Source: Escherichia coli 042 | Lineage (GTDB): Bacteria > Pseudomonadota > Gammaproteobacteria > Enterobacterales > Enterobacteriaceae | Reading direction: 5' to 3' (one strand) | DNA: 64,000 bases | NCBI RefSeq assembly: GCF_000027125.1 | Contig: NC_017626.1 | Made by a program: the position numbers and the translations under genes | Notes under the pieces: generated by a model | Database searches by the model: none | What the model was told of the DNA's origin: nothing | Seen by the model: the letters and a program-made list of their open reading frames with translations, nothing else | Shown: positions 1 to 64,000 of the stretch, in pieces | Position numbering within the stretch: the first letter of the stretch is position 1 | How the letters are laid out: the number at the start of each line of letters is the position of its first letter

Positions 1-1309
1 CCGCCGCGAGTTGTGGGAAGCGATTGAAGCAGGCGATTTTCCGGAATACGAACTGGGCTTCCAGTTGATTCCTGAGGAAGATGAATTTAAGTTCGACTTC
101 GACCTTCTTGATCCAACTAAACTTATCCCGGAAGAACTGGTGCCCGTTCAGCGTGTCGGCAAAATGATGCTCAATCGCAATCCGGATAACTTCTTTGCCG
201 AAAACGAACAAGCAGCATTCCATCCAGGTCATATTGTTCCTGGTCTGGACTTCACCAACGATCCCCTGTTGCAGGGACGTTTGTTCTCCTATACCGATAC
301 ACAAATCAGTCGTCTTGGTGGGCCGAATTTCCATGAGATTCCAATTAACCGCCCGACCTGCCCTTACCATAATTTCCAGCGTGACGGCATGCATCGTATG
401 GGGATCGACACTAACCCGGCGAATTATGAACCGAACTCGATCAACGATAACTGGCCGCGCGAAACACCGCCGGGGCCGAAACGTGGCGGTTTTGAATCAT
501 ACCAGGAACGCGTGGAAGGAAATAAAGTTCGCGAGCGCAGTCCATCGTTTGGCGAATATTATTCCCATCCGCGTCTGTTCTGGCTAAGTCAGACGCCATT
601 CGAGCAGCGCCATATTGTCGATGGTTTCAGTTTTGAGTTAAGCAAAGTAGTTCGTCCGTATATTCGTGAGCGCGTTGTTGACCAGCTGGCGCATATTGAT
701 CTCACTCTGGCCCAGGCGGTGGCGAAAAATCTCGGTATCGAGCTGACGGACGACCAGCTGAATATCACCCCGCCTCCGGACGTCAACGGTCTGAAAAAGG
801 ATCCATCCTTAAGTTTGTACGCCATTCCTGACGGTGATGTGAAAGGTCGCGTGGTAGCGATTTTACTTAATGATGAAGTGAGATCGGCAGACCTTCTGGC
901 CATTCTCAAGGCGCTGAAGGCCAAAGGCGTTCATGCCAAACTGCTCTACTCCCGAATGGGTGAAGTGACTGCGGATGACGGTACGGTGTTGCCTATAGCC
1001 GCTACCTTTGCCGGTGCACCTTCGCTGACGGTCGATGCGGTTATTGTCCCTTGCGGCAATATCGCGGATATCGCTGACAACGGCGATGCCAACTACTACC
1101 TGATGGAAGCCTACAAACACCTTAAACCGATTGCGCTGGCGGGAGACGCGCGCAAGTTTAAAGCAACAATCAAGGTCGCTGACCAGGGTGAAGAAGGGAT
1201 TGTGGAAGCTGACAGCGCCGATGGTAGTTTTATGGATGAACTGTTAACGCTGATGGCAGCACACCGCATGTGGTCACGCATTCCTAAGATTGACAAAATT
1301 CCGGCGTAA
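1..1309 (+). CDS. katE: Catalase HPII, C-terminal part (5' end lies outside the window)
   Basis: ORF track 11..1309; reading frame continues open to position 1; translated sequence recognised as the C-terminal region of the large-subunit catalase; gene order katE followed by chb operon as in E. coli. Confidence 0.85.
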
Positions 1310-1355
1310 ATATGGATAAGGTCACGCCCCCTGGGGAGTGACCTTACCACCTTAC

Positions 1356-2117
<762 letters not shown>

Positions 2118-3470
2118 TTAATGTGCTTTTTTAAGCTCAGCGATGCAGTCGGCAAAATTTGGCAGCCATTTCTCGTGCGCCAGAATCATCTCGCGTGCCA
2201 GCAGCTCAGCATCGCGATCGGAATGCACCAACGGACTAAGGTTTAGCGCCAGTAACACATCGTTAAATTCTCCGCTAAGTGCAGCGTTGCTGGCAGCAAT
2301 CTCGAAGCCTTTAATGGTGTGAATCAGCCCCATCACTTTATCATCGAAATGCGTAATGCGCGGATGTGGCGTCGCGCCATCGCGCCCCAGCGTACAGGTC
2401 ATTTCTACCGCCCAGTCTGCCGGAATATTATCAATATGCCCATGATGCGGGATATTAACGTAATGTTCAGCTTGCTTGTCGTTGTAGATAGCGTTGATCA
2501 CTTCGCACGCTGCATCAGAGTAATAAGCCCCACCGCGCTGTTCCAGTTCTTTCGGCTTAACTTTCAACTCCGGGTTTTTATACAGCTCAAAAAGTTGTTT
2601 CTCGACTTTCTGTACTACCTGTGCTCGTGCGCCGCCTTTGTAGTATTCGCCCATTTCAATAGCCAGCATCTCTTTTTGCTTGAAGTAATAAAGCAAATAA
2701 GAACACGGCAACAGATTCAGAGAACGAATTAAGCCTTCGCTAAATGGCAGATCGAAAATATTTTTAACGCCAGATGCTTTTAACTGCCCGGATGCCACAC
2801 CATCAAGCAATTCGGCAAAGCGTGATTTGCCATTTACCAGCACATCTTTAATGAACACCATATGGTTGAGGCCGAACAGATCGATAGATAAATCATCGCT
2901 GTCTTTCAGCATCAGAACATCGCGAATAAACATCTTCATGCCGATCGGAATATTACACACGCCGATAAAGCGTTTAAATCCGGTATGACGATAAACGGCT
3001 TCAGTGACCATTCCCGCCGGGTTAGTGAAGTTAATCACCCATGCATTCGGACAAAGTTCTTCGACATCTTTTACGATATCAAAAATCACCGGAATGGTAC
3101 GCAGACCTTTAAACAGACCGCCCGCGCCGTTAGTTTCCTGACCAAGATAACCATGACTTAATGGAATACGTTCATCCAGTTCGCGCGCCGGTAATTGGCC
3201 TACGCGCAGTTGGGTAGTAACGAAATCAGCATCTTTCAATGCTTCGCGGCGATCCAGCGTTTTATAAAGCTTCATCGGGACGCCAGCGTTATCAATCATC
3301 CGTTGGCAGAGATCAAAAATAATATCCAGTTTAGCTTTACCACCTTCGACATCCACCAGCCATAATTCGCTGACCGGCAATTCGTGATAACGCTTAATAA
3401 ATCCTTCCAGTAATTCCGGGGTATAGCTGCTCCCGCCACCAATAGTGACGACTTTTAATTTCTGGCTCAT
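2118..3470 (-). CDS. chbF: 6-phospho-beta-glucosidase (family 4 glycoside hydrolase, NAD/Mn dependent)
   Basis: ORF track 2118..3539 trimmed to in-frame ATG at 3470 (MSQKLKVVTIGGGSSY, Rossmann-type N-terminus) preceded by GGGAGA Shine-Dalgarno; gives 450 aa. Confidence 0.9.
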   Translation of the reverse strand: MSQKLKVVTIGGGSSYTPELLEGFIKRYHELPVSELWLVDVEGGKAKLDIIFDLCQRMIDNAGVPMKLYKTLDRREALKDADFVTTQLRVGQLPARELDERIPLSHGYLGQETNGAGGLFKGLRTIPVIFDIVKDVEELCPNAWVINFTNPAGMVTEAVYRHTGFKRFIGVCNIPIGMKMFIRDVLMLKDSDDLSIDLFGLNHMVFIKDVLVNGKSRFAELLDGVASGQLKASGVKNIFDLPFSEGLIRSLNLLPCSYLLYYFKQKEMLAIEMGEYYKGGARAQVVQKVEKQLFELYKNPELKVKPKELEQRGGAYYSDAACEVINAIYNDKQAEHYVNIPHHGHIDNIPADWAVEMTCTLGRDGATPHPRITHFDDKVMGLIHTIKGFEIAASNAALSGEFNDVLLALNLSPLVHSDRDAELLAREMILAHEKWLPNFADCIAELKKAH

Positions 3471-3573
3471 AATTTCTCCCTTCAGTACAGAATACTGATA
3501 TCTGGCATATCTGCCCCCCGGACATAAATAATCCAGCAACAGGACAGATATGTGAATTGTCAGGTATAACGAC

Positions 3574-4416
3574 TTACTGATTAAATTCAGTCAATTTCTT
3601 ACGATAGCTCTTAGGCGTAAAGGACGTTAATTTCTTAAACGTTTTAATAAACAAACTCGGGCTACTATAACCGGCCTCAAACGCAATATCCGTCACTGAA
3701 TAGTTGGTCATTTCCAGTTGTTTTTTGGCAAAATTAATACGGATTTCATTAATAATCTGCATTGGCGTTTTGCCATAATATCGTTGAGTCGCTCGCGTCA
3801 AATATTCCTGTGATTTGGCTGACAACGTCACCATATTCTCCAGCGCCGATTCACTAAACTGCTCTTTATCATGCATCTTTTCTACCGTACTTTTCAGCCA
3901 CTGCGGTACATCATCAATCACCTGTTCTTCGCGGTAATGACGTAAACGGTTAATGACATAAAAAGTAACCATCTCAACAAACTCTTCCAGCCCTGTTTCG
4001 CGGAAATTCAATGAAGAAATCACTGTTTCCACATAGGTGAGAAAAGCGTTATTGGTCCGGTATACCTGCGAAGCAACAAAGCAATAAGGCAACAACGGCA
4101 GGTAATGCTGCTCAAAAAAGCGTTTACTGATCCCAACGTTCAATATGCGCGTGGCACCAAACTCATAAAAACTTTGATGGTGCGAACCTAACGGAATAAA
4201 AACAAAATCGCCCCGTTCCAGTAACACGCGCTTACCGTTAATCTCCTGGAAATAACGCCCGGTTAATACCAGAGTAAATTCATAATAGTCGTGCTGATGC
4301 AGTCCGCTGATACTCTCAGTTTTGTTGTAGATAAACACATGGAAGTTTTTGCCATTAAACAACTGCTGTTCTCGGGCAGTGGCAATTTCCGGCGCGTTAA
4401 TCACTGGCTGCATCAT
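3574..4416 (-). CDS. chbR: AraC-family dual regulator of the chb operon
   Basis: 280 aa ORF with C-terminal AraC-type HTH region; position inside chb operon. Confidence 0.9.
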
Positions 4417-4423
4417 CGACTCC

Positions 4424-4774
4424 TTATGCCTTCAGTTTTTCATGAAGCTCAATTAATTCAGTAATCAGTTCACGCGCAAGCATGGACGTCATTAAATGAT
4501 CCTGAGCGTGGACCAGCACCAGACTCACTTTCATCTTACCTTCGCCCGCATCGCCTTCAATCAGTTTCGTCTGTACCAGATGCGCTTCATTCAATGCCAT
4601 CCGCGACTGATCCATCATCGCTTTTGCTGCGGCAAAATCGCCCTGCTTCGCCTGTTTCAGTGCCGCATACGCCAAGCTGCGCGCTTGTCCGGAGTTGATG
4701 ATAAGCCCCATCACCACTTCTTCCAGCTCTTCAGCTTCTGTTTGCGTATCGGGAATGTTATCGAGATCCATCAT
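4424..4774 (-). CDS. chbA: PTS chitobiose-specific EIIA component
   Basis: 116 aa ORF, lactose/cellobiose-family EIIA-like, operon position. Confidence 0.9.
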
Positions 4775-4824
4775 ACATCGTTCCTCTCTTTTCTTACCGG
4801 CACGATTACCCGTACCGGCATCGA

Positions 4825-6183
4825 TTAAAATTTCAGGGCGTTAGCGATATCTTCTTCGCTCTCTTCTTTATCAATCGCGTTTTGTGCTTTGTTAGCGACC
4901 ACAACAAAGGGCAGATAAATTAACGTTGCGATACCAAGGTTGAAGAGTGCGACCAGCAATGCGGCGACGCTACCGTTGGTGTTAAAGAAGGCTCCCAGAC
5001 CGGTTGGCATGGTCCACGGTGCAATATTGGTCACCGGAGGAATAATGCCCATGTAGTACGCTGCGAGGGTGATTGCCGCCAGAATCGGTTGTACCAGTAC
5101 AAACGGGATAAACATCACCGGGTTCATGATAATTGGCAGACCAAACAGAATCGGTTCGTTAATCTGGAAGATGCCGGACGGCAGCGCCAGTTTTGCCACC
5201 TGACGATAATCAGCACGGCGAGAGGCGATAAAGATAGCCAGGATCAGGCCTAAAGTCGCACCACTGCCACCGAGGAAAATAAAGGAGTCCAGCATCGGCT
5301 TGGCCCAGATATGGAAGGTCTTACCGGCTGCCAGCGCCGCTTCGACGGAACCATATTGCTGATAGGTCGCGATATTTTCCAGCGCCCAAGGCGTCATAAT
5401 GCCGTTGTCCAGTGCGGTCAGCGCCAGCGCACCATGAATACCGAAGAACCAGAGCAGTGGAACAAAGATCACATAGGCCCAGCCCACCACGCTACCCAAC
5501 GATGCCAGTGGGGTTGAGATGGTATCCATAATGATCTGATGGAAGTTGGTGCCCCAGGTATTCAACGCCCAGGCAATAATCCCCATCACGGAAAGAATAA
5601 TAAAGCCGGGAATTAAAGCCGAGAAGGAACGCGATACTGAAGCAGGTACGCTATCGGGCAATTTAATGACCCAATTGCGGCGGACAATAAAGGTAAACAT
5701 TTCTGCCACCACCAGGCCAATAATAATCCCGGAGATGATATTCGCCCCACCTAACCAGTTTGCGCCAACCGCATAGGCCTCACCGACACTATATGGGGTG
5801 ACGGTCATAAATGCTGCAACGGATAACAACCCGGCCGCCAGCGCATCGACTTTACGCTCTTCTGCCAGCGCCATGCCAATAAAGAACGGTGCCATTAAAG
5901 ACATTATCCCTAATGTTCCGTTATATACGTTGCCGCCAATACCTTTCAGACCATTAAGTGTTTCAATGGTTGAGGCATCCAGGCGAATACCTAAGGAATA
6001 AAAAAACGACCCCTCCCCAAAGCTTAGAAAAACGTTGTTAATTAATACAAACATGGCCCCCGCAAGGGTTAACGGCATTAAGCGAATAAAGCCATTTTTG
6101 ATTGCATTAACGTGTGGCTGCTTTCCTATTTTAACTGCAAAAGGGAGGAGTACCTTTTCAAGCGATGCAATAACATTACTCAT
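4825..6183 (-). CDS. chbC: PTS chitobiose-specific EIIC permease
   Basis: 452 aa highly hydrophobic polytopic membrane protein; operon position. Confidence 0.9.
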
Positions 6184-6267
6184 AGAAAAATACCCTTAAA
6201 AACCGCAATTTAAATATTGCGGTATTGATTTATGAAATAACTCTTTGACGGGAAAATTTAAAATAAA

Positions 6268-6588
6268 TTAATTTGCTGCGGCTTTTTTAATCGCTGCAAC
6301 CGCAGCCTTAAGCACGCCTAAACCATCGACTTTGCCATAAAGCAGCGAGTCAATTACTTCAACCGGTTTGTTGGGTAACAAACGCTGGATTTCGGGCAAC
6401 ATATAAGCAATCTGCGGCCCTAATAACACGACATCGGCATTCTGACCTTTTTCACCAGCCAGTGTTTCCGGAAATGCTTCAATAATGACCGGAACTTCAT
6501 ATTTTTCTGCCTGTGCGCGCATTTTTGATACCAGTAAAGAGGTAGACATGCCCGCAGAACAAAACAGATAAATGTGTTTCTTTTCCAT
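6268..6588 (-). CDS. chbB: PTS chitobiose-specific EIIB component
   Basis: 106 aa ORF with N-terminal [17 protein letters not shown] (phospho-cysteine EIIB motif); first gene of operon. Confidence 0.9.
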
Positions 6589-6828
6589 AAAACTGCCCTC
6601 ATCGACGATTATCTGTCAGCCAGACACTCCGCAAGCCTTAACCTGCTTCCATGCTCTGGGTAACTTGCGAAACCAACATGACTTTTTTTGTGGCTGAAAG
6701 GAGTATACGGTATAGACCTGAGCAATAGTATTTCTTTGACCTTATAAATTGTCTCTCCTTGACCTGCGGTTATGACCCTCTTCACATTTCGGGCAAATAA
6801 TTCGCGAAGATAATTAAGAACTCAGACC

Positions 6829-6855
6829 AAAAAAAACCGGCGCAATGGCCGGTTT
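6829..6855 (-). terminator. Rho-independent terminator downstream of osmE
   Basis: Plus strand reads A8 then ACCGGC-GCAATG-GCCGGT; on the minus strand this is a GC hairpin followed by a U8 tract, 30 bp after the osmE stop. Confidence 0.7.
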
Positions 6856-6886
6856 CCGTTGTTACTCAAGCTTTCAGACGAAGTGA

Positions 6887-7225
6887 TTACTTCGCAGCCT
6901 GTGGATCAGTGTCGTATTCAGCACAGGTCTGATAACCGGAGTTGATGACATGTCCGGTATCATCTAACGCGACAAAGTAGGTTTCTGCTTTACCATCACG
7001 TTGACCCAGGATGTAGGTCTGGCAAGTACCACGAGCATGGATCATGCTCACTTCAGACGAAGGTTTACCCGCAATTTGTGCAACCTGCGCCCGGCTCATG
7101 CCTTTTTTGACGTCTTTCACCACAGGCTGTACAAACTGGTCTTTGGTACGATCATAAGCCGTACAACCCGCCAGCATGGTTAATACCGCCGCTGCACTCA
7201 GAATTCCTGCCATATTCTTGTTCAT
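6887..7225 (-). CDS. osmE: Osmotically inducible lipoprotein OsmE
   Basis: 112 aa ORF with signal peptide and lipobox-like LAGC near N-terminus. Confidence 0.9.
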
Positions 7226-7426
7226 ATTCCGTCCTCTTGTTTATCAGCGTGTTAGATAAGCCTGGAATACATTGGGCGCTTTTTCAAGCCCGTGAACGAA
7301 ACGGCTCCGCTTTCAGAGGATTCCTGTATGACGTTTTAACCACCATTCAGCCCGCTGTCGCTTGTCGTTTCAGTAGCAACGGGTTAGCTTTAAGGAAGTT
7401 TTGTCTTTTCTGTCTGGAGGGGTTCA

Positions 7427-8254
7427 ATGACATTGCAACAACAAATAATAAAGGCGCTGGGCGCAAAACCGCAGATTAATGCTGAAGAGGAAATTCGTCG
7501 TAGTGTCGATTTTCTGAAAAGCTACCTGCAAACTTATCCGTTCATTAAATCACTGGTGCTAGGGATCAGCGGCGGTCAGGACTCCACGCTTGCCGGTAAG
7601 CTGTGCCAGATGGCGATTAATGAGCTGCGCCAGGAGACCGGCAACGAATCACTGCAATTTATTGCCGTACGCCTGCCCTATGGTGTTCAGGCTGACGAAC
7701 AAGATTGCCAGGATGCCATTGCCTTTATTCAACCGGATCGCGTATTAACCGTTAATATCAAGGGCGCGGTATTGGCCAGCAAACAGGCGCTGCGCGAAGC
7801 GGGCATTGAACTGAGCGATTTTGTTCGTGGCAATGAAAAAGCGCGTGAGCGGATGAAAGCACAATATAGCATTGCGGGCATGACCAGCGGTGTCGTGGTG
7901 GGCACCGATCATGCAGCAGAAGCCATTACCGGATTCTTCACTAAATATGGTGACGGCGGTACGGACATTAATCCGCTGTATCGTCTCAACAAACGCCAGG
8001 GTAAACAGTTACTGGCGGCATTAGGTTGCCCGGAACACCTTTATAAGAAAGCCCCAACGGCCGATCTGGAAGATGATCGCCCTTCTCTGCCAGATGAAGT
8101 GGCACTCGGCGTGACCTATGACAATATCGACGACTATCTGGAAGGGAAAAACCTACCTGAACAGGTCGCCAGAACAATAGAGAACTGGTATCTGAAAACC
8201 GAACATAAACGCCGTCCGCCAATTACCGTTTTCGATGATTTCTGGAAAAAGTAA
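7427..8254 (+). CDS. nadE: NH3-dependent NAD+ synthetase
   Basis: 275 aa ORF with SGGQDS PP-loop motif ([13 protein letters not shown]). Confidence 0.95.
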
Positions 8255-8292
8255 TAATTTGCACATATTGGTTTGTGCGAAAAAGAGTACTT

Positions 8293-8330
8293 TGTTCACG
8301 CCGGATGCGGCGTGAACGCCTTATTCGCCC
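8293..8330. repeat. REP (repetitive extragenic palindromic) element
   Basis: Sequence GTTCACGCCGGATGCGGCGTGAACGCCTTAT matches the E. coli REP consensus core GCCGGATGCGGCGTGAACGCCTTAT; intergenic between nadE and cho. Confidence 0.7.
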
Positions 8331-8450
8331 CACAAAACTATGCAAATTCAATATATTGCATGAGTCGAATAGGCCTGACAGGCGTAGCACGTCAGACGGT
8401 GTAACCTTTGTCATCAACCCGCCTCTTTTTTAATCGCTCCCCGCCTGTTA

Positions 8451-8470
8451 CACTGGATAGATAACCAGCA
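8451..8470 (+). promoter_or_regulatory. Candidate LexA (SOS) box upstream of cho
   Basis: CACTGGATAGATAACCAGCA, a CTGG-N8-CCAG palindrome resembling the LexA consensus CTGT-N8-ACAG, 14 bp upstream of the cho start; cho is a known SOS gene. Confidence 0.45.
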
Positions 8471-8483
8471 TTCGGAGTCAACA

Positions 8484-9984
<1,501 letters not shown>

Positions 9985-10033
9985 TTAGTGGCGATCAGGC
10001 TTTTTTTGCATCTGTTTGAGAACAAAAAAGAAA

Positions 10034-10096
10034 ACCGCCGATCCTGTCCACCGCATTACTGCAAGGTAGTGGACAAGACCGGCGGTCTTACGTTTT
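10034..10096 (-). terminator. Hairpin terminator downstream of spy
   Basis: Long imperfect inverted repeat (AAACCGCCGATCCTGTCCAC ... GTGGACAAGACCGGCGGTCTT) flanked by A-rich (plus) and T-rich sequence; lies just past the spy stop. Confidence 0.55.
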
Positions 10097-10108
10097 TTGG
10101 CTGAAAGA

Positions 10109-10594
10109 TTATTCAGCAGTTGCAGGCATTTTACCTTTTGCCGCTGGACGTTCTGTCAGACGCTTCTCAAAATTAGCATTAAATTGCTTTTTCTGTTCCG
10201 GCGTCAGGATGTTGTAAATCTTGTTCTGGGTTTCCATGTGCGCCAGCATGTTAGCTTTGCGCTGTTCTTCCATTTTTGCGATCTGCGCTTCAGCTTTTGC
10301 TTTATCGAAGGTATCGCTGGCAATGATGTCATGCATTGCGCGGCGTTCTTCCAGCGGCGGACGTTTCATCTGGTCACGCTGGCCTTTCATGATTTCGCGG
10401 ATCTGCTGTTTCTGCGCGTCGGTCAGGTTCAGGTCTTTGAACATCATGTCCTGATGCGGACCGAACTTGCCTTTGTGGTGCATCATCGGCTTCGCGTCAG
10501 CCGGTGCTGCGGTAGTGGTGTCTGCGGCATGGGCCAGGTTAGCCGCGCCAAGAGCCAGGGTAGAGGCAACAAACAGTGCAGTTAATTTACGCAT
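10109..10594 (-). CDS. spy: Periplasmic ATP-independent chaperone Spy
   Basis: 161 aa ORF with signal peptide and charged helical body rich in K/E/Q. Confidence 0.95.
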   Translation of the reverse strand: MRKLTALFVASTLALGAANLAHAADTTTAAPADAKPMMHHKGKFGPHQDMMFKDLNLTDAQKQQIREIMKGQRDQMKRPPLEERRAMHDIIASDTFDKAKAEAQIAKMEEQRKANMLAHMETQNKIYNILTPEQKKQFNANFEKRLTERPAAKGKMPATAE

Positions 10595-10699
10595 ATTCTA
10601 TATCCTTCCTTTCAGTTATTTATTACGGCTTTCTTAAGAAGCGTGCCGTGTTGACGAGATTAACTTTACTGACTTTAGCGTCAATTAATCAGAGCAACG

Positions 10700-10720
10700 G
10701 TAAAACAATGAAAGTGTAAA
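10700..10720. promoter_or_regulatory. Candidate CpxR site in the spy promoter
   Basis: GTAAA-ACAAT-GAAAG-T-GTAAA, an imperfect match to the CpxR tandem GTAAA-N5-GTAAA consensus, about 110 bp upstream of the spy start. Confidence 0.3.
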
Positions 10721-10732
10721 AAACACTTTTGC

Positions 10733-10750
10733 GCCAATTATGGAGAAAAA
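10733..10750 (-). promoter_or_regulatory. BaeR box in the spy promoter
   Basis: Plus strand GCCAATTATGGAGAAAAA; reverse complement TTTTTCTCCATAATTGGC matches the recalled BaeR box consensus TTTTTCTCCATDATTGGC exactly. Confidence 0.6.
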
Positions 10751-10923
10751 AAGAAAATTTGATGGAGAGTGATGAGAAAATATTACAACACGATGATTTT
10801 GCAGAGATTATGAAGAACTATACCGGATGACTGGTGATAAATAAAGCAAATAACCAGGATTAATCTGTATTAATTTATAAGAAAGTAACTTAATACCCGC
10901 AGAATGATTTCTGCGGGTAAGTA

Positions 10924-16987
<6,064 letters not shown>

Positions 16988-17022
16988 TTAATAATAAGTA
17001 ATGTTTGCGCTGTAAATGTAGA

Positions 17023-17039
17023 TTGCAGGGTTCGTGCCA
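17023..17039 (-). promoter_or_regulatory. Sigma-54 promoter (-24/-12) for astCADBE
   Basis: Minus strand reads TGGCACG-AACC-CTGCA, matching the sigma-54 consensus TGGCAC-N5-TTGCW with GG and GC correctly spaced, about 70 bp upstream of the astC start. Confidence 0.6.
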
Positions 17040-17396
17040 GCCAGTGATAAAAGTGCATAAACGGCGGAGGCTAACTGGAAATCAAGGAGTTATAACCAAA
17101 CCATATGCATTTAAAGTGCATATAAAGTGAATACGTTTGCGATGTGGGTGAATAAAAAGAATAAAAAACGCAATGTTATGCAGAAGTAAAATATAATTCT
17201 GGAATTGTGATCATTGACGAAATTTACTGGAAATTACTGCGCCATTCTGACGCAGCGCGCACCAAAAGCGGGCATTTTTTGCGCCATCGTTGACATCATT
17301 AACAACCATCGATCAAATCACTTAACAACAGGCGGTACGCAAAGCGAAATTCTGCTACCATCCACGCACTCTTTATCTGAATAAATGGCAGCGACT

Positions 17397-18203
17397 ATGA
17401 AATTTGTCTCTTTTAATATCAACGGCCTGCGCGCCAGACCTCACCAGCTTGAAGCCATCGTCGAAAAGCACCAGCCGGATGTGATTGGCCTGCAGGAGAC
17501 AAAAGTTCATGACGATATGTTTCCACTCGAAGAGGTGGCGAAGCTCGGCTACAACGTGTTTTATCACGGGCAGAAAGGCCATTATGGCGTGGCGCTGCTG
17601 ACCAAAGAGACGCCGATTGCCGTGCGTCGCGGTTTTCCCGGTGACGACGAAGAGGCGCAGCGGCGGATTATTATGGCGGAAATCCCCTCACCGCTGGGCA
17701 ATGTCACCGTGATCAACGGTTACTTCCCGCAGGGTGAAAGCCGCGACCATCCGATAAAATTCCCGGCAAAGGCGCAGTTTTATCAGAATCTGCAAAACTA
17801 CCTGGAAACCGAACTCAAGCGTGAAAATCCGGTGCTGATTATGGGCGATATGAATATCAGTCCTGGCGACCTGGATATTGGCATTGGCGAAGAGAACCGT
17901 AAGCGCTGGCTGCGTACCGGAAAATGCTCTTTCCTTCCGGAAGAACGCGAATGGATGGAGAGACTGATGAGCTGGGGGTTGGTCGATACCTTCCGCCAGG
18001 CGAATCCGCAAACAGCCGATCGTTTCTCATGGTTTGATTACCGCTCAAAAGGTTTTGACGATAACCGCGGTCTGCGTATCGACCTGCTTCTCGCCAGCCA
18101 ACCGCTGGCAGAATGTTGCGTAGAAACCGGCATCGACTATGAAATCCGCAGCATGGAAAAACCGTCCGATCACGCCCCCGTCTGGGCGACCTTCCGCCGC
18201 TAA
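17397..18203 (+). CDS. xthA: Exodeoxyribonuclease III
   Basis: ORF track 17385..18203 trimmed to ATG at 17397 ([14 protein letters not shown]); 268 aa. Confidence 0.95.
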
Positions 18204-18369
18204 TTTAGCTGTTCTCCTGGCTCAAACTGGGTCAGGAGAATTAACCTTGAGAAAAATCAACAAACTGTCAGTAATGATTTGTTGCCTGCCGCCCTTTGTT
18301 ATACCGTCACTGCGTTTTTAGTTGTCTGACCACTTCTCTATTATCAAGTTTGATATAGGAAACTCCACA

Positions 18370-19080
18370 ATGAACGCTGAGCGTAAATTTCTTTTTGCCT
18401 GTCTTATTTTTGCGCTGGTCATTTACGCTTTCCACGCTTTCGGTTTATTCGAGCTGCTCACCGATTTACCTCACTTACTGACACTCATTCGCCAGAGCGG
18501 ATTGTTCGGTTATAGCCTCTATATTCTGTTATTCATCATTGCCACCCTCTTTCTGTTACCAGGAAGCATACTGGTGATCGCTGGAGGAATAGTTTTTGGC
18601 CCGCTCTTAGGGACACTACTATCATTAATTGCCGCCACGCTGGCCTCCTCGTGCTCATTCCTGCTGGCGCGCTGGCTGGGACGTGATTTACTGCTGAAAT
18701 ACGTTGGCCATAGCCATACCTTTCAGGCCATTGAAAAAGGCATTGCGCGTAACGGTATTGATTTTCTTATTCTGACCCGCTTAATCCCGTTGTTTCCTTA
18801 CAATATTCAAAATTACGCTTACGGATTAACCACAATCACCTTCTGGCCTTATACCCTTATTTCGGCACTCACGACCCTGCCCGGTATTGTTATTTATACC
18901 GTGATGGCAAGCGATCTCGCCAATGAAGGCATTACGCTGCGCTTTATTTTACAACTCTGTCTGGCGGGCCTGGCGCTGTTTATTCTCGTCCAGCTCGCCA
19001 AACTCTACGCCCGACACAAACATGTGGATCTGTCTGCTTCGCGCCGCAGCCCACTTACTCACCCAAAAAATGAAGGATAG
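18370..19080 (+). CDS. ydjX: DedA/TVP38-family inner membrane protein
   Basis: ORF track start 18322 is TTG; trimmed to ATG at 18370 (MNAERKF...); polytopic hydrophobic protein, 236 aa. Confidence 0.85.
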   Translation: MNAERKFLFACLIFALVIYAFHAFGLFELLTDLPHLLTLIRQSGLFGYSLYILLFIIATLFLLPGSILVIAGGIVFGPLLGTLLSLIAATLASSCSFLLARWLGRDLLLKYVGHSHTFQAIEKGIARNGIDFLILTRLIPLFPYNIQNYAYGLTTITFWPYTLISALTTLPGIVIYTVMASDLANEGITLRFILQLCLAGLALFILVQLAKLYARHKHVDLSASRRSPLTHPKNEG

Positions 19081-19084
19081 AACG

Positions 19085-28738: not shown

Positions 28739-30682
28739 TTAAATCCTTAGCAGACGTTTGCAATTTGCAGCCGTTTGTTCTGCATCCTGGATATCCTGTT
28801 CCGACATTAAGCATCGCAACGCATCTTTTTCAATCCAGGGGTTGTTATTTCCGGCAATTGTTAGCCACATCCATGCTTGTTTATTATCAATTTTAGTGCC
28901 TGTCCCCTGAGCATACATTGCCGCAGTCTGGTGCTGCGCCTCGGTCGACCCTAAACGCGCCGCTTTTTCGTACCAGTGCAGCGCATGATTTTCATCTTTT
29001 ATGGTATCTTTTGTACCGTACAGATACATTTCGGCTAACAAAAATATCGCCTCTATTTGCCCACGCTGCGCTGCACCAGTAATCCATTGAATAGCCTCTG
29101 CGTTATTTTCAGGATCATCATTGTTGGTTAAATAATATTTCCCCAATTCATACATGGCCTCCCCTGCCCCATCTGTCCCATTTTTTGCTACTTTGGTAAA
29201 CCAGTACAGCGCTTTTTCCTGGTCCTGTAGAATACTCTCACTTTCGCTATACAACCTGGCAGTATGATATTGCGCATATAAATATCCCTGTTCTGCTGAT
29301 TGCAAAAGCCAACGATGGGCCTGTACCTTATCACGTGCCACACCAATCCCGTGTATATACATTTGTCCCAAATCATACTGGGCACGCTCATGTCCTTGTG
29401 TGGCGGCAGATAAATACCACCGTAATGCTTCTTCATAATTTCGTAATGGCTCAACAGCGAAGCGTGAGATACGGGCAATCTCATATTGCGCAGATGCGTT
29501 GCCATTTTTGGCAGCAAGTAAAAACCATTTTCGTGCCTCACTAATATTCTTATCCGTGCCCCTTCCATCGCGATACATGATGCCCAGCGCATACTGAGCA
29601 TCGATAACATTATGCTGCGCGGCGCGGGTAAACCAGTTAAAGGCTAATTTTAGATCCTGTGAAACCTCATCACCTTCATAATACATTTTGCCAAGAGAAT
29701 ACCAGGCAAGTGAATAGCCTTGCTCTGCAGCATGTAAGCAGGACTGGAATACAGAAGATGGATAATAAAAAAGACCTTTTAATTTTATGGCATTTAGCAA
29801 CTTTTTATATCCACTATGATGTTGCATTGCTAAATTATTGAAGCGTTCTGTTAATTTCCACTTGCGAATCATTTTTTCTTTTCGCCAGGAATATGATAAA
29901 CGCTCTATTAACAATGCCATATAGTTGTCTGATAGTTCAAATCCAGCGACTTTATTTAATACTGCGATATCAAACCATTTCAGGCTCTCTTCATTATCCT
30001 TTAATGATTGATAAATCGTAGCCATTTCCTTCCCGTTTTCCATTTCTTCCAGTGGAGACGAGTTACTGCCAAAGAAAGGGGTAATTTGTTTTTCGATTCG
30101 TGAATAAAGAAGACAACTTTCGTTAATTTCTGTCTGGATAGCTGGTTGACGGCTGCCTGCAACTAAATGCCATCTGAACGTTTGTGCAGCAGCGAGAGTT
30201 AATAATGGCCGGAATACCCGATGAAGATGCAGTAATAACGCTTCTTCAAAGCTCATTCGTGAGCTGAGATCTTTTTTCTCAAGGAAAGATAACGCCTTAG
30301 CAAGTTGCATGGGGGCGTGTTCGGGGGTTGCTTCATTCTCCTCACAGAGCATATCCAGCACGGCTTGCCAGGTGAATTCCTCCTCTGATTTAATAGTGAC
30401 ATCAGGAAGTGGATGACCAGAAAAGGTGTTGAGTGCGCGAAATGTCATCACAGGACGAGGATGAACAATACCCCTGGATATATTGATCGGTTGCTCTTCT
30501 TCCTCTTCTTGCCACTGATCTTCGTCGTCATAACGTAAAGCCTGTTCATAAGCATCGTGCAATTGTTGCCAGGCTTCGGGAGAATCTTCCGGGCGGCAAT
30601 TTTTTACCAGTTGCGCATAACGACGCTTAATATCTCGTTCTTCCGCGCCAGGTTGTAAACCTAATATTTCCCAGCAGTTCAT
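28739..30682 (-). CDS. J-like domain / Sel1-repeat protein, putative co-chaperone of the adjacent Hsp70
   Basis: ORF track 28739..30697 trimmed to ATG at 30682, which overlaps the upstream Hsp70 stop as ATGA. N-terminus CWEILGLQPGAEERDIKRRYAQLVKNCRPEDSPEAWQQLHDAYEQAL resembles a J domain but has RPE where HPD is expected; acidic linker; C-terminal half contains multiple Sel1-like repeats (AQYALGIMYRDGRGTDKNISEARKWFLLAAKNG, AQYDLGQMYIHGIGVARDKVQAHRWLLQSAEQG). Not a K-12 gene I recognise at this locus. Confidence 0.7.
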   Translation of the reverse strand: MNCWEILGLQPGAEERDIKRRYAQLVKNCRPEDSPEAWQQLHDAYEQALRYDDEDQWQEEEEEQPINISRGIVHPRPVMTFRALNTFSGHPLPDVTIKSEEEFTWQAVLDMLCEENEATPEHAPMQLAKALSFLEKKDLSSRMSFEEALLLHLHRVFRPLLTLAAAQTFRWHLVAGSRQPAIQTEINESCLLYSRIEKQITPFFGSNSSPLEEMENGKEMATIYQSLKDNEESLKWFDIAVLNKVAGFELSDNYMALLIERLSYSWRKEKMIRKWKLTERFNNLAMQHHSGYKKLLNAIKLKGLFYYPSSVFQSCLHAAEQGYSLAWYSLGKMYYEGDEVSQDLKLAFNWFTRAAQHNVIDAQYALGIMYRDGRGTDKNISEARKWFLLAAKNGNASAQYEIARISRFAVEPLRNYEEALRWYLSAATQGHERAQYDLGQMYIHGIGVARDKVQAHRWLLQSAEQGYLYAQYHTARLYSESESILQDQEKALYWFTKVAKNGTDGAGEAMYELGKYYLTNNDDPENNAEAIQWITGAAQRGQIEAIFLLAEMYLYGTKDTIKDENHALHWYEKAARLGSTEAQHQTAAMYAQGTGTKIDNKQAWMWLTIAGNNNPWIEKDALRCLMSEQDIQDAEQTAANCKRLLRI

Positions 30683-32379
30683 TGTAGACGCTCCCATTCC
30701 AGAGAGTCTAATGTCGGTTCAACTTTAGCCCGAAAATCAGCTAGTTGATCAGGATCCTGCTTCTCGAGTAGATAACTGAATTGACGAGAGCAATTGCTTA
30801 TCCAGTCTCGTGTTTCCGCCAGGGTGAGTTGATAGAGATTATCAAGACGGGCAATAAAGGCCTGGTTTATCTGTTCATCGCGTGGGTGAATTTTTAACAG
30901 GCTTAATTTGGACAACGACTGCTGTATTTGTTCTGCCGTTAATGCCCCTGGGTTCTGTTCAATAACCAGACTATTTTTAGCCCCTGTCAGTGGCACGCTG
31001 ATATCGACATCAAGAATACCGTTAATGTCGTACGTAAAACGAACATCAATACGCACATTACCGGCCGGTTTTGGCGGAACATTCACTGACAACTCCGCAA
31101 GGAAAATATTATCACCCACCATCCTGCTTTCACCCTGGTAGATTTTAAAATTAACCTCTGTTTGTTGATCATGTGCCGTATAAAAGGCACGAACGCGACT
31201 ACAAGGAATACTTCGGTTACGCTCAATAACGGGTGCAAAATAGCCTGATTCGCGGGTATGCCCCAGCGATTTAGAGGTATCAACGCCAAGTGTATAAGGG
31301 CAAACATCGGTCACTACTACATCTTGTAATTCGCTGTGCCGCGCTTTAAGTGCGGCCTGAATAGCCGCGCCCTGAGCAATGACTTCATCCGGGTTTAAAT
31401 GCATTGCCGGTATACGACCAAAAAGTTGTGTCACAAGTTTGCGAATCAGCGGCATACGTGTAGTGCCACCCACAAGAACAACCTGGTCTAATTGGCTAAT
31501 ATTAATTTTTGCATCGCGAATTGCCCGTTCCAGTGGCATACGGATTCGCTCGAAAAATGCCTGTAATAAAAATTCAAATTTTTCTGTGGTCAGATGCCAG
31601 TAATATCGCCTTCCTTCAATCTCCACACTGAAAGTTGCTTCGTCACGCATACTAAGCACGCGTTTGACACGCTCAGCCTCAATGCGTAAATGGCGTTGGA
31701 GTGTCGGTTCACGCCATTCAATATTTTCAGGAAGATCCATACGTGAGCAATATGCATCGATCAGGATATCGACAATATCTTCACCACCTAAAAAGTTATC
31801 CCCGGCACTGGCTCGTACTTCCATAATATTGTCAAACAACTCCAGTATGGAGATATCAAACGTACCACCACCTAAATCGAATACCAAAAATTGATGTTCA
31901 TCATCTTTATTATGCAAACCATACGCCAGTGCAGCGGCGGTTGGTTCGTTAATTAAACGTTCGACGTTTAAGCCTGCCATTGAAGCTGCCAATTTTGTTG
32001 CTTTGCGTTGCACATCACCAAAATAAGCAGGTACGCTAATTACTGCTTCTGTTATCTCTTCACCTAAATAGCTTTCAGCATCATCTTTTAGCTGACGCAG
32101 TATCAGCGATGAGAGTTCCTCTGCCCGAAATTCACGTCCGCCCAATTTAAACGTCTTTGATGTGCCCATCATGCGTTTAAAATTGGCTGCACAGTTTTGT
32201 GGTTTGATGAGTTGCAGGTCACGAGCTGCCTCCCCTGTCAAAACCATACCATCTTCGTCAACACAAACTACGCTGGGTGTTAAAAACTTGCCTAACGCAT
32301 TGGGGATCAGTTCACTTTGTCCATTTCGCCATACCGCTGCCAGACTGTTAGTCGTCCCGAGGTCAATACCGATAATCAT
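30679..32379 (-). CDS. Hsp70-family ATPase, HscC-like
   Basis: ORF track 30679..32394 (TTG) trimmed to ATG at 32379 with AAGAGGA Shine-Dalgarno. Hsp70 motifs present: IGIDLGTTNS (phosphate 1), FDLGGGTFD (phosphate 2), VLVGGTTRMP (adenosine), beta-sandwich substrate-binding region VTDVCPYTLGVDT; about 566 aa, shorter than DnaK. Confidence 0.75.
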   Translation of the reverse strand: MIIGIDLGTTNSLAAVWRNGQSELIPNALGKFLTPSVVCVDEDGMVLTGEAARDLQLIKPQNCAANFKRMMGTSKTFKLGGREFRAEELSSLILRQLKDDAESYLGEEITEAVISVPAYFGDVQRKATKLAASMAGLNVERLINEPTAAALAYGLHNKDDEHQFLVFDLGGGTFDISILELFDNIMEVRASAGDNFLGGEDIVDILIDAYCSRMDLPENIEWREPTLQRHLRIEAERVKRVLSMRDEATFSVEIEGRRYYWHLTTEKFEFLLQAFFERIRMPLERAIRDAKINISQLDQVVLVGGTTRMPLIRKLVTQLFGRIPAMHLNPDEVIAQGAAIQAALKARHSELQDVVVTDVCPYTLGVDTSKSLGHTRESGYFAPVIERNRSIPCSRVRAFYTAHDQQTEVNFKIYQGESRMVGDNIFLAELSVNVPPKPAGNVRIDVRFTYDINGILDVDISVPLTGAKNSLVIEQNPGALTAEQIQQSLSKLSLLKIHPRDEQINQAFIARLDNLYQLTLAETRDWISNCSRQFSYLLEKQDPDQLADFRAKVEPTLDSLEWERLQ

Positions 32380-32394
32380 AATTATCCTCTTCAA

Positions 32395-32560
32395 ATAAAT
32401 GAACTGATCATTTTATAGAGCAGTTATATATATTCATTTTGTGAATAATGTTCACAATCCCTGCGTTTAAAAATAATTTATAATGATGCAATCCATAACA
32501 TAACTTACGTGAATATAAAGATATTTCGTTTATAATTTTAGCTGTGGGTACTTATATCAT
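32395..32560 (-). promoter_or_regulatory. AT-rich upstream region, presumed promoter of the Hsp70 operon
   Basis: About 165 bp of very AT-rich sequence immediately upstream of the Hsp70 start; typical of promoters of horizontally acquired genes and of H-NS-bound DNA; no specific -35/-10 assigned. Confidence 0.3.
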
Positions 32561-32574
32561 ATACTCTAAATAAT

Positions 32575-32770
32575 TCGATTTGTAGGAAGGCAGCAAGTAA
32601 GTGAATCCCGAGGAGCTTACATAAGTAAGTGACTGGGCTGAACGACAAATCCGCATGGAGCGGATTTGAACGCTGCTTTCAGCGGCCCCGTAAGGGGTGA
32701 GGCCCATGGATGGGCCGAATAACCCGCAGACGCAGCACATGCAACTTGAAGCATGACGAGTATAACCAAT
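32575..32770. other. GC-rich structured non-coding segment (candidate small RNA or gene remnant)
   Basis: No convincing ORF; direct repeat AAGTAAGTGA twice 30 bp apart (32596-32605, 32623-32632); hairpins AATCCGC-ATGGAG-CGGATTT, CCCC-GTAA-GGGG (GNRA-type loop) and GGCCC-ATGGAT-GGGCC; followed by the 32771-32808 terminator hairpin. Confidence 0.25.
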
Positions 32771-32808
32771 AAAGCCAATGGCGGAATATCTACCATTGGC
32801 TTTGTTTT
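32771..32808. terminator. Hairpin terminator between topB and the structured segment
   Basis: AAAGCCAATGG-loop-CCATTGGCTTT followed by GTTTT on the plus strand and preceded by an A-rich run, so it could terminate plus-strand transcripts and, less efficiently, topB. Confidence 0.5.
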
Positions 32809-32823
32809 AGAGTGGAAAACGAA

Positions 32824-34770
32824 TTAATTAGCAGAATCCGTATTATCTTTTTTGGGCTTTGCCGCTTTTTTCACACGATTATTGGGTGCTTTTTTAACAG
32901 CCCCCCCACCTGGTGCCACAATTCCTCTAAACCGTCTGACCGGAGTGCTACGAGCCTGATCAATCAGTTGGTAAAGCGTCCCCACCAACGGCTGCATAAA
33001 GTCCTGATAGCGACACTGCTTTTCGCTGATTTGCGTCAGCACCGATTCCCAGTGCGCGGTCATGTCCGGTCTCGTTGCCATCTCCGGCAGCGAATGGAAT
33101 AACGCTTTTCCAGCGTCGGTGGAGTGGATATAGCGCCCTTTTTTGGTCAGGAAACCACGCTTGAACAACAGTTCAATAATCCCGGCACGTGTTGCTTCTG
33201 TCCCCAGACCATCGGTAGCACGGAGGATCTTTTTCAGATCTTTGTCCTGCACAAAGCGCGCGATCCCGGTCATCGCCGAAAGCAGTGTTGCATCGGTAAA
33301 ATGGCGCGGCGGCTGCGTTTGCCGCTCTACCACTTCACCTTTTTCACACAGCAACTCATCGCCTTTCGCCACCACAGGCAGCGGCGTGCCATCGTTTTCT
33401 TCATCGCGCTCTTTGCTGCCTAACAGCGTGCGCCAGCCTGCTTCGGCAAGAAAACGGGCTTTAGCGACAAATTTACCTTTGGCTATTTCCAGTTCGATAA
33501 CACACTTGCGGAACACCGCATCCGGGCAGAACTGCATCAGGTATTGACGAGCAATCAGGTTATAGACCTTCGATTCGTTCTCCGTCAGGTTGATCGCAGA
33601 ACTCCGTGCGGTCGGGATGATGGCGTGGTGCGCATCGACCTTTTTGTCATCCCAGCAGCGGTTGCGTATATCTGGATCGACCACTGGCTGCGGTAACAAC
33701 CCCGGTGCATGAACGCTGATGGCATTCATCACTGCGTGGCGTCCGGCAAAATGCTCTTCCGGCAGATAGCGACAATCGGAACGCGGATAAGTGATTAGCT
33801 TGTGCGTTTCGTACAACTTCTGGCAGATATCAAGCACGTTCTGCGCACTCAGACCAAAGCGTTTTGCCGCTTCAATCTGCAACGCCGAAAGCGAAAACGG
33901 CAGCGGTGCGGATTCTGATTCCCGTTTATCGTTATAGCTGGTGACTATAGCCGGTTGACCACTAATGCGGTTAACCACATGCTCCGCCAGTGGACGATGT
34001 AACAAGCGCCCTTCTTCATCCTGGTACGGTTCACACGCTTCGCTCGGTTGCCAGATAGCGGTAAACCGCTCATCGGCAGGTGTCACGATATGTGCTTTGA
34101 CTTCAAAGAAGTCTTTCGCCACGAAGTTTTCAATCTCTTCGTCGCGGCGCACTACCAGCCCGAGCACGGGCGTCTGCACGCGTCCCACGGAAAGCACGCC
34201 CTGATAACCCGCATTGCGACCGAGAATGGTGTAAGCGCGGGTCATATTGATTCCGTACAGCCAGTCGGCTCGGGCTCGCGCCAGTGCAGAAACGCACAAC
34301 GGCACAAACTCACTGTTGGAACGAAGACGATCGATCGCCCGCTCAACCGCCTGCGGGTTCAGGTCGTTTATCAAGCAACGCTGCACCTGCTGGCGCTTTT
34401 CCGGTGCCAGTTGCAGATAGTCCAGCACTTCATCCACCAGTAATTGCCCTTCGCGATCCGGGTCACCGGCGTGAACGATTTCGCTGGCTTCATGCAGGAA
34501 GCGTTTGATGACATTAAGTTGTTTAGTCACGGAGGGTCGGGGCTGTAATTGCCACTTTTCCGGGACAATCGGCAAATCCGCAAGATTCCAGCGCGCATAG
34601 CGGCTGTCGTAGGCGTCTGGCTGCGCCTGCTCAAGCAGGTGACCGATACACCAGGTCACTACCTGACCATTACCGCACTCGATAAAGCCATCGCCTTTCC
34701 GGTGCGGTTTGGGCAGGACATCAGCAATGGCGCGCGCCAGACTCGGTTTTTCGGCAATAAACAACCGCAT
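32824..34770 (-). CDS. topB: DNA topoisomerase III
   Basis: ORF track 32824..34827 trimmed to ATG at 34770 ([19 protein letters not shown], Toprim N-terminus), 4 bp after the selD stop; gives 648 aa. Confidence 0.9.
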
Positions 34771-34774
34771 TGAA

Positions 34775-35818
34775 TTAACGGATCTCAACCATGGCACGAC
34801 CGCCGCGCGCTGGCACCAGTTCGCCAATCGCCGTCAGTTCAATGCCAAACTCGGCGGCTGTAGCTTTAACCTCATTTTCTGCTTCCGGCATGACCGCCAG
34901 CAGCAAACCGCCAGAAGTTTGCGGATCGCACAGCAAATCGCGCACTTCACGCGGCATTTCACCCATCAGATGACCGTAGCTGGCAAAGTTACGTTCGGTG
35001 CCGCCAGGCACTGCGCCCAACTTAATGTACTCTTCAACCCCCGGCAATTTTGGGATCGCGTCATAGTCAACGCGCGCCTGCACACCTGCGCCCTGACACA
35101 TTTCGCTCAAATGGCCCAGCAGACCAAAACCCGTAACGTCGGTCATCGCTTTTACGCCTTCGATGTTGGCAAAGGACGCGCCTGCGATGTTCATCCGGCA
35201 CATCACTTCCGTCGCCAGTCCCTGATGTTCTGGTTTCAGCAGTGATTTTTTCTCAGCCGTGGTAAGAACGCCGATCCCCAGCGGTTTCGTCAGGAACAGT
35301 TTGCATCCGGCTTGTGCGGTACTGTTTTTCTTCACCCGCTCGGTCGGTACGATCCCCGTTACCGCCAGACCAAAAATCGGCTCCGGCGCATCGATGGAGT
35401 GACCGCCAGCCAGCGCAATACCCGCCTGACGGCATGCATAGCGTCCACCTTCGGTTACTTCGCGGGCAATTTCAGGGGAAAGTTTGTTAATAGGCCAGCC
35501 GAGGATCGCAATCGCCATAATCGGTTTGCCACCCATCGCGAAGATATCACTGATGGCGTTAGTCGCCGCAATGCGGCCAAAATCGAAAGGATTATCAACG
35601 ATCGGCATAAAGAAGTCGGTGGTACTGATAACGCTGGTGCCATTGCCCAGATCGTACACCGCCGCATCGTCGCGGGTTTCATTACCCACAAGCAAATTCG
35701 GATCAACAAACTTCGCCTGCTCACTGTGCAGGATAGTTTCCAACACTTTTGGGGAAATTTTACAGCCGCAACCAGCTCCGTGGCTGTATTGGGTCAAACG
35801 AATCGAGTTCTCGCTCAT
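34775..35818 (-). CDS. selD: Selenide, water dikinase (selenophosphate synthetase)
   Basis: ORF trimmed to ATG at 35818 ([23 protein letters not shown] with the catalytic Cys region); 347 aa. Confidence 0.95.
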
Positions 35819-35934
35819 GGACATCTCCTGTCAATGCAATCCGGGTATGGTAACCCTCATTCCGTGAAGTGATAAGTGAGAGTGTCTGAATTCCTGCGCC
35901 TTTGCTCACAATCCAGACAGTTTCGCGACAATTA

Positions 35935-36486
35935 TCAGAAATAAGTGACAAACGGCGTCGGGTCCGGGACGTTAATCGACGTAGATGCTTTCAGCTGCGG
36001 CGTACCAAGGTAGAGAAAACCGACAATTTTATCCTGCTCACGGCAACCGAATGCTTCACGCACTACCGGACTTTCAGTTAATGCGCCACTGCGCCAGATG
36101 CCGCCAAACCCCTGGGCAACTGCTGCCATTTGCATCGCCATGACCGCGCATCCCGCAGACATTTCCTGTTCCCAGCGCGGGACTTTATGATTTTCTTCGC
36201 ATTTTGCCACCACCGTTATGATGAGCGGTGCGCGGAACGGCGCATTACGCGCTTTGTCGATAGCTTTTTCATCACTACCGGCAGCAATCGCCCCCTGTTC
36301 CAATAATGCGCTGAAACGCTCGCGTCCTTCCCCTTCAATCACAAAAAAATGCCACGGTTGCATGGACTTATGGTCCGGCGCACGCATACCCGCTCGCAGT
36401 ATGTTTTGCAGTTGTTCACCCGTTGGCGCAGGTTCAGCCAGGCGGGAGGCGCTACGGCGATTGATCAATAGTTCGAGTGCATCCAT
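35935..36486 (-). CDS. ydjA: NAD(P)H nitroreductase-family protein
   Basis: ORF trimmed to ATG at 36486 ([16 protein letters not shown]); 183 aa. Confidence 0.85.
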
Positions 36487-36646
36487 TTGATTAACTCCTG
36501 TCATGATATTTATTCACAAAATTAACACGAGAGTGGATTTTGTTACAGCACAGTCCGCAATTCCTGCTGACAAGTGCCGGTTGGGTCATTACGATAACCA
36601 CATCTATTGCGCCTGTGACAGGTGTGACCTTAAATTGGGAGAATAC

Positions 36647-38503
36647 ATGCGAACCCTTTGGCGATTTATTGCCGGATTATTTAAATGGACGTGGCGTCTG
36701 CTGAATTTCGTCCGTGAAATGGTACTTAACCTGTTCTTTATTTTTCTCGTACTGGTTGGTGTGGGGATTTGGATGCAGGTCAGTGGTGGTGATTCGAAAG
36801 AAACGGCCAGTCGTGGCGCACTGCTGCTGGACATTTCTGGTGTGATCGTCGATAAACCCGACAGTTCTCAGCGGTTTAGTAAATTAAGCCGCCAACTGCT
36901 TGGTGCCAGTTCCGATCGTCTGCAGGAAAACTCACTGTTTGATATCGTCAACACCATTCGCCAGGCGAAGGACGACCGCAATATCACCGGTATCGTGATG
37001 GATCTGAAAAACTTCGCAGGCGGCGACCAGCCGTCTATGCAGTACATCGGCAAAGCCCTGAAAGAGTTTCGTGACAGCGGGAAACCGGTTTATGCCGTTG
37101 GCGAGAACTACAGCCAGGGGCAATATTATCTCGCCAGTTTCGCCAATAAAATTTGGCTGTCACCGCAAGGCGTGGTGGATCTGCACGGCTTTGCCACCAA
37201 CGGTCTGTACTACAAATCGTTGCTGGATAAGCTGAAAGTTTCCACCCATGTGTTCCGCGTGGGTACGTATAAATCTGCCGTTGAACCGTTTATTCGTGAT
37301 GATATGTCGCCTGCAGCCCGCGAAGCTGACAGCCGCTGGATTGGTGAGCTGTGGCAAAACTATCTGAATACTGTTGCCGCTAACCGGCAGATCCCTGCTC
37401 AGCAGGTATTCCCTGGCGCGCAAAGGTTGCTTGAGGGTTTAACCAAAACCGGTGGCGATACCGCGAAATATGCGCTGGAAAACAAGCTGGTCGATGCACT
37501 GGCATCGAGTGCCGAAATCGAAAAAGCTCTGACCAAAGAGTTCGGCTGGAGTAAGACTGATAAAAATTATCGCGCCATCAGTTATTACGATTACGCATTG
37601 AAAACACCGGCAGATACCGGTGACAGCATCGGTGTCGTCTTCGCGAATGGCGCAATTATGGATGGCGAGGAAACTCAGGGGAATGTTGGCGGTGATACCA
37701 CTGCGGCACAAATCCGCGACGCTCGCCTTGACCCGAAAGTGAAAGCGATTGTCCTGCGTGTTAATAGCCCAGGCGGCAGCGTTACCGCGTCCGAAGTGAT
37801 TCGCGCTGAACTGGCTGCCGCCAGATCAGCGGGTAAACCTGTGGTTGTGTCGATGGGCGGTATGGCGGCATCTGGTGGTTACTGGATTTCCACGCCAGCT
37901 AATTACATTGTGGCTAACCCCAGCACCCTGACCGGTTCTATCGGTATCTTCGGCGTGATCACCACCGTAGAAAATAGTCTGGATTCGATTGGTGTTCATA
38001 CTGATGGTGTATCAACTTCACCGCTGGCGGATGTTTCTATCACCAAGGCACTGCCGCAGGAAGCGCAGCAGATGATGCAGTTAAGCATTGAGAATGGCTA
38101 TAAACGCTTTATCACGCTGGTTGCTGATGCGCGTCATTCGACGCCGGAGCAGATTGATAAAATCGCCCAGGGCCACGTCTGGACCGGTCAGGATGCAAAA
38201 GCTAACGGGCTGGTCGATAGTCTCGGGGATTTCGATGATGCGGTCGCCAAAGCAGCAGAGCTGGCAAAAGTGAAACAGTGGCATCTGGAATATTACGTTG
38301 ATGAACCGACCTTCTTCGACAAAGTGATGGACAACATGTCTGGTTCTGTCCGGGCAATGTTGCCAGATGCGTTCCAGGCCATGTTACCTGCACCGCTGGC
38401 CTCGGTAGCCTCTACCGTAAAAAGTGAAAGCGACAAGCTGGCCGCGTTTAACGACCCACAAAACCGTTATGCGTTTTGCCTGACCTGCGCCAACGTGCGT
38501 TAA
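36647..38503 (+). CDS. sppA: Signal peptide peptidase (protease IV)
   Basis: ORF track 36503..38503 trimmed to ATG at 36647 ([14 protein letters not shown]); 618 aa. Confidence 0.9.
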
Positions 38504-38667
38504 GTCTTGTACTGAGTGGCCGACAGATCGTCGGCCACATTTTTTTACCTCGACGAATCCTCTTCCCGCTGTCTCGCCCCATATTTCCTTATCCGCATAG
38601 TATCAGGTGCGCTCCCCCTGCCTCACGTATATACTTTTGCTCTTTCGATATCATTCATATCAATATC

Positions 38668-39684
38668 ATGCAAAAGAAATCAATTTACGTCGCCTACACG
38701 GGCGGGACCATCGGGATGCAGCGTTCCGAGCAGGGTTATATTCCGGTGTCAGGTCATCTACAGCGCCAACTGGCGCTGATGCCGGAATTCCATCGCCCGG
38801 AGATGCCAGATTTCACCATTCATGAATATACGCCGCTGATGGACTCTTCAGATATGACGCCAGAAGACTGGCAGCATATTGCTGAAGATATTAAAGCGCA
38901 TTATGACGACTATGATGGTTTTGTCATTCTGCACGGCACCGACACGATGGCGTATACCGCCTCTGCGCTGTCGTTCATGCTCGAGAATCTCGGTAAACCG
39001 GTTATTGTGACAGGGTCACAAATCCCGCTAGCTGAGTTACGCTCTGACGGACAAATTAATCTGCTGAATGCGTTGTACGTTGCGGCGAATTATCCGATCA
39101 ACGAAGTAACTCTCTTTTTTAATAACCGACTTTATCGTGGCAACCGTACCACCAAAGCCCATGCCGATGGTTTTGATGCGTTTGCCTCTCCAAACCTTCC
39201 TCCGTTACTGGAAGCAGGTATCCATATTCGTCGTTTGAATACGCCACCCGCCCCGCACGGTGAAGGGGAATTGATCGTTCATCCAATCACCCCACAACCG
39301 ATTGGCGTAGTGACGATTTATCCAGGGATTTCTGCTGACGTCGTGCGCAATTTTCTGCGCCAACCGGTGAAAGCATTGATTCTGCGCTCATATGGCGTGG
39401 GTAATGCGCCACAAAACAAAGCCTTCCTGCAAGAATTACAAGAAGCCAGCGATCGCGGTATTGTGGTAGTCAACCTGACACAATGTATGTCCGGTAAAGT
39501 GAATATGGGTGGTTATGCCACCGGTAACGCCCTCGCCCATGCCGGCGTTATTGGCGGTGCAGATATGACTGTAGAAGCCACGCTAACCAAACTGCATTAC
39601 CTGCTTAGCCAGGAACTGGATACTGAAACCATTCGCAAGGCCATGAGCCAAAACCTGCGCGGCGAACTGACGCCGGATGATTAA
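38668..39684 (+). CDS. ansA: Cytoplasmic L-asparaginase I
   Basis: ORF track 38476 (TTG) trimmed to ATG at 38668 (MQKKSIYVAYTGGTIGM, asparaginase threonine motif TGGTIG); 338 aa. Confidence 0.95.
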   Translation: MQKKSIYVAYTGGTIGMQRSEQGYIPVSGHLQRQLALMPEFHRPEMPDFTIHEYTPLMDSSDMTPEDWQHIAEDIKAHYDDYDGFVILHGTDTMAYTASALSFMLENLGKPVIVTGSQIPLAELRSDGQINLLNALYVAANYPINEVTLFFNNRLYRGNRTTKAHADGFDAFASPNLPPLLEAGIHIRRLNTPPAPHGEGELIVHPITPQPIGVVTIYPGISADVVRNFLRQPVKALILRSYGVGNAPQNKAFLQELQEASDRGIVVVNLTQCMSGKVNMGGYATGNALAHAGVIGGADMTVEATLTKLHYLLSQELDTETIRKAMSQNLRGELTPDD

Positions 39685-39694
39685 GGAGACTGCA

Positions 39695-40336
39695 ATGCCC
39701 TCTCGCGCCCTGTTACTGGTCGATTTACAAAATGATTTCTGTGCTGGTGGCGCGCTCGCCGTGCCGGAAGGTGACAGTACGGTGGATGTCGCTAACCGCC
39801 TGATTGACTGGTGCCAGTCGCGCGGTGAAGCGGTTATCGCCAGTCAGGACTGGCACCCGGCGAATCACGGCAGTTTTGCCAGTCAGCACGGTGTAGAGCC
39901 TTATACGCCAGGCCAACTCGACGGTTTGCCACAAACCTTCTGGCCAGATCACTGTGTGCAGAACAGTGAAGGCGCACAATTACATCCGTTACTGAACCAA
40001 AAAGCGATCGCAGCGGTGTTCCATAAAGGCGAAAATCCTTTAGTTGACAGTTACAGTGCCTTTTTTGATAACGGCCGTCGGCAGAAAACCTCTCTCGATG
40101 ACTGGTTACGCGATCATGAAATCGATGAATTGATCGTTATGGGCCTGGCTACTGACTATTGCGTGAAGTTTACCGTGCTGGACGCGTTACAGTTAGGTTA
40201 TAAGGTAAACGTGATTACCGATGGTTGTCGTGGCGTGAATATCCAGCCCCAGGACAGTGCGCACGCGTTTATGGAGATGTCAGCAGCTGGGGCAACGCTA
40301 TATACGCTGGCAGACTGGGAAGAGACGCAGGGGTAG
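39695..40336 (+). CDS. pncA: Nicotinamidase/pyrazinamidase
   Basis: ORF trimmed to ATG at 39695 preceded by AAGGAG; isochorismatase-like fold (LLVDLQNDFC); 213 aa. Confidence 0.9.
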   Translation: MPSRALLLVDLQNDFCAGGALAVPEGDSTVDVANRLIDWCQSRGEAVIASQDWHPANHGSFASQHGVEPYTPGQLDGLPQTFWPDHCVQNSEGAQLHPLLNQKAIAAVFHKGENPLVDSYSAFFDNGRRQKTSLDDWLRDHEIDELIVMGLATDYCVKFTVLDALQLGYKVNVITDGCRGVNIQPQDSAHAFMEMSAAGATLYTLADWEETQG

Positions 40337-40345
40337 TTTTACGCT

Positions 40346-40376
40346 GGCCTACAATTCTGTACTGGCATTGTAGGCC
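40346..40376. repeat. Perfect 10 bp inverted repeat between convergent pncA and ydjE
   Basis: GGCCTACAAT-N11-ATTGTAGGCC; REP-like palindrome or bidirectional terminator hairpin without a strong U tract. Confidence 0.45.
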
Positions 40377-40428
40377 AAATAAAACACGTCAGTGGCACAT
40401 CTGGCAATTGATGCCATCAACGAAAGAT

Positions 40429-41787
40429 TTAATTCACCTCAGAAATATCTTCCAACGACACCTTCCGCGTTTCGATGCCAAAAATGGAGAGAACCAGCGC
40501 ACAGAGCAATAACATGACACCAAGTACCATAAACACCGTGATCGACCCATAATGTGTTAATAATGCCGCAACGCCATAAGGCGTGAAGACCGCGACGATC
40601 CGTCCGACGGCATTAACGAAACCTGAACCTCGCAGGCGTAAATGCGTTGGCCAAAGCTCCGGGATATAAACCGCCGACGCGAAGCAAACATACATGTATA
40701 AAAAGAAGATCATCACCAGGCCATAGATTAAAATCGCCCACTCTGTAGTCTGAATTGAATAGATATAGCCTAACACGGCAATTATAATAAGCAAGGCGGA
40801 GCCAAATAATCGACGAGGAAAATGATCAATAATTAATGCCGCAATAAATATTCCTACCGGAGCGCCAATCATAATAACAGCAGTCATTAATATTGATTTA
40901 TCGACATCAATGCCGGAGTTAACAAATATGGTCGGTATCCATACGGTGATGGTATAAAGTGAAATGTTCATTGCAATTAAAACAGTAATCGCGACTAATG
41001 TACGTCGTAACATTTCCCCTTTAAACAGCAGCCAGAAAGTACCATTGATTACGTTAGCCTTGCTGTTGCTATGATTCAAAGTAAGCGGGGGTAAACGAAC
41101 ACTCTTCTCTCTTTCAATTTGCTGCTCTACTTCACGAAGTTGGCTTTCTGCACCTGCGATTTGCCCTTTCCCTGCCAGCCATCGTGGCGACTCAATAAAG
41201 TATTTACCTGAGAGAAACCAGGCTAACAGTATGCCAATACCGCCCAGCAGAAACATTATCCGCCAACTAAAAAAAGCGATAACCACCACGCCTATCGCCG
41301 CAGACAGCATGGGCGACCAGTTACCAACAAATGAGAGCCGCGCGGACCATTTTCCACGCACCGTCGCGGGGATAAACTCCGTAAATGAGGCATAGCCAAC
41401 CATAAACAGCGCCCCCATTCCTGTTCCCATCAGGAAGCGAAAGAAGATGAGCCAGTACATATCAGGGACAAAAGCGGCCCCTGTTGCCGCAATACCGACG
41501 ATGAGAAGATTTATGCGAAAAGCCCTGCGCCGCCCAAAATAATCACCGATGAACCCACCGGTAAGAGAGCCGATGAAATAACCAAACATTAATGCCGAGG
41601 TAAAGGCGGCATTGAGGAAATTATTTGACCATCCATTGCTTACCAGCTTTGCTAAAACAACATTGCCTGAATAACTCAAAAAACCCGTTAATAACAGACT
41701 AAAGCTTATAATACCAAATATACGATAATGAAACCGGGCCAAAGGCAAGCGGTCCAGTCTTGCGCCAATTTGATCATATTGTTCCAT
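40429..41787 (-). CDS. ydjE: MFS-family sugar transporter
   Basis: 452 aa polytopic membrane ORF with sugar-porter-like motifs (GDYFGRRRAF). Confidence 0.85.
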   Translation of the reverse strand: MEQYDQIGARLDRLPLARFHYRIFGIISFSLLLTGFLSYSGNVVLAKLVSNGWSNNFLNAAFTSALMFGYFIGSLTGGFIGDYFGRRRAFRINLLIVGIAATGAAFVPDMYWLIFFRFLMGTGMGALFMVGYASFTEFIPATVRGKWSARLSFVGNWSPMLSAAIGVVVIAFFSWRIMFLLGGIGILLAWFLSGKYFIESPRWLAGKGQIAGAESQLREVEQQIEREKSVRLPPLTLNHSNSKANVINGTFWLLFKGEMLRRTLVAITVLIAMNISLYTITVWIPTIFVNSGIDVDKSILMTAVIMIGAPVGIFIAALIIDHFPRRLFGSALLIIIAVLGYIYSIQTTEWAILIYGLVMIFFLYMYVCFASAVYIPELWPTHLRLRGSGFVNAVGRIVAVFTPYGVAALLTHYGSITVFMVLGVMLLLCALVLSIFGIETRKVSLEDISEVN

Positions 41788-41904
41788 TAGGTGCCTCGGA
41801 TTTGCTAAAAAGGTAGCAATTGCGGCAAATTCACTTGCCGCATCTTTATCATCATTTTATTTTCCAGGCGCAGGAACAAATAATATTGACAACGTGTGCT
41901 TAAA

Positions 41905-42663
41905 TTACCACACCAGCTGGATATTATTGTCTTTGCAAAATGCTATCCACTCTGCACCCGGTGATTTATCAGTTATTATGTAATTAATATGACTAAAGTC
42001 AGCTAACTGAACAAAAGCTTTGCGATCAAACTTAGAGTGATCAACCAATAACGCAACCTCTGTCGCCTGACGGATCATTGTCTTTTTGATTTCAGCTTCC
42101 GCTTCGTTAGAGTCCAGCGCGCCGCTGTTAATATCTAGACCTTTACAACTCATTACCATGATATCGACATGGTAGCGGCTGATGATCTCTTTAGTAATTC
42201 TTCCTTGCAGGGAAAGTGTATTTTTGTTTAGTTCCCCCCCCGTTGAAACGACTTTAATTTCTGATTGAGCCAGAACATGAATCGCTTCCGCCGAGTTAGT
42301 TAGCAACGTCAGGTCACTACGGTCCTGCAACAATTTGAGCAATTCCATAACGGTACTACTGGAATCGGCTGCCATAGTGGTTTTATTGTCGATAAAGGGT
42401 AGTGCCTTGCGTGCAATAAGCAGCTTCTCTTCATAAAACGATGAAGCGCGCTTATAAAAATGGATATTCTCCGTCAACATCGCTGTATTTAAAACAGCAC
42501 CACCATAGGTTCTGGTCAAAAAGCCTTCATCTTCCAGCTTCTCGAGATCGCGGCGAATGGTTTCTTCGGTTACCTGAAAAATCCCACTCAAATTTGAGAC
42601 TGTCACCTTTTTATCGTTGGCAACCATTTGCTTAATTGCCTGAATCCTGTCTTTTGCCGCCAC
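41905..42663 (-). CDS. ydjF: DeoR-family transcriptional regulator
   Basis: 252 aa ORF with N-terminal HTH (VSNLSGIFQVTEETIRRDLEKLE) and sugar-binding C-terminal region. Confidence 0.85.
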   Translation of the reverse strand: MAAKDRIQAIKQMVANDKKVTVSNLSGIFQVTEETIRRDLEKLEDEGFLTRTYGGAVLNTAMLTENIHFYKRASSFYEEKLLIARKALPFIDNKTTMAADSSSTVMELLKLLQDRSDLTLLTNSAEAIHVLAQSEIKVVSTGGELNKNTLSLQGRITKEIISRYHVDIMVMSCKGLDINSGALDSNEAEAEIKKTMIRQATEVALLVDHSKFDRKAFVQLADFSHINYIITDKSPGAEWIAFCKDNNIQLVW

Positions 42664-42799
42664 GATTACACCCCTGTATCTTTTTACATCACATTAGCGC
42701 GATTATCGCATAATTGATGTTTACTTTCAAAATAACCTGTTTGAATCACAGATTTTCATCACGGTTTTCACAGAAACAGAGGTGAATCGTGTTGAGTAT

Positions 42800-43780
42800 T
42801 TAACGCTCCAGGGCCTCTGCCATTTCCCTCATCAATGTTGCGTCTGCATCCGATAAGTTGATATTCAATGCCGCGACATTTTCGCGTACCTGTTCCGGTG
42901 CAGTAGCCCCACTAAGAATGGAGATTAAATCACTCTGTTTTAATATCCACGCCAGTGCCAGAGTGGGAATTGTGCACTGATAACGAGCACAGAGTGGCTG
43001 CCACTGTTCAAGCATATCAATCACTTTCAGCATGTTTTCACGCTGGAACCAGACTTTATTTGCCCGAGCGCCGCCCGGAACGTAATCACGAGTGATGGTA
43101 CCGGTCAACAATCCCTGCTCTAACGGGGAATAAACCTGTACCACAATGCCATTATCACGACATAGCGGCAGCAGTTCGCTTTCCATTGCCCGGTCGAGGA
43201 TACTGTATTTCGCCTGAATAATATCCAGTTCACCATATTGCAGATACTCGCGGATATGATCAGCATCGACGTTAGCAGCGCCTATAGCGCGAATTTTCCC
43301 TTCGGCCTTTAACTCATTGAGCACTGCGACAGTTTCAGCGATCGGCGTAAAAAATGGCGGCACCGACTGCCAGTGCGTCATGTAGATATCGATGTAATCA
43401 ATACCCAGACGTTGCAAGCTGGCTTCTACCTCTTCGCGGATAGATTCCGGGGAAAGGTTTTTATACAACTGCCGATCGCCAACTTTGTTGAATAAACTCC
43501 CTTTTCGTTCCCAGACAATGCCGCATTTGGTTTCTACTACAACCTGTTCACGGGGCAGTTTTTTTAACGCCTGACCGACGATAACTTCACTATTGCCAAA
43601 GTTATATGCTGGCGCAGTATCAATCAGATTAATGCCACAACGATGGGCTTCAAGAATCGTATAAATACATATTTGCTGATCGAGATCGCCATTCCATGCA
43701 GGACCGCCGCCAATGGCCCATGTCCCCAACCCCATTCGCGAAAGCGTAATATCCGTTGTGCCTAAAGGTATCTTTTTCAT
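42800..43780 (-). CDS. ydjG: Aldo-keto reductase
   Basis: 326 aa ORF; AKR-family fold by sequence character. Confidence 0.85.
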   Translation of the reverse strand: MKKIPLGTTDITLSRMGLGTWAIGGGPAWNGDLDQQICIYTILEAHRCGINLIDTAPAYNFGNSEVIVGQALKKLPREQVVVETKCGIVWERKGSLFNKVGDRQLYKNLSPESIREEVEASLQRLGIDYIDIYMTHWQSVPPFFTPIAETVAVLNELKAEGKIRAIGAANVDADHIREYLQYGELDIIQAKYSILDRAMESELLPLCRDNGIVVQVYSPLEQGLLTGTITRDYVPGGARANKVWFQRENMLKVIDMLEQWQPLCARYQCTIPTLALAWILKQSDLISILSGATAPEQVRENVAALNINLSDADATLMREMAEALER

Positions 43781-43789
43781 TTGCCTTCA

Positions 43790-44737
43790 TTATCCTTCGT
43801 ATTCTTCCAGCAATTGTTCGACCAGCTTTCTGTTTTTTACGCCGGTGGTGGCACCGACGCTTAGAACCGAGATAGCCGCCGTTGCATTGGCAAAGCGTGC
43901 GCATTCACGCAGATTTTTGCCTTCTAACAGAGCCGCTATAAAGCCAGAAGCAAAGTTATCGCCCGCGCCAATAGTGTCGATGGCGGTTATTCCTGCGACC
44001 GCCGGCACCTTCATCGTCATGTCACCACGCTTGATAAAGCAGCCGTCTTTACCCGTTTTAATCACCACCGTTTTTACGCCGCACGCAAGAAAGCAGTCAG
44101 CAATTTCATCCAGTGTCTCTTTCCCGGTGAGTAATTTTGCCTCGGCAAAATTAGGAAACAGATAATCGACAAAACTCAATGCTTCGCAAATATCATCCAG
44201 CGTTTCATTCAACCGTGGTTTGATCATATCGGCACAGATAATCATCTGCCGGGCTTTAGCTTGCGTAAAAATTTCTGTTAGCGCTTTACCATCCAATAGA
44301 GGACTGTTGAAAATACTGGCCAGTGATAATAATTTCGCCTGAGAAAACCGCGCAAAATCAACATCGTCAATATTCAATTTCCACAGACTACCGTTACGGT
44401 TTGTGACAAACGTCCGCTCGCCATCCTCCGTCACCAGTCCAACGTTAATAGAGGTATCTATGCTGACGTCCTGCTTCAGGCTTTGAATATCAATATTCTC
44501 TTTGCGGCAATGGTCGAGAATAAATTGTCCTGCGGCATCTTTACCAACACGACTCATTAATGCTGTGCGATGGCCCAGACGAGAAATAATTGTTGCTTCA
44601 TTTATTGCATCACCCCCGGTGGTCATTGCGATTCTTTCAAGAGGATAAGAATCCACATCAAAGATATTTTTACTGACCGGTTGCAATGGAATATCAACAA
44701 TAGCGGCACCTATGCAAATAACGTCGAGATTATCCAT
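43790..44737 (-). CDS. ydjH: pfkB-family sugar kinase
   Basis: ORF trimmed to ATG at 44737; ribokinase/pfkB signature IDTIGAGDNFASGF present; 315 aa. Confidence 0.85.
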   Translation of the reverse strand: MDNLDVICIGAAIVDIPLQPVSKNIFDVDSYPLERIAMTTGGDAINEATIISRLGHRTALMSRVGKDAAGQFILDHCRKENIDIQSLKQDVSIDTSINVGLVTEDGERTFVTNRNGSLWKLNIDDVDFARFSQAKLLSLASIFNSPLLDGKALTEIFTQAKARQMIICADMIKPRLNETLDDICEALSFVDYLFPNFAEAKLLTGKETLDEIADCFLACGVKTVVIKTGKDGCFIKRGDMTMKVPAVAGITAIDTIGAGDNFASGFIAALLEGKNLRECARFANATAAISVLSVGATTGVKNRKLVEQLLEEYEG

Positions 44738-44741
44738 ATCA

Positions 44742-45578
44742 TTATTCCGCTTTGCCATCAGAACCGAACAGTTTAATTTTTTCCAATGCCCGTTCTTTTA
44801 CAGCTTTACGTACTTCACGTTCTAAATGCAGGAAAGGCTGATCCTGGTTTTCTTTCACTGCTACCATTGCGGCCTGAAAGAGCTCCGTATGAATGTTGAT
44901 TTTCGCGATACCCAACGAAATTGCAGTTTTAATGTCGGTATCACTGATCCCCGATGCGCCGTGCAAAACCAGCGGAACAGAAACGGCATCGCGTACGCGT
45001 TTGACGACCTCAAAGTTCAATTGTGGCTCTGACGTATAAACCCCATGCTGGTTGCCGATGGCGACAGCCAATGAGTCACAGCCCGTACGTTCAACAAATT
45101 CAGCCGCCTGGTCAGGATCGGTATAGTGATAGCCCGCCAGCGCTTCTTCATAAACGGTTTCATTACCGACATGCCCTAATTCTGCCTCTACCGGAATACC
45201 CAGCGGATGGAAGAAATCAACAGCCTCTTTGGTTAAACGAATATTTTCTTCGAAATCAAATGCGGAAGCATCACGCATTAATGAATTCATACCATGAGTC
45301 CAGGCGTTATGAATAATTTCCATACTCCGACCATGATCCCAATGAGTTATTACCGGCACCGTTGCTTTTTTTGCCATTGATACCATCATGTGAGAGAAAT
45401 CTTCAAATGAGGTGTTCCCGACAAAACCTGTACCAAAAGAAATAATAACCGGTGATTTCGCTTCTTCGGCTGCGTCGATAACGCCCATCAACATTTCTGC
45501 ATTCCATACGTTAAAATGGGCAATTGCATAATGTTTATTTGTGGCATCGTTTTCCCAATATCTGATATCTGCGAGCAT
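44742..45578 (-). CDS. ydjI: Class II (metal-dependent) aldolase
   Basis: 278 aa ORF resembling fructose/tagatose-bisphosphate aldolase class II. Confidence 0.85.
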   Translation of the reverse strand: MLADIRYWENDATNKHYAIAHFNVWNAEMLMGVIDAAEEAKSPVIISFGTGFVGNTSFEDFSHMMVSMAKKATVPVITHWDHGRSMEIIHNAWTHGMNSLMRDASAFDFEENIRLTKEAVDFFHPLGIPVEAELGHVGNETVYEEALAGYHYTDPDQAAEFVERTGCDSLAVAIGNQHGVYTSEPQLNFEVVKRVRDAVSVPLVLHGASGISDTDIKTAISLGIAKINIHTELFQAAMVAVKENQDQPFLHLEREVRKAVKERALEKIKLFGSDGKAE

Positions 45579-45598
45579 ATTCTGTTCTCCCGTATTAG

Positions 45599-46642
45599 TT
45601 AATCGCTAATTTTAATAACGCCTTTAATAATGTCGTGTTTGTTGTTAACTGACTCTTCAAATGCCTGTTGTACATCCTGATAATCGTAAATATGTGTCAC
45701 CATCGATTTCACATCGAATCGCCCTGAGGAAATAGCTTCAATCGTGACCGGATAACGATTGGCATAGCGGAATACTGTCTGGATAGTGACTTCGCGATTG
45801 ATTTTGAGGAAATTGATTGCCGAATCGCCCGGTACAGTACCAACAATCATAATTTTACCGCCGCGCATTACCAGATAAGGTGCCTGTTTAACGGTGACCG
45901 CAGAACCCGCTGTTTCGAAAACAATATCTGCGCCCATTTCTTCGGTAAATTGCTGACAGCGTGCAATAGTGTCTTCTTTTGCGCCGTTAATAACCACTGT
46001 CGCGCCGAGCTGTTCCGCCATTGTCAGACGTTTTTCCAGTACATCAACGACGGCAATATCCGTAGCTCCCAGGCATTTGCACGCTTGCAACGTCATCAAA
46101 CCAATACAACCCGCTCCCAGAATAATTATCTTCTTACCCGGTTTAACATCTGCCAGCATCGCGGCATGCATCCCGACTGCGGCAGGCTCCACCAGCGCCC
46201 CTTCCATCGTGTCCATATTGTCGGGCAGTTTGTAAGTAAAGCTCTCCGGATGACACAGATAGTGCGTTAATGCGCCGCGGTAGTTAGGTTGTGTCGCCAT
46301 AAAATCAACGTCCGGGCAGATGTTATATTTGCCTTCCAGACAGTAACGACAGTGACCGCAAGGAACGCCAGGTTCGATATTTACCCGATCCCCCGCTTTA
46401 AATTTGCGCACACGGCTTCCCACAGCCACAACCGTCCCGGCGCATTCATGACCCAGGCCAATTTCTTGATTTGGGTCTTTAGGCGGAATAAACGGGCCTG
46501 ATTCGAAACCATGTACATCTGAACCACAAATACCGACATATTCCACTTTAATCAAAACTTCATCTTCTTTAGGCACAGGTATTTCTGCTGAAATAATTTT
46601 CATTGTGCCCGGCACCTGCAATATTGCTTTTGAATTTTTCAT
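45599..46642 (-). CDS. ydjJ: Zn-dependent medium-chain dehydrogenase/reductase
   Basis: 347 aa ORF with GHECAG zinc-ligand motif and GAGCIG nucleotide-binding motif. Confidence 0.85.
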   Translation of the reverse strand: MKNSKAILQVPGTMKIISAEIPVPKEDEVLIKVEYVGICGSDVHGFESGPFIPPKDPNQEIGLGHECAGTVVAVGSRVRKFKAGDRVNIEPGVPCGHCRYCLEGKYNICPDVDFMATQPNYRGALTHYLCHPESFTYKLPDNMDTMEGALVEPAAVGMHAAMLADVKPGKKIIILGAGCIGLMTLQACKCLGATDIAVVDVLEKRLTMAEQLGATVVINGAKEDTIARCQQFTEEMGADIVFETAGSAVTVKQAPYLVMRGGKIMIVGTVPGDSAINFLKINREVTIQTVFRYANRYPVTIEAISSGRFDVKSMVTHIYDYQDVQQAFEESVNNKHDIIKGVIKISD

Positions 46643-46658
46643 TTTGAATCCACCAGTA

Positions 46659-48038
46659 TTATTTATTGACTACTGCATCAATACTTAAACTTTCAACGGA
46701 GACACCTTTGGTTTCAATTCCAATGGTTGCGATAGCAATTGCGACAATAATTGAAACCGCCCCCAGAAGAATAAAGACTCCCGTTACGCCATAACTACTG
46801 AGCAGCACTGCAACGGCATAAGGTGCGGCAATACCACTGATTCGCCCTACTGCATTCGCCAGACCGGAGCCACGTAATTTGGCCTCTGTCGGCCAGATCT
46901 CAGGGACATACACTGCCGAGGCATAGCAAACGTACATATAGACGAAAGTAATCAGGAAGAAACCAATCAGCGTTATGAGCAACATACTGGTTTGCAGTGA
47001 ATAAATATATCCCAGCACCGCAATCAGGATTAATAGCCCCACACCCATTGTTTTACGCGGAATTTTATCCATCACCAGCATGGCAATAAAAATACCAAAT
47101 GGCGCGCCAAACATACTCATGGTATTTAAAACAATCGAGTCTTTTAAATTAATTCCCTGGGTCATGAATATCGTTGGCAACCAGTTAATTAGTGTGTACT
47201 GCACAACGTTCATGGCAATCAGCACACAAGAACCTAATATCACGCGTTTCAGTAATACTCCTGTCAGTAAGGCTGAATACGGCACCGCTTGTGGCGCTTT
47301 ACCGTCATCAGCAATAACCACGGGCGGCAAAGGTTTACCCGTCTGGCGTATGACGCCTTCTTCTATACTCCGCATGACTTTCTCGGCTTCCTGATACCGT
47401 CCGCGCGATTCCAGCCAGCGCGGGGATTCAGGAAAGTAGCGCCAGGCCAGCGCCGTAGCGATAAGCGACAATATTGCAGGGATAAGCAGTTGTACTCGCC
47501 AGTTCCACTCTGCACTAATCAGCGGCGTGAGTCCCATCGCAATCAATGAACAGAGCGGATATGACCAGTTGCCAATAAAAGAAACCCGACTGGACCACGT
47601 TCCGCGATTTCTACCGGGCATATATTCGGTGAAACCAGCAAACAGCGTCACCAGTAAAGCTCCCAGCCCAACGCCCATCACAAAACGGCAGGCAATAAGG
47701 AAATCCATATTCGGTGAAAAAGCACCGACCACCATCGAGGCAATATGAATGGCCTCATAGAGGATGAACGCATTTCTGCGACCGGTTTTGTCACCGATGA
47801 TGCCGCCAACCAGCGCACCGAGAAACATTCCGGCGGTCGTGATTGCTGAGAATGTGGCAGTGGTGGAATTATCTGTCCAGCCCAACTCTTTCAGCTGCGC
47901 GAGGATCAAGCCACCAACGGCATTACTCCAGCAGACAAGCAAGCCAAACGCGACGATAGCAAACATTGACGAATGCCAGCGGCAATCCGGTAAGCGATCC
48001 AGCCGAGCACCACAATGCGGTTTTGTTATCTGTTCCAT
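46659..48038 (-). CDS. ydjK: MFS-family transporter
   Basis: 459 aa polytopic membrane ORF, paralog-like to ydjE. Confidence 0.85.
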   Translation of the reverse strand: MEQITKPHCGARLDRLPDCRWHSSMFAIVAFGLLVCWSNAVGGLILAQLKELGWTDNSTTATFSAITTAGMFLGALVGGIIGDKTGRRNAFILYEAIHIASMVVGAFSPNMDFLIACRFVMGVGLGALLVTLFAGFTEYMPGRNRGTWSSRVSFIGNWSYPLCSLIAMGLTPLISAEWNWRVQLLIPAILSLIATALAWRYFPESPRWLESRGRYQEAEKVMRSIEEGVIRQTGKPLPPVVIADDGKAPQAVPYSALLTGVLLKRVILGSCVLIAMNVVQYTLINWLPTIFMTQGINLKDSIVLNTMSMFGAPFGIFIAMLVMDKIPRKTMGVGLLILIAVLGYIYSLQTSMLLITLIGFFLITFVYMYVCYASAVYVPEIWPTEAKLRGSGLANAVGRISGIAAPYAVAVLLSSYGVTGVFILLGAVSIIVAIAIATIGIETKGVSVESLSIDAVVNK

Positions 48039-48067
48039 GCGATAACGTTCCTTCAGGAGAGTAGTTA

Positions 48068-49141
48068 TTAATCAAAGTCGTAAGTCATGATCACTTTGAT
48101 TGCGGTTTTATCGACCATCGCATCAAACCCTTCGCGCCATTGCGACAGGCCGATACGATGCGTGATCATCGGTTTGACTTTGATAGCGCCGCTGGCTAAT
48201 AGCCGGAGAGCGTTACGCCATGAGGTGGAGTCATAGGCCATATGCCCAATGATGCTTTTGTTCCAGGCGGTAATGTCATTAATCGAGAAATCAAGAGGTT
48301 TGAAGCCCATTCCAACGCGTACCACTTCCCCGTTCGGGCGGAGCATTTCGATGGCTTGTTTCAATGCGATATTGGCACCGGAGCATTCAATCACCAGTCC
48401 CAGATTGTCTTTGCCACAAATTTGCTGGCAGCGCGCCACCACATCTTCGGTAGAACCATTTACTACTGCCGTCGCACCCAGTTCTTTTGCAACCGGGAAG
48501 CGGACCGCCACATCTTCTTGTAGACCAACGACGACGATATTTACCGCCCCCATAATCCGCGCCATTTGTACGGAGAACAGCCCGAGTGGGCCAGTACCGA
48601 TGACGACTACATCCTGACCAGGGAGGAATTTCGATTGCTGCGCGATGGATTTGTAGGCATTACAGATAGGGTCAAGTACGGCTGCGTCCTCATAATCAAC
48701 ACCATCAGGGATTTCCCACAACGCATGACGATGAATTTTGAGAATTTCACCAGGAACAAGACAATATTTGGAAAAACCACCGCCCCAGGTATTGTTATCC
48801 AGACCAAGGTTTACTTTTTCTGTACAACACAGAAAATCACCTTGTTCACAGGCCGGACAAACGCCGCAGACGTGACCGCTGTTATCTGACACGACGCGTT
48901 GCCCCACTTTCCAGTCTTTGACTTTTTCACCAACCTGCGCAATACAACCTGCGAACTCATGGCCGCGGATAGAGTTAAACTCATCAGAACCGCTATCGAC
49001 ATTGTAGTGCTTCATGTCTGCGCCGCAGATTGCCGCGGCTTTAATTTCAATCACTACATCTTCCGGGCCACAAATGGGTTGTGGCACATCGATCATCTTG
49101 TAGCCGCCAAAGGCTTTGCCAAACCGAGCCAGTGCTTTCAT
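48068..49141 (-). CDS. ydjL: Zn-dependent medium-chain dehydrogenase/reductase
   Basis: 357 aa ORF with GHEFAG zinc-ligand motif and GTGPLG nucleotide-binding motif. Confidence 0.85.
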   Translation of the reverse strand: MKALARFGKAFGGYKMIDVPQPICGPEDVVIEIKAAAICGADMKHYNVDSGSDEFNSIRGHEFAGCIAQVGEKVKDWKVGQRVVSDNSGHVCGVCPACEQGDFLCCTEKVNLGLDNNTWGGGFSKYCLVPGEILKIHRHALWEIPDGVDYEDAAVLDPICNAYKSIAQQSKFLPGQDVVVIGTGPLGLFSVQMARIMGAVNIVVVGLQEDVAVRFPVAKELGATAVVNGSTEDVVARCQQICGKDNLGLVIECSGANIALKQAIEMLRPNGEVVRVGMGFKPLDFSINDITAWNKSIIGHMAYDSTSWRNALRLLASGAIKVKPMITHRIGLSQWREGFDAMVDKTAIKVIMTYDFD

Positions 49142-49510
49142 TGCGTCATCCTCTGTGTTTTGTTTTGCTTAGATGGTCATCATACTTACCCACATGATTT
49201 TTGAGGTCAACATTAAATCTGTAAAACACAGATAATGATCTGCGTTTTACAACTCAGATCACAATTACGCAGAAAATGGCTGGATCTGTTACAGGTTGAT
49301 GGAAGGCGGAACGCAAAATGAGCAAATTTGAGAGGGATTACCGGCCAAATAGGTCTGAGACTTAAGTTCAGGAGAAGTCATTCAGGCGTGAACGCGACTG
49401 CAAGAGACCGGGCTGGTGCTTTGCCTGGTCGTGACGAGATAATTGAGATGAGTCGTGGGGTTATTGTTGGCTATCCCCTTTATAACCGCGGCAAAAAGGG
49501 GACAAACCAC

Positions 49511-49783
49511 TTACTTAAACATGGCAATAGGCTTTGCTGAGATACCAAAATCTTCTTTTAACTGTTGTTTGCTCTTCATGACCATCTGACCATTTGTGTC
49601 AATTGTCATATGCTGTGCTTCGGTATTATTGCGGGCTTGCCACAGCATCACCAGTTGCAGGCAGTTCTCTTTTTGTTCCTCGGTCAACGCAACGCCATCA
49701 GGCCATTTCCCCAATTCAACGGCGGTCGACAAACGCTGGTATACCTCAGGCGTCATGCTGTTGATAATGTCATCAAGATTCAT
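49511..49783 (-). CDS. yeaC: DUF1315-family small protein
   Basis: ORF track 49511..49828 trimmed to ATG at 49783 (MNLDDIINSMTPEVYQRL); 90 aa. Confidence 0.8.
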   Translation of the reverse strand: MNLDDIINSMTPEVYQRLSTAVELGKWPDGVALTEEQKENCLQLVMLWQARNNTEAQHMTIDTNGQMVMKSKQQLKEDFGISAKPIAMFK

Positions 49784-49824
49784 AATTTTTCCGCTCCTGT
49801 GGAATAAGTTGCTGAATCGTTTTT

Positions 49825-50238
49825 TCAACCGTTGATTTCTTCGCCGTTTTCGCCATCGGTAAAGCGTAAAGAGGCTGAGTTAACACAATAACGTTCACCC
49901 GTTGGCTGCGGCCCGTCGGGGAAGACATGCCCCAGATGGGCATCACAGTTACCGCAACGAATTTCTATGCGCTGCATTCCATGTGACAAGTCTTTGATAT
50001 AACGAATGGATTCTTCACTCACCGGTTCGTAGAAACTGGGCCAGCCACAGCCGGAATCATACTTGGTTTGGGAATGAAACAGCGGGGCATCGCAGATCAA
50101 ACAGTGATATACGCCGTCACGCTTGTTATGCAGTAAACGACCCGTAAATGGCGGCTCTGTCCCATGATTCTGCGTCACGTAGAACTGCATCTCGGACAAA
50201 TTTTTTTTCAGTTCTTCTGCCGAAGGTTTATTAGCCAT
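49825..50238 (-). CDS. msrB: Peptide methionine sulfoxide reductase MsrB
   Basis: ORF trimmed to ATG at 50238; two CxxC zinc motifs (CLICDA, CGNCDAH) and C-terminal catalytic Cys region; 137 aa. Confidence 0.9.
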
Positions 50239-50567
50239 TTGCTCACATCTCACTTTAATCGTGCTCACATTACGTGACTGATTCTAACAAAACATTAACA
50301 CCAACTGGCAAAATTTTGTCCTAAACTTGATCTCGACGAAATGGCTGCACCTAAATCGTGATGAAAATCACATTTTTATCGTAATTGCCCTTTAAAATTC
50401 GGGACGCCGACCCCATGTGGTCTCAAGCCCAAAGGAAGAGTGAGGCGAGTCAGTCGCGTAATGCTTAGGCACAGGATTGATTTGTCGCAATGATTGACAC
50501 GATTCCGCTTGACGCTGCGTAAGGTTTTTGTAATTTTACAGGCAACCTTTTATTCACTAACAAATAG

Positions 50568-51575
<1,008 letters not shown>

Positions 51576-51596
51576 GTTGAGATGACACTGTGATCT

Positions 51597-51627
51597 AAAA
51601 AGAGCGACTTCGGTCGCTCTTTTTTTT
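51597..51627 (+). terminator. Rho-independent terminator of gapA
   Basis: AAAAAGAGCGAC-TTCG-GTCGCTCT followed by T7, 22 bp after the gapA stop. Confidence 0.85.
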
Positions 51628-51658
51628 ACCTGATAAAATGAAGTTAAAGGACTGCGTC

Positions 51659-52543
51659 ATGATTAAGAAAATTTTTGCCCTTCCGGTCATCGAACAAATC
51701 TCCCCTGTCCTCTCCCGTCGTAAACTGGATGAACTGGACCTCATTGTGGTCGATCATCCCCAGGTAAAAGCCTCTTTTGGATTACAGGGGGCACACCTTC
51801 TCTCATGGAAACCTGCGGGTGAAGAAGAAATTCTGTGGTTGAGTAACAACACACCGTTCAAAAATGGCGTCGCTATTCGCGGTGGCGTACCGGTTTGCTG
51901 GCCGTGGTTTGGTCCGGCTGCACAACAAGGCCTGCCTGCGCACGGTTTTGCCCGCAACCTGCCGTGGACGCTGAAATCACATCATGAAGATGCTGATGGC
52001 GTAGCGCTGACTTTTGAATTGACGCAAAGCGAAGAGACGAAAAAATTCTGGCCGCACGACTTTACGCTGTTAGCGCATTTCCGCGTGGGTAAAACCTGTG
52101 AAATCGATCTTGAAGCACACGGCGAATTTGAAACCACCTCTGCCCTGCATACCTACTTTAACGTGGGTGATATCGCTAAGGTAAGCGTCAGTGGGCTGGG
52201 CGATCGCTTCATTGATAAAGTGAATGACGCGAAAGAAGATGTACTGACCGACGGTATTCAGACCTTCACTGACCGTACCGATCGCGTGTATCTGAATCCG
52301 CAAGATTGCAGCGTGATTAATGATGAAGCGCTGAATCGTATTATCGCCGTAGGTCACCAGCATCATCTGAACGTTGTAGGCTGGAATCCGGGACCGGCGC
52401 TTTCAGTTAGCATGGGCGACATGCCGGACGATGGCTACAAGACCTTTGTTTGTGTAGAAACGGCTTACGCTTCAGAAACGCAAAAAGTCACCAAAGAAAA
52501 ACCTGCACATCTGGCGCAATCCATTCGCGTTGCCAAACGTTAA
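51659..52543 (+). CDS. yeaD: Aldose 1-epimerase-family protein (glucose-6-phosphate 1-epimerase-like)
   Basis: ORF trimmed to ATG at 51659 (MIKKIFALPV); 294 aa. Confidence 0.85.
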   Translation: MIKKIFALPVIEQISPVLSRRKLDELDLIVVDHPQVKASFGLQGAHLLSWKPAGEEEILWLSNNTPFKNGVAIRGGVPVCWPWFGPAAQQGLPAHGFARNLPWTLKSHHEDADGVALTFELTQSEETKKFWPHDFTLLAHFRVGKTCEIDLEAHGEFETTSALHTYFNVGDIAKVSVSGLGDRFIDKVNDAKEDVLTDGIQTFTDRTDRVYLNPQDCSVINDEALNRIIAVGHQHHLNVVGWNPGPALSVSMGDMPDDGYKTFVCVETAYASETQKVTKEKPAHLAQSIRVAKR

Positions 52544-52593
52544 TTTGCGTTAATGTTGTGTGCCGGGTGCGATGCATCCGGCACGTATCAACA

Positions 52594-53448
52594 TCACACC
52601 ATATCCAGCGCAGTTTTTCCTTTTGGTGCCGGATACGCTTTATCCAGCATAGCTAATTCCGCTGGAGAAAGTTCGACCTCAAGCACAGCCGCATTCTGTT
52701 GGACATGGGCAATCGTGGCCGCTTTTGGAATCGCCATCACACCCTGATGGCTGATTACCCACGCCAACAATACTTGTGCCGAGCTGATATTGTGAGCATG
52801 TGCAATTTCGTTGACTACTGCGTTTTTTAGCAGCCCATTGCGCAACCGCCCGGCCTGAGCTAACGGACTGTAAGCCATCACCGGTATCTGCTGTTGCTGG
52901 CACCAAGGGAGTAGATCGTACTCAATCCCTCGTGAACCGAGATGGTAAAGTACCTGATTAGTGGCACACTGATTTCCCCCCGGCAGCTGCCAGAGTTCCT
53001 GCATATCGGCATAATCAAGGTTAGAAACGCCCCAGCGGCGGATTTTGCCCTGGGCGACCAATTTTTCCATCGCTGCGACAGTCTCTTCGAGAGCGAAACT
53101 GCCAGACCAGTGTAATAAGTAGAGATCGAGATAATCAGTATTGAGACGGCGTAAACTGGCTTCGCATGCATTTATCGCTTTTTGCCCGCCAGCATTCCAC
53201 GGATAGACTTTAGAGACGAGAAAGACCTTCTCTCGCAGACCGGTTAATGCTTCCCCAACCACCTTTTCGGCACCACCATCGGCATACATTTCGGCGGTAT
53301 CAATGAGGGTTAAACCGAGTTCAATGCCCGCGCGTAGTGCAGCTACTTCTGTTTTGCGCTGACTGGCATCTTCGCCCATATACCATGTTCCCTGCCCTAT
53401 GGCTGGCAGTGAGACATCGCCACTAAATTGAATCATTTTTTGTTGCAT
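52594..53448 (-). CDS. yeaE: Aldo-keto reductase (methylglyoxal reductase-like)
   Basis: 284 aa ORF; AKR family. Confidence 0.85.
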   Translation of the reverse strand: MQQKMIQFSGDVSLPAIGQGTWYMGEDASQRKTEVAALRAGIELGLTLIDTAEMYADGGAEKVVGEALTGLREKVFLVSKVYPWNAGGQKAINACEASLRRLNTDYLDLYLLHWSGSFALEETVAAMEKLVAQGKIRRWGVSNLDYADMQELWQLPGGNQCATNQVLYHLGSRGIEYDLLPWCQQQQIPVMAYSPLAQAGRLRNGLLKNAVVNEIAHAHNISSAQVLLAWVISHQGVMAIPKAATIAHVQQNAAVLEVELSPAELAMLDKAYPAPKGKTALDMV

Positions 53449-53537
53449 TGTTTCCTCCCAGGTATTGCACCACCGTAATGCAAAACAGGGCGTGACGCCC
53501 TGTTTTTATGCACAAAATGCCCTGGAAAGATGCATTA

Positions 53538-54284
53538 TCAGAATTTGTAGGTGATCCCGGTAGAAATCAGGCCAGTCCAGGATTTATCCACCATCGGGCT
53601 GTCAGTAACTTCATCAGACAGACGGGTGTAGCGCGCGGTACCGTAAACACTCCAGTCGCCGAGGAAGTTGTAGCTGGCGCTCAGCTCCAGGTAAGGGCTC
53701 CAGCTGTCGTTCGGGTTATAGCCACGCAGACCGCTGCGAGCGGACTCTTTGCGCGATACGCCATAATAGTATTCGTTCTGGTTTTCGCTGTTCCACTGCA
53801 CACCAATACCCGGAGTCACGGTCAGGCCGCCGTTGGTGTAACGATACAACCAGGCCATATCCCAGACAATGCCGTTGCTGTTATCCAGGGTATCGCCAGC
53901 CAGGGTGGTACGCAAGTAACCGTACTGGGTAAAGTGAGCATAAGACAGACCAGCCATCATGGTGCTCTTACGGTCATCCAGGTGACGCATTTGGTGATCG
54001 CCACTGTCTTTAGCTTTGAAGTAAAGCGGCGACCAGTAAGCGGTAATTGAAAGTTTGTCCGTTGCGTCATTCCACAGGTAGTAACCACCACCTAAGCCAC
54101 GGAACCAGAAGTTATCGCCTTCATAGTTGATTACCGGTACTGGGTAAACATCGGTATCGTAATCTTTATATGGGTGTTCAACGACACCTACGCCTGCGCC
54201 CAGGGAAAATTTACCTTCAGCGTGCGCTACGCCTGCAGACGTTGCGATAAGCACTCCAAGTGCCAGAAGTTTGAGTTTGGTCAC
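53538..54284 (-). CDS. mipA: MltA-interacting outer membrane protein
   Basis: 248 aa ORF with signal peptide and beta-barrel-like alternating pattern ending in aromatic residue (TYKF). Confidence 0.9.
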   Translation of the reverse strand: MTKLKLLALGVLIATSAGVAHAEGKFSLGAGVGVVEHPYKDYDTDVYPVPVINYEGDNFWFRGLGGGYYLWNDATDKLSITAYWSPLYFKAKDSGDHQMRHLDDRKSTMMAGLSYAHFTQYGYLRTTLAGDTLDNSNGIVWDMAWLYRYTNGGLTVTPGIGVQWNSENQNEYYYGVSRKESARSGLRGYNPNDSWSPYLELSASYNFLGDWSVYGTARYTRLSDEVTDSPMVDKSWTGLISTGITYKF

Positions 54285-54600
54285 AATTAATCATTCCTTA
54301 AACAAATGTTTAGCGGGCGACAAAGTTTACCCGTCAATACATCGAAACCCAACCTTTTTACGTTTTCATTTTTTAAAGTAACTGTTTAATTTTCCTGACG
54401 CGGATGACACCGCGCTTACAGCCAAATGAATTTAGCGTTACTGGCGACCCTGGTCTTTACATTAATTATGCAAAATTTATGGATGAGTTGTTGATATGCC
54501 ATTGAAATTAAGAAAGCCGTGCAGGCAAGTTTTCCATTTGCCATCTACGCTTAATTTTGAAGGTGTATCACCGGGCACGTTGTTCTCATCGTCGATAAAA

Positions 54601-54616
54601 TGGCATGAGAGTTGCT
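54601..54616 (+). promoter_or_regulatory. Candidate sigma-54 promoter for yeaGH
   Basis: TGGCAT-GAGAG-TTGCT matches the sigma-54 -24/-12 consensus TGGCAC-N5-TTGCW, about 105 bp upstream of the yeaG start. Confidence 0.5.
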
Positions 54617-54719
54617 GTGTTTTAGCAAGAGACGTCGTTCAGTTTACCTCTTCCGGGAGCCTCTACTATTCATATGAACGGCTCTTAACCTGTGCTAAAA
54701 AACGAAAGGACGGCATACC

Positions 54720-56654
54720 ATGAATATATTCGATCACTATCGCCAGCGATATGAAGCTGCCAAGGACGAAGAGTTCACACTGCAGGAGTTTCTTACCACT
54801 TGTCGGCAAGATCGCAGTGCTTATGCCAACGCGGCTGAGCGGCTATTGATGGCTATCGGTGAGCCTGTCATGGTCGATACAGCCCAGGAACCCAGACTTT
54901 CTCGACTCTTTTCTAACCGGGTCATTGCACGTTATCCGGCGTTTGAAGAGTTTTACGGCATGGAAGACGCGATTGAACAGATTGTCTCTTATCTGAAACA
55001 CGCGGCTCAGGGGCTGGAAGAGAAGAAACAAATCCTGTATCTGCTGGGGCCTGTGGGTGGGGGTAAATCATCGCTTGCTGAGCGACTGAAATCATTAATG
55101 CAGCTCGTACCGATTTATGTATTGAGCGCCAACGGTGAGCGTAGCCCGGTCAACGATCATCCGTTCTGTCTTTTCAATCCGCAGGAAGATGCGCAGATTC
55201 TGGAAAAAGAGTATGGCATTCCTCGCCGTTATCTCGGCACCATCATGTCGCCGTGGGCGGCAAAACGCCTGCATGAATTTGGTGGCGATATCACTAAGTT
55301 CCGGGTAGTGAAGGTCTGGCCGTCAATTCTGCAACAAATTGCTATCGCCAAAACGGAACCCGGTGATGAGAACAACCAGGACATCTCCGCGCTGGTTGGG
55401 AAAGTCGATATTCGTAAACTCGAACACTACGCGCAGAATGACCCGGACGCCTACGGCTATTCCGGTGCACTGTGCCGCGCCAACCAGGGGATCATGGAAT
55501 TCGTTGAGATGTTTAAAGCACCGATTAAAGTGCTGCATCCCTTGCTAACCGCCACTCAGGAAGGTAACTACAACGGGACGGAAGGTATCTCCGCCCTGCC
55601 GTTCAACGGGATTATTCTCGCTCACTCGAACGAATCCGAATGGGTCACTTTCCGTAATAACAAAAACAACGAAGCCTTCCTTGATCGTGTTTACATCGTG
55701 AAGGTGCCGTATTGCTTGCGCATTTCCGAAGAGATCAAAATCTACGAGAAATTGCTTAATCACAGTGAATTGACTCACGCCCCCTGCGCCCCTGGCACGC
55801 TGGAAACGCTGTCACGTTTTTCCATTCTTTCGCGCCTTAAAGAGCCAGAAAACTCCAGCATTTATTCAAAGATGCGGGTTTATGATGGCGAAAGTCTGAA
55901 AGACACAGATCCCAAAGCCAAGTCGTATCAGGAATATCGTGACTACGCCGGTGTCGATGAAGGGATGAACGGTCTGTCGACGCGTTTTGCGTTTAAGATC
56001 CTCTCCCGCGTGTTCAACTTCGATCATGTAGAAGTGGCGGCAAACCCGGTTCATCTGTTCTACGTTCTGGAACAACAGATAGAACGCGAGCAGTTCCCGC
56101 AAGAACAGGCGGAACGCTATCTGGAGTTCCTGAAAGGTTACTTGATCCCGAAATATGCCGAGTTTATCGGTAAAGAGATTCAGACTGCGTATCTTGAATC
56201 CTATTCAGAATATGGACAGAACATTTTCGACCGTTATGTTACCTACGCGGATTTCTGGATTCAGGATCAGGAGTATCGCGATCCGGATACCGGGCAGCTG
56301 TTTGATCGCGAGTCTCTTAACGCCGAGCTGGAGAAAATCGAGAAACCGGCGGGGATCAGTAATCCAAAAGATTTCCGCAACGAGATTGTTAACTTCGTAC
56401 TGCGCGCCAGAGCGAATAACAGCGGACGCAATCCGAACTGGACCAGCTATGAAAAACTGCGCACGGTTATTGAGAAGAAAATGTTCTCCAATACCGAGGA
56501 GCTGTTGCCGGTTATTTCGTTTAACGCCAAAACGTCAACCGACGAGCAAAAGAAACACGACGATTTTGTCGACCGTATGATGGAAAAAGGCTACACCCGT
56601 AAACAGGTGCGTTTACTGTGCGAATGGTATTTGCGCGTACGTAAATCGTCTTAA
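54720..56654 (+). CDS. yeaG: PrkA-family serine protein kinase
   Basis: 644 aa ORF with Walker A motif LLGPVGGGKSSLAERL. Confidence 0.9.
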   Translation: MNIFDHYRQRYEAAKDEEFTLQEFLTTCRQDRSAYANAAERLLMAIGEPVMVDTAQEPRLSRLFSNRVIARYPAFEEFYGMEDAIEQIVSYLKHAAQGLEEKKQILYLLGPVGGGKSSLAERLKSLMQLVPIYVLSANGERSPVNDHPFCLFNPQEDAQILEKEYGIPRRYLGTIMSPWAAKRLHEFGGDITKFRVVKVWPSILQQIAIAKTEPGDENNQDISALVGKVDIRKLEHYAQNDPDAYGYSGALCRANQGIMEFVEMFKAPIKVLHPLLTATQEGNYNGTEGISALPFNGIILAHSNESEWVTFRNNKNNEAFLDRVYIVKVPYCLRISEEIKIYEKLLNHSELTHAPCAPGTLETLSRFSILSRLKEPENSSIYSKMRVYDGESLKDTDPKAKSYQEYRDYAGVDEGMNGLSTRFAFKILSRVFNFDHVEVAANPVHLFYVLEQQIEREQFPQEQAERYLEFLKGYLIPKYAEFIGKEIQTAYLESYSEYGQNIFDRYVTYADFWIQDQEYRDPDTGQLFDRESLNAELEKIEKPAGISNPKDFRNEIVNFVLRARANNSGRNPNWTSYEKLRTVIEKKMFSNTEELLPVISFNAKTSTDEQKKHDDFVDRMMEKGYTRKQVRLLCEWYLRVRKSS

Positions 56655-56754
56655 CAACCCTGGCCCGGTACACATGCTACCGGGCCTACAACGACAGCGA
56701 ACCGTGGGCCAGAGAAGCGGCAACACAGGCGTAGCATACAGTTGGCAAATGTAG

Positions 56755-58050
<1,296 letters not shown>

Positions 58051-58196
58051 AACTATCAGCCGGGTCATTATCGCCTGGCTGATTTTTAGCTCACTGTAAA
58101 TTATCTCATTTATTACATACATTAGCTTACAATCGCTTTAAATATGACAGCATAACCTTTACACAATTTAGTTCCAGAAAACAATCATTCGGAAAA

Positions 58197-59672
58197 ATGA
58201 TTCGGTCAACACGTGTTTCCCTGGGGTTATTCTTTAAATATTTTTTATCGTTAACGAAAATTGATCCTGGTCAAAACTATATATCTCTGCCATCAATAAA
58301 ATCCAGCACTCACATTGCTCTCCTTTTTATGGCTTCTATGGGTACACAAAAATTAAAAGCTCAAGGCTTTTTTATTTTCAGCTTATTGCTGACGTTAATT
58401 TTATTTTGCATTACTACCTTATATAACGAAAACACGAATGTAAAACTCATCCCACAGATGAATTACCTGATGGTTGTTGTGGCTTTGTTTTTCCTTAACG
58501 CCGTCATTTTTCTTTTCATGTTAATGAAGTATTTCACTAACAAACAAATTTTACCAACACTCATTTTAAGCCTTGCATTTTTAAGTGGCCTTATCTATTT
58601 AGTTGAAACCATTGTAATTATCCATAAACCAATCAACGGCAGTACACTGATCCAGACAAAGTCGAATGATGTTTCTATTTTCTATATTTTCCGCCAACTC
58701 AGTTTCATTTGTTTAACCTCGCTGGCGCTCTTTTGTTATGGGAAAGACAACATCCTTGACAACAATAAGAAAAAAACTGGCATTCTGTTACTGGCGCTGA
58801 TTCCTTTTTTAGTTTTTCCCCTTCTGGCACACAATCTGAGCAGTTATAACGCTGACTATTCTTTGTATGTCGTCGATTACTGTCCGGACAACCATACTGC
58901 GACCTGGGGAATCAACTATACAAAAATATTGGTTTGTCTGTGGGCATTTTTACTGTTCTTTATTATCATGCGTACACGATTAGCCAGCGAACTATGGCCG
59001 TTAATAGCATTATTATGTCTGGCATCGCTATGCTGCAACTTACTTCTACTAACTCTGGATGAGTATAATTACACCATCTGGTATATCAGTCGCGGGATTG
59101 AAGTCTCCAGTAAACTGTTTGTTGTGTCTTTTCTGATTTATAACATTTTTCAGGAACTGCAACTCTCCAGCAAACTGGCAGTTCATGATGTGCTGACCAA
59201 TATTTATAATCGGCGCTACTTTTTCAACAGCGTAGAGTCATTATTGTCGCGACCTGTTGTTAAGGACTTCTGTGTCATGCTGGTTGATATTAATCAGTTC
59301 AAACGCATCAATGCCCAATGGGGACATCGTGTGGGTGATAAAGTGCTGGTTTCAATTGTCGATATTATCCAGCAAAGCATCCGCCCCGATGATATTTTAG
59401 CGCGACTGGAGGGTGAGGTGTTTGGCTTGCTATTTACCGAACTCAATAGTGCCCAGGCAAAAATCATTGCGGAACGTATGCGTAAAAATGTCGAACTCCT
59501 GACCGGCTTTAGTAACAGATATGATGTTCCTGAGCAAATGACCATCAGTATTGGCACGGTTTTTTCAACGGGTGACACACGTAATATCTCGCTTGTCATG
59601 ACGGAAGCAGATAAAGCCTTACGCGAAGCGAAAAGCGAGGGGGGCAACAAAGTGATTATTCATCATATTTAA
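58197..59672 (+). CDS. yeaI: Membrane-anchored degenerate GGDEF-domain protein
   Basis: 491 aa ORF; hydrophobic N-terminal half; C-terminal GGDEF-type domain in which the signature reads EGEVF (ARLEGEVFGLLF); notably AT-rich gene. Confidence 0.85.
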   Translation: MIRSTRVSLGLFFKYFLSLTKIDPGQNYISLPSIKSSTHIALLFMASMGTQKLKAQGFFIFSLLLTLILFCITTLYNENTNVKLIPQMNYLMVVVALFFLNAVIFLFMLMKYFTNKQILPTLILSLAFLSGLIYLVETIVIIHKPINGSTLIQTKSNDVSIFYIFRQLSFICLTSLALFCYGKDNILDNNKKKTGILLLALIPFLVFPLLAHNLSSYNADYSLYVVDYCPDNHTATWGINYTKILVCLWAFLLFFIIMRTRLASELWPLIALLCLASLCCNLLLLTLDEYNYTIWYISRGIEVSSKLFVVSFLIYNIFQELQLSSKLAVHDVLTNIYNRRYFFNSVESLLSRPVVKDFCVMLVDINQFKRINAQWGHRVGDKVLVSIVDIIQQSIRPDDILARLEGEVFGLLFTELNSAQAKIIAERMRKNVELLTGFSNRYDVPEQMTISIGTVFSTGDTRNISLVMTEADKALREAKSEGGNKVIIHHI

Positions 59673-59852
59673 GTGCAAAAATATTCAGAGCCATGCTTTT
59701 TGCGTGGCTTTTGCATACAATTTATTACTATTACCCCTAAATTTCCCCTCCCCAGCGGCGCAGAGATGAGTATAATTAGCGCCCCTGTGCCAGGCCGCAA
59801 TCGAACTTTATCTGGTTTTCTCGTTTCACTAACCGAAGGAGTGCCATTTATC

Positions 59853-61343
59853 ATGAAATTGCACCATAGAATGCTCCGGCATTTTATCGCCGCAAGTGTC
59901 ATTGTGCTGACATCTTCCTTCCTTATTTTTGAACTTGTCGCCAGTGACAGAGCAATGAGTGCCTATCTGCGCTATATCGTGCAGAGAGCAGACTCCTCCT
60001 TTCTTTATGATAAGTATCAGAATCAGAGTATTGCCGCGCATGTGATGCGCGCTCTCGCTGCTGAGCAGTCGGAAGTGTCGCCAGAACAGCGGCGCACCAT
60101 CTGCGAGGCTTTTGAGTCTGCAAATAATACCCATGGCTTAAACCTGACTGCCCATAAATACCCTGGCTTACGCGGCACACTACAAACCGCATCCACTGAC
60201 TGCGACACAATTGTGGAAGCTGCAGCACTATTACCCGCTTTTGATCAGGCAGTGGAAGGCAACCGCCACCAGGATGATTACGGTTCAGGTCTTGGGATGG
60301 CCGAAGAGAAATTTCACTATTATCTCGATCTCAATGACCGCTATGTCTATTTTTATGAGCCGGTTAATGTTGAATACTTTGCGATGAATAACTGGTCTTT
60401 CCTGCAGTCAGGAAGTATTGGCATCGATCGCAAAGATATTGAAAAGGTATTTACCGGGCGTACCGTTTTATCGAGCATTTACCAGGATCAGCGTACTAAA
60501 CAGAACGTGATGAGTTTGCTGACGCCGGTATATGTCGCAGGGCAGCTAAAAGGGATTGTGCTGCTGGATATTAACAAAAACAATCTGCGGAATATCTTTT
60601 ACACTCATGACCGCCCTCTCCTCTGGCGTTTTCTCAATGTCACGCTAACCGATACCGATTCGGGGCGCGACATTATCATCAACCAGAGCGAAGATAATCT
60701 GTTCCAGTATGTCAGTTACGTCCATGACTTACCGGGCGGCATTCGTGTCTCGTTATCCATTGATATTCTTTACTTTATCACGTCTTCGTGGAAAAGCGTT
60801 CTGTTCTGGATTTTGACGGCGTTAATTTTGCTGAATATGGTGCGGATGCACTTCCGTTTATACCAAAATGTGTCGCGAGAAAATATTAGTGATGCGATGA
60901 CTGGACTGTATAATCGCAAAATTTTAACCCCTGAACTGGAGCAGCGGTTGCAAAAACTGGTGCAATCCGGTTCTTCGGTGATGTTTATTGCAATTGACAT
61001 GGACAAGTTAAAGCAAATAAATGACACCCTCGGTCATCAGGAGGGGGATTTAGCGATTACGTTATTAGCTCAGGCGATTAAACAGTCGATTCGTAAAAGT
61101 GATTATGCCATCCGACTCGGTGGCGATGAATTCTGCATCATTCTTGTCGATTCGACGCCGCAAATTGCAGCACAACTGCCTGAACGTATCGAAAAACGTC
61201 TGCAACATATCGCGCCGCAGAAAGAGATCGGCTTCTCTTCCGGTATTTACGCGATGAAAGAAAACGATACGTTACATGATGCGTATAAAGCTTCCGATGA
61301 GCGTTTATATGTCAATAAGCAGAACAAAAACAGCCGTTCATGA
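59853..61343 (+). CDS. yeaJ: Diguanylate cyclase with intact GGDEF motif
   Basis: ORF track 59673..61343 trimmed to ATG at 59853 preceded by AAGGAG; C-terminal GGDEF domain with intact motif (AIRLGGDEFCIILVD); 496 aa. Confidence 0.85.
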   Translation: MKLHHRMLRHFIAASVIVLTSSFLIFELVASDRAMSAYLRYIVQRADSSFLYDKYQNQSIAAHVMRALAAEQSEVSPEQRRTICEAFESANNTHGLNLTAHKYPGLRGTLQTASTDCDTIVEAAALLPAFDQAVEGNRHQDDYGSGLGMAEEKFHYYLDLNDRYVYFYEPVNVEYFAMNNWSFLQSGSIGIDRKDIEKVFTGRTVLSSIYQDQRTKQNVMSLLTPVYVAGQLKGIVLLDINKNNLRNIFYTHDRPLLWRFLNVTLTDTDSGRDIIINQSEDNLFQYVSYVHDLPGGIRVSLSIDILYFITSSWKSVLFWILTALILLNMVRMHFRLYQNVSRENISDAMTGLYNRKILTPELEQRLQKLVQSGSSVMFIAIDMDKLKQINDTLGHQEGDLAITLLAQAIKQSIRKSDYAIRLGGDEFCIILVDSTPQIAAQLPERIEKRLQHIAPQKEIGFSSGIYAMKENDTLHDAYKASDERLYVNKQNKNSRS

Positions 61344-61385
61344 TAACCTTCTGTGGTTGTTTGCTTGTAATCTCAGGAGCATGAA

Positions 61386-61889
61386 ATGACTGAAATGGCT
61401 AAAGGAAGCGTGACGCATCAGCGGTTAATCGCTTTATTATCACAAGAAGGTGCTGACTTCCGCGTCGTTACCCATGAAGCGGTAGGTAAATGTGAAGCGG
61501 TGTCAGAAATTCGTGGCACCGCTTTAGGCCAGGGGGCTAAGGCACTGGTATGTAAAGTCAAAGGCAATGGTGTAAATCAACATGTTCTGGCGATCCTCGC
61601 GGCCGATCAACAGGCCGATCTGAGCCAACTCGCCAGCCATATAGGCGGATTACGCGCTTCGTTGGCCAGCCCGGCGGAAGTCGATGAACTCACAGGCTGT
61701 GTCTTCGGCGCGATCCCCCCTTTCAGCTTCCATCCAAAACTCAAACTGGTTGCCGATCCCCTACTCTTCGAACGATTTGATGAAATCGCCTTCAATGCAG
61801 GCATGCTGGATAAATCCGTTATTTTGAAAACCGCGGATTATTTGCGCATTGCGCAACCAGAACTGGTCAATTTCCGACGCACTGCGTAA
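61386..61889 (+). CDS. yeaK: YbaK/ProX-family aminoacyl-tRNA deacylase-like protein
   Basis: 167 aa ORF. Confidence 0.8.
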   Translation: MTEMAKGSVTHQRLIALLSQEGADFRVVTHEAVGKCEAVSEIRGTALGQGAKALVCKVKGNGVNQHVLAILAADQQADLSQLASHIGGLRASLASPAEVDELTGCVFGAIPPFSFHPKLKLVADPLLFERFDEIAFNAGMLDKSVILKTADYLRIAQPELVNFRRTA

Positions 61890-61994
61890 CTAGCCTGTCC
61901 GTTCGATAAGAAGAACGGACAAAACCAGCACAACAGCAATGGCAAAAAACGATGACGTGATAATCAGTGTCTCGACGAACATTTGATCGTTCAT
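61890..61994 (-). CDS. yoaI: Small membrane protein (34 aa)
   Basis: Hand translation of the minus strand gives [34 protein letters not shown] followed by TAG; below the 60 aa cutoff of the ORF track; stop abuts the yeaK stop. Confidence 0.7.
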
Positions 61995-62163
61995 AGTATG
62001 CCCCCGGGAGATAGCTGTTTTCACGTTATTGTTAGCGTGCACAAATTGCAGTTTGATGACAGTTCGCCTGATTTTTTATGCAAAAAACGTAAAGATTTTC
62101 TACTTCCTTCCTGCAGCAAGCGTAAAGTAAGCAGGCTTATTATTCTTTGGCAAGGAAACCACG

Positions 62164-62610
62164 ATGTTTGATGTCACTTTGCTGATCCTGCTCGGGTTAG
62201 CTGCGCTGGGCTTTATCAGTCATAACACCACTGTCGCCGTTTCAATTCTGGTGTTAATCATTGTCCGCGTCACACCGTTAAGCACCTTTTTCCCGTGGAT
62301 TGAAAAACAGGGGCTAAGTATCGGGATAATCATTCTGACGATTGGCGTTATGGCCCCCATCGCCAGCGGGACGCTACCGCCCTCAACCCTGATTCACTCG
62401 TTTCTGAACTGGAAATCGCTGGTGGCAATTGCAGTAGGCGTTATTGTCTCCTGGCTAGGTGGGCGCGGCGTGACGTTAATGGGCAGCCAGCCGCAACTGG
62501 TCGCCGGGCTGCTGGTGGGCACTGTTTTGGGCGTGGCGCTGTTTCGCGGAGTACCGGTTGGCCCGCTTATTGCCGCGGGTCTGGTTTCGCTGATTGTGGG
62601 GAAACAGTAG
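62164..62610 (+). CDS. yeaL: DUF441-family inner membrane protein
   Basis: 148 aa hydrophobic ORF. Confidence 0.85.
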
Positions 62611-63388
62611 TTAATCCCGCAATATATCGGCCTGGCGTTTGCCCCAGGCCTTTCTTAAACATAGTAATAAAGGCCGTTGTTGAATCATACCCCAGCGTAT
62701 GAGCAACTTTCTGTACAGTATCGCCTTTCACTAATCCCTGAAGCGCCATAATCAGCTGTAACTGCTGACGCCACTGGCGAAAACTCAACCCCGTCTCTTT
62801 CACTATCAGTCGGGCAAGATTGCGTTCACTCATCGCAAAAAAGCGAGCCCATTGCCCCAATGACCCCCACTCGACGGGCTCTTTCGCCATCATCTCCACC
62901 ATCGCGCGAATTTTAGGATGAGAAGAAACGGGTAGGTGCAGCTGTTGTTGTGGCTGCTGAGGGAGTTCATCAAACAGGACCTGAATTAATCTGCGGGTCA
63001 TCGGCTCAGCACGCTGAGTCGACGTTCTGTTTGCCAGGGTTAAAATTAATTCCCGGCATAAGGGCGATATTTTCAATGTGCAACAGGTTGTCGGCATTGT
63101 CACTGCGCTGGGTTCGATAAACAGAAAACAGAGTTCAGCGTTAGCTGTCACTTGATTGCTATGTTCCACCCCGCCCGGTATCCAAACCGCATATTGCGGT
63201 GGCACCATCCACAAAGCATTTTCCACCGTACAGGTAATTGCACCATGTAGCGCCAGTATCAGCTGTCCTTTGCGGTGCTGATGTACAGGACTGGTTAACT
63301 CATCCGTTCCGGCGTGAATACAAAATGCGACCGCGGCTTCATGGTGTCGGTCGGGTTCATAGCCATTGAGATTCAACCTGTGCATCAT
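62567..63388 (-). CDS. yeaM: AraC-family transcriptional regulator
   Basis: 273 aa ORF; cupin-like N-terminal region and C-terminal AraC-type HTH; 3' end overlaps yeaL by 44 bp in convergent orientation. Confidence 0.85.
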
Positions 63389-63484
63389 TTTGTCCGAATT
63401 TAGCGATAATTTGTCATTTTAGCTTGATTCAACATAACAATAAAAACGGTAAGGTACAGCCTCGTTTGTAACAATGAGAAGCAT

Positions 63485-64000
63485 ATGACCTGTTCAACTT
63501 CATTAAGCGGCAAAAACAGGATTGTCCTTATCGCTGGCATTCTAATGATTGCCACAACATTACGCGTCACCTTTACCGGCGCAGCACCGTTACTGGATAC
63601 GATTCGTTCCGCTTACTCGCTGACGACGGCGCAAACCGGCTTATTGACCACCCTGCCATTATTAGCCTTTGCGCTAATCTCACCTCTGGCTGCCCCGGTG
63701 GCGCGACGTTTTGGTATGGAACGTAGCCTGTTTGCCGCGTTACTTTTGATCTGTGCTGGCATCGCAATTCGCTCTCTCCCTTCGCCTTACTTCTTATTTG
63801 GCGGTACAGCGGTCATTGGCGGTGGGATTGCATTAGGCAATGTCTTACTGCCAGGATTAATTAAACGCGATTTCCCTCATTCCGTCGCCAGACTTACCGG
63901 CGCATATTCCCTGACAATGGGAGCTGCAGCGGCACTGGGATCGGCTATGGTCGTGCCGCTGGCTTTGAACGGTTTTGGCTGGCAAGGCGCGTTGCTCATG
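63485..64000 (+). CDS. yeaN: MFS-family transporter, N-terminal part (3' end lies outside the window)
   Basis: ATG at 63485 opens a hydrophobic reading frame (MTCSTSLSGKNRIVLIAGILMIATTLRVTF...) that runs to the window end, so it is absent from the ORF track. Confidence 0.8.
   Translation, partial: MTCSTSLSGKNRIVLIAGILMIATTLRVTFTGAAPLLDTIRSAYSLTTAQTGLLTTLPLLAFALISPLAAPVARRFGMERSLFAALLLICAGIAIRSLPSPYFLFGGTAVIGGGIALGNVLLPGLIKRDFPHSVARLTGAYSLTMGAAAALGSAMVVPLALNGFGWQGALLM

Follow-up and report, generated by a model that had tools for sequence, protein, structure and literature searches.

The 84-nt spacer between chbB and chbC of the chitobiose operon (positions 6184-6267, minus strand), located in a 64,000-nt stretch of Escherichia coli 042 DNA that was analysed as a whole and is hereafter called the window, is the already published decoy for the small RNA ChiX (SroB/MicM). 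Next to the decoy site stands a hairpin which, as shown here by covariation, is an autonomous RNA stem-loop selected as structure rather than as sequence. We tentatively suggest that this hairpin serves as a docking site for Hfq. For the explanation as a whole, i.e. a known ChiX decoy accompanied by a separate conserved hairpin with a putative Hfq-docking role, we estimate a probability of about 0.5. The decoy being already known, the covariation and the fixed spacing of the hairpin amount to a minor new detail.

Layout of the chbB-chbC spacer

The chitobiose operon runs along the minus strand of the window. According to the open reading frames and the RefSeq annotation of identical sequence, the upstream cistron is chbB (PTS N,N'-diacetylchitobiose IIB; 6268..6588), with its TAA stop codon at 6270-6268, and the downstream cistron is chbC (PTS IIC; 4825..6183); chbA, chbR and chbF come after chbC in the order of the open reading frames. 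The spacer holds the intercistronic position within chbBCARFG that is expected of the chb decoy for ChiX. Its composition of 25% G+C (75% A+T) agrees with the original prediction, in which an AT-rich spacer had been placed at exactly these coordinates. Over 6175-6275 the sequence matches that of E. coli K-12 MG1655 completely (100% identity), and 5,385 of 5,403 complete E. coli genomes carry it with an identity of 99% or more; the PGAP annotation of identical E. coli sequence assigns no feature to the spacer.

In the mRNA sense, the spacer is composed of UUUAUUUUAAAUUUU, CCCGUCAAAGAG UU AUUUCAU, AAAUCAAU, ACCGCAAU AUUUAA AUUGCGGU, UUUU and AAGGG UAUUUUUCU, followed by the AUG of chbC. The first of these elements, the U/A-rich tract UUUAUUUUAAAUUUU (6253..6267), begins immediately 3' of the chbB stop codon and is a candidate rim-binding sequence under the general rules for Hfq (PMC5207318, 10.1101/2021.04.25.441314). 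The ChiX-complementary decoy site (6232..6252) consists of CCCGUCAAAGAG (6252-6241, 12 bp), a UU internal loop and AUUUCAU (6238-6232, 7 bp), and is connected by the single-stranded 8-nt linker AAAUCAAU (6224..6231) to the stem-loop ACCGCAAU-AUUUAA-AUUGCGGU (6202..6223; 8 bp, 6-nt loop, about -10 kcal/mol). A short U tract, UUUU (6198..6201; five U when the last base of the stem is included), lends the stem-loop a terminator-like look in Escherichia. The translation initiation region of chbC (6181..6197) contains the Shine-Dalgarno sequence AAGGG (6197-6193), the UAUUUUUCU spacer and the ATG (6183-6181), and the hairpin ends 4 nt before this Shine-Dalgarno sequence in E. coli. The perfect 8-bp inverted repeat with its 6-nt loop is thus present as first noticed. 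It reads ACCGCAAT-TTAAAT-ATTGCGGT on the plus strand (6202-6223) and, since the operon is on the minus strand, the palindrome in the form first quoted is the antisense of the mRNA.

No Rfam family matches the spacer at the gathering threshold. The sole match at this threshold in the window is the sRNA ES036 (CssrF), located between nadE and cho at 8334-8376 (+) with 38.9 bits (threshold 37.6). Some E. coli genomes (e.g. E. coli AVS0151, L082 866-1563) have an IS1 element in the promoter region of chb, where it separates osmE from chbB and does not touch the spacer; IS insertions in this region are a known way to activate the cryptic chb/cel operon. The chbC gene of E. coli AVS0151 is annotated as frameshifted.

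Pairing of the spacer with ChiX

The ChiX query of 84 nt is present as a single copy between ybaK and ybaP in 5,422 of 5,426 E. coli genomes, and its identity was checked against Rfam sroB (RF00368; 82 bits). RNAduplex, when applied to the full RNAs without restriction, yielded an unrealistic structure of -41 kcal/mol with long loops; hence ChiX was scanned against 30-nt windows on both strands of the 64-kb sequence (21,324 windows). The chb decoy site ranks first among all of them (mean -9.6, sd 3.0; z about -6), with a predicted duplex of -28.6 kcal/mol between nt 10-37 of the spacer (6258-6231) and nt 37-64 of ChiX, against a mean of -12.4 kcal/mol (sd 2.8) for shuffled spacers. The core of this duplex, at ChiX nt 38-58, is composed of 12 bp between CCCGUCAAAGAG and CUCUUUGACGGG and 7 bp between AUUUCAU and AUGAAAU, with a 2x2 internal loop between the two helices. 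Extended complementarity to the ChiX seed, which distinguishes the decoy, reaches up to the base of the ChiX terminator stem. The original prediction had named the spacer as a ChiX decoy and a lack of pairing as the observation that would speak against it; the strong predicted duplex, the best in the window, and the complete identity to K-12 MG1655 bear this proposal out. Two other strong matches to ChiX, at 62855-62884 (-) and 49897-49938 (+), are G+C-rich imperfect duplexes inside open reading frames that use the ChiX terminator stem, and are not credible targets.

Pairing of the chbB-chbC spacer with ChiX, and promotion of ChiX decay by this pairing, are well documented (PMC4098024, PMC8383071, PMC4474525, PMC4104026, 10.1101/2021.05.11.443692, PMC5145812). 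The decoy was described by Overgaard 2009 in E. coli and by Figueroa-Bossi 2009 in Salmonella, as summarized elsewhere (PMC4098024, PMC8383071, 10.1101/2021.05.11.443692), and the chb complementarity has been reported to extend into the ChiX terminator stem (PMC4104026). In vivo, induction of chb transcription results in lower ChiX levels and in de-repression of chiP (PMC4098024, PMC8383071, 10.1101/2021.05.11.443692). Since the sequence is identical and the locus is the same, the published K-12 decoy and the spacer of the window are one element.

The palindrome is outside the ChiX duplex, its stem starting 8 nt 3' of the ChiX site (6202-6223 as against 6232-6252). In the papers on the decoy consulted here the adjacent conserved hairpin goes unmentioned; it may be described in the two primary papers of 2009.

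Covariation and spacing of the stem-loop

As a pattern alone, the palindrome is modestly unusual: when the spacer is dinucleotide-shuffled, 4% of the shuffles contain a perfect inverted repeat of at least 8 bp with a loop of 3-8 nt. The folding energy of -10.5 kcal/mol, on the other hand, is matched by 1 of 500 shuffles, and the pairing probability of the hairpin is about 1.0 in all sequence contexts tested.

To compare orthologues, chbB-chbC spacers were extracted from the 80 loci found by a ChbB protein-based scan of GTDB species representatives, sampling Escherichia, Citrobacter, Salmonella, Enterobacter, Lelliottia, Leclercia, Raoultella, Pluralibacter, Trabulsiella, Yokenella, Kosakonia, Cedecea, Buttiauxella, Proteus and Aeromonas. 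All Enterobacterales loci carry a spacer, of 73-169 nt. The Aeromonas loci (L072-L077) have a chbB-chbC gap of 10-14 nt and a GTG start for chbC, with no U tract, ChiX site or hairpin, so that the whole spacer is confined to Enterobacterales among the sampled genera. Leaving out Aeromonas, 72 distinct spacers were aligned with MAFFT (alignment A1). The U-rich run 5' of the ChiX site is found in every orthologue, with a variable length of ~11-40 nt.

In this alignment, 93.6% of the 550 cells in the helix columns are paired and five of the eight helix pairs are altered on both sides. Compensatory cells number 58, compared with 15.3 +/- 2.8 in column shuffles, none of which reached 58 in 500 trials, and the covariation score is 0.328 against 0.151 for the column shuffles. 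When the 3' partner was slid by 1-3 columns as a control, the paired fraction fell to 18-56% of cells. The same hairpin is also the RNAalifold consensus of a second alignment, covering -47 to +60 around the chbC start. As a negative control, the 9-bp hairpin GCUGCGGUU...AGCCGCAGC in the last chbB codons (6275-6306, -) showed uncompensated third-position changes and no covariation. A two-hairpin, sRNA-like processed fragment bounded by this 6275-6306 hairpin was considered and rejected, the latter being a by-product of alanine codon repeats.

The arms read ACCGCAAU / AUUGCGGU in Escherichia, Citrobacter and Salmonella, GCCGUAAC / GUUGCGGC with one U·G wobble in Enterobacter, GCCGUCAUC / GAUGACGGC in Pluralibacter, GCCGCCG / CGGCGGC in Cedecea, ACCGCGCGA / UCGUGCGGU in Kosakonia and GCCGCAAG / CUUGCGGC in Buttiauxella. 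The base of the stem, CCG/CGG, is invariant. The stem has 8-9 bp in 60 of the 72 spacers and only 4-5 bp in Proteus, the loop varies in sequence and in length (3-9 nt), and the folding energy averages -10.2 kcal/mol, lying between -8 and -12 in most genera. The position of the stem is also strongly constrained. Its 3' end is located 17-19 nt from the ATG in 72 of 72 spacers and 4-5 nt from AAGG, and Buttiauxella and Cedecea hold the distance to the ATG despite the divergence of their ribosome-binding sequence; on the other side, 16-20 nt separate GUCAAAGA from the stem in 71 of 72. The freely varying loop, the invariant CCG/CGG base and the fixed distance to the ribosome-binding site together suggest a generic structural role of the helix.

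The same data bear on whether the palindrome acts at the DNA level, as an operator for a dimeric regulator, or as an element of the plus (antisense) strand. The repeat is a perfect DNA dyad, its plus-strand copy is followed by a T-rich stretch, and the sroB model gives a sub-threshold match to the plus strand at 6200-6289 (22.2 bits; threshold 44). However, the half-site is not conserved in sequence, the arms having covaried into the unrelated pairs of Pluralibacter, Cedecea and Kosakonia. Wobbles, moreover, lie nearly all on the mRNA-sense strand, the second alignment containing 22 G·U/U·G cells but just 2 A·C cells, which argues for a sense-strand RNA structure instead of a DNA operator or an antisense element. 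The sroB match arises from the 21-nt complementarity alone: beyond this core the flanks show no similarity to chiX (P = 0.91 and 0.65), by which the idea that the spacer is an inverted degenerate copy of chiX was likewise dismissed. We consider an operator or antisense function very improbable.

Two side observations were made in the survey. In Raoultella and relatives (L049:2822-2990, L053, L055, L056), the spacers extend to 167-169 nt, compared with about 80 nt elsewhere; the additional ~85 nt directly 3' of the chbB stop codon fold into a long hairpin (AAAACUC...GAGAGUUU) and may be a small inserted repeat element, while neither the ChiX site nor the conserved stem is altered. A record titled Chryseobacterium sp. 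18061 (L034) carries a chb locus of the Enterobacteriaceae type, with a typical spacer and a ChbB 95% identical to that of E. coli, and this assembly is probably contaminated or mislabelled.

Separability of the stem-loop and the ChiX site

Cross-genus duplexes were scored with E. coli ChiX against the spacer of each genus. The predicted energies are -26 to -30 kcal/mol in Enterobacteriaceae, -21.6 kcal/mol in Proteus, -16.8 kcal/mol in Cedecea and Buttiauxella, and -12.8 kcal/mol, a background level, in Kosakonia oryzendophytica. In the latter spacer (L065:2822-2894), a strong stem (-13.6 kcal/mol) is present with its usual spacing to the ATG, and the ChiX complement GUCAAAGAG is missing. Proteus represents the converse case, in which the ChiX site is kept and the stem is weak (4-5 bp). 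The two elements are therefore separable, and the persistence of the stem in a Kosakonia spacer that has no ChiX complement implies that the conserved role of the hairpin is probably not simply the shaping of the decoy.

The chb site of Proteus (L059-L069, L076) reads CCAGUCAAAGAG, which would form a perfect duplex with the sroB consensus of Rfam, CUCUUUGACuGG (GACuGG), and not with the GACGGG of E. coli. This hints, from sequence comparison, that ChiX and its decoy co-vary, and we predict that Proteus ChiX reads CUCUUUGACUGG. For K. oryzendophytica, we expect either the absence of chiX or the use of a different decoy.

Conservation of the stem independently of the ChiX site, together with the freedom of the loop to vary, is what would be expected of a nuclease barrier or processing boundary. 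The stem could shield the chbB-decoy segment from 3'-to-5' exonucleases or, after an RNase E cut in the AU-rich linker, become a 5'-terminal hairpin stabilising chbCARFG, so that decoy action would be uncoupled from loss of the distal genes. AU-rich single-stranded flanks are typical RNase E substrates, and such flanks border the stem, which itself is stable and forms with a probability of about 1.0. For most genera, however, the stem is modest (-8 to -12 kcal/mol) and in Proteus very weak, and the fixed distance of 17-19 nt to the ATG is explained no better by a barrier than by the other models. A barrier function seems to us unlikely.

Terminator-like features

The hairpin followed by U residues might also act as a weak intrinsic terminator, attenuator or pause site, at which some RNA polymerases stop or pause after chbB; expression of chbCARFG would then be lowered relative to chbB, and a short transcript of chbB and the decoy would arise, with a 3' end resembling that of an sRNA. 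The stem-loop is stable, with 8 bp including four G-C pairs and about -10 kcal/mol, and UUUU(U) follows it in Escherichia. In a consensus scan the palindrome comes up as terminator-like, albeit on the plus strand, and the FnrS covariance model, in a sub-threshold match on the mRNA strand (6198-6311, -; 25.9 bits against 60), aligns its terminator to the hairpin and the U5.

Nevertheless, on a d'Aubenton-Carafa-type discriminant the window scores -8.0 and Salmonella -31.7. The median is -32.7 and only 1 of 72 orthologues exceeds 0, while the osmE terminator 600 nt away scores +29. The U tract is also poorly kept: UUUU(U) is restricted to Escherichia and a few Citrobacter, most genera have just three U, set off from the stem by an A or C, and Buttiauxella has AAUAAA with no U tract, and yet the stem is conserved in all of these. 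The genes downstream need to be transcribed, ChiX is trapped by intact mRNA according to reviews (PMC4474525), and Term-seq supplements, which cover conditions without chb induction, contain no chb 3' ends. Thus, the hairpin is not a canonical intrinsic terminator, and we regard partial termination, attenuation or pausing as no more probable than the nuclease barrier.

Folding and accessibility of the decoy site

The original prediction suggested that the palindrome structures the decoy region, which can be phrased as a passive insulator: the hairpin would sequester the only G+C-rich sequence of the spacer, and the ChiX platform and the chbC ribosome-binding site would thereby remain single-stranded and independent of each other. 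We evaluated this by opening energies computed in silico. Opening the ChiX site costs 2.0-2.3 kcal/mol in the wild type and 3.7-6.2 kcal/mol, i.e. 1.7-3.9 more, when a single arm is replaced by its complement, and the cost returns to 2.0-2.4 kcal/mol in the compensatory double mutant. By contrast, plain deletion of the hairpin raises it only to 2.4-3.3 kcal/mol (+0.4 to +1.0), and for the SD-AUG region the change in opening energy is +0.4 kcal/mol. The hairpin thus barely affects the modelled exposure of the ChiX site, for which it does not seem to be needed; the small effect of the deletion implies that the stem solves a problem made by its own arms. The original suggestion is consequently retained in part: the palindrome takes no part in ChiX pairing, from which it is separated by its coordinates, while the arm mutants and their compensatory rescue lend slight in silico support to a structuring effect.

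A closing helix around the hairpin, between the CCC of the ChiX site and the GGG of the Shine-Dalgarno sequence, does not strengthen the insulator either. Its probability is 0-0.09 with flanks of 100-200 nt (orthologue median 0.07), and it was seen only in folds of short context. We judge passive insulation to be somewhat less probable than the barrier or the attenuator.

Two further pairings were considered. An 'anti-hairpin' pairing of UUUAAAUUUUCCCGU with the 5' arm and loop, rejected here, has 12 matches in 15, mostly A-U and unconserved, against a hairpin probability of about 1.0. Kissing of the ChiX 5' loop with the chb loop or with UUUAAG at the Shine-Dalgarno sequence is unlikely, as the ChiX loop has 3 nt in the MFE fold and the chb loops are unconserved.

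For the chbC Shine-Dalgarno sequence AAGGG (6193-6197) itself, pairing is predicted with a CCUUU within chbC, near +38 to +42 (~6140-6146, -); both sides are invariant in 66 sequences and hence offer no covariation by which to judge the pairing. With 100-nt flanks, opening of the SD-AUG region costs about 7.4 kcal/mol.

Discussion

In the explanation that we favor, transcription of chbBCARFG exposes a single-stranded, AU-rich stretch of chb mRNA, CCCGUCAAAGAG-UU-AUUUCAU, to pairing with the ChiX seed and the base of its terminator stem. Pairing titrates ChiX and leads to its decay, by which the chitoporin gene chiP is de-repressed; this has been shown by others, and the identity of the element and the predicted pairing are confirmed here. 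The hairpin is a separate element, with the decoy site 8 nt upstream of it and the Shine-Dalgarno sequence of chbC 4 nt downstream. Together with the U-rich sequence that follows it around the Shine-Dalgarno sequence, it may constitute a 'hairpin + U' docking site for Hfq beside the ChiX site. The docked Hfq might help ChiX-Hfq to anneal to the decoy, cover the chbC ribosome-binding site when ChiX is in excess, or both.

We infer this role, in which Hfq would dock beside the ChiX site and across the U-rich ribosome-binding site of chbC, from several lines of evidence and hold it as possible rather than likely. On mRNAs, the peaks of Hfq look like terminators of the hairpin + U type, and the rim sites used by targets of ChiX are UA-rich (PMC5207318; see also 10.1101/2021.04.25.441314). 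The chbC mRNA has been described among the targets of ChiX, with enrichment in Hfq co-IP (PMC10710024), and the sub-threshold alignment of the FnrS terminator to the hairpin and U5 is consistent with an sRNA-like appearance. Docking of Hfq would also explain why chbC can behave as the target of an sRNA whose pairing site is 50 nt upstream of the AUG.

Several observations do not fit easily with Hfq docking. The U tract is internal and not 3'-terminal, is short in most genera (3-4 U) and is absent in Buttiauxella. The sequence 5' of the stem is not U-rich, being AAAUCAAU in E. coli and a CA-rich linker of the CACACACAAU type in many genera. Furthermore, Proteus has the ChiX site with a stem of only 4-5 bp, and Kosakonia has the stem without the site. 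Since the chb operon is unexpressed under standard conditions, it falls outside the coverage of Hfq CLIP.

Among the roles considered for the hairpin, we place Hfq docking ahead of the nuclease barrier and the attenuator, which we rank equally, and passive insulation after these. A broader proposal is that the hairpin and the U-rich surroundings of the Shine-Dalgarno sequence form a functional part of the ChiX circuit, whether as an Hfq-docking, pause or attenuator module of sRNA-like layout. Both the efficient capture and destruction of ChiX upon chb induction and the silencing of chbC by ChiX/Hfq from 50 nt upstream would then depend on the hairpin module. We regard this proposal as doubtful, and somewhat more so than Hfq docking by itself.

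The ChiX site is textbook knowledge, and its rediscovery adds nothing. What may deserve attention is the adjacent stem-loop, whose structure is clearly selected for throughout Enterobacteriaceae, Proteus having weaker forms of it, and which is held at a fixed spacing to the decoy site and the chbC ribosome-binding site. If the stem is needed for the efficiency of the decoy, for recruitment of Hfq or for repression of chbC, the mechanism would be refined and a design rule for engineered sponges would be obtained; otherwise it would be an ordinary intercistronic stem-loop. To our knowledge, the ChiX-chb decoy was the first bacterial 'sponge' mRNA. It now serves as a template for synthetic sponge RNAs (10.64898/2026.05.19.726096).

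Compared with the published chbBC decoy or 'trap-mRNA' for ChiX (Figueroa-Bossi 2009; Overgaard 2009), the spacer shows no difference: the locus and the organism are the same, the sequence is identical to that of K-12, and so is the complementarity of 12 + 7 bp. The hairpin shares with the terminator-Hfq modules of sRNAs and sponges, such as AgvB and 3'ETS-leuZ (10.1101/2021.04.25.441314) and the CLIP motif (PMC5207318), a G-C-based stem-loop followed by U and placed 3' of a single-stranded segment complementary to an sRNA. Unlike these modules, the chb hairpin is internal to an operon, its U tract is short and unconserved, and it fails the terminator discriminant.

The REP element in malE-malF is an intercistronic stabilising stem-loop, and the chb hairpin resembles it as a conserved stem-loop between two cistrons of one operon. 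The chb stem differs in being single-copy, much shorter and not of REP sequence. In Spot 42-sdhC and SgrS-manX, Hfq is guided by the sRNA to repress from a distance, the sRNA pairing well upstream of the ribosome-binding site, where an A/U-rich potential Hfq site is located. The chb arrangement, with distant upstream pairing and an A/U-rich potential Hfq site at the ribosome-binding site, would be comparable to these systems purely by analogy.

Follow-up and report, generated by a model that had tools for sequence, protein, structure and literature searches.

The DNA analyzed here is a stretch of 64,000 nucleotides from Escherichia coli 042 (RefSeq assembly GCF_000027125.1, contig NC_017626.1), referred to below as the window. 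It contains nadE (7427..8254, plus strand), whose product in K-12 is the NH3-dependent NAD+ synthetase, followed by cho (8484..9371, plus strand), with both open reading frames (ORFs) matching K-12 in order and products. The spacer between them (8255..8483) aligns with its K-12 counterpart without gaps, at 220 of 229 identical positions. A previous sequence-only reading had placed a REP element in this spacer and named alignment to the REP consensus and to the K-12 spacer as the appropriate checks. Both alignments bear the claim out, with the gene order as described and 31 of 34 bases matching the consensus of a y-type REP. The spacer as a whole is strongly structured, its predicted RNA fold being better than that of 200 out of 200 shuffled sequences (z = -3.4), and the DNA fold of the interval 8273..8420, which proved to be the full extent of the repeat, reaches z = -4.7. 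Scans of 8150..8560 for promoters and terminators returned no sequence resembling either consensus. Pattern scans with a few REP signatures, together with an Rfam scan, detected no further convincing REP or BIME elsewhere in the 64 kb. The RepRanger supplements hold no entry for nadE or cho, and the NC_000913.3 annotation consulted carries no REP or BIME features anywhere, even around rayT, so that their absence from its nadE-cho spacer is uninformative.

The spacer is also covered by an antisense ORF of 64 amino acids (8223..8417, minus strand) with a TTG start, which is a mechanical prediction and not a gene. A Pfam search of its translation returned no family, and none of the RefSeq genomes inspected has a gene annotated over this interval. 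The earlier suggestion that this ORF is spurious thus holds, but its attribution to the REP palindrome is unnecessary, since the surrounding 4 kb contain 35 ORFs of at least 40 codons and the ORF requires no special explanation.

The REP itself, GCCGGATGCGGCGTGAACGCCTTATTCGCCCCAC (8300..8333), is of the y type and, read on the plus strand, lies in the CTAC ('iREP') orientation. A search of the 64-kb window with the y consensus yielded this site as the single match, with three mismatches, and none of 100 shuffled sequences gave a match; the consensus derived from 92 copies of the repeat family, GCCGGATGCGGCGTGAACGCCTTATCCGGCCTAC, returned the same 31 of 34 positions. Another form of the REP 5' consensus, GCCKGATGNCGRCG, was out of register and did not match, and the data-built consensus was used in its place. 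The site is an imperfect palindrome within the 30-40 nt typical of REPs; it is extragenic and belongs to a high-copy sequence, given that individual E. coli genomes contain from 22 to more than 40 matches to the segment 8294..8405 among those listed. It departs from the REP definition at the foot of the palindrome, where the conserved GTAG/CTAC tetranucleotide is replaced by CCAC. This tail varies by lineage, reading GACCTAC in most E. coli, GACCTAT in K-12 and GCCCCAC in E. coli 042, and the CTAC is intact in sister species. The Rfam model of naRNA4 (REP325) gave a partial match to the y REP that, at 23 bits, stayed below threshold.

The most conspicuous palindrome at this position is a different structure. 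A perfect 10-bp hairpin, GTTCACGCCG-GATG-CGGCGTGAAC (8294..8317, with fully complementary arms at 8294-8303 and 8308-8317), pairs GTTCAC from the sequence to the left of the REP with GTGAAC from the REP loop, thereby competing with the canonical REP stem. The canonical y hairpin has a predicted stability of only -11.6 kcal/mol in the window, compared with -21.3 kcal/mol for the consensus, because its stem has been weakened by the change of ATCCGGC to ATTCGCC. The flank-to-loop hairpin, by contrast, reaches -17.9 kcal/mol, compared with -16.1 kcal/mol for the family consensus, in which it contains one G.U pair, and it was chosen in all folds of Escherichia spacers. Copies from Pseudocitrobacter show two mismatches in this pairing, indicating that it is not a covarying feature of the family. 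The sequence-only reading, which described a clear REP palindrome at 8293..8330, was accordingly right about the presence of a REP, but the perfect palindrome it saw is the flank-to-loop hairpin rather than the canonical stem, and its interval is a hybrid that overlaps the REP, adds 7 nt of the left flank and stops 3 nt short of the end of the REP tail.

The y REP does not stand alone. It forms one arm of a composite element of about 148 bp (8273..8420), whose span is conserved across 54 family copies and whose organization corresponds to that of the BIME-1 (RIB/RIP) type. The element begins 19 nt past the nadE stop codon, is co-oriented with nadE and lies within the nadE 3' untranslated region, that is, at the 3' end of a transcription unit. 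Its left flank (8273..8299; family consensus ending in TGACAAAGTGCGCTTTGTTCAT) is recognizable by rising information content in the family alignment and matches the consensus at 73% of a 22-nt core. The y REP is followed by a 35-nt L linker (8334..8368; family consensus AAAATCATGCAAATTCAATATATTGCAGAAACCTT), whose core TGCAAATTCAATATATTGCA (8341..8360) is an exact 20-nt match. Beyond it lies a second, inverted REP in the GTAG orientation, ATAGGCCTGACAGGCGTAGCACGTCAGAC (8369..8397), which is strongly decayed: it agrees with GTAGGCCTGATAAGCGTAGCGCATCAGGC at 23 of 29 positions, the lowest value among 55 copies, and its hairpin has a predicted stability of -7.7 kcal/mol, compared with -12.9 kcal/mol for the consensus. 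We take this REP to be of the z1 type, going by the definition in the text of PMC3333891 and the general z1 consensus. The element ends with a right flank (8398..8420; consensus AATTTTGCGTTTGTCATCAGTCT) that is defined by the family alignment and matches at 61%. As defined by Ton-Hoang et al., BIME-1 elements combine inverse y and z1 REPs with a long, conserved L linker, often containing an IHF site, and occur as single copies per locus (PMC3333891, summarizing Gilson et al., 1991; Boccard and Prentki, 1993; Oppenheim et al., 1993). All of these features are found here, including the exact linker core and its presence as a single unit in the nadE-cho spacer. Judged by its sequence, the palindrome is thus a genuine REP within an element of an already known kind. 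The earlier label of a REP element was correct for the y REP but captured only one arm of the composite, leaving out the linker, the second inverted REP and the flanks.

The linker includes an IHF-type core, ATTCAATATATTG (8346..8358, plus strand), which fits WATCAANNNNTTR with one mismatch. The spacer has no other such site, although 78 sites of equal quality exist in the 64-kb window; the motif match by itself being weak, the weight of this assignment comes from its membership in the L linker, for which an IHF site is reported (PMC3333891). IHF reportedly binds to this linker (Boccard and Prentki, 1993), and we regard the core described here as a candidate IHF site.

The layout of linker and REP recurs elsewhere in E. 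coli genomes, and the family could be sampled more widely. A scan for the linker core in one genome per bacterial species identified 84 loci, nearly all of them in Escherichia and Pseudocitrobacter, and a consensus built from 92 copies with full flanks from these two genera shows the same five-part layout, which the window matches from end to end. Over 143 columns, the window copy is 77.6% identical to this consensus, compared with a family median of 88.1% that leans towards well-kept copies because of the sampling by exact linker match; only 3 of 54 copies score lower. By unfiltered count, the linker core is flanked by both the CTAC and the GTAG REP ends in 74 of 95 copies from other genomes. 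Six of the 95 matches keep neither tetranucleotide, a number equal to that of the non-enterobacterial loci in the scan. Two linker-core matches were found on short contigs, one of 261 bp assigned to Methylobacterium frigidaeris (L068), where the exact core sits in a full E. coli-type y-L-z1 sequence, and the other of 262 bp assigned to Desulfosporosinus sp. OT (L011); both contigs probably represent contaminating enterobacterial DNA. Escherichia sp. MOD1-EC7003 carries seven linker-core matches at a spacing of 107 bp (L078:2719-3380, L085). Five closely similar y-L-z1 copies, with flanks running into the next unit, are seen in L085, whereas BIME-1 is described as single-copy in PMC3333891.

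The state of the two REP ends bears on the mobility of the nadE-cho copy. Both binding and cleavage by TnpA_REP require the GTAG tetranucleotide and a mismatch in the stem (PMC3333891). In the window, the tetranucleotide is lost on both arms, which now read CCAC and ATAG, making mobilization by the REP transposase (TnpA_REP/RayT) unlikely. The copy is probably immobile and beyond recognition by this enzyme, and no sign of recent movement was found at the nadE-cho locus, where the element is orthologous across species. REPs are also known as targets of some insertion sequences (PMC1525189). The sequence-only reading had brought up this general property, which is correct as such but finds no support at nadE-cho, where 5425 of the 5426 complete E. 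coli genomes have the spacer without a break.

Comparison with related species constrains the age of the element. E. whittamii shows the order osmE-nadE-element-cho and Escherichia sp. E1V33 the order element-cho, both with consensus GTAG and CTAC. The spacers of Salmonella, Citrobacter sedlakii, C. freundii and two relatives, in contrast, span only 93-131 bp, and neither the linker nor a second REP was found in them. They carry one short palindrome, GCCGGAYA...TRTCCGGC, in place of the element and realign with the E. coli spacer directly after its right flank. These findings place the origin of the composite in the Escherichia lineage, where it formed either at the site of an older REP-like hairpin or directly on top of it. 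By its distribution, the composite is vertically inherited and fixed in E. coli, and its arrival can be dated only to the interval from the Salmonella/Citrobacter split to the separation of E. coli from E. whittamii and E1V33. Every E. coli sampled shows the same six changes in the second REP, none of which occurs in the sister species. All of them, including GTAG to ATAG, are transitions, and one pair (T to C together with A to G) preserves a base pair. In all DNA fetched, this decayed z1 variant occurs only at the orthologous nadE-cho locus, and the spacers at the loci of the Cho homologs P0003, P0004 and P0019 carry the E. coli-specific substitutions. E. coli CP52E has a spacer whose left half resembles that of Escherichia sp. 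E1V33 and whose right half is typical of E. coli (L087:262-495), which suggests a recombination junction inside the element.

Another copy of the repeat offers a useful comparison. The K-12 katE-chbG spacer, located about 7 kb from nadE-cho, contains a near-consensus BIME-1 with both GTAG and CTAC intact, together with an extra REP (L001:1160-1375). E. coli 042 lacks this block of about 210 bp and retains only a short hairpin, GGTCACGCCCCCTGGGGAGTGACC, at approximately 1270..1345 of the window, and only 1931 of 5426 genomes carry the K-12 arrangement in full. The contrast between this polymorphic locus and the fixed element at nadE-cho points to young copies being polymorphic and the nadE-cho copy being old.

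Immediately beyond the element, the spacer leads into the upstream region of cho. The segment GCCTCTTTTTTAATC (8421..8435), at which the outgroup spacers resume their alignment, shows close conservation across Salmonella, Citrobacter and E. coli. It is followed by a LexA-box-like sequence, CTGGATAGATAACCAG (8453..8468, plus strand), whose CTG-N10-CAG pattern is found in all 10 spacers compared. Among the SOS genes listed for Salmonella is ydjQ (equivalent to cho), with a LexA box (PMC8072944). The LexA-like box overlaps a possible -10 hexamer, which reads TACACT here and TATACT in the outgroups. Some loci with E. coli-type spacers (L092, L097 and L099) encode Cho products of 268, 270 and 255 amino acids, compared with 295; at L092, the cho start and ves lie 81 nt closer together, suggesting an in-frame deletion in cho, and at L099 the LexA box is altered (CTTGAT...) and the T run is shorter. 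The ves gene (HutD family), which overlaps the cho 3' end, occurs in the window, at these three loci and in C. freundii (L096), and absent from the Salmonella and C. sedlakii loci as well as from L093 and L098.

The two halves of the element have diverged at different rates. In a comparison of the window with E. whittamii, a single species pair with 61 sites in the left region, the left flank and y REP differ at only 3 of 61 positions (5%), whereas the second REP and the spacer beyond the element differ at 20 of 92 (22%), the third codon positions of nadE at 74 of 276 (27%) and those of cho at 31 of 143 (22%). The left region is slower with p = 7.5e-5 relative to the nadE third positions and with p = 0.005 relative to the right half. 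The nadE-proximal half has thus changed about five times more slowly than synonymous sites, whereas the z1 REP (7 of 29 differences when taken alone, against 22-27% at third positions) and the downstream spacer have diverged at a neutral rate equal to that of the cho third positions. A hairpin of -14.5 to -27 kcal/mol follows closely on the nadE stop codon in every species compared. The left flank is not universally kept, its sequence being quite different in both Escherichia sp. E1V33 and E. coli CP52E. Moreover, gene conversion from other REP copies could hold the y REP near its consensus and thereby mimic constraint, although, as a counterpoint, variants of the nadE-cho locus such as TTATTCG are common to several species.

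Several other explanations of this sequence have to be considered. The simplest, a lone REP in the nadE-cho spacer, accounts for the y REP match and nothing else; with the linker, the inverted second REP and both flanks matching the family consensus end to end, it is refuted as a complete description, and we give it hardly any credence. Nearly as implausible is a small-RNA gene of the ES036 (CssrF) family, an assignment that arises from the match of the Rfam model RF02751 ("ES036 (CssrF) sRNA") to 8334..8376 (plus strand). The match covers the full model and, at 38.9 bits, lies just over the gathering score of 37.6, and cssrF was named from a northern band of about 290 nt at dacB/yhbZ in Shigella (PMC3071730). 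However, the 43-nt consensus of RF02751 consists of the BIME-1 linker plus GTAGGCCT of the next REP, and the model also matches the linkers of 13 of 15 unrelated BIME-1 copies from several species. In K-12, it scores 42.9 bits at the nadE-cho copy and 55.5 bits at the second element in the katE-chbG spacer (L001:1220-1262), and the window copy ranks among the lowest scores seen; nor does the scanned interval 8150..8560 contain a promoter-like site. Given its matches to many unrelated copies, RF02751 appears to model a dispersed repeat, and its match is no evidence of a small-RNA gene here.

A role of the hairpin as the intrinsic (Rho-independent) terminator of nadE is improbable, even though a strong GC-rich hairpin lies 40 nt past the nadE stop codon and a conserved T run exists at 8426..8431. 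Such terminators consist of a GC-rich hairpin immediately followed by Ts, whereas here this T run is more than 100 nt downstream and none directly follows the hairpin; the scan of 8150..8560 found no terminator, and the outgroup hairpin likewise stands apart from the T run. It is less probable still that the element would tune the LexA-controlled cho promoter from upstream, through DNA bending by IHF. The position of the IHF-type core, about 100 bp upstream of the LexA box, would suit such a role, but the promoter region and LexA box are also kept in Salmonella and Citrobacter, where the linker is missing, indicating that the promoter does not need it. More serious is the proposal that the entire element is a dead, functionless BIME-1 that persists simply because its deletion brings no benefit. 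The neutral divergence of the z1 REP, the loss of both GTAG motifs and the rank of the copy as the fourth most diverged of 55 are all in line with it, as is the dispensability of the near-consensus copy at katE-chbG, absent from E. coli 042. The slow change of the left flank and y REP, the uninterrupted fixation of the spacer in E. coli and the retention of a hairpin at the equivalent place in the outgroups speak against it, and we consider a pure fossil rather unlikely. We favor the view, which we hold with good confidence, that the REP forms the arm nearest to nadE in an old, decayed BIME-1 (RIB/RIP-type) element, present as a single copy at 8273..8420, whose proximal half may still be useful and whose z1 REP is probably a fossil.

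Placed beside known systems, the nadE-cho element agrees with BIME-1/RIB/RIP in its inverse y and z1-type REPs, with GTAG ends facing a long linker that carries an IHF-type site, in its conserved outer flanks and in its single-copy, extragenic position at the 3' end of a transcription unit. It deviates from the type in the mutation of both tetranucleotides, six substitutions in the z1 stem, a weakened y stem and a flank-to-loop hairpin that has become perfect, and it is among the most diverged copies. With a single y REP or palindromic unit it shares the 31 of 34 matching positions downstream of a gene, but the REP is not alone here, and its own stem is not the most stable local structure. The REPINs described together with RAYTs (Bertels and Rainey; PMC3116915, PMC3337134) likewise pair two inverted REPs across a spacer, the whole being able to fold as a single long hairpin, and K-12 contains the E. 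coli RAYT gene, rayT; the nadE-cho copy differs from them by the loss of the recognition tetranucleotide on both arms and by its orthology across species. BIME-2 elements, which comprise a y REP, a short S linker and a z2 REP in tandem arrays and contain gyrase sites (PMC6379681), share the y REP, whereas the nadE-cho element differs in its long L linker, its z1-type partner and its single-copy state, with nothing pointing to gyrase targeting. The likeness to ES036 (CssrF), finally, is limited to the full-length linker match above the gathering score, and what this match signifies is a BIME-1 linker rather than a small-RNA gene.

The history of the locus can be summarized as follows. The composite arose in the Escherichia lineage at a site where related genera have only a short GC-rich hairpin; it is now fixed in E. 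coli after vertical inheritance, and it is decaying, through the transitions in the z1 REP and, in E. coli 042, the loss of the CTAC of the y REP. REPs and BIMEs reportedly protect mRNA from 3' exonucleases or attenuate read-through (Newbury et al., 1987; Espeli et al., 2001), and the sequence-only reading had likewise mentioned the stabilization of upstream mRNA. Such stabilization is plausible here, with indirect support from the slow change of the nadE-proximal half and from the hairpin that the outgroups retain at this position. The hairpin at 8294..8317, together with a linker hairpin behind it, may block 3'-to-5' exonucleases and/or attenuate read-through towards cho, and the intact linker core may bind IHF and bend the DNA, with the distal z1 REP probably being a neutral fossil. 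The most likely role of the element would thus be that of a hairpin protecting the nadE mRNA 3' end or attenuating read-through, combined with an IHF site. A further, tentative possibility, which we regard as somewhat doubtful, is that after the element had become immobile, its proximal half (the hairpin at 8294..8317, the y REP and perhaps the IHF linker) came under selection as a replacement of the ancestral post-nadE hairpin, leaving the distal half to decay.

For the annotation of this region, the spacer should be labeled as a BIME-1 (RIB/RIP) element at 8273..8420, and neither as a lone REP, nor as a gene for the 64-aa ORF, nor as an "ES036 sRNA"; beyond this correction, the importance of the element is small. 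RF02751 appears to model the linker of a dispersed repeat, a point for curation, and its matches in enterobacterial genomes should be read accordingly. The locus offers a natural ageing series, leading from the short hairpin of Salmonella and Citrobacter through the intact composite of the sister Escherichia species to the half-decayed copy fixed in E. coli, which may be useful for studying how REP-type repeats age and whether the host retains parts of them for its own use. If the selective retention of the proximal half were true, the nadE-cho element would represent a small, datable case in which half of a selfish repeat has been taken for use by the host.

Follow-up and report, generated by a model that had tools for sequence, protein, structure and literature searches.

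A conserved and previously known LexA operator upstream of cho (ydjQ) in Escherichia coli, with a putative extended -10 element overlapping its left arm

The window analysed here is a 64,000-nt stretch of the Escherichia coli 042 genome (contig NC_017626.1). Its open reading frames around the site of interest are those of chbB, osmE, nadE (7427–8254) and cho, followed, on the opposite strand, by ves, spy, and astE, and this gene order is the same in K-12 MG1655. Of 5426 complete E. coli genomes, 5425 have a match to the segment 8200–9400, and the annotations under the match are nadE, cho, and ves. The 295-amino-acid reading frame downstream of nadE matches the NCBIfam equivalog model NF007833 ('excinuclease Cho') with 578.3 bits (cut-off 367) over residues 1–287 of 295. 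The 3' ends of cho (plus strand, ending at 9371) and the convergent ves (minus strand, ending at 9331) overlap by 41 nt (9331–9371). The features referred to below are the following, with conservation counted in an alignment of 80 enterobacterial sequences:

8484..9371, plus strand: coding sequence of cho (ydjQ), GTG start, 295 amino acids, UvrC-homologous excinuclease; annotated cho by RefSeq in E. coli genomes
8474..8477, plus strand: Shine–Dalgarno sequence GGAG of cho (G in 73, G in 79, A in 79, and G in 79 of 80 sequences), 6 nt before the GTG
8451..8470, no strand assigned: LexA operator (SOS box) of cho, the top matrix site and identical to a published motif
8446..8454, plus strand: putative extended -10 element that reaches into the left arm of the operator; its sequence is TGtTACACT here and TGnTAYACT in relatives
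8423..8431, plus strand: the tract CTCTTTTTT, which lies some 20 nt before the -10 element (T8426 invariant, positions 8425–8430 conserved in at least 81 per cent of the 80 sequences)

An earlier note on this DNA drew attention to a CTGG-N8-CCAG palindrome just upstream of the cho start and took it for a LexA-type site. The 20-mer at 8451–8470, read from the window sequence, is CACTGGATAGATAACCAGCA, exactly as the note had written it; the palindrome occupies 8453–8468, and the 3' end of the LexA box lies 13 nt upstream of the GTG at 8484. The core CTG-N10-CAG is intact (CTG at 8453–8455, CAG at 8466–8468), and the spacer between them, GATAGATAAC, has A or T at 7 of its 10 bases. Three matches to the bare pattern CTGGN8CCAG are present in the 64-kb window (0.74 expected), so the pattern alone is weak evidence.

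We therefore scored the site with a frequency matrix built from the 17 other E. coli LexA boxes published in Table 4 of PMC3009722, using the Berg–von Hippel heterology index (HI). The cho box has a leave-one-out HI of 7.93, which places it 12th of 18 in our own matrix calculation; the 17 published boxes span 0.6–12.8. With the range of experimentally validated LexA boxes taken as an HI of about 15 or less, both our value and the published one for cho (7.42) fall inside it. Across the 64 kb, the cho box is the top LexA-matrix site, and it is so in both orientations (HI of 7.93 and 8.90), with the runner-up at 12.38; composition-preserving block shuffles yield only 0.07 sites per 64 kb that score as well. 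No credible further LexA site was found in the matrix scan of both strands of the window. The next best match, at 10829–10848 in the spy–astE intergenic region (HI of 12.4), has no intact CTG/CAG pair and is probably due to chance.

Lists of the E. coli LexA regulon have long included this operator, a history that is also reflected in the gene names dinM and sosD. Table 4 of PMC3009722 shows the identical 20-mer, TACACTGGATAGATAACCAGCATTC, as the LexA motif that precedes cho, which was UV-induced on a tiling array; a 2026 preprint also reports UV induction. A 2019 review (PMC6590174) assigns cho (ydjQ) to the category 'Known SOS box' with reference to Fernandez De Henestrosa 2000 and Courcelle 2001, and PMC3820734 lists uvrA, uvrB, cho, and uvrD as regulated by LexA. 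An HI of 7.42 is given for cho (also known as ydjQ, dinM, and sosD) in the supplement of PMC11002266. In Salmonella, the ydjQ box has an HI of 6.69 and the gene is induced 3.33-fold by nalidixic acid. We take the LexA dependence and damage induction of cho from the literature, and LexA binding from secondary citations within it. The earlier note had treated LexA control of cho as a matter to check, whereas the answer was already in print. Dcm methylation of the operator, considered because of the 2026 preprint, was rejected: the 20-mer contains no CCWGG, and any effect of dcm on cho would therefore be indirect.

The K-12 SOS box of cho (ydjQ, dinM, and sosD) is the same 20-mer, upstream of the same gene and at the same distance from the start codon; between the window and MG1655 there is no difference in the operator and only a few substitutions upstream of it, such as C for T at 8439. 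A search of the 5426 complete E. coli genomes finds the 55 bp around the box in 5411 of them, at an identity of at least 90 per cent. In the four E. coli sequences that we inspected, changes are limited to flanking bases or to C8451 to T, the latter giving a better LexA match. Two of the approximately 5400 cho-promoter matches in the E. coli collection are on records labelled as plasmids.

To look beyond the species, we scanned one genome per species (Escherichia, Salmonella, Citrobacter, Klebsiella, Raoultella, Enterobacter, Kosakonia, Leclercia, Cedecea, Buttiauxella, and other genera), which gave 80 loci with Cho relatives of 70–98 per cent identity, and aligned the upstream regions of the window and 79 relatives. 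In all 80 of these enterobacterial sequences a box lies at the same position of the orthologous promoter, with an HI of 3.0–9.8. A8452, C8453, T8454, G8455, C8466, A8467, and G8468 are invariant (80/80), so that ACTG and CAG each carry 2.0 bits per position, as against 0.1–0.3 bits at 8436–8444 in the same alignment. In the spacer, A8457, T8458, T8462, and A8464 are conserved in at least 91 per cent of sequences; for T8462, A8464, and also A8470, the figure is at least 94 per cent. The start codon column is conserved as well (G in 78, T in 80, and G in 79 of 80). This is a clear phylogenetic footprint with a built-in control (8436–8444), and, like the sequence of the site, its matrix score, and its uniqueness in the window, it is a direct observation.

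The two positions at which the earlier note saw a departure from the canonical half-sites are the ones that vary. At 8456, 49 sequences have G and 31 have T; at 8465, 53 have A, 26 have C, and one has T. The arms combine as CTGT/ACAG (28 sequences), CTGG/ACAG (25), CTGG/CCAG (24), CTGT/CCAG (2), and CTGT/TCAG (1). At this operator CTG/CAG never changes, whereas the fourth position of each half-site is free to vary, between T and G in the left arm and between A and C in the right.

Two assemblies in the scan stand out for other reasons. A contig assigned to 'Chryseobacterium sp. 18061' (L044, CACSKA010000006.1) carries an enterobacterial nadE–cho locus with the operator TACTGTTCGGATAAACAGTA, which is also that of 'Citrobacter sp. 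18056' (L070) from the same project; the 'Chryseobacterium' assembly is probably mislabelled or contaminated. The metagenome-assembled genome HRGM_Genome_0066 ('Citrobacter sp.') has two cho copies (L002 and L060), 98 and 77 per cent identical to that of E. coli, which suggests a chimeric bin.

Could the palindrome have arisen by chance and owe its conservation merely to an overlapping -10 element? The bare palindrome is, as noted above, not rare, and TA-ACT in the left arm doubles as a -10 hexamer. No promoter element, however, accounts for the invariance of the right-arm CAG or for the near-invariance of T8462, A8464, and A8470. The uniqueness of the matrix score in the window and the published induction and LexA regulation of cho likewise speak against a palindrome without regulatory role, and we give that explanation almost no credence.

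It is just as hard to credit that the symmetry reflects a hairpin in RNA or DNA (a 5'-UTR structure, an attenuator, or a cruciform) instead of a protein-binding site. CUGG and CCAG could form a 4-bp stem, yet the predicted fold of 8446–8500 is no better than that of shuffled sequences (z of -0.69; 44 of 200 shuffles as good) and does not use the CUGG/CCAG pairing, and on these grounds we rejected the RNA hairpin. Moreover, the inner pair is broken in 25 of the 80 sequences, where G stands opposite A; the left arm would not be transcribed if the -10 hexamer is 8449–8454; and no Rfam family overlaps the box.

We met no evidence that contradicts a LexA operator, and we are highly confident that the cho promoter of E. 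coli has a single LexA operator, at 8451–8470. The earlier reading of the palindrome as a LexA-type site serving cho thus holds, given the top matrix score, the 80-sequence footprint, and the literature.

The promoter itself can be placed more tentatively. Immediately upstream of the 20-mer, and outside it, all 80 sequences have G8447, T8449, and A8450, and 76 have T8446; this conservation suggests that TGnTAYACT at 8446–8454 is an extended -10 element. A scan of 8200–8600 with strict two-hexamer sigma-70 and terminator consensus patterns returned nothing, as expected of a promoter with a poor -35. We found no mapped transcription start for cho; the supplements of PMC3415461 give only an orthology row for b1741.

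The CTCTTTTTT tract at 8423–8431 is conserved almost as well as the operator. A GC hairpin stands immediately before it in many genera (for example GGCGGCGTAAGCCGCC in locus L021), and from this arrangement the tract is probably the U-tract of a nadE terminator; it possibly also serves the cho promoter as an A/T-rich -35 region. The terminator scan of 8200–8600 detected no nadE terminator in E. coli. The same string (CCGCCTCTTTT) appears in PMC3009722 as 'Motif 2' upstream of UV-induced genes, and this motif may be merely the tails of upstream terminators.

The nadE–cho intergenic region (8279–8431) contains REP/BIME-like inverted repeats, such as GCCGGATGCGGCGTGAACGCC at 8300–8320 and AGGCCTGACAGGCGTAGCACGTCAG at about 8370–8395, and folds far better than shuffled sequences (-60.6 kcal/mol; z of -5.07). 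Because other genera have only a short hairpin and a T-tract in this spacer, the repeats look like an insertion in the Escherichia lineage. The Rfam family ES036 (CssrF), an sRNA, matches 8334–8376 on the plus strand with 38.9 bits, just above the gathering score of 37.6 bits, and there is a weak match to naRNA4 at 8294–8330 on the minus strand; both lie in this REP-containing spacer.

The arrangement of operator and promoter suggests how LexA would act on cho. A LexA dimer would bind the CTG-N10-CAG palindrome at 8453–8468. As the operator overlaps the putative -10 (TGnTACACT, 8446–8454) and the likely start about 7 nt downstream, bound LexA would block RNA polymerase by promoter occlusion; both the -10 assignment and this geometry are read from conservation only. 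After DNA damage, RecA-stimulated self-cleavage of LexA would free the promoter and allow cho to be transcribed, and Cho would then act in UvrAB-dependent excision repair as a second nuclease for the 3' incision.

Compared with the consensus gammaproteobacterial LexA box, TACTG(TA)5CAGTA (found, for example, at sulA and umuDC), the cho box shares the core and the A/T-rich spacer, and it would likewise lie over its promoter; it differs in having C for T at position 1, G for T at position 6, G at position 10, C for A at position 15, and C for T at position 19. These departures predict a lower affinity and an earlier and smaller induction than at sulA or umuDC. The only other box with CTGG-N8-CCAG in both arms in the published list of 18 is that of ruvA, CGCTGGATATCTATCCAGCA, which serves another gene and has another spacer, and which is of similar predicted strength (HI of 8.5 for ruvA and 7.9 for cho in our own matrix). 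The ruvA promoter behaves biphasically, and an alternative sigma factor is suspected there, in a study that did not include cho (PMC5999292). The right-arm CCAG is also present in six of the 17 other known boxes. The label 'non-canonical' in the earlier note was overstated, given the intact CTG-N10-CAG, the ruvA precedent, the frequency of CCAG in right arms, and the alternation of these bases among relatives.

The weaker binding proposed for the site is a fair description relative to the consensus, from which the box departs more than the strongest ones do (published HI of 7.42; rank 12 of 18). With an HI of approximately 7.4–7.9 it is moderate to weak and resembles the operators of lexA itself: the supplement of PMC11002266 lists 7.25 and 7.45 for lexA, 6.23 for uvrA, 8.46 for uvrD, and 4.98 for recA. 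An operator of this strength predicts a prompt induction of low amplitude, not a late one. In a ciprofloxacin time course, the log2 fold change of cho was 0.21, 0.92, 0.93, 1.14, 1.59, and 1.49 at 1, 10, 25, 50, 75, and 120 min, respectively; induction was thus prompt and small, as such an operator predicts.

These data also bear on the further claim of late SOS induction, which had the direction wrong: in the standard model a weak operator is freed early and a strong one, such as that of sulA or umuD, late, and cho mRNA is already elevated at 10 min. One could still argue that the G and C substitutions make the operator unusually weak and atypical and that cho is for this reason a late SOS gene. 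The HI of cho is indeed above those of tight operators such as umuD and sulA (umuDC, with an HI of 2.77, is described as tightly regulated in the review PMC6590174), and the small maximum fold change of cho (log2 of 1.59) fits a report that maximum induction correlates negatively with HI. Against this, published models and measurements, including those of PMC5999292, agree that early induction goes with weak operators and late induction with strong ones; cho mRNA has already risen at 10 min, the first informative time point of the ciprofloxacin course; and its HI equals that of the operators of lexA, which is an early gene (PMC5999292). As to atypicality, only ruvA shares G and C at both inner positions, yet C in the right arm recurs in 6 of 17 boxes. 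We consider this reading as a whole very improbable.

A moderate-to-weak LexA operator may not be the whole of cho regulation. At position -13, within TG-C-TAYACT, C is present in 63 of 80 sequences; the window and K-12 have T. The motif TG-C-TAYACT resembles the extended -10 preferred by sigma-S. UV induction of cho was 36.6-fold in stationary phase and 2.4-fold in exponential phase according to the 2026 preprint, and our literature search found no paper linking ydjQ to RpoS. That the cho promoter is more than a plain LexA-gated sigma-70 promoter, with a sigma-S-type -10 embedded in the operator, strikes us as a speculative and rather unlikely proposal.

Overall, the cho LexA operator is real, conserved, already known, and ordinary. 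Our additions to the record are the 80-sequence footprint, the alternation of T with G and of A with C at the inner half-site positions, and the putative overlap of the operator's left arm with an extended -10, which is new but minor. The case is of value as a positive control, in that a genuine operator was picked from raw sequence by a reader working without tools, and it permits a correction, since the notion that a weaker box means later induction reverses the accepted rule. If the cho promoter does have a sigma-S-type -10, cho would be damage-inducible with an amplitude set by growth phase, through the choice of sigma factor at a -10 element embedded in the operator.

Follow-up and report, generated by a model that had tools for sequence, protein, structure and literature searches.

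The E. coli gene spy is preceded by what is very probably an activator-dependent promoter, at which CpxR would act on a pair of tandem pentamers at positions 10700..10714 and BaeR, independently of CpxR, on boxes of the TCTNCANAA type. These sites are located in the spy-astE intergenic region of a 64-kb stretch of the E. coli chromosome, which is referred to here as the window and whose coordinates are used throughout unless those of MG1655 are named.

Spy ranks among the periplasmic chaperones with the strongest induction, and reporters of the Bae and Cpx envelope-stress pathways are widely built on the spy promoter. Exact knowledge of the boxes that are used matters for the design of such reporters and of biosensors. 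The E. coli spy promoter has reportedly been described by Raffa & Raivio 2002, Nishino et al. 2005 and Yamamoto et al. 2008, the last of which (J Biotechnol 133:196) is said to be the footprinting paper for this promoter. The dual regulation and the published BaeR box were already known, and the observation is confirmed and its interpretation supported by the present analysis; since the regulation of spy has been known since 2000-2008, the finding in itself adds nothing new. Mildly new are the very strong conservation of the CpxR-type element, which is specific to its half-sites and extends to GAAAG, the presence of extra BaeR boxes with a ChIP-exo signal on the distal repeat, and the splitting of the promoter by IS1 in strain ECE170.

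The genetic dependence of spy on both regulators has been shown in the literature. A spy::lacZ fusion requires both BaeR and CpxR, and spy is up about 75-fold on overproduction of BaeR and about 40-fold on overproduction of CpxR; the two regulators are independent at spy, whereas the action of CpxR at mdtA and acrD is reported to be BaeR-dependent (PMC2731931). Under ethanol, the log2 fold change of spy is -5.76 when baeR is knocked out and -3.04 when cpxR is (PMC7657598 supplement). Chlorite no longer induces spy in a baeR mutant and does so less strongly in a cpxR mutant (PMC12503329). Lower spy mRNA was likewise found in a Salmonella cpxR mutant (PMC7889517), and RegulonDB includes spy among the CpxR targets. 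The dual two-component control of spy that was put forward in the original prediction is supported by this published BaeR- and CpxR-dependent expression.

The spy locus, its neighbours and the core promoter

The spy gene is carried on the minus strand, and both motifs are located 106-156 bp upstream of its start codon. The 371-bp segment 10560-10930 has matches in 5423 of the 5426 complete E. coli genomes, with 95-100% identity and with annotated spy and astE as the features beneath, and the 57-bp stretch that spans both sites is identical in 5179 of these 5426 genomes. The window is collinear, without indels, with MG1655 1825001-1826100, where spy is b1743, so that an MG1655 coordinate is converted into a window coordinate by subtracting 1815031. 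MG1655 and the window strain differ in the intergenic region by single substitutions only, at 10639, 10778 and 10886, none of which falls within the boxes. The coordinates of the features discussed here are collected in Table 1.

Table 1. Features of the spy locus and its upstream region (window coordinates)
Feature	Position	Strand	Remarks
spy CDS	10109..10594	-	161-aa ORF; periplasmic ATP-independent chaperone Spy; annotated in E. coli genomes
Sigma-70 core promoter (inferred)	10657..10684	-	-35 TTGACG at 10684..10679; 16-bp spacer; weak -10 TAATCT at 10662..10657
CpxR-type box GTAAA-ACAAT-GAAAG (GTAAAACAATGAAAG)	10700..10714	+	Gene-strand reading CTTTC-ATTGT-TTTAC
Third GTAAA pentamer	10716..10720	+	Not in 10-bp phase with the two other pentamers; inside the conserved block 10699..10725
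Published 18-bp BaeR box TTTTTCTCCATAATTGGC	10733..10750	-	Exact match; contains the 9-bp BaeR box TCTCCATAA at 10746..10738
BaeR-box-like TCTCCATCA	10760..10768	-	1 mismatch to TCTNCANAA; weak candidate
Distal direct repeat TCTTCATAA-tc-TCTGCAAAA	10797..10816	-	Two exact BaeR boxes, 11-bp period
Hairpin ACCCGCAGAA-atca-TTCTGCGGGT	10895..10918	-	Read from the sequence; directly after the astE stop

The hairpin at 10895..10918 is presumed to be the terminator of the upstream ast operon and, if so, would bound the spy regulatory region; it was not detected by the terminator scan, in which a T-run is required. Downstream of spy, on the other side of the gene, the minus strand has a long hairpin rich in G+C (AAGACCGCCGGTCTTGTCCAC ... 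GTGGACAGGATCGGCGGTTTT, 10022..10089) with a T-run after it, presumably the spy terminator; on the plus strand, too, a T-run follows this hairpin. The convergent genes cho (plus strand, end 9371) and ves (minus strand, end 9331) overlap at their 3' ends by 41 bp (9331..9371), and the overlap is annotated likewise in strain ECE170. An Rfam scan of 9900..11000 at E <= 1 returned only two chance matches to microRNA families, far under the thresholds, and therefore no known RNA element is present in this segment.

Conservation of the region was examined with 80 spy loci fetched from the Enterobacteriaceae (Escherichia, Citrobacter, Salmonella, Enterobacter, Klebsiella, Raoultella, Kosakonia, Cedecea, Buttiauxella and others), for which the 260 bp upstream of the start codon were aligned; these represent 79 distinct sequences. 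The 71 non-Escherichia sequences have a mean identity to E. coli of 0.69 over the non-coding part, and in the phylogenetic footprint of the 79 upstream regions 10655..10753 stands out as a strongly conserved stretch.

A promoter and terminator consensus scan of 10560..10960 found nothing, and the assignment of the spy promoter was therefore based on the invariant TTGACG and the conserved TAATCT. The former is present in 70 of the 71 non-Escherichia species and is replaced by TTGACA in the remaining one. The stretch CGTCAACACGGCA, which follows the -10 element, is also conserved, and transcription of spy is predicted from the sequence to start near 10650. The absence of a strong consensus promoter fits an activator-dependent promoter with a weak -10. 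The putative 5' UTR past CGTCAACACGGCA is variable and is partly deleted in many genera. It includes a near-palindrome, GCTTCTTAAGAAAGC (10628..10642, minus strand), in a part that most other genera lack or have in variable form, and at position 10639 within this near-palindrome the window strain is unlike MG1655 and most other Escherichia.

The CpxR-type element

An imperfect GTAAA-N5-GAAAG element of the CpxR type, as had been proposed from the sequence, is present upstream of the core promoter, on the strand opposite to spy, and is conserved in 79 of 79 sequences. Its centre is about -57 from the predicted start. Comparison with the published CpxR consensus, GTAAA-N5-GTAAA, gives 8 of 10 matching positions and 2 mismatches, and the window as a whole has 74 matches to this consensus with 2 mismatches vs 59 +/- 7 in shuffled sequences, which is not above chance. 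The pattern match is thus at chance, but the conservation of the element argues that it is real.

An alignment-free check detected CTT[TG]C-N5-TTTAC in all the 79 distinct Enterobacteriaceae spy upstream regions, with 21 of the 79 sequences varying in the 5-bp spacer and only 2 in a pentamer. Among the non-Escherichia species, TTTAC is kept in all 71 and CTTTC in 69, and the distance between the element and TTGACG is 15 bp in 73 sequences and 16 bp in 6. With a conservation score of 0.97, the element is the most conserved 15-bp segment upstream of spy (rank 1 of 246), above even the first 30 coding bases of the gene (0.91), and its comparative value is that no other part of the promoter is as constrained across the Enterobacteriaceae. 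Half-sites under constraint, with a spacer free to vary and a constant phasing, would be expected of a protein-binding site composed of two half-sites. The GAAAG half-site is itself conserved and therefore does not represent a decayed GTAAA. The block 10725..10699, in which the element is embedded, has a mean conservation of 0.94, and the third pentamer within it is retained, as TTTAC, in 49 of the 71 non-Escherichia species.

The published CpxR ChIP-exo data (PMC7657598 Data Set S2) include no CpxR peak at spy, and the gene is filed there as an indirect target. This absence, though a cpxR knockout lowers spy 8-fold, is what would be expected if CpxR acted on spy indirectly and if 10699..10725 were bound by some other factor, for example RNA polymerase alpha on an A/T-rich UP-like element, or another regulator; the 8/10 match at chance frequency and a published remark that the CpxR box poorly predicts the extent of CpxR regulation point the same way. 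An indirect action is nevertheless improbable. The data set contains only 13 CpxR peaks, of which the one at cpxP does not coincide with the known box, and the negative result at spy is therefore weak. Furthermore, invariant pentamers, a variable 5-bp spacer and a fixed helical phasing to the -35 element make up the pattern of a two-half-site protein-binding site, and the element copies the CpxR box of cpxP in both orientation and spacer. The increase of spy by ~40-fold on CpxR overproduction, which is independent of BaeR, and the RegulonDB entry also speak against an indirect action. From these observations we infer a direct contact of CpxR at 10700..10714.

A second CpxR-like match, GCTAAAGTCAGTAAA (10665..10679, minus strand; 2 mismatches), sits on the gene strand in the spacer between the -35 and -10 elements. 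It was considered as an activating site and rejected, its upstream half being poorly conserved. The GTAAAG part is conserved, and the match could conceivably have a repressive or auxiliary role.

BaeR boxes and the occupancy of the promoter by BaeR

The exact reverse-strand BaeR box that the original prediction had placed upstream of spy was recovered as TTTTTCTCCATAATTGGC, which is the sole such site in the 64-kb window even at <=3 mismatches (0.10 expected). The 18-mer is on the spy strand, 139-156 bp upstream of the ATG and about -83 to -100 from the predicted start. The predicted interval, 10700-10750, brackets this box and the CpxR-type element exactly and misses the BaeR boxes at 10760..10768 and 10797..10816.

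The published 18-bp consensus, TTTTTCTCCATDATTGGC, which is quoted from Nishino et al. 2005 in PMC11644481, is matched exactly upstream of spy on the gene strand. With D = A, however, the consensus is identical to the sequence of spy itself; the exactness of the match is therefore largely by construction, and it identifies the locus and does not constitute independent evidence. A second BaeR consensus, TCTNCANAA, from Yamamoto et al. 2008 as quoted in PMC3799227, is fitted by TCTCCATAA, the core of the 18-mer. An exact TCTNCANAA occurs at the proximal position in 55 of the 79 upstream sequences, and the common variants of the proximal box, TCTTCATAA and TCTCCACAA, deviate only at degenerate positions. 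The mean conservation of the 18-mer, 0.81 vs a background of 0.69, is moderate. On the basis of these sequence comparisons, we conclude that the proximal BaeR box is genuinely under constraint. The adjacent GGCGCAAAA (10727..10735), considered as a weak partner that would complete a tandem with the proximal BaeR box, was rejected, as in most species it deviates from TCTNCANAA at 3-5 positions.

The published 18-mer is just a part of a larger set of BaeR boxes at spy. Three exact TCTNCANAA boxes occur inside 80 bp on the spy strand, at 10738..10746, 10797..10805 and 10808..10816; in the whole window, TCTNCANAA has 11 matches vs 8.5 expected. The two distal boxes form the repeat TCTTCATAAtcTCTGCAAAA, ~50 bp upstream of the 18-mer and about -147 to -166 from the predicted start. 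An exact box is present at the first position of this repeat in 34 of the 79 sequences and at the second in 8, and its conservation, when based on identity, is merely at the background level. Between the proximal and distal boxes, TCTCCATCA lies exactly 22 bp, or two helical turns, upstream of the proximal TCTCCATAA, with only its TCTCC part conserved.

Two BaeR ChIP-exo peaks have been published upstream of spy by Choudhary et al. (PMC7657598 Data Set S2), and these show that BaeR occupies the spy promoter in vivo. Mapped onto the window, peak_1 covers 10646..10680, that is, the core promoter, and peak_2 (MG1655 1825823-1825843; signal/noise 9.25) covers 10792..10812, that is, the distal repeat, while no BaeR peak in this data set overlaps the 18-mer at 10733..10750. 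The same data were calibrated at two other promoters. Of the peaks at mdtA, one coincides precisely with the BaeR boxes and one with the core promoter. The CpxR peak at cpxP, however, falls on the core promoter and is displaced by 17 bp from the known CpxR box, so that the resolution and sensitivity of this data set are limited. With the mdtA peak on its boxes but the cpxP peak displaced, the position of a peak is suggestive and not decisive. In E. coli, BaeR probably has a further site in the distal repeat, and the assignment of its contacts to particular boxes is a prediction.

These peaks also bear on the possibility that BaeR mainly uses the distal repeat in vivo, the 18-mer being auxiliary or unbound. 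The repeat is the only perfect tandem pair of TCTNCANAA boxes, its 11-bp period being the arrangement expected for a dimer of the OmpR/PhoB family, and it, and not the 18-mer, is covered by a ChIP-exo peak in a data set in which positioning can be accurate, since the mdtA peak falls exactly on BaeR boxes. Such a primacy of the distal repeat is, however, unlikely. The proximal box is far better conserved (the exact 9-mer in 55/79 sequences vs 34/79 and 8/79 for the distal boxes, whose identity equals the background), a simple activator would not be expected to bind as far upstream as about -150, and the displaced cpxP peak means that peak position does not decide the matter. Moreover, it is the extended 18-mer, and not the distal arrangement, that mdtA and acrD share with spy. 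The reading in which BaeR acts through the proximal box, with the distal repeat as a probable addition, is therefore preferred.

That both motif matches are due to chance and have no regulatory role could be argued from the CpxR-type match being no commoner than in shuffled sequence and from the circularity of the exact BaeR match, whose consensus was derived from the spy locus. This can be given almost no credence, as it is refuted by the conservation over 71 non-Escherichia species, the BaeR ChIP-exo signal and the large effects of the knockouts on expression.

A natural truncation of the spy promoter is found in one strain, E. coli ECE170 (NZ_CP196906.1), in which IS1 is located between the CpxR-type element and the BaeR box (breakpoint 10731/10732). 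The CpxR-type element is kept and all the BaeR boxes are lost, and J-domain and Hsp70-family genes are present in place of the ast operon side.

Proposed mechanism and comparison with the cpxP, mdtA and acrD promoters

The spy promoter would be an activator-dependent sigma-70 promoter with a -35 close to the consensus (TTGACG), a weak -10 (TAATCT) and a start near 10650, upstream of whose core two response regulators of the OmpR/PhoB family would bind. Phosphorylated CpxR would occupy the tandem pentamers GTAAA-N5-GAAAG (10700..10714), a site near -57 whose orientation is opposite to that of spy, just as at cpxP, and phosphorylated BaeR would occupy TCTNCANAA-type boxes, the proximal one in the 18-mer and probably the distal repeat at 10797..10816 too. 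Each of the two is envisaged as independently aiding RNA polymerase at the weak promoter, the step involved being presumably the recruitment of the polymerase, so that either envelope-stress pathway could induce the chaperone.

More speculatively, BaeR may use an array of several sites at spy, unlike the usual single 18-mer, composed of the distal repeat near -150 with its ChIP-exo signal, the middle box and the proximal box; separately, the CpxR box of spy, including GAAAG, may be the counterpart of the cpxP box, inherited since the duplication that gave rise to spy and cpxP. That both of these suggestions hold together is rather doubtful, and they are offered tentatively.

The E. coli spy promoter of the literature is the same locus, and nothing of substance is different in the window strain. 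The closest parallel to its CpxR-type element is the cpxP box CTTTACGTTGTTTTAC (CTTTAC-GTTGT-TTTAC; MG1655 4105725-4105740), whose orientation the spy box shares. Both boxes are composed of tandem pentamers with the GTAAA reading on the strand opposite the gene, both have a near-identical spacer (ATTGT in spy vs GTTGT in cpxP), and both lie upstream of a TGACG -35-like element. They differ in the promoter-distal pentamer, which is GAAAG in spy and GTAAA in cpxP, and in their distance from TGACG, the spy box being ~10 bp, or one helical turn, further away (16 vs 6 intervening bases). Spy and CpxP are paralogues, and the resemblance between the boxes may therefore reflect common descent or common constraint. 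To our knowledge, cpxP is not regulated by BaeR.

With respect to BaeR, the promoters of mdtA (mdtABCD-baeSR) and acrD share with spy the extended box TTTTTCTCC-N-T-N-ATTGGC, the mdtA box TTTTTCTCCCTTATTGGC and the acrD box TTTTTCTCCACGATTGGC being one position each off the spy 18-mer. At mdtA, CTNCA cores recur every 10-11 bp and the boxes lie directly against the core promoter, whereas the boxes of spy are further upstream, with the CpxR-type element between them and the core promoter.

What the first reader, a model, noticed from the sequence alone, without database searches (positions are those of the whole stretch)
17023..17039. Strong sigma-54 promoter match upstream of astC
TGGCACG-N4-CTGCA on the minus strand is a near-consensus -24/-12 element, consistent with nitrogen-regulated, enhancer-dependent expression of arginine catabolism. 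The upstream region also contains ATGCA...TGCAT palindromes that could be activator or ArgR sites.
Basis: partly seen in the sequence, partly recalled or inferred. Interest (0 to 1): 0.25.

Follow-up and report, generated by a model that had tools for sequence, protein, structure and literature searches.

The report
Known sigma-54 promoter of astCADBE

Summary
CTGGCACGAACCCTGCA lies on the minus strand at 17040-17024. That is 88 nt upstream of the astC start codon (16951), in the astC-xthA intergenic region of an E. coli chromosome.

The identical 17-mer is listed as sigma-54 ChIP-seq site OS17 upstream of astC in E. coli K-12, flagged as experimentally confirmed in EcoCyc (PMC4591121). Salmonella has the orthologous bound site (PMC3844500). 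NtrC ChIP-seq and RpoN/NtrC gSELEX peaks fall in the same intergenic region. The primary paper is Kiupakis & Reitzer 2002, which I could not read here.

New here is a phylogenetic footprint from 79 distinct orthologous upstream regions in 19 named Enterobacteriaceae genera. TGGCA and TGCA are invariant and sit at a fixed distance from astC, while the spacer varies freely.

Further upstream there are two conserved NtrC-like dyads at about -225 to -261. A conserved IHF-consensus site sits at about -73.

Mechanism: NtrC~P bound at the enhancer loops to closed sigma-54 holoenzyme, and ArgR-arginine acts as an architectural co-activator.

Novelty: already known. Interest is low.

The parts
17024..17040 (-). 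Sigma-54 (-24/-12) promoter of astCADBE (astCp2): CTGGCACGAACCCTGCA, with GG at 17038-17037 and GC at 17026-17025
   Evidence: locate it. It is identical to K-12 sigma-54 ChIP-seq site OS17. TGGCA and TGCA are invariant in 79 orthologous sequences.
17012..17014 (-). Predicted sigma-54 transcription start (about 17013), giving a 62-nt leader to the ATG at 16951
   Evidence: Inferred from -12 GC spacing. It matches the '62' distance that PMC4591121 computes as 19 bp downstream of the motif centre. No start was mapped here.
17238..17254 (.). Promoter-proximal NtrC-like dyad TGCGTCAGAATGGCGCA (3 mismatches to TGCACC-N5-GGTGCA), centred about -233
   Evidence: One search found it. The GC-N11-GC core is at least 90% conserved across genera. 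A single site at this stringency is not above chance.
17258..17274 (.). Distal NtrC-like dyad TGCCCGCTTTTGGTGCG, centred about -253 and 20 bp from the first dyad
   Evidence: Several genera have closer-to-consensus versions, for example TGCACCATTCTGACGCG.
17104..17133 (-).
   Evidence: ARG-box consensus hits with 3-4 mismatches, inverted repeat I1, and the most conserved 17-bp window of the intergenic region. ArgR binding itself is from the literature only.
17053..17061 (-). Conserved TTTATGCAC just upstream of the -24 element; a third copy of the TATGCA motif (inverted repeat I2 with 17104-17112)
   Evidence: Its function is inferred (ArgR half-site?).
17080..17092 (+). Perfect IHF consensus AATCAAGGAGTTA (WATCAANNNNTTR), centred about -73 between enhancer and promoter
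   Evidence: 4 hits in the window against 3.1 expected, so not significant alone. TAA...TTGAT is conserved at 90% or more across genera.
17189..17212 (-). Near-invariant 24-bp block GATCACAATTCCAGAATTATATTT (about -176 to -199); binding protein not assigned
   Evidence: It has a perfect CRP right half (GATCACA) but a poor left half, and an ARG-box match with 4 mismatches at 17202-17185.
17015..17021 (-). CTACATT immediately after the -12 GC; resembles a sigma-S/sigma-70 -10 element with a C at -13 (possible overlapping stationary-phase promoter)
   Evidence: Inference from the sequence and at least 90% conservation. RpoS dependence of astC comes from the literature. Its position was not verified.
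10924..16951 (-). astC-astA-astD-astB-astE operon (arginine succinyltransferase pathway) driven by the promoter
   Evidence: NCBIfam family models: equivalog matches above cutoff for AstA, AstD, AstB and AstE, and subfamily matches above cutoff for AstC. RefSeq annotation of 99.8%-identical E. coli DNA.
17397..18203 (+). xthA (exodeoxyribonuclease III), the divergent neighbour that bounds the regulatory region

Best explanation
This is astCp2, the sigma-54-dependent promoter of the E. coli astCADBE operon, which encodes the arginine succinyltransferase pathway. Sigma-54 RNA polymerase holoenzyme binds the GG (-24) and GC (-12) elements at 17038-17025 as a stable closed complex. It cannot start transcription alone. 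Under nitrogen limitation, phosphorylated NtrC binds the tandem dyads about 225-260 bp upstream (17238-17274). NtrC oligomerises, contacts the holoenzyme by DNA looping, and uses ATP hydrolysis to open the promoter. Transcription then starts near 17013, 62 nt before the astC ATG. ArgR-arginine, bound to the AT-rich TGAAT/TGCAT-type repeats between enhancer and promoter, acts as an architectural co-activator that raises expression further when arginine is present ('superinduction'). A conserved IHF-like site may help the bend. Shown here: the sequence, its orientation, its strict conservation, and the identity of the genes. Taken from the literature: sigma-54 occupancy, NtrC binding, and the roles of ArgR, RpoS and CRP. 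Inferred: the exact start site and the assignment of individual conserved blocks to particular proteins.
For: The motif sits at the stated coordinates and is unique in the window. The window is E. coli, and the region is present in 5424 of 5426 complete genomes at 95% identity or more. The downstream genes are astCADBE. The identical 17-mer is sigma-54 ChIP-seq peak OS17, minus strand, astC, 62 nt, PSSM 11.3, EcoCyc-confirmed. The Salmonella orthologue TGGCACGAATGCTGCAAT is bound in ChIP-chip, and the operon is up 2.4-fold with a constitutive enhancer-binding protein (bEBP). There is an NtrC ChIP-seq peak at astCADBE with prior direct-binding evidence, and RpoN and NtrC gSELEX peaks in the astC/xthA spacer. 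astCp has been used as a natural NtrC-dependent, ArgR-bound, weak sigma-54 promoter, and ArgR is described as an accessory activator. All 78 AstA-anchored loci from 19 named genera carry the motif 87-91 nt before the astC ATG. Over the 79 distinct sequences (including the window), TGGCA and TGCA are 100% invariant, whereas spacer positions are only 47-81% conserved. The two NtrC-like dyads have a conserved GC-N11-GC core.
Against: Nothing contradicts it. There are caveats. No transcription start or rpoN/ntrC dependence can be measured with these tools. The primary papers (PMC135064, PMC93598, PMC107427/8) are not held, so published footprint coordinates could not be compared with the conserved blocks. 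Single NtrC-like matches with 3 mismatches are at chance frequency in the window (32 against 32.2). The reported NtrC ChIP-seq interval maps (by my coordinate offset) onto the core promoter, about 200 bp from the dyads, so it does not pinpoint them. RpoS ChIP-seq did not detect astC in one study, which bears only on the second promoter.
Confidence: 0.96

Rival explanations
1. The motif binds sigma-54 holoenzyme but is transcriptionally silent, and ast expression comes only from a sigma-S/sigma-70 promoter. Many sigma-54 sites in E. coli are inert.
For: Most sigma-54 ChIP-seq sites are bound by inactive holoenzyme under standard conditions. astC is strongly RpoS-dependent in stationary phase. 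A sigma-S-like -10 (CTACATT, 17021-17015) overlaps the region.
Against: The site is in the class marked experimentally confirmed in EcoCyc. The operon is NtrC-regulated with direct binding cited. In Salmonella it responds to a constitutive bEBP. The isolated astCp drives NtrC-dependent reporter expression. Strict conservation of GG/GC with a free spacer across 19 genera is the signature of a used -24/-12 element. The two promoters are not mutually exclusive.
Confidence: 0.03
2. The match is a chance occurrence of the -24/-12 consensus with no function.
For: At one mismatch to the general consensus the window has 7 hits against 3.8 expected, so such motifs do arise by chance.
Against: The exact pattern is expected 0.03 times. 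The position and orientation upstream of a nitrogen-catabolic operon are correct. The core is invariant in 79 orthologous sequences while the spacer drifts. Sigma-54 occupies it in vivo in K-12 and Salmonella.
Confidence: 0.01

Closest known systems
astCp2, the sigma-54/NtrC-dependent promoter of E. coli K-12 astCADBE (Kiupakis & Reitzer 2002; EcoCyc; sigma-54 ChIP-seq site OS17 of Bonocora et al. 2015)
   Same: The 17-nt core sequence, the strand, the distance to astC and the flanking genes are all identical. It is the same locus in another E. coli strain.
   Different: Nothing in the core. The window differs from the best-matching deposited genomes by about 0.2% over the 801 nt checked.
Salmonella Typhimurium astC (STM1303) sigma-54 promoter TGGCACGAATGCTGCAAT, activated by ArgR (Lu & Abdelal 1999; Samuels et al. 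2013)
   Same: Orthologous position, identical -24 and -12 elements, NtrC as the assigned bEBP, and ArgR as co-activator.
   Different: Two of the four N4 spacer bases between TGGCACG and CTGCA differ (AATG against AACC).
glnHp2 of E. coli (NtrC-dependent sigma-54 promoter that needs IHF bending)
   Same: A weak sigma-54 promoter with a remote NtrC enhancer and an architectural protein bound in between.
   Different: At glnHp2 the architectural protein is IHF. At astC it is reported to be ArgR-arginine, which adds an arginine signal. The conserved IHF-consensus site seen here at about -73 is not confirmed as functional.
glnAp2 (the prototype NtrC/sigma-54 promoter)
   Same: A -24/-12 core with tandem upstream NtrC dyads and activation by looping.
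   Different: glnAp2 has high-affinity NtrC sites at about -110 to -140 and is strong. The astC enhancer is further away (about -225 to -261), its E. coli dyads each have 3 mismatches, and the first T of TTGC is replaced by C or G in every genus.

Membership tests
Sigma-54 (-24/-12) promoter class | GG and GC dinucleotides exactly 10 bp apart within YTGGCACGrNNNTTGCW | tested here: met
   CTGGCACGAACCCTGCA has one mismatch, the first T of TTGC.
Sigma-54 (-24/-12) promoter class | Intergenic, oriented towards a downstream gene, with a plausible leader length | tested here: met
   It is on the minus strand in the astC-xthA spacer. The predicted start near 17013 is 62 nt before the astC ATG.
Sigma-54 (-24/-12) promoter class | Core elements conserved at the orthologous position while the spacer varies | tested here: met
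   TGGCA and TGCA are 100% conserved in 79 distinct sequences from 19 named genera, against 47-81% at spacer positions 17031-17028.
Sigma-54 (-24/-12) promoter class | Occupancy by sigma-54 holoenzyme in vivo | not testable with these tools
   Literature only: K-12 ChIP-seq OS17 on the identical sequence, Salmonella ChIP-chip and gSELEX.
Sigma-54 (-24/-12) promoter class | Transcription depends on rpoN and on an enhancer-binding ATPase | not testable with these tools
   Literature: marked confirmed in EcoCyc, NtrC assigned as the bEBP, and reporter activity with NtrC.
NtrC (Ntr regulon) enhancer | Two or more adjacent TGCACC-N5-GGTGCA dyads 100-300 bp upstream of the -24/-12 core | tested here: inconclusive
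   Two dyads lie 20 bp apart at 17238-17274, each with 3 mismatches. The GC-N11-GC core is conserved across genera, but single matches at this stringency occur at chance frequency. NtrC binding is from the literature.
ArgR operator (ARG boxes) | Pairs of 18-bp WNTGAATWWWWATTCANW boxes separated by about 3 bp | tested here: inconclusive
   The best boxes have 3-4 mismatches (17132-17115, 17121-17104, 17202-17185), and no clean 18+3+18 pair was found. Conserved TGAAT/ATTCA/TGCAT half-sites recur at 11- and 21-bp spacing. ArgR binding is from the literature only.

The most novel reading that the evidence does not exclude
The promoter itself is not new. The most novel reading left open concerns the cross-genus footprint, which may expose control elements not yet assigned. 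These are a near-invariant 24-bp block (GATCACAATTCCAGAATTATATTT, 17212-17189), a conserved IHF-consensus site at about -73, and an invariant TTAACA in the leader. In addition, the first T of the -12 TTGC is C or G in all 79 sequences and never the consensus T, which may mean selection keeps the promoter weak so that it fires only at high NtrC~P together with ArgR. I could not check these against the primary footprinting papers, so some or all may already be described.
Probability: 0.15. Interest if true: 0.3.

Novelty: already known. Interest (0 to 1): 0.07.

Why it matters
It matters mainly as a positive control. [quoted passage not shown] The promoter integrates nitrogen limitation (NtrC), arginine availability (ArgR) and stationary phase (RpoS) to control the only arginine catabolic pathway that yields nitrogen in E. 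coli. The cross-genus footprint adds modest value: it shows which upstream blocks are under selection and could guide mutagenesis of the unassigned ones.

Tried and rejected
- I tried to read the primary papers: Kiupakis & Reitzer 2002 (PMC135064 and its DOI), Fraley 1998 (PMC107428), Schneider 1998 (PMC107427), Reitzer & Schneider 2001 (PMC99035) and Lu & Abdelal 1999 (PMC93598). None is held, so published NtrC/ArgR footprint coordinates and the sigma-S start site could not be compared with my conserved blocks.
- The supplements of the RpoS paper, which might have held the astC core-promoter oligo, are not held.
- The sigma-70-type consensus scan found no candidate on the astC strand within the spacer. 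The only minus-strand hit lies inside xthA.
- The NtrC consensus with 3 mismatches is not enriched in the window, and the IHF consensus is not enriched either. Both rest on position and conservation, not on match statistics.
- I tested whether the 24-bp conserved block is a CRP site. The right half is perfect, but the left half matches 2 of 5 positions, so it stays unassigned.
- I looked for K-12 sigma-54 site OA03 (near cedA) in the window. The exact 17-mer is absent.
- Chance occurrence and a silent binding site were considered as explanations and rejected (see rival explanations).

Full report
**Observation.**
Read on the minus strand, the window shows ...TTATCACTGG CTGGCACGAA CCCTGCAATC....
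- TGGCACG occupies 17039-17033, the four-base spacer AACC 17032-17029, and CTGCA 17028-17024.
- The pattern TGGCACGNNNNYTGCW occurs once in the 64 kb window on both strands, against 0.03 expected from dinucleotide-preserving shuffles.
- Against the general consensus TGGCAC-N5-TTGCW the site has one mismatch, the first T of TTGC. At that looser stringency the window has 7 hits against 3.8 expected. Sequence match alone is therefore suggestive, not decisive.

**Context.**
- An 801-nt stretch around the site matches 5424 of 5426 complete E. coli genomes at 95% identity or more, with the best at 99.8%. An 81-nt core matches the same 5424 genomes.
- RefSeq annotation of the matching DNA puts the site in the spacer between divergent xthA and astC, followed by astA, astD, astB, astE and then spy.
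- NCBIfam family models score above their curated cutoffs for all five Ast proteins and for XthA: equivalog models for AstA, AstD, AstB, AstE and XthA, and subfamily models for AstC.
- The astC ATG is at 16951.
- With the GC of the -12 element at 17026-17025, the start is predicted near 17013, giving a 62-nt leader.

**What is already known.**
- Bonocora et al. 2015 (PMC4591121) list sigma-54 ChIP-seq peak OS17. Its motif is CTGGCACGAACCCTGCA, its centre is 1830087 (U00096.2), it lies on the minus strand upstream of astC, it is 62 nt from the predicted start to the gene, and its PSSM score is 11.29. [quoted passage not shown]
- That 17-mer is identical to window 17040-17024.
- In Salmonella Typhimurium the orthologous site TGGCACGAATGCTGCAAT is bound by sigma-54 in ChIP-chip. 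The operon is assigned to NtrC (PMC3844500).
- NtrC ChIP-seq in nitrogen-starved E. coli gives a peak at astCADBE, with 'direct binding' credited to Kiupakis & Reitzer 2002 (PMC4066584).
- Genomic SELEX with RpoN holoenzyme, with NtrC, and with both together gives peaks in the astC/xthA spacer. That paper names astC among the few experimentally confirmed RpoN targets (PMC8743547).
- astCp has been used as a natural, weak, ArgR-bound, NtrC-dependent sigma-54 promoter in synthetic enhancers (bioRxiv 10.1101/086108).
- ArgR is described as an accessory, non-essential activator of this sigma-54 operon (PMC3037356).
- The operon is also RpoS-dependent. [quoted passage not shown]
- The primary papers themselves are not in the held library.

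**Independent test by comparison.**
I anchored on AstA, not on the promoter, and fetched 80 loci from one-genome-per-species contigs.
- The loci cover Escherichia, Citrobacter, Salmonella, Enterobacter, Lelliottia, Leclercia, Silvania, Huaxiibacter, Phytobacter, Kosakonia, Pseudenterobacter, Yokenella, Trabulsiella, Pseudescherichia, Atlantibacter, Pluralibacter, Franconibacter, Superficieibacter and Siccibacter.
- In 78 loci the astC start could be located with enough upstream DNA. Every one has TGGCA[C/T][G/A]-N4-[C/G]TGCAAT starting 87-91 nt before the ATG.
- In a MAFFT alignment of 79 distinct sequences, T-G-G-C-A (17039-17035) and T-G-C-A (17027-17024) are 100% invariant.
- Spacer positions 17031-17028 are only 81%, 59%, 47% and 70% conserved. 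The intergenic mean is 74%.
- Invariant contacts with a freely drifting spacer is the expected signature of a used -24/-12 element.
- Position 17028, the first T of consensus TTGC, is C in 55 sequences and G in 24, and never T. This fits the published description of a weak promoter, though selection for weakness is my inference.

**Upstream architecture**.
- *NtrC-like dyads.* Two lie at 17274-17258 (TGCCCGCTTTTGGTGCG) and 17254-17238 (TGCGTCAGAATGGCGCA). They are 20 bp apart, centred about -253 and -233. Each has three mismatches in E. coli. The GC-N11-GC core is conserved at 90% or more, and other genera carry versions nearer the consensus. Single matches of this quality are at chance frequency in the window, so this assignment rests on tandem arrangement, position, conservation and the literature.
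- *Unassigned block.* A near-invariant AAATTTCG...GATCACAATTCCAGAATTATATTT spans 17225-17189. I could not assign it. It has a perfect CRP right half but a poor left half, and one ARG-box match with 4 mismatches.
- *ARG-box-like block.* TATTCACTTTATATGCACTTTAAATGCATA (17133-17104) is the most conserved 17-bp stretch of the spacer. In most genera the last half-site reads TGAATA, the canonical ARG-box half. The best ARG-box matches have 3-4 mismatches, and no clean double box was found. ArgR binding is therefore plausible and reported in the literature, but its exact position was not shown here.
- *IHF-like site.* A perfect IHF consensus AATCAAGGAGTTA lies at 17080-17092 on the plus strand, centred about -73. 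TAA...TTGAT is conserved, though the pattern is not enriched in the window.
- *Proximal motif.* TTTATGCAC (17061-17053) abuts the -24 element.
- *Downstream of the -12 element.* TGCAATCTACATTTACAGCGCAAAC is almost invariant. CTACATT (17021-17015) resembles a sigma-S -10 element with a C at -13. It could be the overlapping stationary-phase promoter, but this is inference only. The simple sigma-70 scan found nothing on this strand within the spacer.

**Mechanism.**
The best-supported account is the standard enhancer-dependent one.
1. Sigma-54 holoenzyme sits as a closed complex on 17040-17024.
2. NtrC~P assembles on the distal dyads under nitrogen limitation.
3. The intervening DNA loops, helped by ArgR-arginine and possibly IHF.
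4. ATP hydrolysis by NtrC opens the promoter.

A separate RpoS-dependent route gives stationary-phase expression. The rival ideas, a chance match or a silent binding site, are excluded by the conservation pattern and the published binding and expression data.

**Verdict.**
The feature is already known. Interest is low. The residual value is the cross-genus footprint and a few unassigned conserved blocks.

Noticed in passing
window 54600-54616 (+): ATGGCATGAGAGTTGCT is a second sigma-54 promoter in the window, upstream of a 644-aa ORF that starts at 54720 (yeaG). It is identical to K-12 ChIP-seq site OS18 (distance 93) and contains the Salmonella yeaG site TGGCATGAGAGTTGCTTT.
   Followed up: partly
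window 17028 (-): The first T of the -12 'TTGC' is C (55 sequences) or G (24) and never T across 79 orthologous astC promoters. This persistent departure from consensus fits the published 'weak promoter' behaviour.
   Followed up: partly
window 17189-17225 (-): AAATTTCG-N6-GATCACAATTCCAGAATTATATTT is nearly invariant across 19 genera and is among the best conserved stretches of the spacer. It has a perfect CRP right half-site but a poor left half. No binding protein could be assigned.
   Followed up: partly
window 17080-17092 (+): A perfect IHF consensus (AATCAAGGAGTTA) lies between the NtrC-like dyads and the sigma-54 core and is conserved as TAA...TTGAT in other genera. The literature read here names ArgR, not IHF, as the architectural factor at astC.
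   Followed up: partly
window 17015-17021 (-): CTACATT directly downstream of the -12 GC is at least 90% conserved and looks like a sigma-S -10 element with a C at -13. It may be the overlapping RpoS-dependent astC promoter. Its position could not be verified because the primary paper is not held.
   Followed up: no
window 16985-16991 (-): An invariant TTAACA(T) hexamer sits in the astC 5' leader, about 35-40 nt before the ATG. Its function is unknown.
   Followed up: no
window 13225-14760 and 17385-18203: The mechanical ORF list extends astD (511 aa against the annotated 492 aa) and xthA (272 aa against 268 aa) to upstream in-frame ATGs. The annotated shorter starts fit the family profiles end to end.
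   Followed up: yes
(E. coli genome search): Two of 5426 complete E. coli genomes lack the astC-xthA region. In two genomes the match lies on a record labelled as a plasmid, which may reflect mis-assignment of replicons.
   Followed up: no

Follow-up and report, generated by a model that had tools for sequence, protein, structure and literature searches.

The operon and its parts

The window analysed here is a stretch of 64,000 nucleotides from Escherichia coli 042 (contig NC_017626.1). In the slot between gdhA and topB it carries a GC-poor accessory island with two adjoining genes, coding for an Hsp70 and for a protein, here called J-Sel1, in which a J domain is fused to Sel1 repeats. The features of the locus are:

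28684..32823, no strand: accessory island in the gdhA-topB slot, GC 0.39-0.48 versus 0.54-0.57 in the flanks
30679..32379, minus strand: gene for an HscC-type Hsp70 of 566 aa (WP_000583403.1), presumed partner of the J domain
30691-30695, minus strand: GGGAG, a Shine-Dalgarno-like sequence 8 nt upstream of the J-Sel1 ATG (read from the letters)
30679-30682, minus strand: ATGA, the 4-bp overlap of Hsp70 stop and J-Sel1 start (likewise)
28739..30682, minus strand: J-Sel1 gene, 647 aa (WP_000995915.1, annotated by PGAP as 'J domain-containing protein')
30530..30682, minus strand: J domain, residues 1-51 (Pfam, family profile, AF2 model)
30587..30595, minus strand: codons CGC CCG GAA for R30-P31-E32, at the position of HPD
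30380..30532, minus strand: linker, residues ~51-101, acidic, weakly conserved and predicted to be disordered (conservation, AF2)
29783..30370, minus strand: middle domain, residues ~105-300, entirely alpha-helical (high-confidence AF2 model)
28844..29701, minus strand: eight Sel1-like repeats, residues ~328-613 (PF08238 matches, similarity to YbeQ)

The start of J-Sel1 was set at MNCWEIL, although the reading frame is open for five codons farther upstream, because its homologues all begin with M-x-C-W. Residues 1-51, translated from 30530-30682 of the minus strand, read MNCWEILGLQPGAEERDIKRRYAQLVKNCRPEDSPEAWQQLHDAYEQALRY. They are followed by the linker, whose residues 53-101 have pLDDT below 50 in the AF2 model, and by the middle domain, which is specific to this Escherichia/Klebsiella family, has only generic helical-repeat proteins as structural neighbours and lies in a region (residues 60-325) that gave no Pfam match. 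Five of the eight tandem Sel1 repeats (PF08238) are recognised at E<=3e-4, and the repeat region is about 35% identical over 268 aa to YbeQ, a protein of the K-12 hscC locus. A 19-residue Kyte-Doolittle scan reached a maximum of 1.22, versus 2.39 in DjlB and 1.99 in DjlC, and revealed no C-terminal tail-anchor transmembrane helix; J-Sel1 is therefore predicted to be soluble, not membrane-bound.

The adjacent Hsp70 is 43.8% identical to HscC and 37.6% to DnaK. The NCBIfam scan of both proteins gave only generic Sel1 and DnaK/HscA similarity below the cut-offs, and the Hsp70 did not reach the equivalog cut-offs for DnaK and HscA. Traits of the HscC subfamily are deletion of the region corresponding to DnaK 76-101, deletion of the D211 loop, an insertion of 4-8 residues in loop L1,2 of SBDbeta and a shortened lid and C-terminus (PMC8215388). 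In our alignment the gaps of the adjacent Hsp70 match those of HscC at both the 76-101 region and the D211 loop, L1,2 carries an insertion of eight residues and the C-terminus is short. The catalytic residues K70, E171, D194, T199 and D201 (DnaK numbering) are retained, as are N170 and three residues that contact J domains, R167, Q378 and P419. Judged by this alignment, the protein is intact and possesses every hallmark of the subfamily.

The ATGA overlap and the Shine-Dalgarno-like site (30679..30695) mark the two genes as translationally coupled. A scan of the island for promoters and terminators gave nothing usable, promoter-like sites being fewer than in shuffled sequences. The J domain of J-Sel1 is the sole J domain of the operon. 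An earlier sequence-only reading of the window had pointed to the adjacent Hsp70 as its partner, and this partner is indeed the obvious one. The same order, Hsp70 and then J protein, occurs in Klebsiella, E. fergusonii, Pseudomonas and metagenomes, with the J motifs RPD, RPE, HPE, NPE and QPE.

A J domain with RPE in the place of HPD

The tripeptide HPD is regarded as the one element that a J domain cannot do without. The 51-residue N-terminus of J-Sel1 is a genuine J domain in which this tripeptide is absent from the loop and RPE stands instead. The DnaJ family profile PF00226 matches full-length J-Sel1 weakly (E=2.1e-4) and the isolated domain more clearly (E=1.6e-6), and it recognises 13 of 14 members of the J-Sel1 family at <=1e-3. 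Conversely, a profile built from the family matches solved J domains, those of DNAJA3 (6iws, 2.8e-7) and E. coli DnaJ (5nro/1xbl, 3.4e-5) among them. The AF2 model of the domain (pLDDT 86-90) has helices at residues 3-7 (a short helix I), 15-28 and 35-49, and the RPE lies in the loop connecting the last two, so that the helix II-loop-helix III hairpin of the J-domain fold is present. Profile match, matches to solved structures and modelled hairpin thus agree with the proposal of the sequence-only reading that the N-terminus is J-like. Its account needs two corrections: the domain has no helix IV, and from the motif to helix III the loop is about six residues shorter than that of DnaJ.

The position of the motif was also read correctly. 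HMMER alignments to the human proteins DNAJA3 and DNAJA1 and to a J-domain subunit of Euglena complex I all set 'rPE' over 'HPD', and a search of the whole 647-aa protein for a genuine HPD, or HPE, elsewhere found none. RPE is present in every Escherichia and Klebsiella homologue seen, with the exception of E. whittamii, which has HPE. Because it is common to these homologues, RPE is neither a product of chance nor a one-off mutation.

Conservation within the J-Sel1 family is highest in the J domain (0.82-0.85, compared with 0.5-0.6 in other parts), which indicates that this domain is under stronger constraint than the remainder of the protein. The remainder evolves fast: over whole proteins, the J-Sel1 adaptors are 40-44% identical, the Hsp70s 75-87% and the products of the flanking genes 90-97%. 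In Klebsiella, tandem arrays of two to three divergent adaptor paralogues stand behind one Hsp70; at one such locus (L004, recorded as K. oxytoca) all three J paralogues carry RPE. Comparable tandems are found in Pseudomonas.

These figures bear on the idea that the locus is a decaying remnant on its way to loss, in which a co-chaperone with HPE was recently inactivated by mutation to RPE. The island is indeed absent from most E. coli, a single transition converts His (CAC) to Arg (CGC), and E. whittamii has kept HPE. Yet both reading frames are intact and of full length (at 566 aa the Hsp70 is as long as that of Klebsiella), homologues of only 35-45% identity have RPE in common, no region is better conserved than the J domain, and motifs of the R type dominate the lineage described below. 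We give this explanation almost no credence, and the conservation data effectively refute it.

The island is carried by about 6.5% of E. coli genomes. In most others the gdhA-topB slot is occupied by ynjI (DUF1266), and in some it is empty. As a side observation, the DUF1266 allele in this slot hints at a module common with the K-12 hscC locus. Presence/absence polymorphism, a slot with three alternative contents, low GC content, the tandem arrays of divergent adaptors in Klebsiella with similar ones in Pseudomonas, and adaptors far more divergent than their Hsp70 would all suit a diversifying conflict system, directed against phages or effectors, in which Sel1 adaptors recognise foreign proteins and deliver them to the Hsp70. 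Other observations argue against it. A PADLOC scan of J-Sel1 and the Hsp70 returned no significant match to a defence system, only marginal partial ones (PtuA, 3.2e-5 over 45 aa of Sel1 repeat; PDC-M61B, 2.3e-4); the island holds no nuclease, toxin or other effector gene; the module is nearly absent from phages and, among plasmids, occurs on megaplasmids only; and the Klebsiella island is syntenic with the Escherichia locus, unlike a typical mobile defence island. We regard such a system as an improbable explanation. It is compatible with the explanation we prefer, that of a working chaperone pair, as the J domain would be functional in both.

Motif variation in the HscC-linked lineage

BLASTP of the J-Sel1 J domain against those of DjlB and DjlC gave 7e-10 and 3e-7, and by this similarity it belongs to the DjlB/DjlC lineage. 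The likeness found by hhalign had a probability of 99.7% with the J domain included; the middle region alone, compared with the central region of DjlB/C (DjlB_C), reached 3.7% (E=0.011).

Two censuses of the motif were made. In the first, a J-domain profile was run at E<=1e-10 against sequences clustered at 50% identity, and 3575 clusters matched. The best 150 of these 3575 comprised RPD 63, HPE 54, RPE 25, NPE 6, SPE 1 and HPD 1, the lone HPD sitting in an unrelated multi-J protein. The second, neutral census was a DNA-pattern search that left motif positions 1 and 3 unconstrained; its 110 unique J domains comprised RPD 61, HPE 21, NPE 13, RPE 13, QPE 2 and HPD 0. Arg is thus the commonest residue at position 1 (74 of 110 in RPD and RPE taken together), and Asp at position 3 is never seen without Arg at position 1 (raw Fisher p = 2e-18, and 1.6e-4 after clustering at 60%, kinship in the motif statistics being handled by identity clustering alone). 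A consensus J domain given a synthetic HPD, searched through a word index as a control for profile bias, drew two candidates, too few to be informative, and the neutral census takes its place.

About two thirds of the J genes of this lineage with enough upstream sequence (56 of 86) have an HscC-type Hsp70 directly upstream. The related-locus sample came from a narrower J alignment and is mostly Pseudomonas. A neighbour-joining tree of the partner Hsp70s calls for no fewer than 11 motif switches at position 1 and no fewer than five at position 3, and on it the RPE clades, that of J-Sel1 included, adjoin the large RPD clade. The residue at the position of DnaK R167 is Lys in 24 of 36 Hsp70s partnered by RPD proteins and Arg in all 29 partnered by xPE proteins, which suggests an Asp/Lys versus a Glu/Arg pairing. 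When Hsp70 columns were scanned for mutual information with the motif state, this position alone was reported, being an a priori contact position; the top columns of that scan are scattered and mirror clade structure, not the interface.

RPE is, then, one regular variant among RPD, HPE, RPE and NPE in a large family of HscC-linked J proteins. The balance tips slightly towards a broader reading: the J domains that partner HscC-type Hsp70s, a lineage of thousands of clusters at 50% identity, would have abandoned HPD for a motif whose positions co-vary. Glu would go with Arg, His, Asn or Gln at position 1, Asp with Arg alone, and RPE would form an evolutionary bridge between HPE and RPD.

The sequence-only reading had taken the loss of HPD as a sign of a regulatory or inhibitory partner and not a classical co-chaperone. 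Our results run against this. The D-to-E exchange is a known signature of DjlB and DjlC; DjlC stimulates the ATPase of HscC (Kluck 2002, as cited in PMC8215388 and PMC13254874), and HPE is regarded as functional (PMC13254874, PMC10410713). The H-to-R exchange is the commonest state of the lineage, the domain is more constrained than the rest of the protein, it is the only one of its operon while the Klebsiella L004 paralogues all share its RPE, and the Hsp70 retains its catalytic residues together with R167, Q378 and P419. A different mode of coupling, which had been offered as the other option, may hold in a narrower sense, as a re-tuned interface specific to HscC-type Hsp70s. Since RPE is a regular motif variant found next to such Hsp70s, J-Sel1 is most likely a working co-chaperone, neither dead nor inhibitory.

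Proposed function and relation to known systems

We consider it probable that the Hsp70 and J-Sel1 are dedicated partners in a chaperone pair like that of HscC with DjlB and DjlC, and that the RPE co-chaperone works in a rewired manner. From the domain identity, motif position, conservation, operon coupling, Hsp70 hallmarks and motif statistics observed here we infer a model that extends to ATPase stimulation, atomic contacts and clients. J-Sel1 would be a soluble adaptor recruiting clients to its dedicated Hsp70, with the Sel1 solenoid and the helical middle domain binding one or more client proteins. By analogy with its family, the J domain would dock on its HscC-type Hsp70 when the latter is in the ATP-bound form, and would trigger ATP hydrolysis, upon which the Hsp70 would clamp and remodel the client. 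RPE would represent an allowed state of the lineage motif [R/H/N/Q]-P-[D/E] and not a broken HPD: Arg30 would replace His as donor to the backbone of the interdomain linker (V354-T357), Glu32 would take the place of Asp and pair with R141, the conserved counterpart of DnaK R167, and Pro31 would pack against the conserved Pro equivalent to P419.

Several points count against this explanation. An H-to-Q exchange at motif position 1 abolishes stimulation in DnaJ and other systems. Helix IV is missing from J-Sel1, and K26 and R27 of helix II, which contact DnaK, are not conserved. A 2026 review names HPE as the sole replacement known to be tolerated, calls other deviations from HPD 'presumably nonfunctional' and finds it 'enigmatic' whether they arose by accident or selection (PMC13254874). 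A pseudo-J ('type IV', Pam16-like) domain would bind the Hsp70 or another J domain without eliciting hydrolysis, and would act as recruiter, tether or inhibitor. The motif of J-Sel1, however, is conserved and co-varying, and the island lacks a second J domain; we think this role unlikely.

The literature searched holds no mention of RPD, RPE or NPE J domains, an earlier mention of R-type motifs being possible; searches on HscC together with phage, on DUF1266 and on the protein accessions gave nothing on the J-Sel1/Hsp70 system. An RPE J domain and an Hsp70 of its own stand together in a natural operon of E. coli, and in the lineage serving HscC-type Hsp70s R-P-D/E, H-P-E and N-P-E are the rule, HPD being absent from the neutral census. 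Should they prove catalytically competent, an entire branch of bacterial Hsp70 systems would break the rule that an Hsp70 is activated by HPD or HPE and nothing else, and nature would have re-engineered the activation contact. The pair could also reveal how the activation signal from J domain to Hsp70 can be rewired. Separately, the adaptors, which diversify fast, might confer specificity on a system of surveillance or conflict. The operon also enlarges the HscC system, itself poorly understood: through its fusion, J-Sel1 links the Sel1 proteins of the K-12 locus in function to the chaperone.

Pam16/Tim16, the type IV example, has DKE or DKS in the motif and has lost the Pro and the acidic geometry, whereas J-Sel1 keeps P-[D/E]; Pam16 acts in complex with the true J domain of Pam18, a counterpart of which is missing from the island; and its motif is degenerate, while that of J-Sel1 is conserved and co-varies. 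With DnaJ, CbpA, DjlA and HscB, J-Sel1 shares the helix II-loop-helix III hairpin, the central Pro of the loop, the acidic residue at position 3, the basic residues of helix II (K19, R20, R21) and the AYE signature of helix III. It differs from them in Arg for His, the shorter loop after the motif (by some six residues) and the want of helix IV, and from DnaJ in the loss of the K26/R27 equivalents, which matches the loss of D211 and D477 in its Hsp70.

The uncharacterised RPD J proteins of Pseudomonas and other proteobacteria stand closer. Their J domains are 55-69% identical to that of J-Sel1 and have Arg at motif position 1; they too follow an Hsp70 gene and form tandem paralogues, and the clade of their Hsp70s adjoins the Escherichia/Klebsiella one. 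Contrary to J-Sel1, they have Asp and not Glu at position 3, their C-terminal regions are unrelated to Sel1, and about half, the 'orphans', lack an Hsp70 gene within 8 kb.

The K-12 hscC locus, which comprises HscC, DjlC (YbeV), DjlB (YbeS), the Sel1 proteins YbeQ and YbeT and the DUF1266 proteins YbeR and YbeU, occupies another chromosomal site. HscC is known for phenotypes in Cd2+ and UV sensitivity. There the Sel1 proteins are encoded separately, in J-Sel1 they are fused to the J domain, and the J-Sel1 gene lies directly downstream of the Hsp70 gene and overlaps it. DUF1266 genes are part of the K-12 locus; the island has none, ynjI being the alternative occupant of its slot. DjlB and DjlC differ from J-Sel1 in the motif (HPE, not RPE) and in their membrane tail anchor, which J-Sel1 lacks, and in the hhalign comparison with the J domain removed the J-Sel1 middle domain showed no significant similarity to their central region. 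Common to both systems are Sel1 repeats, several J proteins per Hsp70 (DjlB and DjlC; two to three J-Sel1 paralogues in Klebsiella) and an Hsp70 with all the indels of the HscC subfamily. The J proteins themselves share an N-terminal J domain that starts with CWxIL and continues with a short loop, xPExDP and then ..LR.AYE.AL, and J-Sel1, DjlB and DjlC all have Glu as the acidic motif residue.

The gdhA-topB locus and its gene pair

The window is E. coli chromosomal DNA. The island formed by the Hsp70 gene and the J-Sel1 gene (28684-32823) occupies the slot between gdhA and topB.

Features of the locus in the window
27340-28683, plus strand: gdhA, flank of the gdhA-topB slot
28739-30682, minus strand: J-Sel1 gene, 647 aa (PGAP name 'J domain-containing protein')
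30530-30682, minus strand: J domain, residues 1-51 of the J-Sel1 protein
30587-30595, minus strand: RPE, residues 30-32
30679-32379, minus strand: Hsp70 gene, 566 aa, between gdhA and topB
32824-34770, minus strand: topB, flank of the gdhA-topB slot

By sequence reading, the Hsp70 stop overlaps the J-Sel1 start in an ATGA, with GGGAG 8 nt upstream of the start. The J-Sel1 frame stays open for 5 codons beyond its annotated start (MGAST-MNCW..., 30683-30697), within the last part of the Hsp70 gene; since all homologues open with M-x-C-W, we keep to the start as annotated.

Of 5426 complete E. coli genomes, some 354-363 (~6.5%) carry the island. In the others the slot contains mostly ynjI (DUF1266) and is sometimes empty, giving three alternative contents overall. 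GC content of the island is 0.39-0.48, compared with 0.54-0.57 in the flanks. Since the Hsp70/J-Sel1 module fills the same slot in Klebsiella and E. fergusonii, the island looks like an old accessory locus subject to frequent loss, and not like a recent insertion. The K-12 hscC locus couples DUF1266 genes to djlB and djlC, and they also lie 3' of an HPE J gene (locus L011), so ynjI may be a remnant of a module of this type or another form of it. The E. fergusonii locus (L008) has an additional gene between topB and Hsp70 (5434-6234), whose 266-aa product has a signal-peptide-like N-terminus and belongs to no Pfam or NCBIfam family. The sole Rfam match at gathering threshold in the window is the ES036 (CssrF) sRNA (8334-8376, plus strand, 38.9 bits).

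The J domain and the proposed adaptor behind it

The sequence-only reading of the N-terminus as J-like, with RPE at the position of the canonical HPD, was borne out on both points. Pfam DnaJ matches the whole protein weakly (E=2.1e-4) and the isolated domain at E=1.6e-6, together with 13 of 14 relatives, and the family profile finds the solved J domains of DNAJA3 (2.8e-7) and E. coli DnaJ (3.4e-5). In the printed alignments with human DNAJA3, DNAJA1 and the Euglena complex I J-domain subunit, 'rPE' falls on 'HPD', and no HPD or HPE was found elsewhere in the 647 residues. An AlphaFold2 model of residues 1-335 (14-sequence alignment, mean pLDDT 81.9) predicts helices 3-7, 15-28 and 35-49 and puts the motif in a loop; next come a disordered acidic linker (53-101) and a confident all-alpha domain (105-300). 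Compared with DnaJ, helix IV is absent and the post-motif loop is about 6 residues shorter.

Residues 1-50 are the best-conserved stretch of the Escherichia/Klebsiella J-Sel1 family, with mean commonest-residue frequency of 0.82-0.85 and 0.5-0.6 in the remainder. Such conservation contradicts decay of the domain, which we regard as highly improbable.

Identity to the window, by gene
gdhA: 90-94%
topB: 90-97%
Hsp70: 75-87%
J-Sel1 adaptors: 40-44%

Adaptor identity is equally low in E. fergusonii. In Klebsiella, 2-3 tandem J-Sel1 paralogues of 669-823 aa, mutually ~44% identical and all with RPE, follow one Hsp70 (L004 3748-10472; L013 5964-10469). Fast adaptor evolution, tandem paralogues and island polymorphism would suit a diversifying role in conflict or surveillance, itself compatible with a functional J domain; the locus is, however, syntenic and has neither a significant PADLOC match nor an effector gene, and we hold this role to be unlikely.

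The presumed partner Hsp70 and variation of the motif

The window Hsp70 shares 43.8% identity with E. coli HscC and 37.6% with DnaK. The HscC subfamily is defined by indels listed in Mayer's review (PMC8215388), and like its members the window protein has a short C-terminus, lacks the DnaK 76-101 segment and the small D211-bearing loop, and carries an 8-residue insertion in SBDbeta loop L1,2 (subfamily range 4-8). It retains the catalytic residues and the J-contact residues R167, N170, Q378 and P419 (DnaK numbering), while D477 and D481 are replaced by T and N, as in HscC.

A J-domain profile search of 1.84 billion proteins with a limit of E<=1e-10 gave 3575 representatives of 50%-identity clusters. 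The best 150 of them include RPD (63), HPE (54), RPE (25), NPE (6) and SPE (1); the lone HPD is an unrelated multi-J protein. Because the profile could favour its own motif, metagenome contigs were also scanned at the DNA level for P-[D/E]-[D/E]-D-P-x-x-[F/Y]-Q-x-L-R-x-A-Y-E. This pattern puts no constraint on motif position 1 and admits either acidic residue at position 3 but samples this lineage only, as the helix III signature is also fixed. The 110 unique J domains obtained comprise 61 RPD, 21 HPE, 13 NPE, 13 RPE, 2 QPE and 0 HPD. Among them, Asp is found at position 3 solely in combination with an Arg at position 1 (Fisher p = 2e-18 raw, 1.6e-4 after 60%-identity clustering, the sole correction for phylogeny). 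This predominance of R-type motifs, the conservation of the motif and the absence of a second J domain from the island all speak against a Pam16-like pseudo-J domain, for which we see little probability.

Rahnella, Pantoea and Duffyella megaplasmids carry relatives beside genes annotated hscC, and in phage records they are practically absent. The one match in the phage collection (MT835719.1 8689-8829) encodes a J domain from this lineage with 44.7% identity over residues 2-48; the 27-kb contig, titled 'Bacteriophage sp.', is unannotated and came from human faeces.

An HscC-type Hsp70 gene (564-567 aa) directly precedes the J gene in the Klebsiella and E. fergusonii loci, and such a gene also precedes individual RPD, HPE and NPE J genes. 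The same holds for 41 of 84 RPD genes in species-representative genomes, mostly Pseudomonas, and, in every motif class, for metagenomic J genes: 56 of the 86 whose upstream sequence is long enough. In Pseudomonas (L014-L023 and further loci), roughly one RPD gene in two lacks an Hsp70 within 8 kb. The gene after the J gene often encodes a product of at most ~350 aa that begins with a signal-peptide-like segment (28 loci, Hsp70 upstream in just 5; for example L017 9497-10531); the gene in this position in L009 (8685-9686) is annotated DUF3829.

In a neighbour-joining tree of partner Hsp70s with DnaK as root, the partners of HPE and NPE J domains branch basally and the window Hsp70 clusters with Klebsiella, beside a large RPD clade. 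With no fewer than 11 switches at motif position 1 and no fewer than 5 at position 3, the tree fits a route from HPE through RPE to RPD, without an HPD stage. DnaK R167 is the one Hsp70 position known to touch the acidic residue of the motif. Its column (R141 in the window Hsp70) holds Arg in 29/29 xPE partners and Lys in 24/36 RPD partners, Lys being seen only in Hsp70s adjoining RPD J domains; this is suggestive of compensation but confounded by clade, and may be merely a clade effect.

We propose that the J-Sel1 protein is probably a soluble client-targeting adaptor whose J domain activates its own HscC-type Hsp70, R30 and E32 standing in for the canonical residues. The Sel1 solenoid and helical middle domain would hold clients while the J domain docks on the Hsp70 and sets off ATP hydrolysis. 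At the linker backbone Arg30 would replace His as donor, and Glu32 would pair with the R167-equivalent Arg. The sequence analysis shows what the domains are, the register and conservation of the motif, the coupling of the two genes and the motif statistics of the lineage; stimulation of the ATPase, the atomic contacts and the clients are inferred from these.

Relationship to HscC and its co-chaperones

BLASTP with the window protein finds the K-12 HscC co-chaperones DjlB (7e-10) and DjlC (3e-7), with similarity restricted to the J domain. All three share the CWxIL start and the ..LRQAYEEAL end, and DjlB reads ...CHPETDP... and DjlC ...FHPETDP... at the motif. HPE is documented for both, and DjlC stimulates HscC (PMC10410713; PMC8215388; PMC13254874); the D-to-E part of RPE is therefore a known hallmark of the lineage and only H-to-R is new. 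HPE was the sole variant reported in a 2023 survey, and a 2026 review presumes other deviations non-functional (PMC13254874). The broader pattern is that J domains serving HscC-type Hsp70s lack HPD and carry co-varying R/H/N/Q-P-D/E instead; our literature search met no mention of it, and earlier notice is possible.

The K-12 hscC locus (L002) has the order ybeQ-ybeR(DUF1266)-djlB-ybeT(Sel1)-ybeU(DUF1266)-djlC-hscC. Its djlC-hscC region is itself accessory (4409/5426 complete E. coli genomes), several copies being split by IS1 or IS5. The Sel1 half of the window protein is ~35% identical to YbeQ, one of the two Sel1 proteins of that locus, whereas the tail-anchor helix of DjlB and DjlC is absent. 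The Hsp70/J-Sel1 system is of the HscC/DjlB-DjlC kind, and its new traits are the fusion of J domain and Sel1 repeats, predicted solubility and the RPE motif.

What the first reader, a model, noticed from the sequence alone, without database searches (positions are those of the whole stretch)
30679..30682. ATGA stop/start overlap couples the Hsp70 and J-like/Sel1 genes
The Hsp70 TGA stop (30679-30681) overlaps the ATG start (30680-30682) of the downstream gene. This favours translational coupling and near-stoichiometric production, as expected for two subunits of one machine rather than a chaperone with a catalytic co-chaperone.
Basis: seen in the sequence. Interest (0 to 1): 0.4.

Follow-up and report, generated by a model that had tools for sequence, protein, structure and literature searches.

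The report
Hsp70 and J-like genes overlap
The four bases ATGA really do join an HscC-type Hsp70 chaperone gene to the gene for its J-like/Sel1-repeat partner in this E. coli island, which makes coupled translation likely, but this junction type is common and does not show that the two proteins form a fixed 1:1 machine.

Summary
Confirmed. On the minus strand the Hsp70 stop (TGA, 30681-30679) overlaps the ATG (30682-30680) of a 647-aa J-like/Sel1 gene. RefSeq annotates the same junction.

The start is secure. All 14 paralogues read begin M-x-C-W. The in-frame ATG five codons upstream (30697) was seen only in the window's allele.

The ATGA is kept in all 10 Escherichia and Klebsiella loci read, while the J-like protein falls to about 37% identity. 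First, overlapping J genes have weak Shine-Dalgarno (SD) sites. Later tandem paralogues sit behind 27-70 nt spacers, mostly with strong ones. I found no usable internal promoter and no conserved RNA structure. Termination-reinitiation coupling is therefore likely, but untested.

The 1:1-machine inference is only partly supported:
- 4 of 42 co-directional pairs in this window overlap by 4 nt; the other three are ast enzyme genes.
- Published E. coli data give about 30% complex subunits for such pairs.
- One conserved Hsp70 serves one to three diverging J-like/Sel1 paralogues, which fits exchangeable adaptors.

In favour of an unusual partnership, the J-like domain carries RPE instead of HPD, as do many relatives (RPD or RPE).

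The junction is ordinary; the surrounding system is uncharacterised.

The parts
30679..30682 (-). ATGA junction: Hsp70 stop TGA (30681-30679) overlapping the J-like gene's ATG (30682-30680)
   Evidence: Sequence read directly; the same junction is in RefSeq; conserved in 10 of 10 related loci read
30679..32379 (-). HscC-type Hsp70 gene, 566 aa
   Evidence: Pfam HSP70 E=1e-137. 43% identical to K-12 HscC over the full length. Scores are below the NCBIfam cut-offs for DnaK and HscA. 75-96% identical and always 566 aa in the complete Escherichia and Klebsiella copies read
32385..32389 (-). SD (GAGGA) of the Hsp70 gene, 5 nt before ATG 32379
   Evidence: Sequence; SD:anti-SD -5.8 kcal/mol
28739..30682 (-). 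J-like/Sel1-repeat gene, 647 aa
   Evidence: Pfam Sel1 197 bits in 7 repeats; Pfam DnaJ 25.8 bits, below the 27.8 cut-off. RefSeq calls it a J domain-containing protein
30691..30695 (-). SD-like GGGAG inside the Hsp70 coding region, 8 nt before ATG 30682. Seen only in the window allele, created by AGA to TGG
   Evidence: -7.1 kcal/mol here; -3.3 to -5.8 in the other overlapping first J genes
30695..30697 (-). Extra in-frame ATG (MGAST extension). Not the start and not conserved
30533..30682 (-). J-like domain, residues 1-50 (three helices, no helix IV)
30587..30595 (-). Codons CGC CCG GAA = R30-P31-E32, at the position of the canonical HPD motif
   Evidence: Sequence. P31 and E32 are invariant and R30 nearly so in 16 homologues. 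13 of 14 paralogues read have RPE
30386..30532 (-). Acidic linker, residues 51-99, predicted disordered
   Evidence: pLDDT below 50 for residues 54-99
29753..30385 (-). All-alpha middle domain, residues about 100-310, with no recognisable family
28808..29737 (-). Sel1-repeat array, residues about 316-625 (approximate limits)
   Evidence: Pfam PF08238, 7 repeats; about 35% identical to K-12 YbeQ
30083..30682 (-). Constant 5' 600 nt of the J-like gene, shared at 95-98% identity between tandem paralogues in related Escherichia loci
   Evidence: Sliding identity between J1 and J2 drops from 95-98% to 40-57% after nt 600
28694..28725 (.). 12-bp perfect hairpin between the convergent ends of gdhA and the J-like gene; likely a shared terminator
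   Evidence: Sequence; not scored by the terminator scan
32768..32806 (.). 14-nt inverted repeat just after the topB stop; likely the topB terminator, which would make the Hsp70/J pair its own transcription unit

Best explanation
The ATGA is the true junction of a two-gene operon in a low-GC accessory island of E. coli, lying between topB and gdhA. The operon encodes an HscC-type Hsp70 followed by a soluble J-like/Sel1-repeat protein. Ribosomes finishing the Hsp70 ORF at UGA most likely reinitiate at the overlapping AUG (termination-reinitiation), helped by a modest SD embedded in the last Hsp70 codons. The adaptor would then be made only when, and in proportion to, the Hsp70, probably at or below its level. 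In function the pair most likely works like HscC with DjlB/DjlC. The N-terminal J-like domain docks on its dedicated Hsp70, and the variable helical and Sel1 part selects the client or site. The overlap belongs to a constant module (the Hsp70 3' end plus the conserved first 600 nt of the J-like gene) behind which variable Sel1 cassettes are exchanged, duplicated or deleted. What is shown: the junction, the start codon, its conservation, the domain content, the paralogue architecture and the SD strengths. What is inferred: that translation is actually coupled, the protein ratio, and the adaptor function.
For: Junction and start. Conservation: ATGA in 10 of 10 loci read, while the J-like protein falls to about 37% identity and the flanking DNA diverges. 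A GTGA overlap joins the same kind of pair in a Lysobacterales genome, and gaps of +2, +3 and +12 nt occur in three other lineages. SD strengths: overlapping first J genes are weak (-3.3 to -5.8 kcal/mol; -7.1 in the window). Five of six spacer-separated later paralogues are strong (-7.8 to -12.0). Promoters: only 4 promoter-like sites in 4.4 kb against 10.1 expected by chance. The only one near the junction has its -10 box over the ATG itself, so it cannot serve this start. Precedent: 4 of 5 tested E. coli overlapping pairs were coupled, including astDB, whose orthologues lie in this window (PMC6728339). Adaptor reading: one conserved 566-aa Hsp70 (75-96% identity) serves one to three J-like/Sel1 paralogues of 644-823 aa (36-94% identity). 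The paralogues are mosaics of a constant 5' part and a variable 3' part. The window's gene is the orthologue of the second paralogue, yet sits at the ATGA. Family links: J fold and homology to the DjlC J domain; Hsp70 43% identical to HscC; R167 and N170 equivalents present (ERLINEPT, read from the sequence; their role is from PMC8215388).
Against: No expression data of any kind were available, so coupling is inferred. In the window's allele (22 of the 364 E. coli genomes that carry the junction match it at 99% identity or more) the GGGAG SD at -7.1 kcal/mol, with an 8-nt spacer, could support substantial independent initiation. I found no conserved RNA structure that would block de novo initiation (alifold -1.66 kcal/mol; single-sequence z = -1.0). 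One tested E. coli overlapping pair (bioBF) was not coupled. Once an ATGA exists, it is also held in place simply by selection on the stop and the start, so conservation alone does not prove selection for coupling. The RPE motif makes it uncertain whether the J-like domain stimulates the ATPase at all (PMC13254874).
Confidence: 0.6

Rival explanations
1. The overlap enforces near-equimolar synthesis because the Hsp70 and the J-like/Sel1 protein are obligate subunits of one stable machine, not a chaperone with a catalytic co-chaperone.
For: Overlapping or closely spaced pairs are 4.5-fold enriched for heteromeric complex subunits in E. coli (30.4% against 6.8%; PMC10666635). The junction is conserved in 10 of 10 loci read. 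HPD is replaced by RPE, so by the current definition this is a pseudo (type IV) J domain. Pam16, which is of that kind, is a stable structural partner rather than an ATPase stimulator.
Against: About 70% of such pairs are not complex subunits, and the ast genes in this same window are examples. Related loci have two or three paralogues per Hsp70, with only the first overlapping and the others on their own strong SDs, which does not fit a fixed 1:1 design. Reinitiation sets an upper bound on the ratio, not equality. The J-like proteins evolve much faster than the Hsp70.
Confidence: 0.15
2. The overlap is only compaction or history. The J-like gene is translated mainly by independent initiation on its own SD, and Hsp70 translation has little effect.
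For: The window allele has GGGAG 8 nt upstream (-7.1 kcal/mol), as strong as or stronger than the Hsp70 gene's own SD (-5.8). No conserved occluding RNA structure was found. bioBF is a precedent for an uncoupled overlap. An ATGA, once formed, is frozen by purifying selection on both ORFs.
Against: The other alleles and species read have weak SDs at the overlapping start (-3.3 to -5.8), while the non-overlapping paralogues mostly have strong ones. That pattern suggests the overlap compensates for a weak SD. Four of five tested E. coli pairs were coupled. In those experiments SD motifs usually aided reinitiation rather than replacing it.
Confidence: 0.2
3. The true start is elsewhere, either the upstream in-frame ATG at 30697 (a 19-nt overlap and an MGAST extension) or a downstream codon, so there is no ATGA coupling.
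For: ATG 30697 is the first start codon of the open frame.
Against: That ATG is absent from the other E. coli alleles read and from all other species read. It has no SD (+0.4 kcal/mol). All paralogues read begin M-x-C-W, and J-helix I starts at residue 3, as in DjlB and DjlC. PGAP chose 30682.
Confidence: 0.04
4. A programmed frameshift at the junction makes an Hsp70/J-like fusion protein.
For: None beyond the two frames meeting at the junction.
Against: There is no slippery heptamer (GAG CGU CUA CAA UGA, read). No conserved downstream structure was found. The sequence before the stop varies between species.
Confidence: 0.01

Closest known systems
HscC with DjlC/DjlB of E. coli K-12 (with the neighbouring Sel1 proteins YbeQ/YbeT and DUF1266 proteins YbeR/YbeU)
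   Same: The Hsp70 is of the HscC type: 43% identical over the full length, and 566 aa, within the 550-580 aa typical of HscC. The J domain is homologous to that of DjlC, with the same start (M-x-x-C-W-x-I-L) and Glu in place of Asp in the motif. Sel1 repeats are part of the system. The djlB and djlC starts also overlap the preceding gene by 4 nt.
   Different: Here the Hsp70 gene lies directly upstream and overlaps the J-like gene; in K-12 hscC is convergent with djlC, and the gene overlapping djlC is ybeU. J and Sel1 are fused in one protein. The motif is RPE, not HPE. [quoted passage not shown] The middle domain is unrelated. The locus is an accessory island in about 6.7% of complete E. coli genomes.
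ATGA/TGATG overlapping gene pairs coupled by termination-reinitiation (for example astD-astB, hyfH-hyfI, ydbH-ynbE; Huber et al. 2019, 2023)
   Same: Co-directional genes, a 4-nt overlap, and an SD-like motif in the 3' end of the upstream gene.
   Different: Coupling has not been measured for this pair. I found no local occluding RNA structure of the kind Huber et al. proposed for some E. coli pairs.
Type IV (pseudo) J-domain proteins such as Pam16/Tim16
   Different: Pro and an acidic third residue are kept, and only His is changed, to Arg. The variant is the majority state of a large subfamily (RPD 68, RPE 22 of the 150 closest cluster representatives) that is often encoded next to a dedicated HscC-type Hsp70. 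This looks like a co-evolved functional variant rather than a decayed motif; that is inference.
The dnaK-dnaJ and hscB-hscA chaperone operons
   Same: An Hsp70 and its cognate J protein are encoded in one operon.
   Different: From my own knowledge, not checked here: dnaK and dnaJ are separated by a spacer, and DnaJ is made at much lower levels than DnaK. Mayer 2021 gives about 34 uM DnaK and 2.3 uM DnaJ (PMC8215388). Here the genes overlap.

Membership tests
Translationally coupled overlapping gene pair (termination-reinitiation) | Co-directional genes with the stop and start overlapping by 4 nt (or 1 nt) | tested here: met
   ATGA at 30679-30682, both genes on the minus strand
Translationally coupled overlapping gene pair (termination-reinitiation) | Both genes on one transcript, with no promoter or terminator between them | tested here: inconclusive
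   No usable promoter-like and no terminator-like site at the junction in a consensus scan. No transcript data were available
Translationally coupled overlapping gene pair (termination-reinitiation) | Translation of the downstream gene depends on translation of the upstream gene | not testable with these tools
   Needs premature-stop reporter constructs or ribosome profiling
HscC subfamily of Hsp70 | Full-length similarity to HscC, length 550-580 aa, and not a DnaK or HscA equivalog | tested here: met
   43% identity over 553 aa; 566 aa; NCBIfam DnaK 445 bits against a 648 cut-off and HscA 420 against 708; length criterion from PMC8215388
HscC subfamily of Hsp70 | HscC-specific deletions (GrpE signature, DnaK residues 76-101) and the insertion in SBD-beta loop L1,2 | not tested
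   I made no alignment against DnaK
Canonical J-domain protein (Hsp70 ATPase-stimulating co-chaperone) | HPD tripeptide between helices II and III | tested here: not met
   R30-P31-E32. HPE is described as the only replacement that seems to be tolerated (PMC13254874)
Canonical J-domain protein (Hsp70 ATPase-stimulating co-chaperone) | J-domain fold and sequence-family membership | tested here: inconclusive
Canonical J-domain protein (Hsp70 ATPase-stimulating co-chaperone) | Stimulates the ATPase of its partner Hsp70 | not testable with these tools
   Needs a biochemical assay
Type IV / pseudo J-domain protein | A clearly recognisable J domain with a non-conservative replacement in HPD | tested here: met
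   His replaced by Arg; definition from PMC13254874
Sel1-like repeat (SLR) protein | Tandem Sel1 repeats above the Pfam threshold | tested here: met
   PF08238, 197.4 bits against a 30.7 cut-off, 7 repeats
Known or candidate anti-phage defence systems (PADLOC-DB 2.0) | A significant match of either protein to a defence-system model | tested here: not met
   Only marginal partial hits: PDC-M61B E=2e-4 over the actin-like ATPase core, and PtuA E=3e-5 over one repeat

The most novel reading that the evidence does not exclude
The J-like proteins with RP[DE] in place of HPD may be a large, undescribed class of functional partners dedicated to HscC-type Hsp70s. In them Arg would take over the His contact to the interdomain linker. 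That would contradict the view that HPE is the only tolerated HPD variant. In Escherichia and Klebsiella this module would have become a cassette system: one conserved Hsp70 engine, a constant J/linker/half-domain 5' module joined to it by the ATGA, and rapidly diversifying Sel1 target-recognition arrays. Such a pattern is expected for a system under diversifying selection, for example a conflict or surveillance function rather than housekeeping proteostasis.
Probability: 0.25. Interest if true: 0.6.

Novelty: new member of a known kind. Interest (0 to 1): 0.22.

Why it matters
The junction matters little by itself. A 4-nt stop/start overlap is the commonest overlap in bacterial operons, and this one is already annotated in RefSeq. 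Its use is as an anchor. It fixes the start of the J-like gene and shows the two genes are one expression unit. Its conservation marks the Hsp70 and the first J-like gene as a functional pair.

The surrounding system is more interesting. It is a second HscC-type Hsp70 in about 7% of E. coli genomes. Its partner has RPE instead of HPD and varies in copy number and in its Sel1 array. If the RP[DE] domains do stimulate their Hsp70s, the rule that His and Asp of HPD are indispensable would need qualifying for the HscC branch. HscC biology, which is still obscure, would also gain a tractable set of adaptor proteins.

Tried and rejected
- Start at ATG 30697: rejected. It is not conserved and has no SD.
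- Internal promoter: the scan gave fewer sites than chance. The one at 30710-30681 has its -10 box (TACAAT) over the ATG, so it cannot produce an mRNA containing that start.
- RNA structure hiding the SD or start, which would support coupling by unfolding: a small hairpin pairs CUCU with GGGA/AGAG in the Escherichia alleles, but the fold is not better than shuffles (z = -1.0). RNAalifold finds no conserved structure (-1.66 kcal/mol).
- Rfam: nothing above threshold in 28000-33500.
- Defence system: no real PADLOC hit. Literature searches linking Hsp70, Sel1 or DUF1266 to defence found nothing relevant.
- The genome-contig scan with the family alignment returned only 4 loci, and the afdb50 fold library was unavailable.
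- The gene upstream of the Hsp70 gene in E. whittamii and E. fergusonii (a 266-267-aa protein with an N-terminal hydrophobic, signal-like stretch) has no remnant in the window. K. spallanzanii has a different upstream ORF instead, LysR-like by eye and not tested. I therefore did not count this gene as part of the system.
- Frameshift fusion: there is no slippery site.
- The sequence upstream of the Hsp70 gene looked ERIC-like to me from memory. megablast finds it mostly single-copy, in 778 genomes, so I did not verify that label.
Full report
OBSERVATION. Both genes lie on the minus strand. The + strand reads tcat at 30679-30682, which is ATGA on the minus strand. The upstream ORF (ATG 32379, preceded by GAGGA) encodes a 566-aa Hsp70 and ends with TGA at 30681-30679. 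The downstream ORF begins with ATG at 30682-30680 and encodes 647 aa, ending at 28739. The window is E. coli. It is 100% identical over 4.3 kb to strain Ecol_316 and 19 other complete genomes, and RefSeq annotates the same two CDSs with the same 4-nt overlap (Hsp70 family protein WP_000583403.1; J domain-containing protein WP_000995915.1).

WHERE THE SECOND GENE STARTS. The open frame contains an earlier ATG at 30697, giving MGAST-MNCW.... It is not the start, for four reasons.
- It arises from a change seen only in the window's allele, in the third-from-last sense codon region of the Hsp70 gene: AGA to TGG, turning LERERLQ into LEWERLQ. It is absent from the three other E. coli alleles read and from every other species read.
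- It has no SD (+0.4 kcal/mol).
- All 14 J-like paralogues read begin M-[NST]-C-W, as do DjlB and DjlC of K-12.
- In the AlphaFold model, helix I of the J fold starts at residue 3.

HOW UNUSUAL THE JUNCTION IS. As a type it is not unusual. Using the RefSeq annotation of the whole window, 4 of 42 co-directional adjacent pairs overlap by exactly 4 nt and 8 overlap at all. The other three 4-nt overlaps are astC-astA, astA-astD and astD-astB, which encode enzymes of one pathway. In K-12 the DUF1266 genes ybeR and ybeU overlap djlB and djlC by 4 nt as well. Huber et al. (2023) report that 30.4% of E. coli pairs spaced -8 to +10 nt encode subunits of heteromeric complexes, against 6.8% for pairs more than 20 nt apart (PMC10666635). 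That is a real enrichment, but about 70% of such pairs are not complex subunits.

CONSERVATION. I read the junction in ten loci: the window, E. coli M1/5, AF16 and 98193, E. whittamii, E. fergusonii, K. spallanzanii, two K. oxytoca-type loci and one metagenomic contig. All have ATGA, and wherever the Hsp70 gene is complete it encodes 566 aa. Across these loci the Hsp70 stays 75-96% identical while the J-like protein falls to about 37%. The flanking DNA diverges (mean column identity 79% over 140 nt). The last Hsp70 codon changes between CAA, CTA and TTA but always ends in the A of the ATG. More distant HscC-type Hsp70 and J-like pairs have -4 (GTGA, Lysobacterales), +2, +3 (Paenibacillus) and +12 nt; one J-like relative has no adjacent Hsp70. 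Tight linkage is therefore general, and the exact overlap is fixed in the Escherichia/Klebsiella clade. One caution: once an ATGA exists, any change breaks a stop or a start, so conservation alone does not prove selection for coupling.

SIGNALS AROUND THE START.
- SD:anti-SD energies for the overlapping (first) J genes are weak, -3.3 to -5.8 kcal/mol. The window is the exception at -7.1, because the same AGA-to-TGG change creates GGGAG 8 nt before the ATG.
- Later tandem paralogues follow spacers of 27-70 nt. Five of six have strong SDs, -7.8 to -12.0. This contrast is what one expects if the overlap substitutes for a good ribosome-binding site.
- The promoter scan found 4 sites in 4.4 kb against 10.1 expected. 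The one near the junction has its -10 hexamer (TACAAT, 30686-30681) over the ATG itself, so it cannot serve this start.
- No terminator-like site lies at the junction. No conserved RNA structure exists around it (alifold -1.66 kcal/mol), the single-sequence fold has z = -1.0, and there is no Rfam match.
- Hairpins after topB (32768-32806) and between the convergent ends of gdhA and the J-like gene (28694-28725) bracket the pair as its own unit.

WHAT THE GENES ARE.
- The Hsp70 matches Pfam HSP70 at E=1e-137. It scores below the NCBIfam cut-offs for DnaK and HscA. It is 43% identical to K-12 HscC over its full length, and 47-54% identical to Hsp70s of 565-567 aa (plus a 597-aa ORF call in the Lysobacterales locus) that precede J-like genes in other phyla. 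The ATPase motifs (IDLGTTNS, DLGGGTFD) and the R167/N170 equivalents (ERLINEPT) are present in the sequence.
- After it come an acidic disordered linker (residues 54-99), a confident all-alpha domain (100-310) with no recognisable relatives, and seven Sel1 repeats about 35% identical to YbeQ.
- At the HPD position it has R30-P31-E32. P31 and E32 are invariant and R30 nearly so in 16 homologues; the one exception, E. whittamii J2, has HPE.
- Among the 150 closest 50%-identity cluster representatives of the N-terminal region, the motif is RPD in 68, HPE in 31, RPE in 22 and HPD in 1. About 2,010 representatives match at E of 0.001 or better. The J-plus-middle-domain architecture is confined to a handful of clusters.
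- A 2026 review states that HPE (in DjlB/DjlC) seems to be the only tolerated replacement, and it classes non-conservative variants as type IV or pseudo-JDPs (PMC13254874). In DnaJ, His33 hydrogen-bonds to the backbone carbonyl of linker residue L391 and Asp35 contacts R167 (PMC8215388). An Arg could in principle make the first contact and Glu the second; that is my inference.

LOCUS AND HISTORY.
- The pair is a low-GC insert (40-46% against 52-57% in the flanks) between gdhA and topB. K-12 has the DUF1266 gene ynjI in that slot.
- The junction is present in 364 of 5,426 complete E. coli genomes. Only 22 match the window's junction sequence at 99% identity or more. 62 genomes carry an additional first paralogue, J1.
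- Loci read in other Escherichia and Klebsiella have one, two or three J-like/Sel1 genes behind one Hsp70.
- In E. coli AF16 and E. whittamii the two paralogues are 86-98% identical over the first 600 nt and only 38-59% identical afterwards.
- The window's single gene matches the second paralogue throughout (92-100% per 150-nt window) yet sits at the ATGA. J1 was therefore most likely lost by recombination within the shared 5' module. The overlap belongs to a constant unit, behind which variable Sel1 parts are swapped.

MECHANISM AND VERDICT ON THE INTERPRETATION.
- My best reading (confidence about 0.6) is a bicistronic operon in which ribosomes terminating on the Hsp70 UGA reinitiate at the overlapping AUG, helped by a modest SD. 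Adaptor synthesis would then be tied to Hsp70 synthesis. Four of five tested E. coli overlapping pairs behave this way, including astDB (PMC6728339).
- Coupling is inferred, not shown. In this allele the improved SD may allow appreciable independent initiation.
- The further claim of near-stoichiometric output and a two-subunit machine is not carried by the evidence. The base rate is about 30%. Reinitiation gives an upper bound, not equality. The arrangement of one engine with one to three diverging, partly independently translated partners is what one expects of exchangeable targeting adaptors, which is how J proteins normally work.
- The RPE motif keeps a non-catalytic, structural partnership possible (rival, 0.15).

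COMPARISON AND NOVELTY. The system works like HscC with DjlB/DjlC and is clearly related to it: the same Hsp70 branch, a homologous J domain, and Sel1 proteins in the neighbourhood. It differs in gene order, the J-Sel1 fusion, RPE in place of HPE, the apparent lack of a membrane anchor, and being accessory. It fails the HPD criterion of canonical J proteins and meets the definition of a type IV J-like protein. It matches no PADLOC defence model. The finding as given, an ATGA overlap, is an ordinary and already annotated instance of a well-known arrangement, so I score it low (0.22). The context, the RP[DE] J-like class and the constant/variable cassette architecture, is the part worth following up.

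LIMITS. I had no transcript, ribosome or protein data. SD energies come from a simple duplex model on 14 J-gene starts (8 overlapping, 6 spacer-separated). The motif census covers the 150 best representatives only. The literature library is partial; Kluck et al. 2002 and Barriot et al. 2020 could not be read.

Noticed in passing
window 30587-30595 (-); proteins P0121-P0266: The HPD position of the J-like domain reads RPE. Among the 150 closest 50%-identity cluster representatives the motif is RPD in 68, HPE in 31, RPE in 22, HQE in 7, NPE in 5 and HPD in only 1. This points to a large J-like subfamily with Arg in place of the supposedly essential His. I found no paper mentioning an RPD motif in J domains.
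   Followed up: partly
window 30083-30682 (-) against L004 and L009: Tandem J-like/Sel1 paralogues are mosaics. The first 600 nt are 86-98% identical between J1 and J2, and the rest 38-59%. The window's only copy is the orthologue of J2, so J1 was probably deleted by recombination in the shared 5' module.
   Followed up: yes
window 28684-32823; K-12 locus L017 5832-6872: The gdhA-topB slot is variable. K-12 carries ynjI (DUF1266) there, while this strain carries the Hsp70/J-like pair. DUF1266 genes (ybeR, ybeU) also sit immediately upstream of djlB and djlC, overlapping them by 4 nt, in the K-12 hscC region. HscC, J proteins, Sel1 and DUF1266 therefore recur together, unexplained.
   Followed up: partly
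window 30691-30697 (-): A two-base change seen only in the window's allele (AGA to TGG, R562W in the Hsp70 tail) creates both a better SD (GGGAG) for the J-like gene and an extra in-frame ATG. Only 22 of the 364 E. coli genomes that carry the junction match the window's sequence at 99% identity or more.
   Followed up: yes
window 11885-16951 (-): The astCADBE genes form a chain of overlaps: three of 4 nt and one of 8 nt. This is a handy internal control showing that ATGA overlaps also join enzymes that are not subunits of one complex.
   Followed up: yes
window 28600-32800: GC content falls to 40-46% across the two genes, against 52-57% in the flanking core genes. This is consistent with horizontal acquisition. 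Silencing by H-NS is possible but was not tested.
   Followed up: partly
window about 32560-32790: The 444-nt spacer between topB and the Hsp70 gene contains a sequence that resembles the ERIC repeat consensus as I remember it (GTGAATCCC.AGGAGCTTACATAAGTAAGTGAC). megablast finds it mostly single-copy, in 778 genomes, more than carry the island. A 14-nt inverted repeat at 32768-32806 looks like the topB terminator.
   Followed up: partly
L009 458-1261; L010 2434-3234: E. whittamii and E. fergusonii have an extra gene between topB and the Hsp70 gene. It encodes 266-267 aa with an N-terminal hydrophobic, signal-like stretch and no Pfam family. tblastn finds no remnant of it in the window.
   Followed up: partly
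proteins P0003, P0005, P0006: Shorter versions of the J-like/Sel1 protein are on record: 364 aa at 100% identity (a cluster of 29 sequences), 517 aa and 539 aa. The gene may be disrupted in some strains, or the contigs may be incomplete.
   Followed up: no
window 28694-28725: A perfect 12-bp hairpin lies between the convergent stops of gdhA (28683) and the J-like gene (28739). It may act as a terminator for both, although the consensus terminator scan did not list it.
   Followed up: no

Follow-up and report, generated by a model that had tools for sequence, protein, structure and literature searches.

The window analyzed here, a 64-kb stretch of Escherichia coli 042 DNA, carries a strain-variable cassette of ~4.2 kb between gdhA and topB (28684-32908). 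Homology to strain K-12 extends up to the gdhA stop codon (28683) and is restored only at 32909, within the 3' end of topB. The cassette therefore includes the last ~85 nt of topB (32824-32908), encoding a lysine-rich C-terminal tail that is unlike that of K-12; the topB end of strain CFT073 represents a third version. In K-12 the place of the cassette is taken by ynjI, an unrelated gene of the DUF1266 family. The GC content of the cassette is 43%, compared with 52-54% in the flanks. The cassette is present in about 300-400 of 5,426 complete E. coli genomes (about 7%), and the segment 28600-33000 (4.4 kb compared) is 100% identical to that of strain Ecol_316. Beyond E. coli, Klebsiella has the nearest relatives (75-78%); those of Pseudomonas, Massilia and others are more distant (about 55%). 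Plasmid and phage searches with the cassette returned generic Hsp70 matches only; the cassette itself was not found there, and a plasmid- or phage-borne (mobile) origin was set aside on this ground. Absence from K-12, low GC content, absence from plasmids and phages, and a scattered set of relatives together indicate that the cassette is accessory, horizontally exchanged DNA.

Both genes of the cassette are encoded on the minus strand. The first (30679-32379) codes for a 566-aa Hsp70 protein (Pfam HSP70, E = 1e-137) that shares 43% identity with K-12 HscC across its full length. Its relatives bear the NCBI name HscC, and the protein scores under the equivalog cut-offs for DnaK and HscA; on this evidence we assign it to the HscC subfamily, with a DjlC-like J protein encoded next to it. 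A ribosome-binding site, GAGGAT (32384-32389, minus strand), can be read from the sequence 4 nt before the ATG at 32379, a start codon that agrees with RefSeq. The second gene (28739-30682 in RefSeq coordinates) codes for a 647-aa protein (Pfam DnaJ and Sel1) that combines an N-terminal J domain, which resembles DjlC (35% identity), with seven Sel1 repeats, a region that resembles YbeQ. The start codon of this gene and the stop codon of hsp70 overlap in the sequence ATGA. Thus, the operon consists of two accessory genes, for an HscC-type Hsp70 and for a translationally coupled J-domain/Sel1 co-chaperone.

The J motif of the co-chaperone reads RPE instead of the canonical HPD (30580-30600, codons about 29-31). 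Stimulation of the Hsp70 ATPase is generally held to require the histidine of HPD. RPE is kept in the E. coli cassette, in Klebsiella and in a lineage with 87% protein identity to the cassette, whereas K-12 DjlB and DjlC carry HPE. PADLOC models gave only marginal, partial matches to the cassette proteins (18 and 21 bits, E = 2e-4 and 3e-5), and an identity as an anti-phage defence system was rejected for this reason. For two HscC-like paralogues, with 66% and 60% identity to the query, the longest contig given is in both cases 56,107 bp, which suggests tandem or clustered HscC-like modules in another organism.

Between topB and hsp70 lies a spacer (32380-32823) in which, in the direction of transcription, the topB stop codon is followed by a terminator, an ERIC element and the AT-rich tract. 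The terminator hairpin (32771-32803, minus strand), a 12-bp stem followed by UUUAUU, folds at -18.9 kcal/mol (z = -4.4), an energy equalled by none of 200 shuffles, and is kept in all cassette variants. Read-through from topB would be halted at this strong terminator, and the operon must therefore have a promoter of its own in the ERIC element or in the AT-rich tract. Within the ERIC repeat (32560-32764; TATACTC...GAGTATA), positions 32647-32724 are a nested insertion of 78 bp. The two classical ERIC primer sequences have one-off matches at 32601-32644, where the chance expectation is 0. The element has a GC content of 49% and folds at -70.9 kcal/mol (z = -3.8). It is polymorphic among cassette variants: the site is empty in KL53, occupied by a plain ERIC in BH100, and enlarged in the window copy by the 78-bp insertion, which forms multiple hairpins. 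Thus, two successive insertions are visible at one locus.

The AT-rich tract proper (32380-32559, ~25% GC), which we regard as the 5' regulatory and leader region of the minus-strand hsp70-J operon, is bounded by the hsp70 ATG and the ERIC edge. A preliminary description of this DNA had given the interval as 32395-32560. The tract indeed lies 5' of the Hsp70 gene, but the start codon is the ATG at 32379 rather than the TTG at 32394; the other end of that interval, 32560, is the ERIC edge, which sets the limits of the tract proper. The exceptional AT-richness claimed for it is confirmed. The GC content of 32395-32560 (166 bp) is 24.7% (75.3% AT) against 49.4% across the window, and no other place in the window is as GC-poor over this length; in a scan of all 166-bp segments only 0.07% are this GC-poor, every one of them overlapping the tract, with a minimum of 22.9% at 32372-32537. 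The long A/T runs mentioned in the same description exist as mixed runs, the longest A/T-only run being 19 bp (32466-32484) and others 8-12 bp, but single-base homopolymers are short: four runs of at least 4 bases of pure A or T, the longest of 5. The density of TpA steps falls in the 99.8th percentile of the window. Compared with 23 other intergenic spacers, the tract has the lowest local GC content (22% in its lowest 100 bp). The margin is modest, as four other spacers of the window get down to 27-28% GC in their lowest 100-bp stretch, and the tract is therefore the extreme of a continuum and not a separate class.

Other GC-poor DNA in the window includes a second patch of 29.5% GC at 29748-29913, inside the J-protein gene, which corresponds to the uncharacterized region of the protein between the J domain and the Sel1 repeats. 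Three more stretches have at most 30% GC (6126-6291, 10715-10880 and 58082-58262), two of them within intergenic spacers (10586-10923 and 58051-58196).

By comparing divergence among three cassette variants (the window, BH100 and KL53), we divided the tract into two parts. The proximal segment (32380-32457, minus strand), 78 bp from a palindrome to the ATG, includes this palindrome, a -10-like TATAAA and the ribosome-binding site, and is 0-3.8% divergent, compared with 10.6-12% at the third codon positions of hsp70; the first 150 nt of hsp70 already show 8-11 differences among the variants. The distal AT-rich segment (32458-32559, minus strand; ~104 bp in the comparison) is lineage-specific, diverges by 4.8-12.5% and drifts at about the neutral rate. 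Since constraint is confined to the proximal ~75 bp, the tract does not form a single functional element over its full length. The cassette is plastic in other respects as well: BH100 has two tandem J-domain/Sel1 genes, the J gene of KL53 has an internal stop, and NH-21 carries an IS1 in the distal tract, immediately upstream of the palindrome, and has lost hsp70 along with the N-terminus of the J protein.

A three-gene version of the cassette was found in 96 genomes, among them CFT073, Nissle 1917 and ATCC 25922. The extra gene of CFT073 (C_RS10235), located upstream of hsp70, has 34% GC and codes for a 266-aa signal-peptide protein without a Pfam match; it occupies the place of the distal tract and the ERIC element of the window. 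Homology between the window and CFT073 starts at 32452 and extends into hsp70, covering the proximal 73 bp of the tract, which is thus the counterpart of the CFT073 intercistronic spacer. The stop codon of the 266-aa gene is followed by a terminator-like hairpin, ATGGTGGT-N6-ACCACCAT. The literature on the CFT073 locus tags yielded a single comment, on gene orientation.

The lineage with 87% protein identity, in which the module is also located beside gdhA, has a CFT073-like spacer with a different palindrome, ATGGTGGT-N6-ACCACCAT. Its J protein is longer (763 aa), and its two independent assemblies both break off ~70 bp ahead of hsp70, a sign of a repeat or a low-coverage AT-rich stretch at that point. 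In Klebsiella, the spacer of the orthologue is unrelated in sequence and has 34.5% GC. Cross-genus footprinting was abandoned, the Klebsiella upstream region being unrelated and that of the 87%-identity lineage CFT073-like. Thus, the DNA upstream of hsp70 is modular and subject to fast turnover.

A strict scan of 32300-32900 for the sigma-70 consensus found no promoter, and a scan of the minus strand with a sigma-70 positional weight matrix (PWM) gave nothing above shuffled sequence (best score 9.4 against a shuffle mean of 11.2). Two candidates can nevertheless be named. The proximal one is the -10-like TATAAA at 32412-32417 (minus strand; overlapping TAAAAT at 32410-32415), which is the best minus-strand PWM match upstream of the ribosome-binding site and is kept in all variants, without a good -35. 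The distal candidate is an extended -10-like element, TGaTATAAG (32551-32559, minus strand; PWM score 7.9, TG present), at the ERIC junction; all four sequences compared carry TATGATATAA unchanged at this place. On the plus strand lies the highest-scoring sigma-70-like match of the tract (32509-32536, GTGAAT-N16-TATAAT, score 11.3). It is directed away from hsp70, toward the ERIC element and antisense to topB, and may be a spurious promoter of the kind made by AT-rich DNA.

The preliminary description had likened the tract to H-NS-silenced promoters of acquired genes and had suggested that the operon is normally repressed. The likeness holds with respect to the accessory nature of the cassette and to a base composition of the kind that H-NS prefers, AT content being above average (24-25% GC in the tract) and TpA steps abundant; it does not extend to the finer signals of H-NS binding. 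The sequence tCGATAAATT, reportedly described by Lang et al. in 2007 as a high-affinity H-NS nucleation motif, has a single match in the tract, with two mismatches (32410-32419), and its density there is near the window average. Likewise, the AA/TT dinucleotides of the tract show no 10-11 bp periodicity, that is, no sign of A-tract phasing or curvature. Curvature and phased A-tracts are frequent at H-NS targets, but not obligatory. Moreover, H-NS binding is said, in work by Navarre (2006), Lucchini (2006) and Gordon (2011), to follow AT content and TpA steps and not a strict motif. A further point against silencing is the length of the AT-extreme part, only ~180 bp next to a 49%-GC ERIC element; K-12 ChIP studies indicate that H-NS patches of small extent often cause no silencing.

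Further evidence for silencing comes by analogy from paralogous loci and from the alternative allele of the slot. The tract is more AT-rich than the spacers of the K-12 hscC cluster (29-33% GC), in which ybeT and ybeU-djlC are listed as members of the H-NS regulon and as induced by SlyA, an antagonist of H-NS (PMC5797941). At 25 C, an hns mutation raises a DUF1266 gene of EAEC 042 by 308-fold (PMC7582179); going only by its locus-tag number, this gene would belong to the hscC cluster. For K-12 ynjI, a moderate increase in the hns stpA background has been published, along with activation by BglJ-RcsB (PMC3950696); in the tract, no exact match to the BglJ-RcsB motif fragment wwTTCykA was seen by eye, this being a fragment and not the full motif. 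Finally, proteomics of K-12 does not detect HscC, DjlB or DjlC (PMC8215388).

From the extreme AT content, the many TpA steps and the 43% GC of the cassette, occupancy of the tract by H-NS/StpA with low basal expression emerges as the most likely reading. The tract probably belongs to the H-NS type of AT-rich promoter regions that precede acquired operons, and we consider it reasonably likely that H-NS/StpA occupies it and keeps basal expression low, as for the paralogous hscC cluster. The tract would then serve as the 5' regulatory and leader region of the two-gene operon, composed of a conserved proximal ~75 bp (translation initiation, the -10-like element and the palindrome) and a freely drifting distal ~100 bp. 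With topB read-through halted at the terminator, the operon would depend on its own promoter, weak by sigma-70 criteria, at either the extended -10 (32551-32559) or the TATAAA (32412-32417). H-NS/StpA bound to the tract would keep basal expression low, and relief could come through an H-NS antagonist or a palindrome-binding factor. A point against this explanation is that the sigma-70 matches of the tract are no better than those of shuffled sequence.

Silencing has to be weighed first against an ordinary, weak or constitutive promoter region, in which the AT-richness would reflect the low-GC origin of the cassette and relaxed non-coding constraint, with no specific role for H-NS. The near-neutral drift of the distal ~100 bp, the 27-28% GC reached by other spacers of the window, the unrelated 34.5%-GC spacer of the Klebsiella orthologue, and the lack of a nucleation motif or A-tract phasing in the tract would all fit such a region. 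Yet the AT content of the tract exceeds that of the paralogous-cluster promoters that are listed in the H-NS regulon, HscC-type proteins are not detectably expressed in K-12, and H-NS binding is said, as noted above, to follow AT content and TpA steps and not a strict motif. We therefore regard an ordinary promoter as possible but somewhat unlikely.

Another explanation starts from the palindrome of the proximal segment, a perfect inverted repeat TTGTGAA-N5-TTCACAA (32439-32457) and a possible operator of uncertain significance. If it were the operator of a specific transcription factor that exerts the main control, with or without H-NS, this factor could be a repressor, or else an activator whose site has its centre at about -43 to -45 relative to the TATAAA promoter. 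The repeat is unique in the window, invariant in the three intact variants and located within the constrained segment, beside a -10-like element that has no -35. However, we estimate that about 0.5 inverted repeats of 7 bp are expected by chance per 180 bp of 75% AT DNA, and the palindrome spans the CFT073 homology breakpoint at 32452. It is intact neither in CFT073 nor in the 87%-identity lineage, where another palindrome is present, and no regulator is encoded in the cassette. Two known sites were also rejected by spacing: the repeat reads TGTGA-N7-TCACA, and CRP needs N6; it also reads TGAA-N5-TTCA, and the ARG box has a spacing of N6. As an RNA hairpin the palindrome folds at -5.3 kcal/mol (z = -2.2). 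Control mainly through this operator seems unlikely to us.

The tract could also be a decayed remnant of the gene for the 266-aa signal-peptide protein, carrying the old promoter of that gene. The 34%-GC gene of CFT073 and Nissle 1917 sits exactly at the position of the tract and the ERIC element, and the proximal 73 bp are homologous to the spacer behind it. On the other hand, neither the CFT073 gene nor the region upstream of it matches the distal tract significantly (all E above 0.9), and the tract extends just ~100 bp past the CFT073 breakpoint. We consider such an origin very unlikely.

An induction of the operon by stress or infection, as proposed in the preliminary description, is not supported, since neither a stress-sigma promoter nor an RNA thermometer was found. 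Searches of the tract for sigma-32, sigma-E, sigma-54 and sigma-28 promoters returned none. In particular, the sigma-32 heat-shock promoter (CTTGAAA-N11-16-CCCCATNT) has no match in the tract and one chance-level match inside the ERIC insertion. An RNA thermometer or structured 5' UTR governing translation of a heat-shock-type gene is highly improbable: a small hairpin could form at the start codon (GATAAT-UAUG-AUUAUC) and the Shine-Dalgarno GAGG could pair with CCUC of codons 8-9, but the leader folds no better than shuffles (z from -0.2 to -1.1), Klebsiella, the 87%-identity lineage and CFT073 do not retain these elements, and Rfam has no match to the leader. As far as sequence can tell, nothing ties the operon to heat shock or to another defined stress.

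The AT-rich leader of an acquired operon is a feature of a well-known kind, and the present instance is undescribed and unsurprising. If H-NS silencing of the operon is true, it adds one more accessory operon to the xenogeneic-silencing regulon and suggests that HscC-type Hsp70 systems are generally off under laboratory conditions. Such silence may explain why the function of these systems is still unclear, in line with the undetectable HscC, DjlB and DjlC of K-12. The practical value is modest, namely a defined promoter region whose 75-bp core is conserved, together with a natural allele series (with and without ERIC, with and without IS1, and the three-gene version) that can be used to find what activates such chaperone modules. 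The tract itself raises no new question, and any novelty still to be expected lies in the gene cassette rather than in the tract.

With regard to the cassette, one could speculate that the gdhA-topB slot is a swap site that accepts either HscC-type modules (Hsp70, the RPE-type J/Sel1 protein and sometimes the secreted 266-aa protein) or the DUF1266 gene ynjI, the modules being silenced by H-NS via AT-rich leaders and switched on by dedicated antagonists such as SlyA, LeuO or BglJ-RcsB. We hold this to be quite improbable; if true, the modules of the slot would constitute an undescribed exchangeable accessory system and not housekeeping chaperones, with roles in, for example, envelope stress or inter-bacterial or phage conflict. 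Neither the J protein nor the extra protein of CFT073 resembled YnjI convincingly, and a common ancestry of these slot occupants was rejected on that basis.

Among known systems, the neighbour of the tract agrees with ERIC elements in its primer matches, terminal inverted repeats, empty-site polymorphism and strong fold; it differs from the plain ERIC of BH100 by the nested 78-bp insertion, and it adjoins the AT-rich tract while lying outside it. The K-12 ynjI promoter has the same chromosomal position and orientation as the tract, directly after the topB terminator. Its sequence is unrelated, however, with a 127-bp spacer that is less AT-rich and serves an unrelated protein, and the tract shows no residual homology to this promoter.

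The closest parallel in gene content is the K-12 hscC cluster (ybeQ-ybeR-djlB-ybeT-ybeU-djlC-hscC), which shares with the cassette an HscC-type Hsp70 (43%), a DjlC-like J domain, YbeQ-like Sel1 repeats and AT-rich spacers. [quoted passage not shown] With respect to regulation, the tract differs from H-NS/StpA-silenced promoters (bgl, leuO and K-12 ybeT/ybeU-djlC) in having neither a high-affinity nucleation motif nor A-tract phasing and in the shortness of its AT-extreme part (~180 bp). In common with these promoters, the tract is AT-extreme and TpA-rich, is located in a low-GC accessory cassette, and has weak core promoter elements, and H-NS effects have been published for its paralogous and allelic loci.
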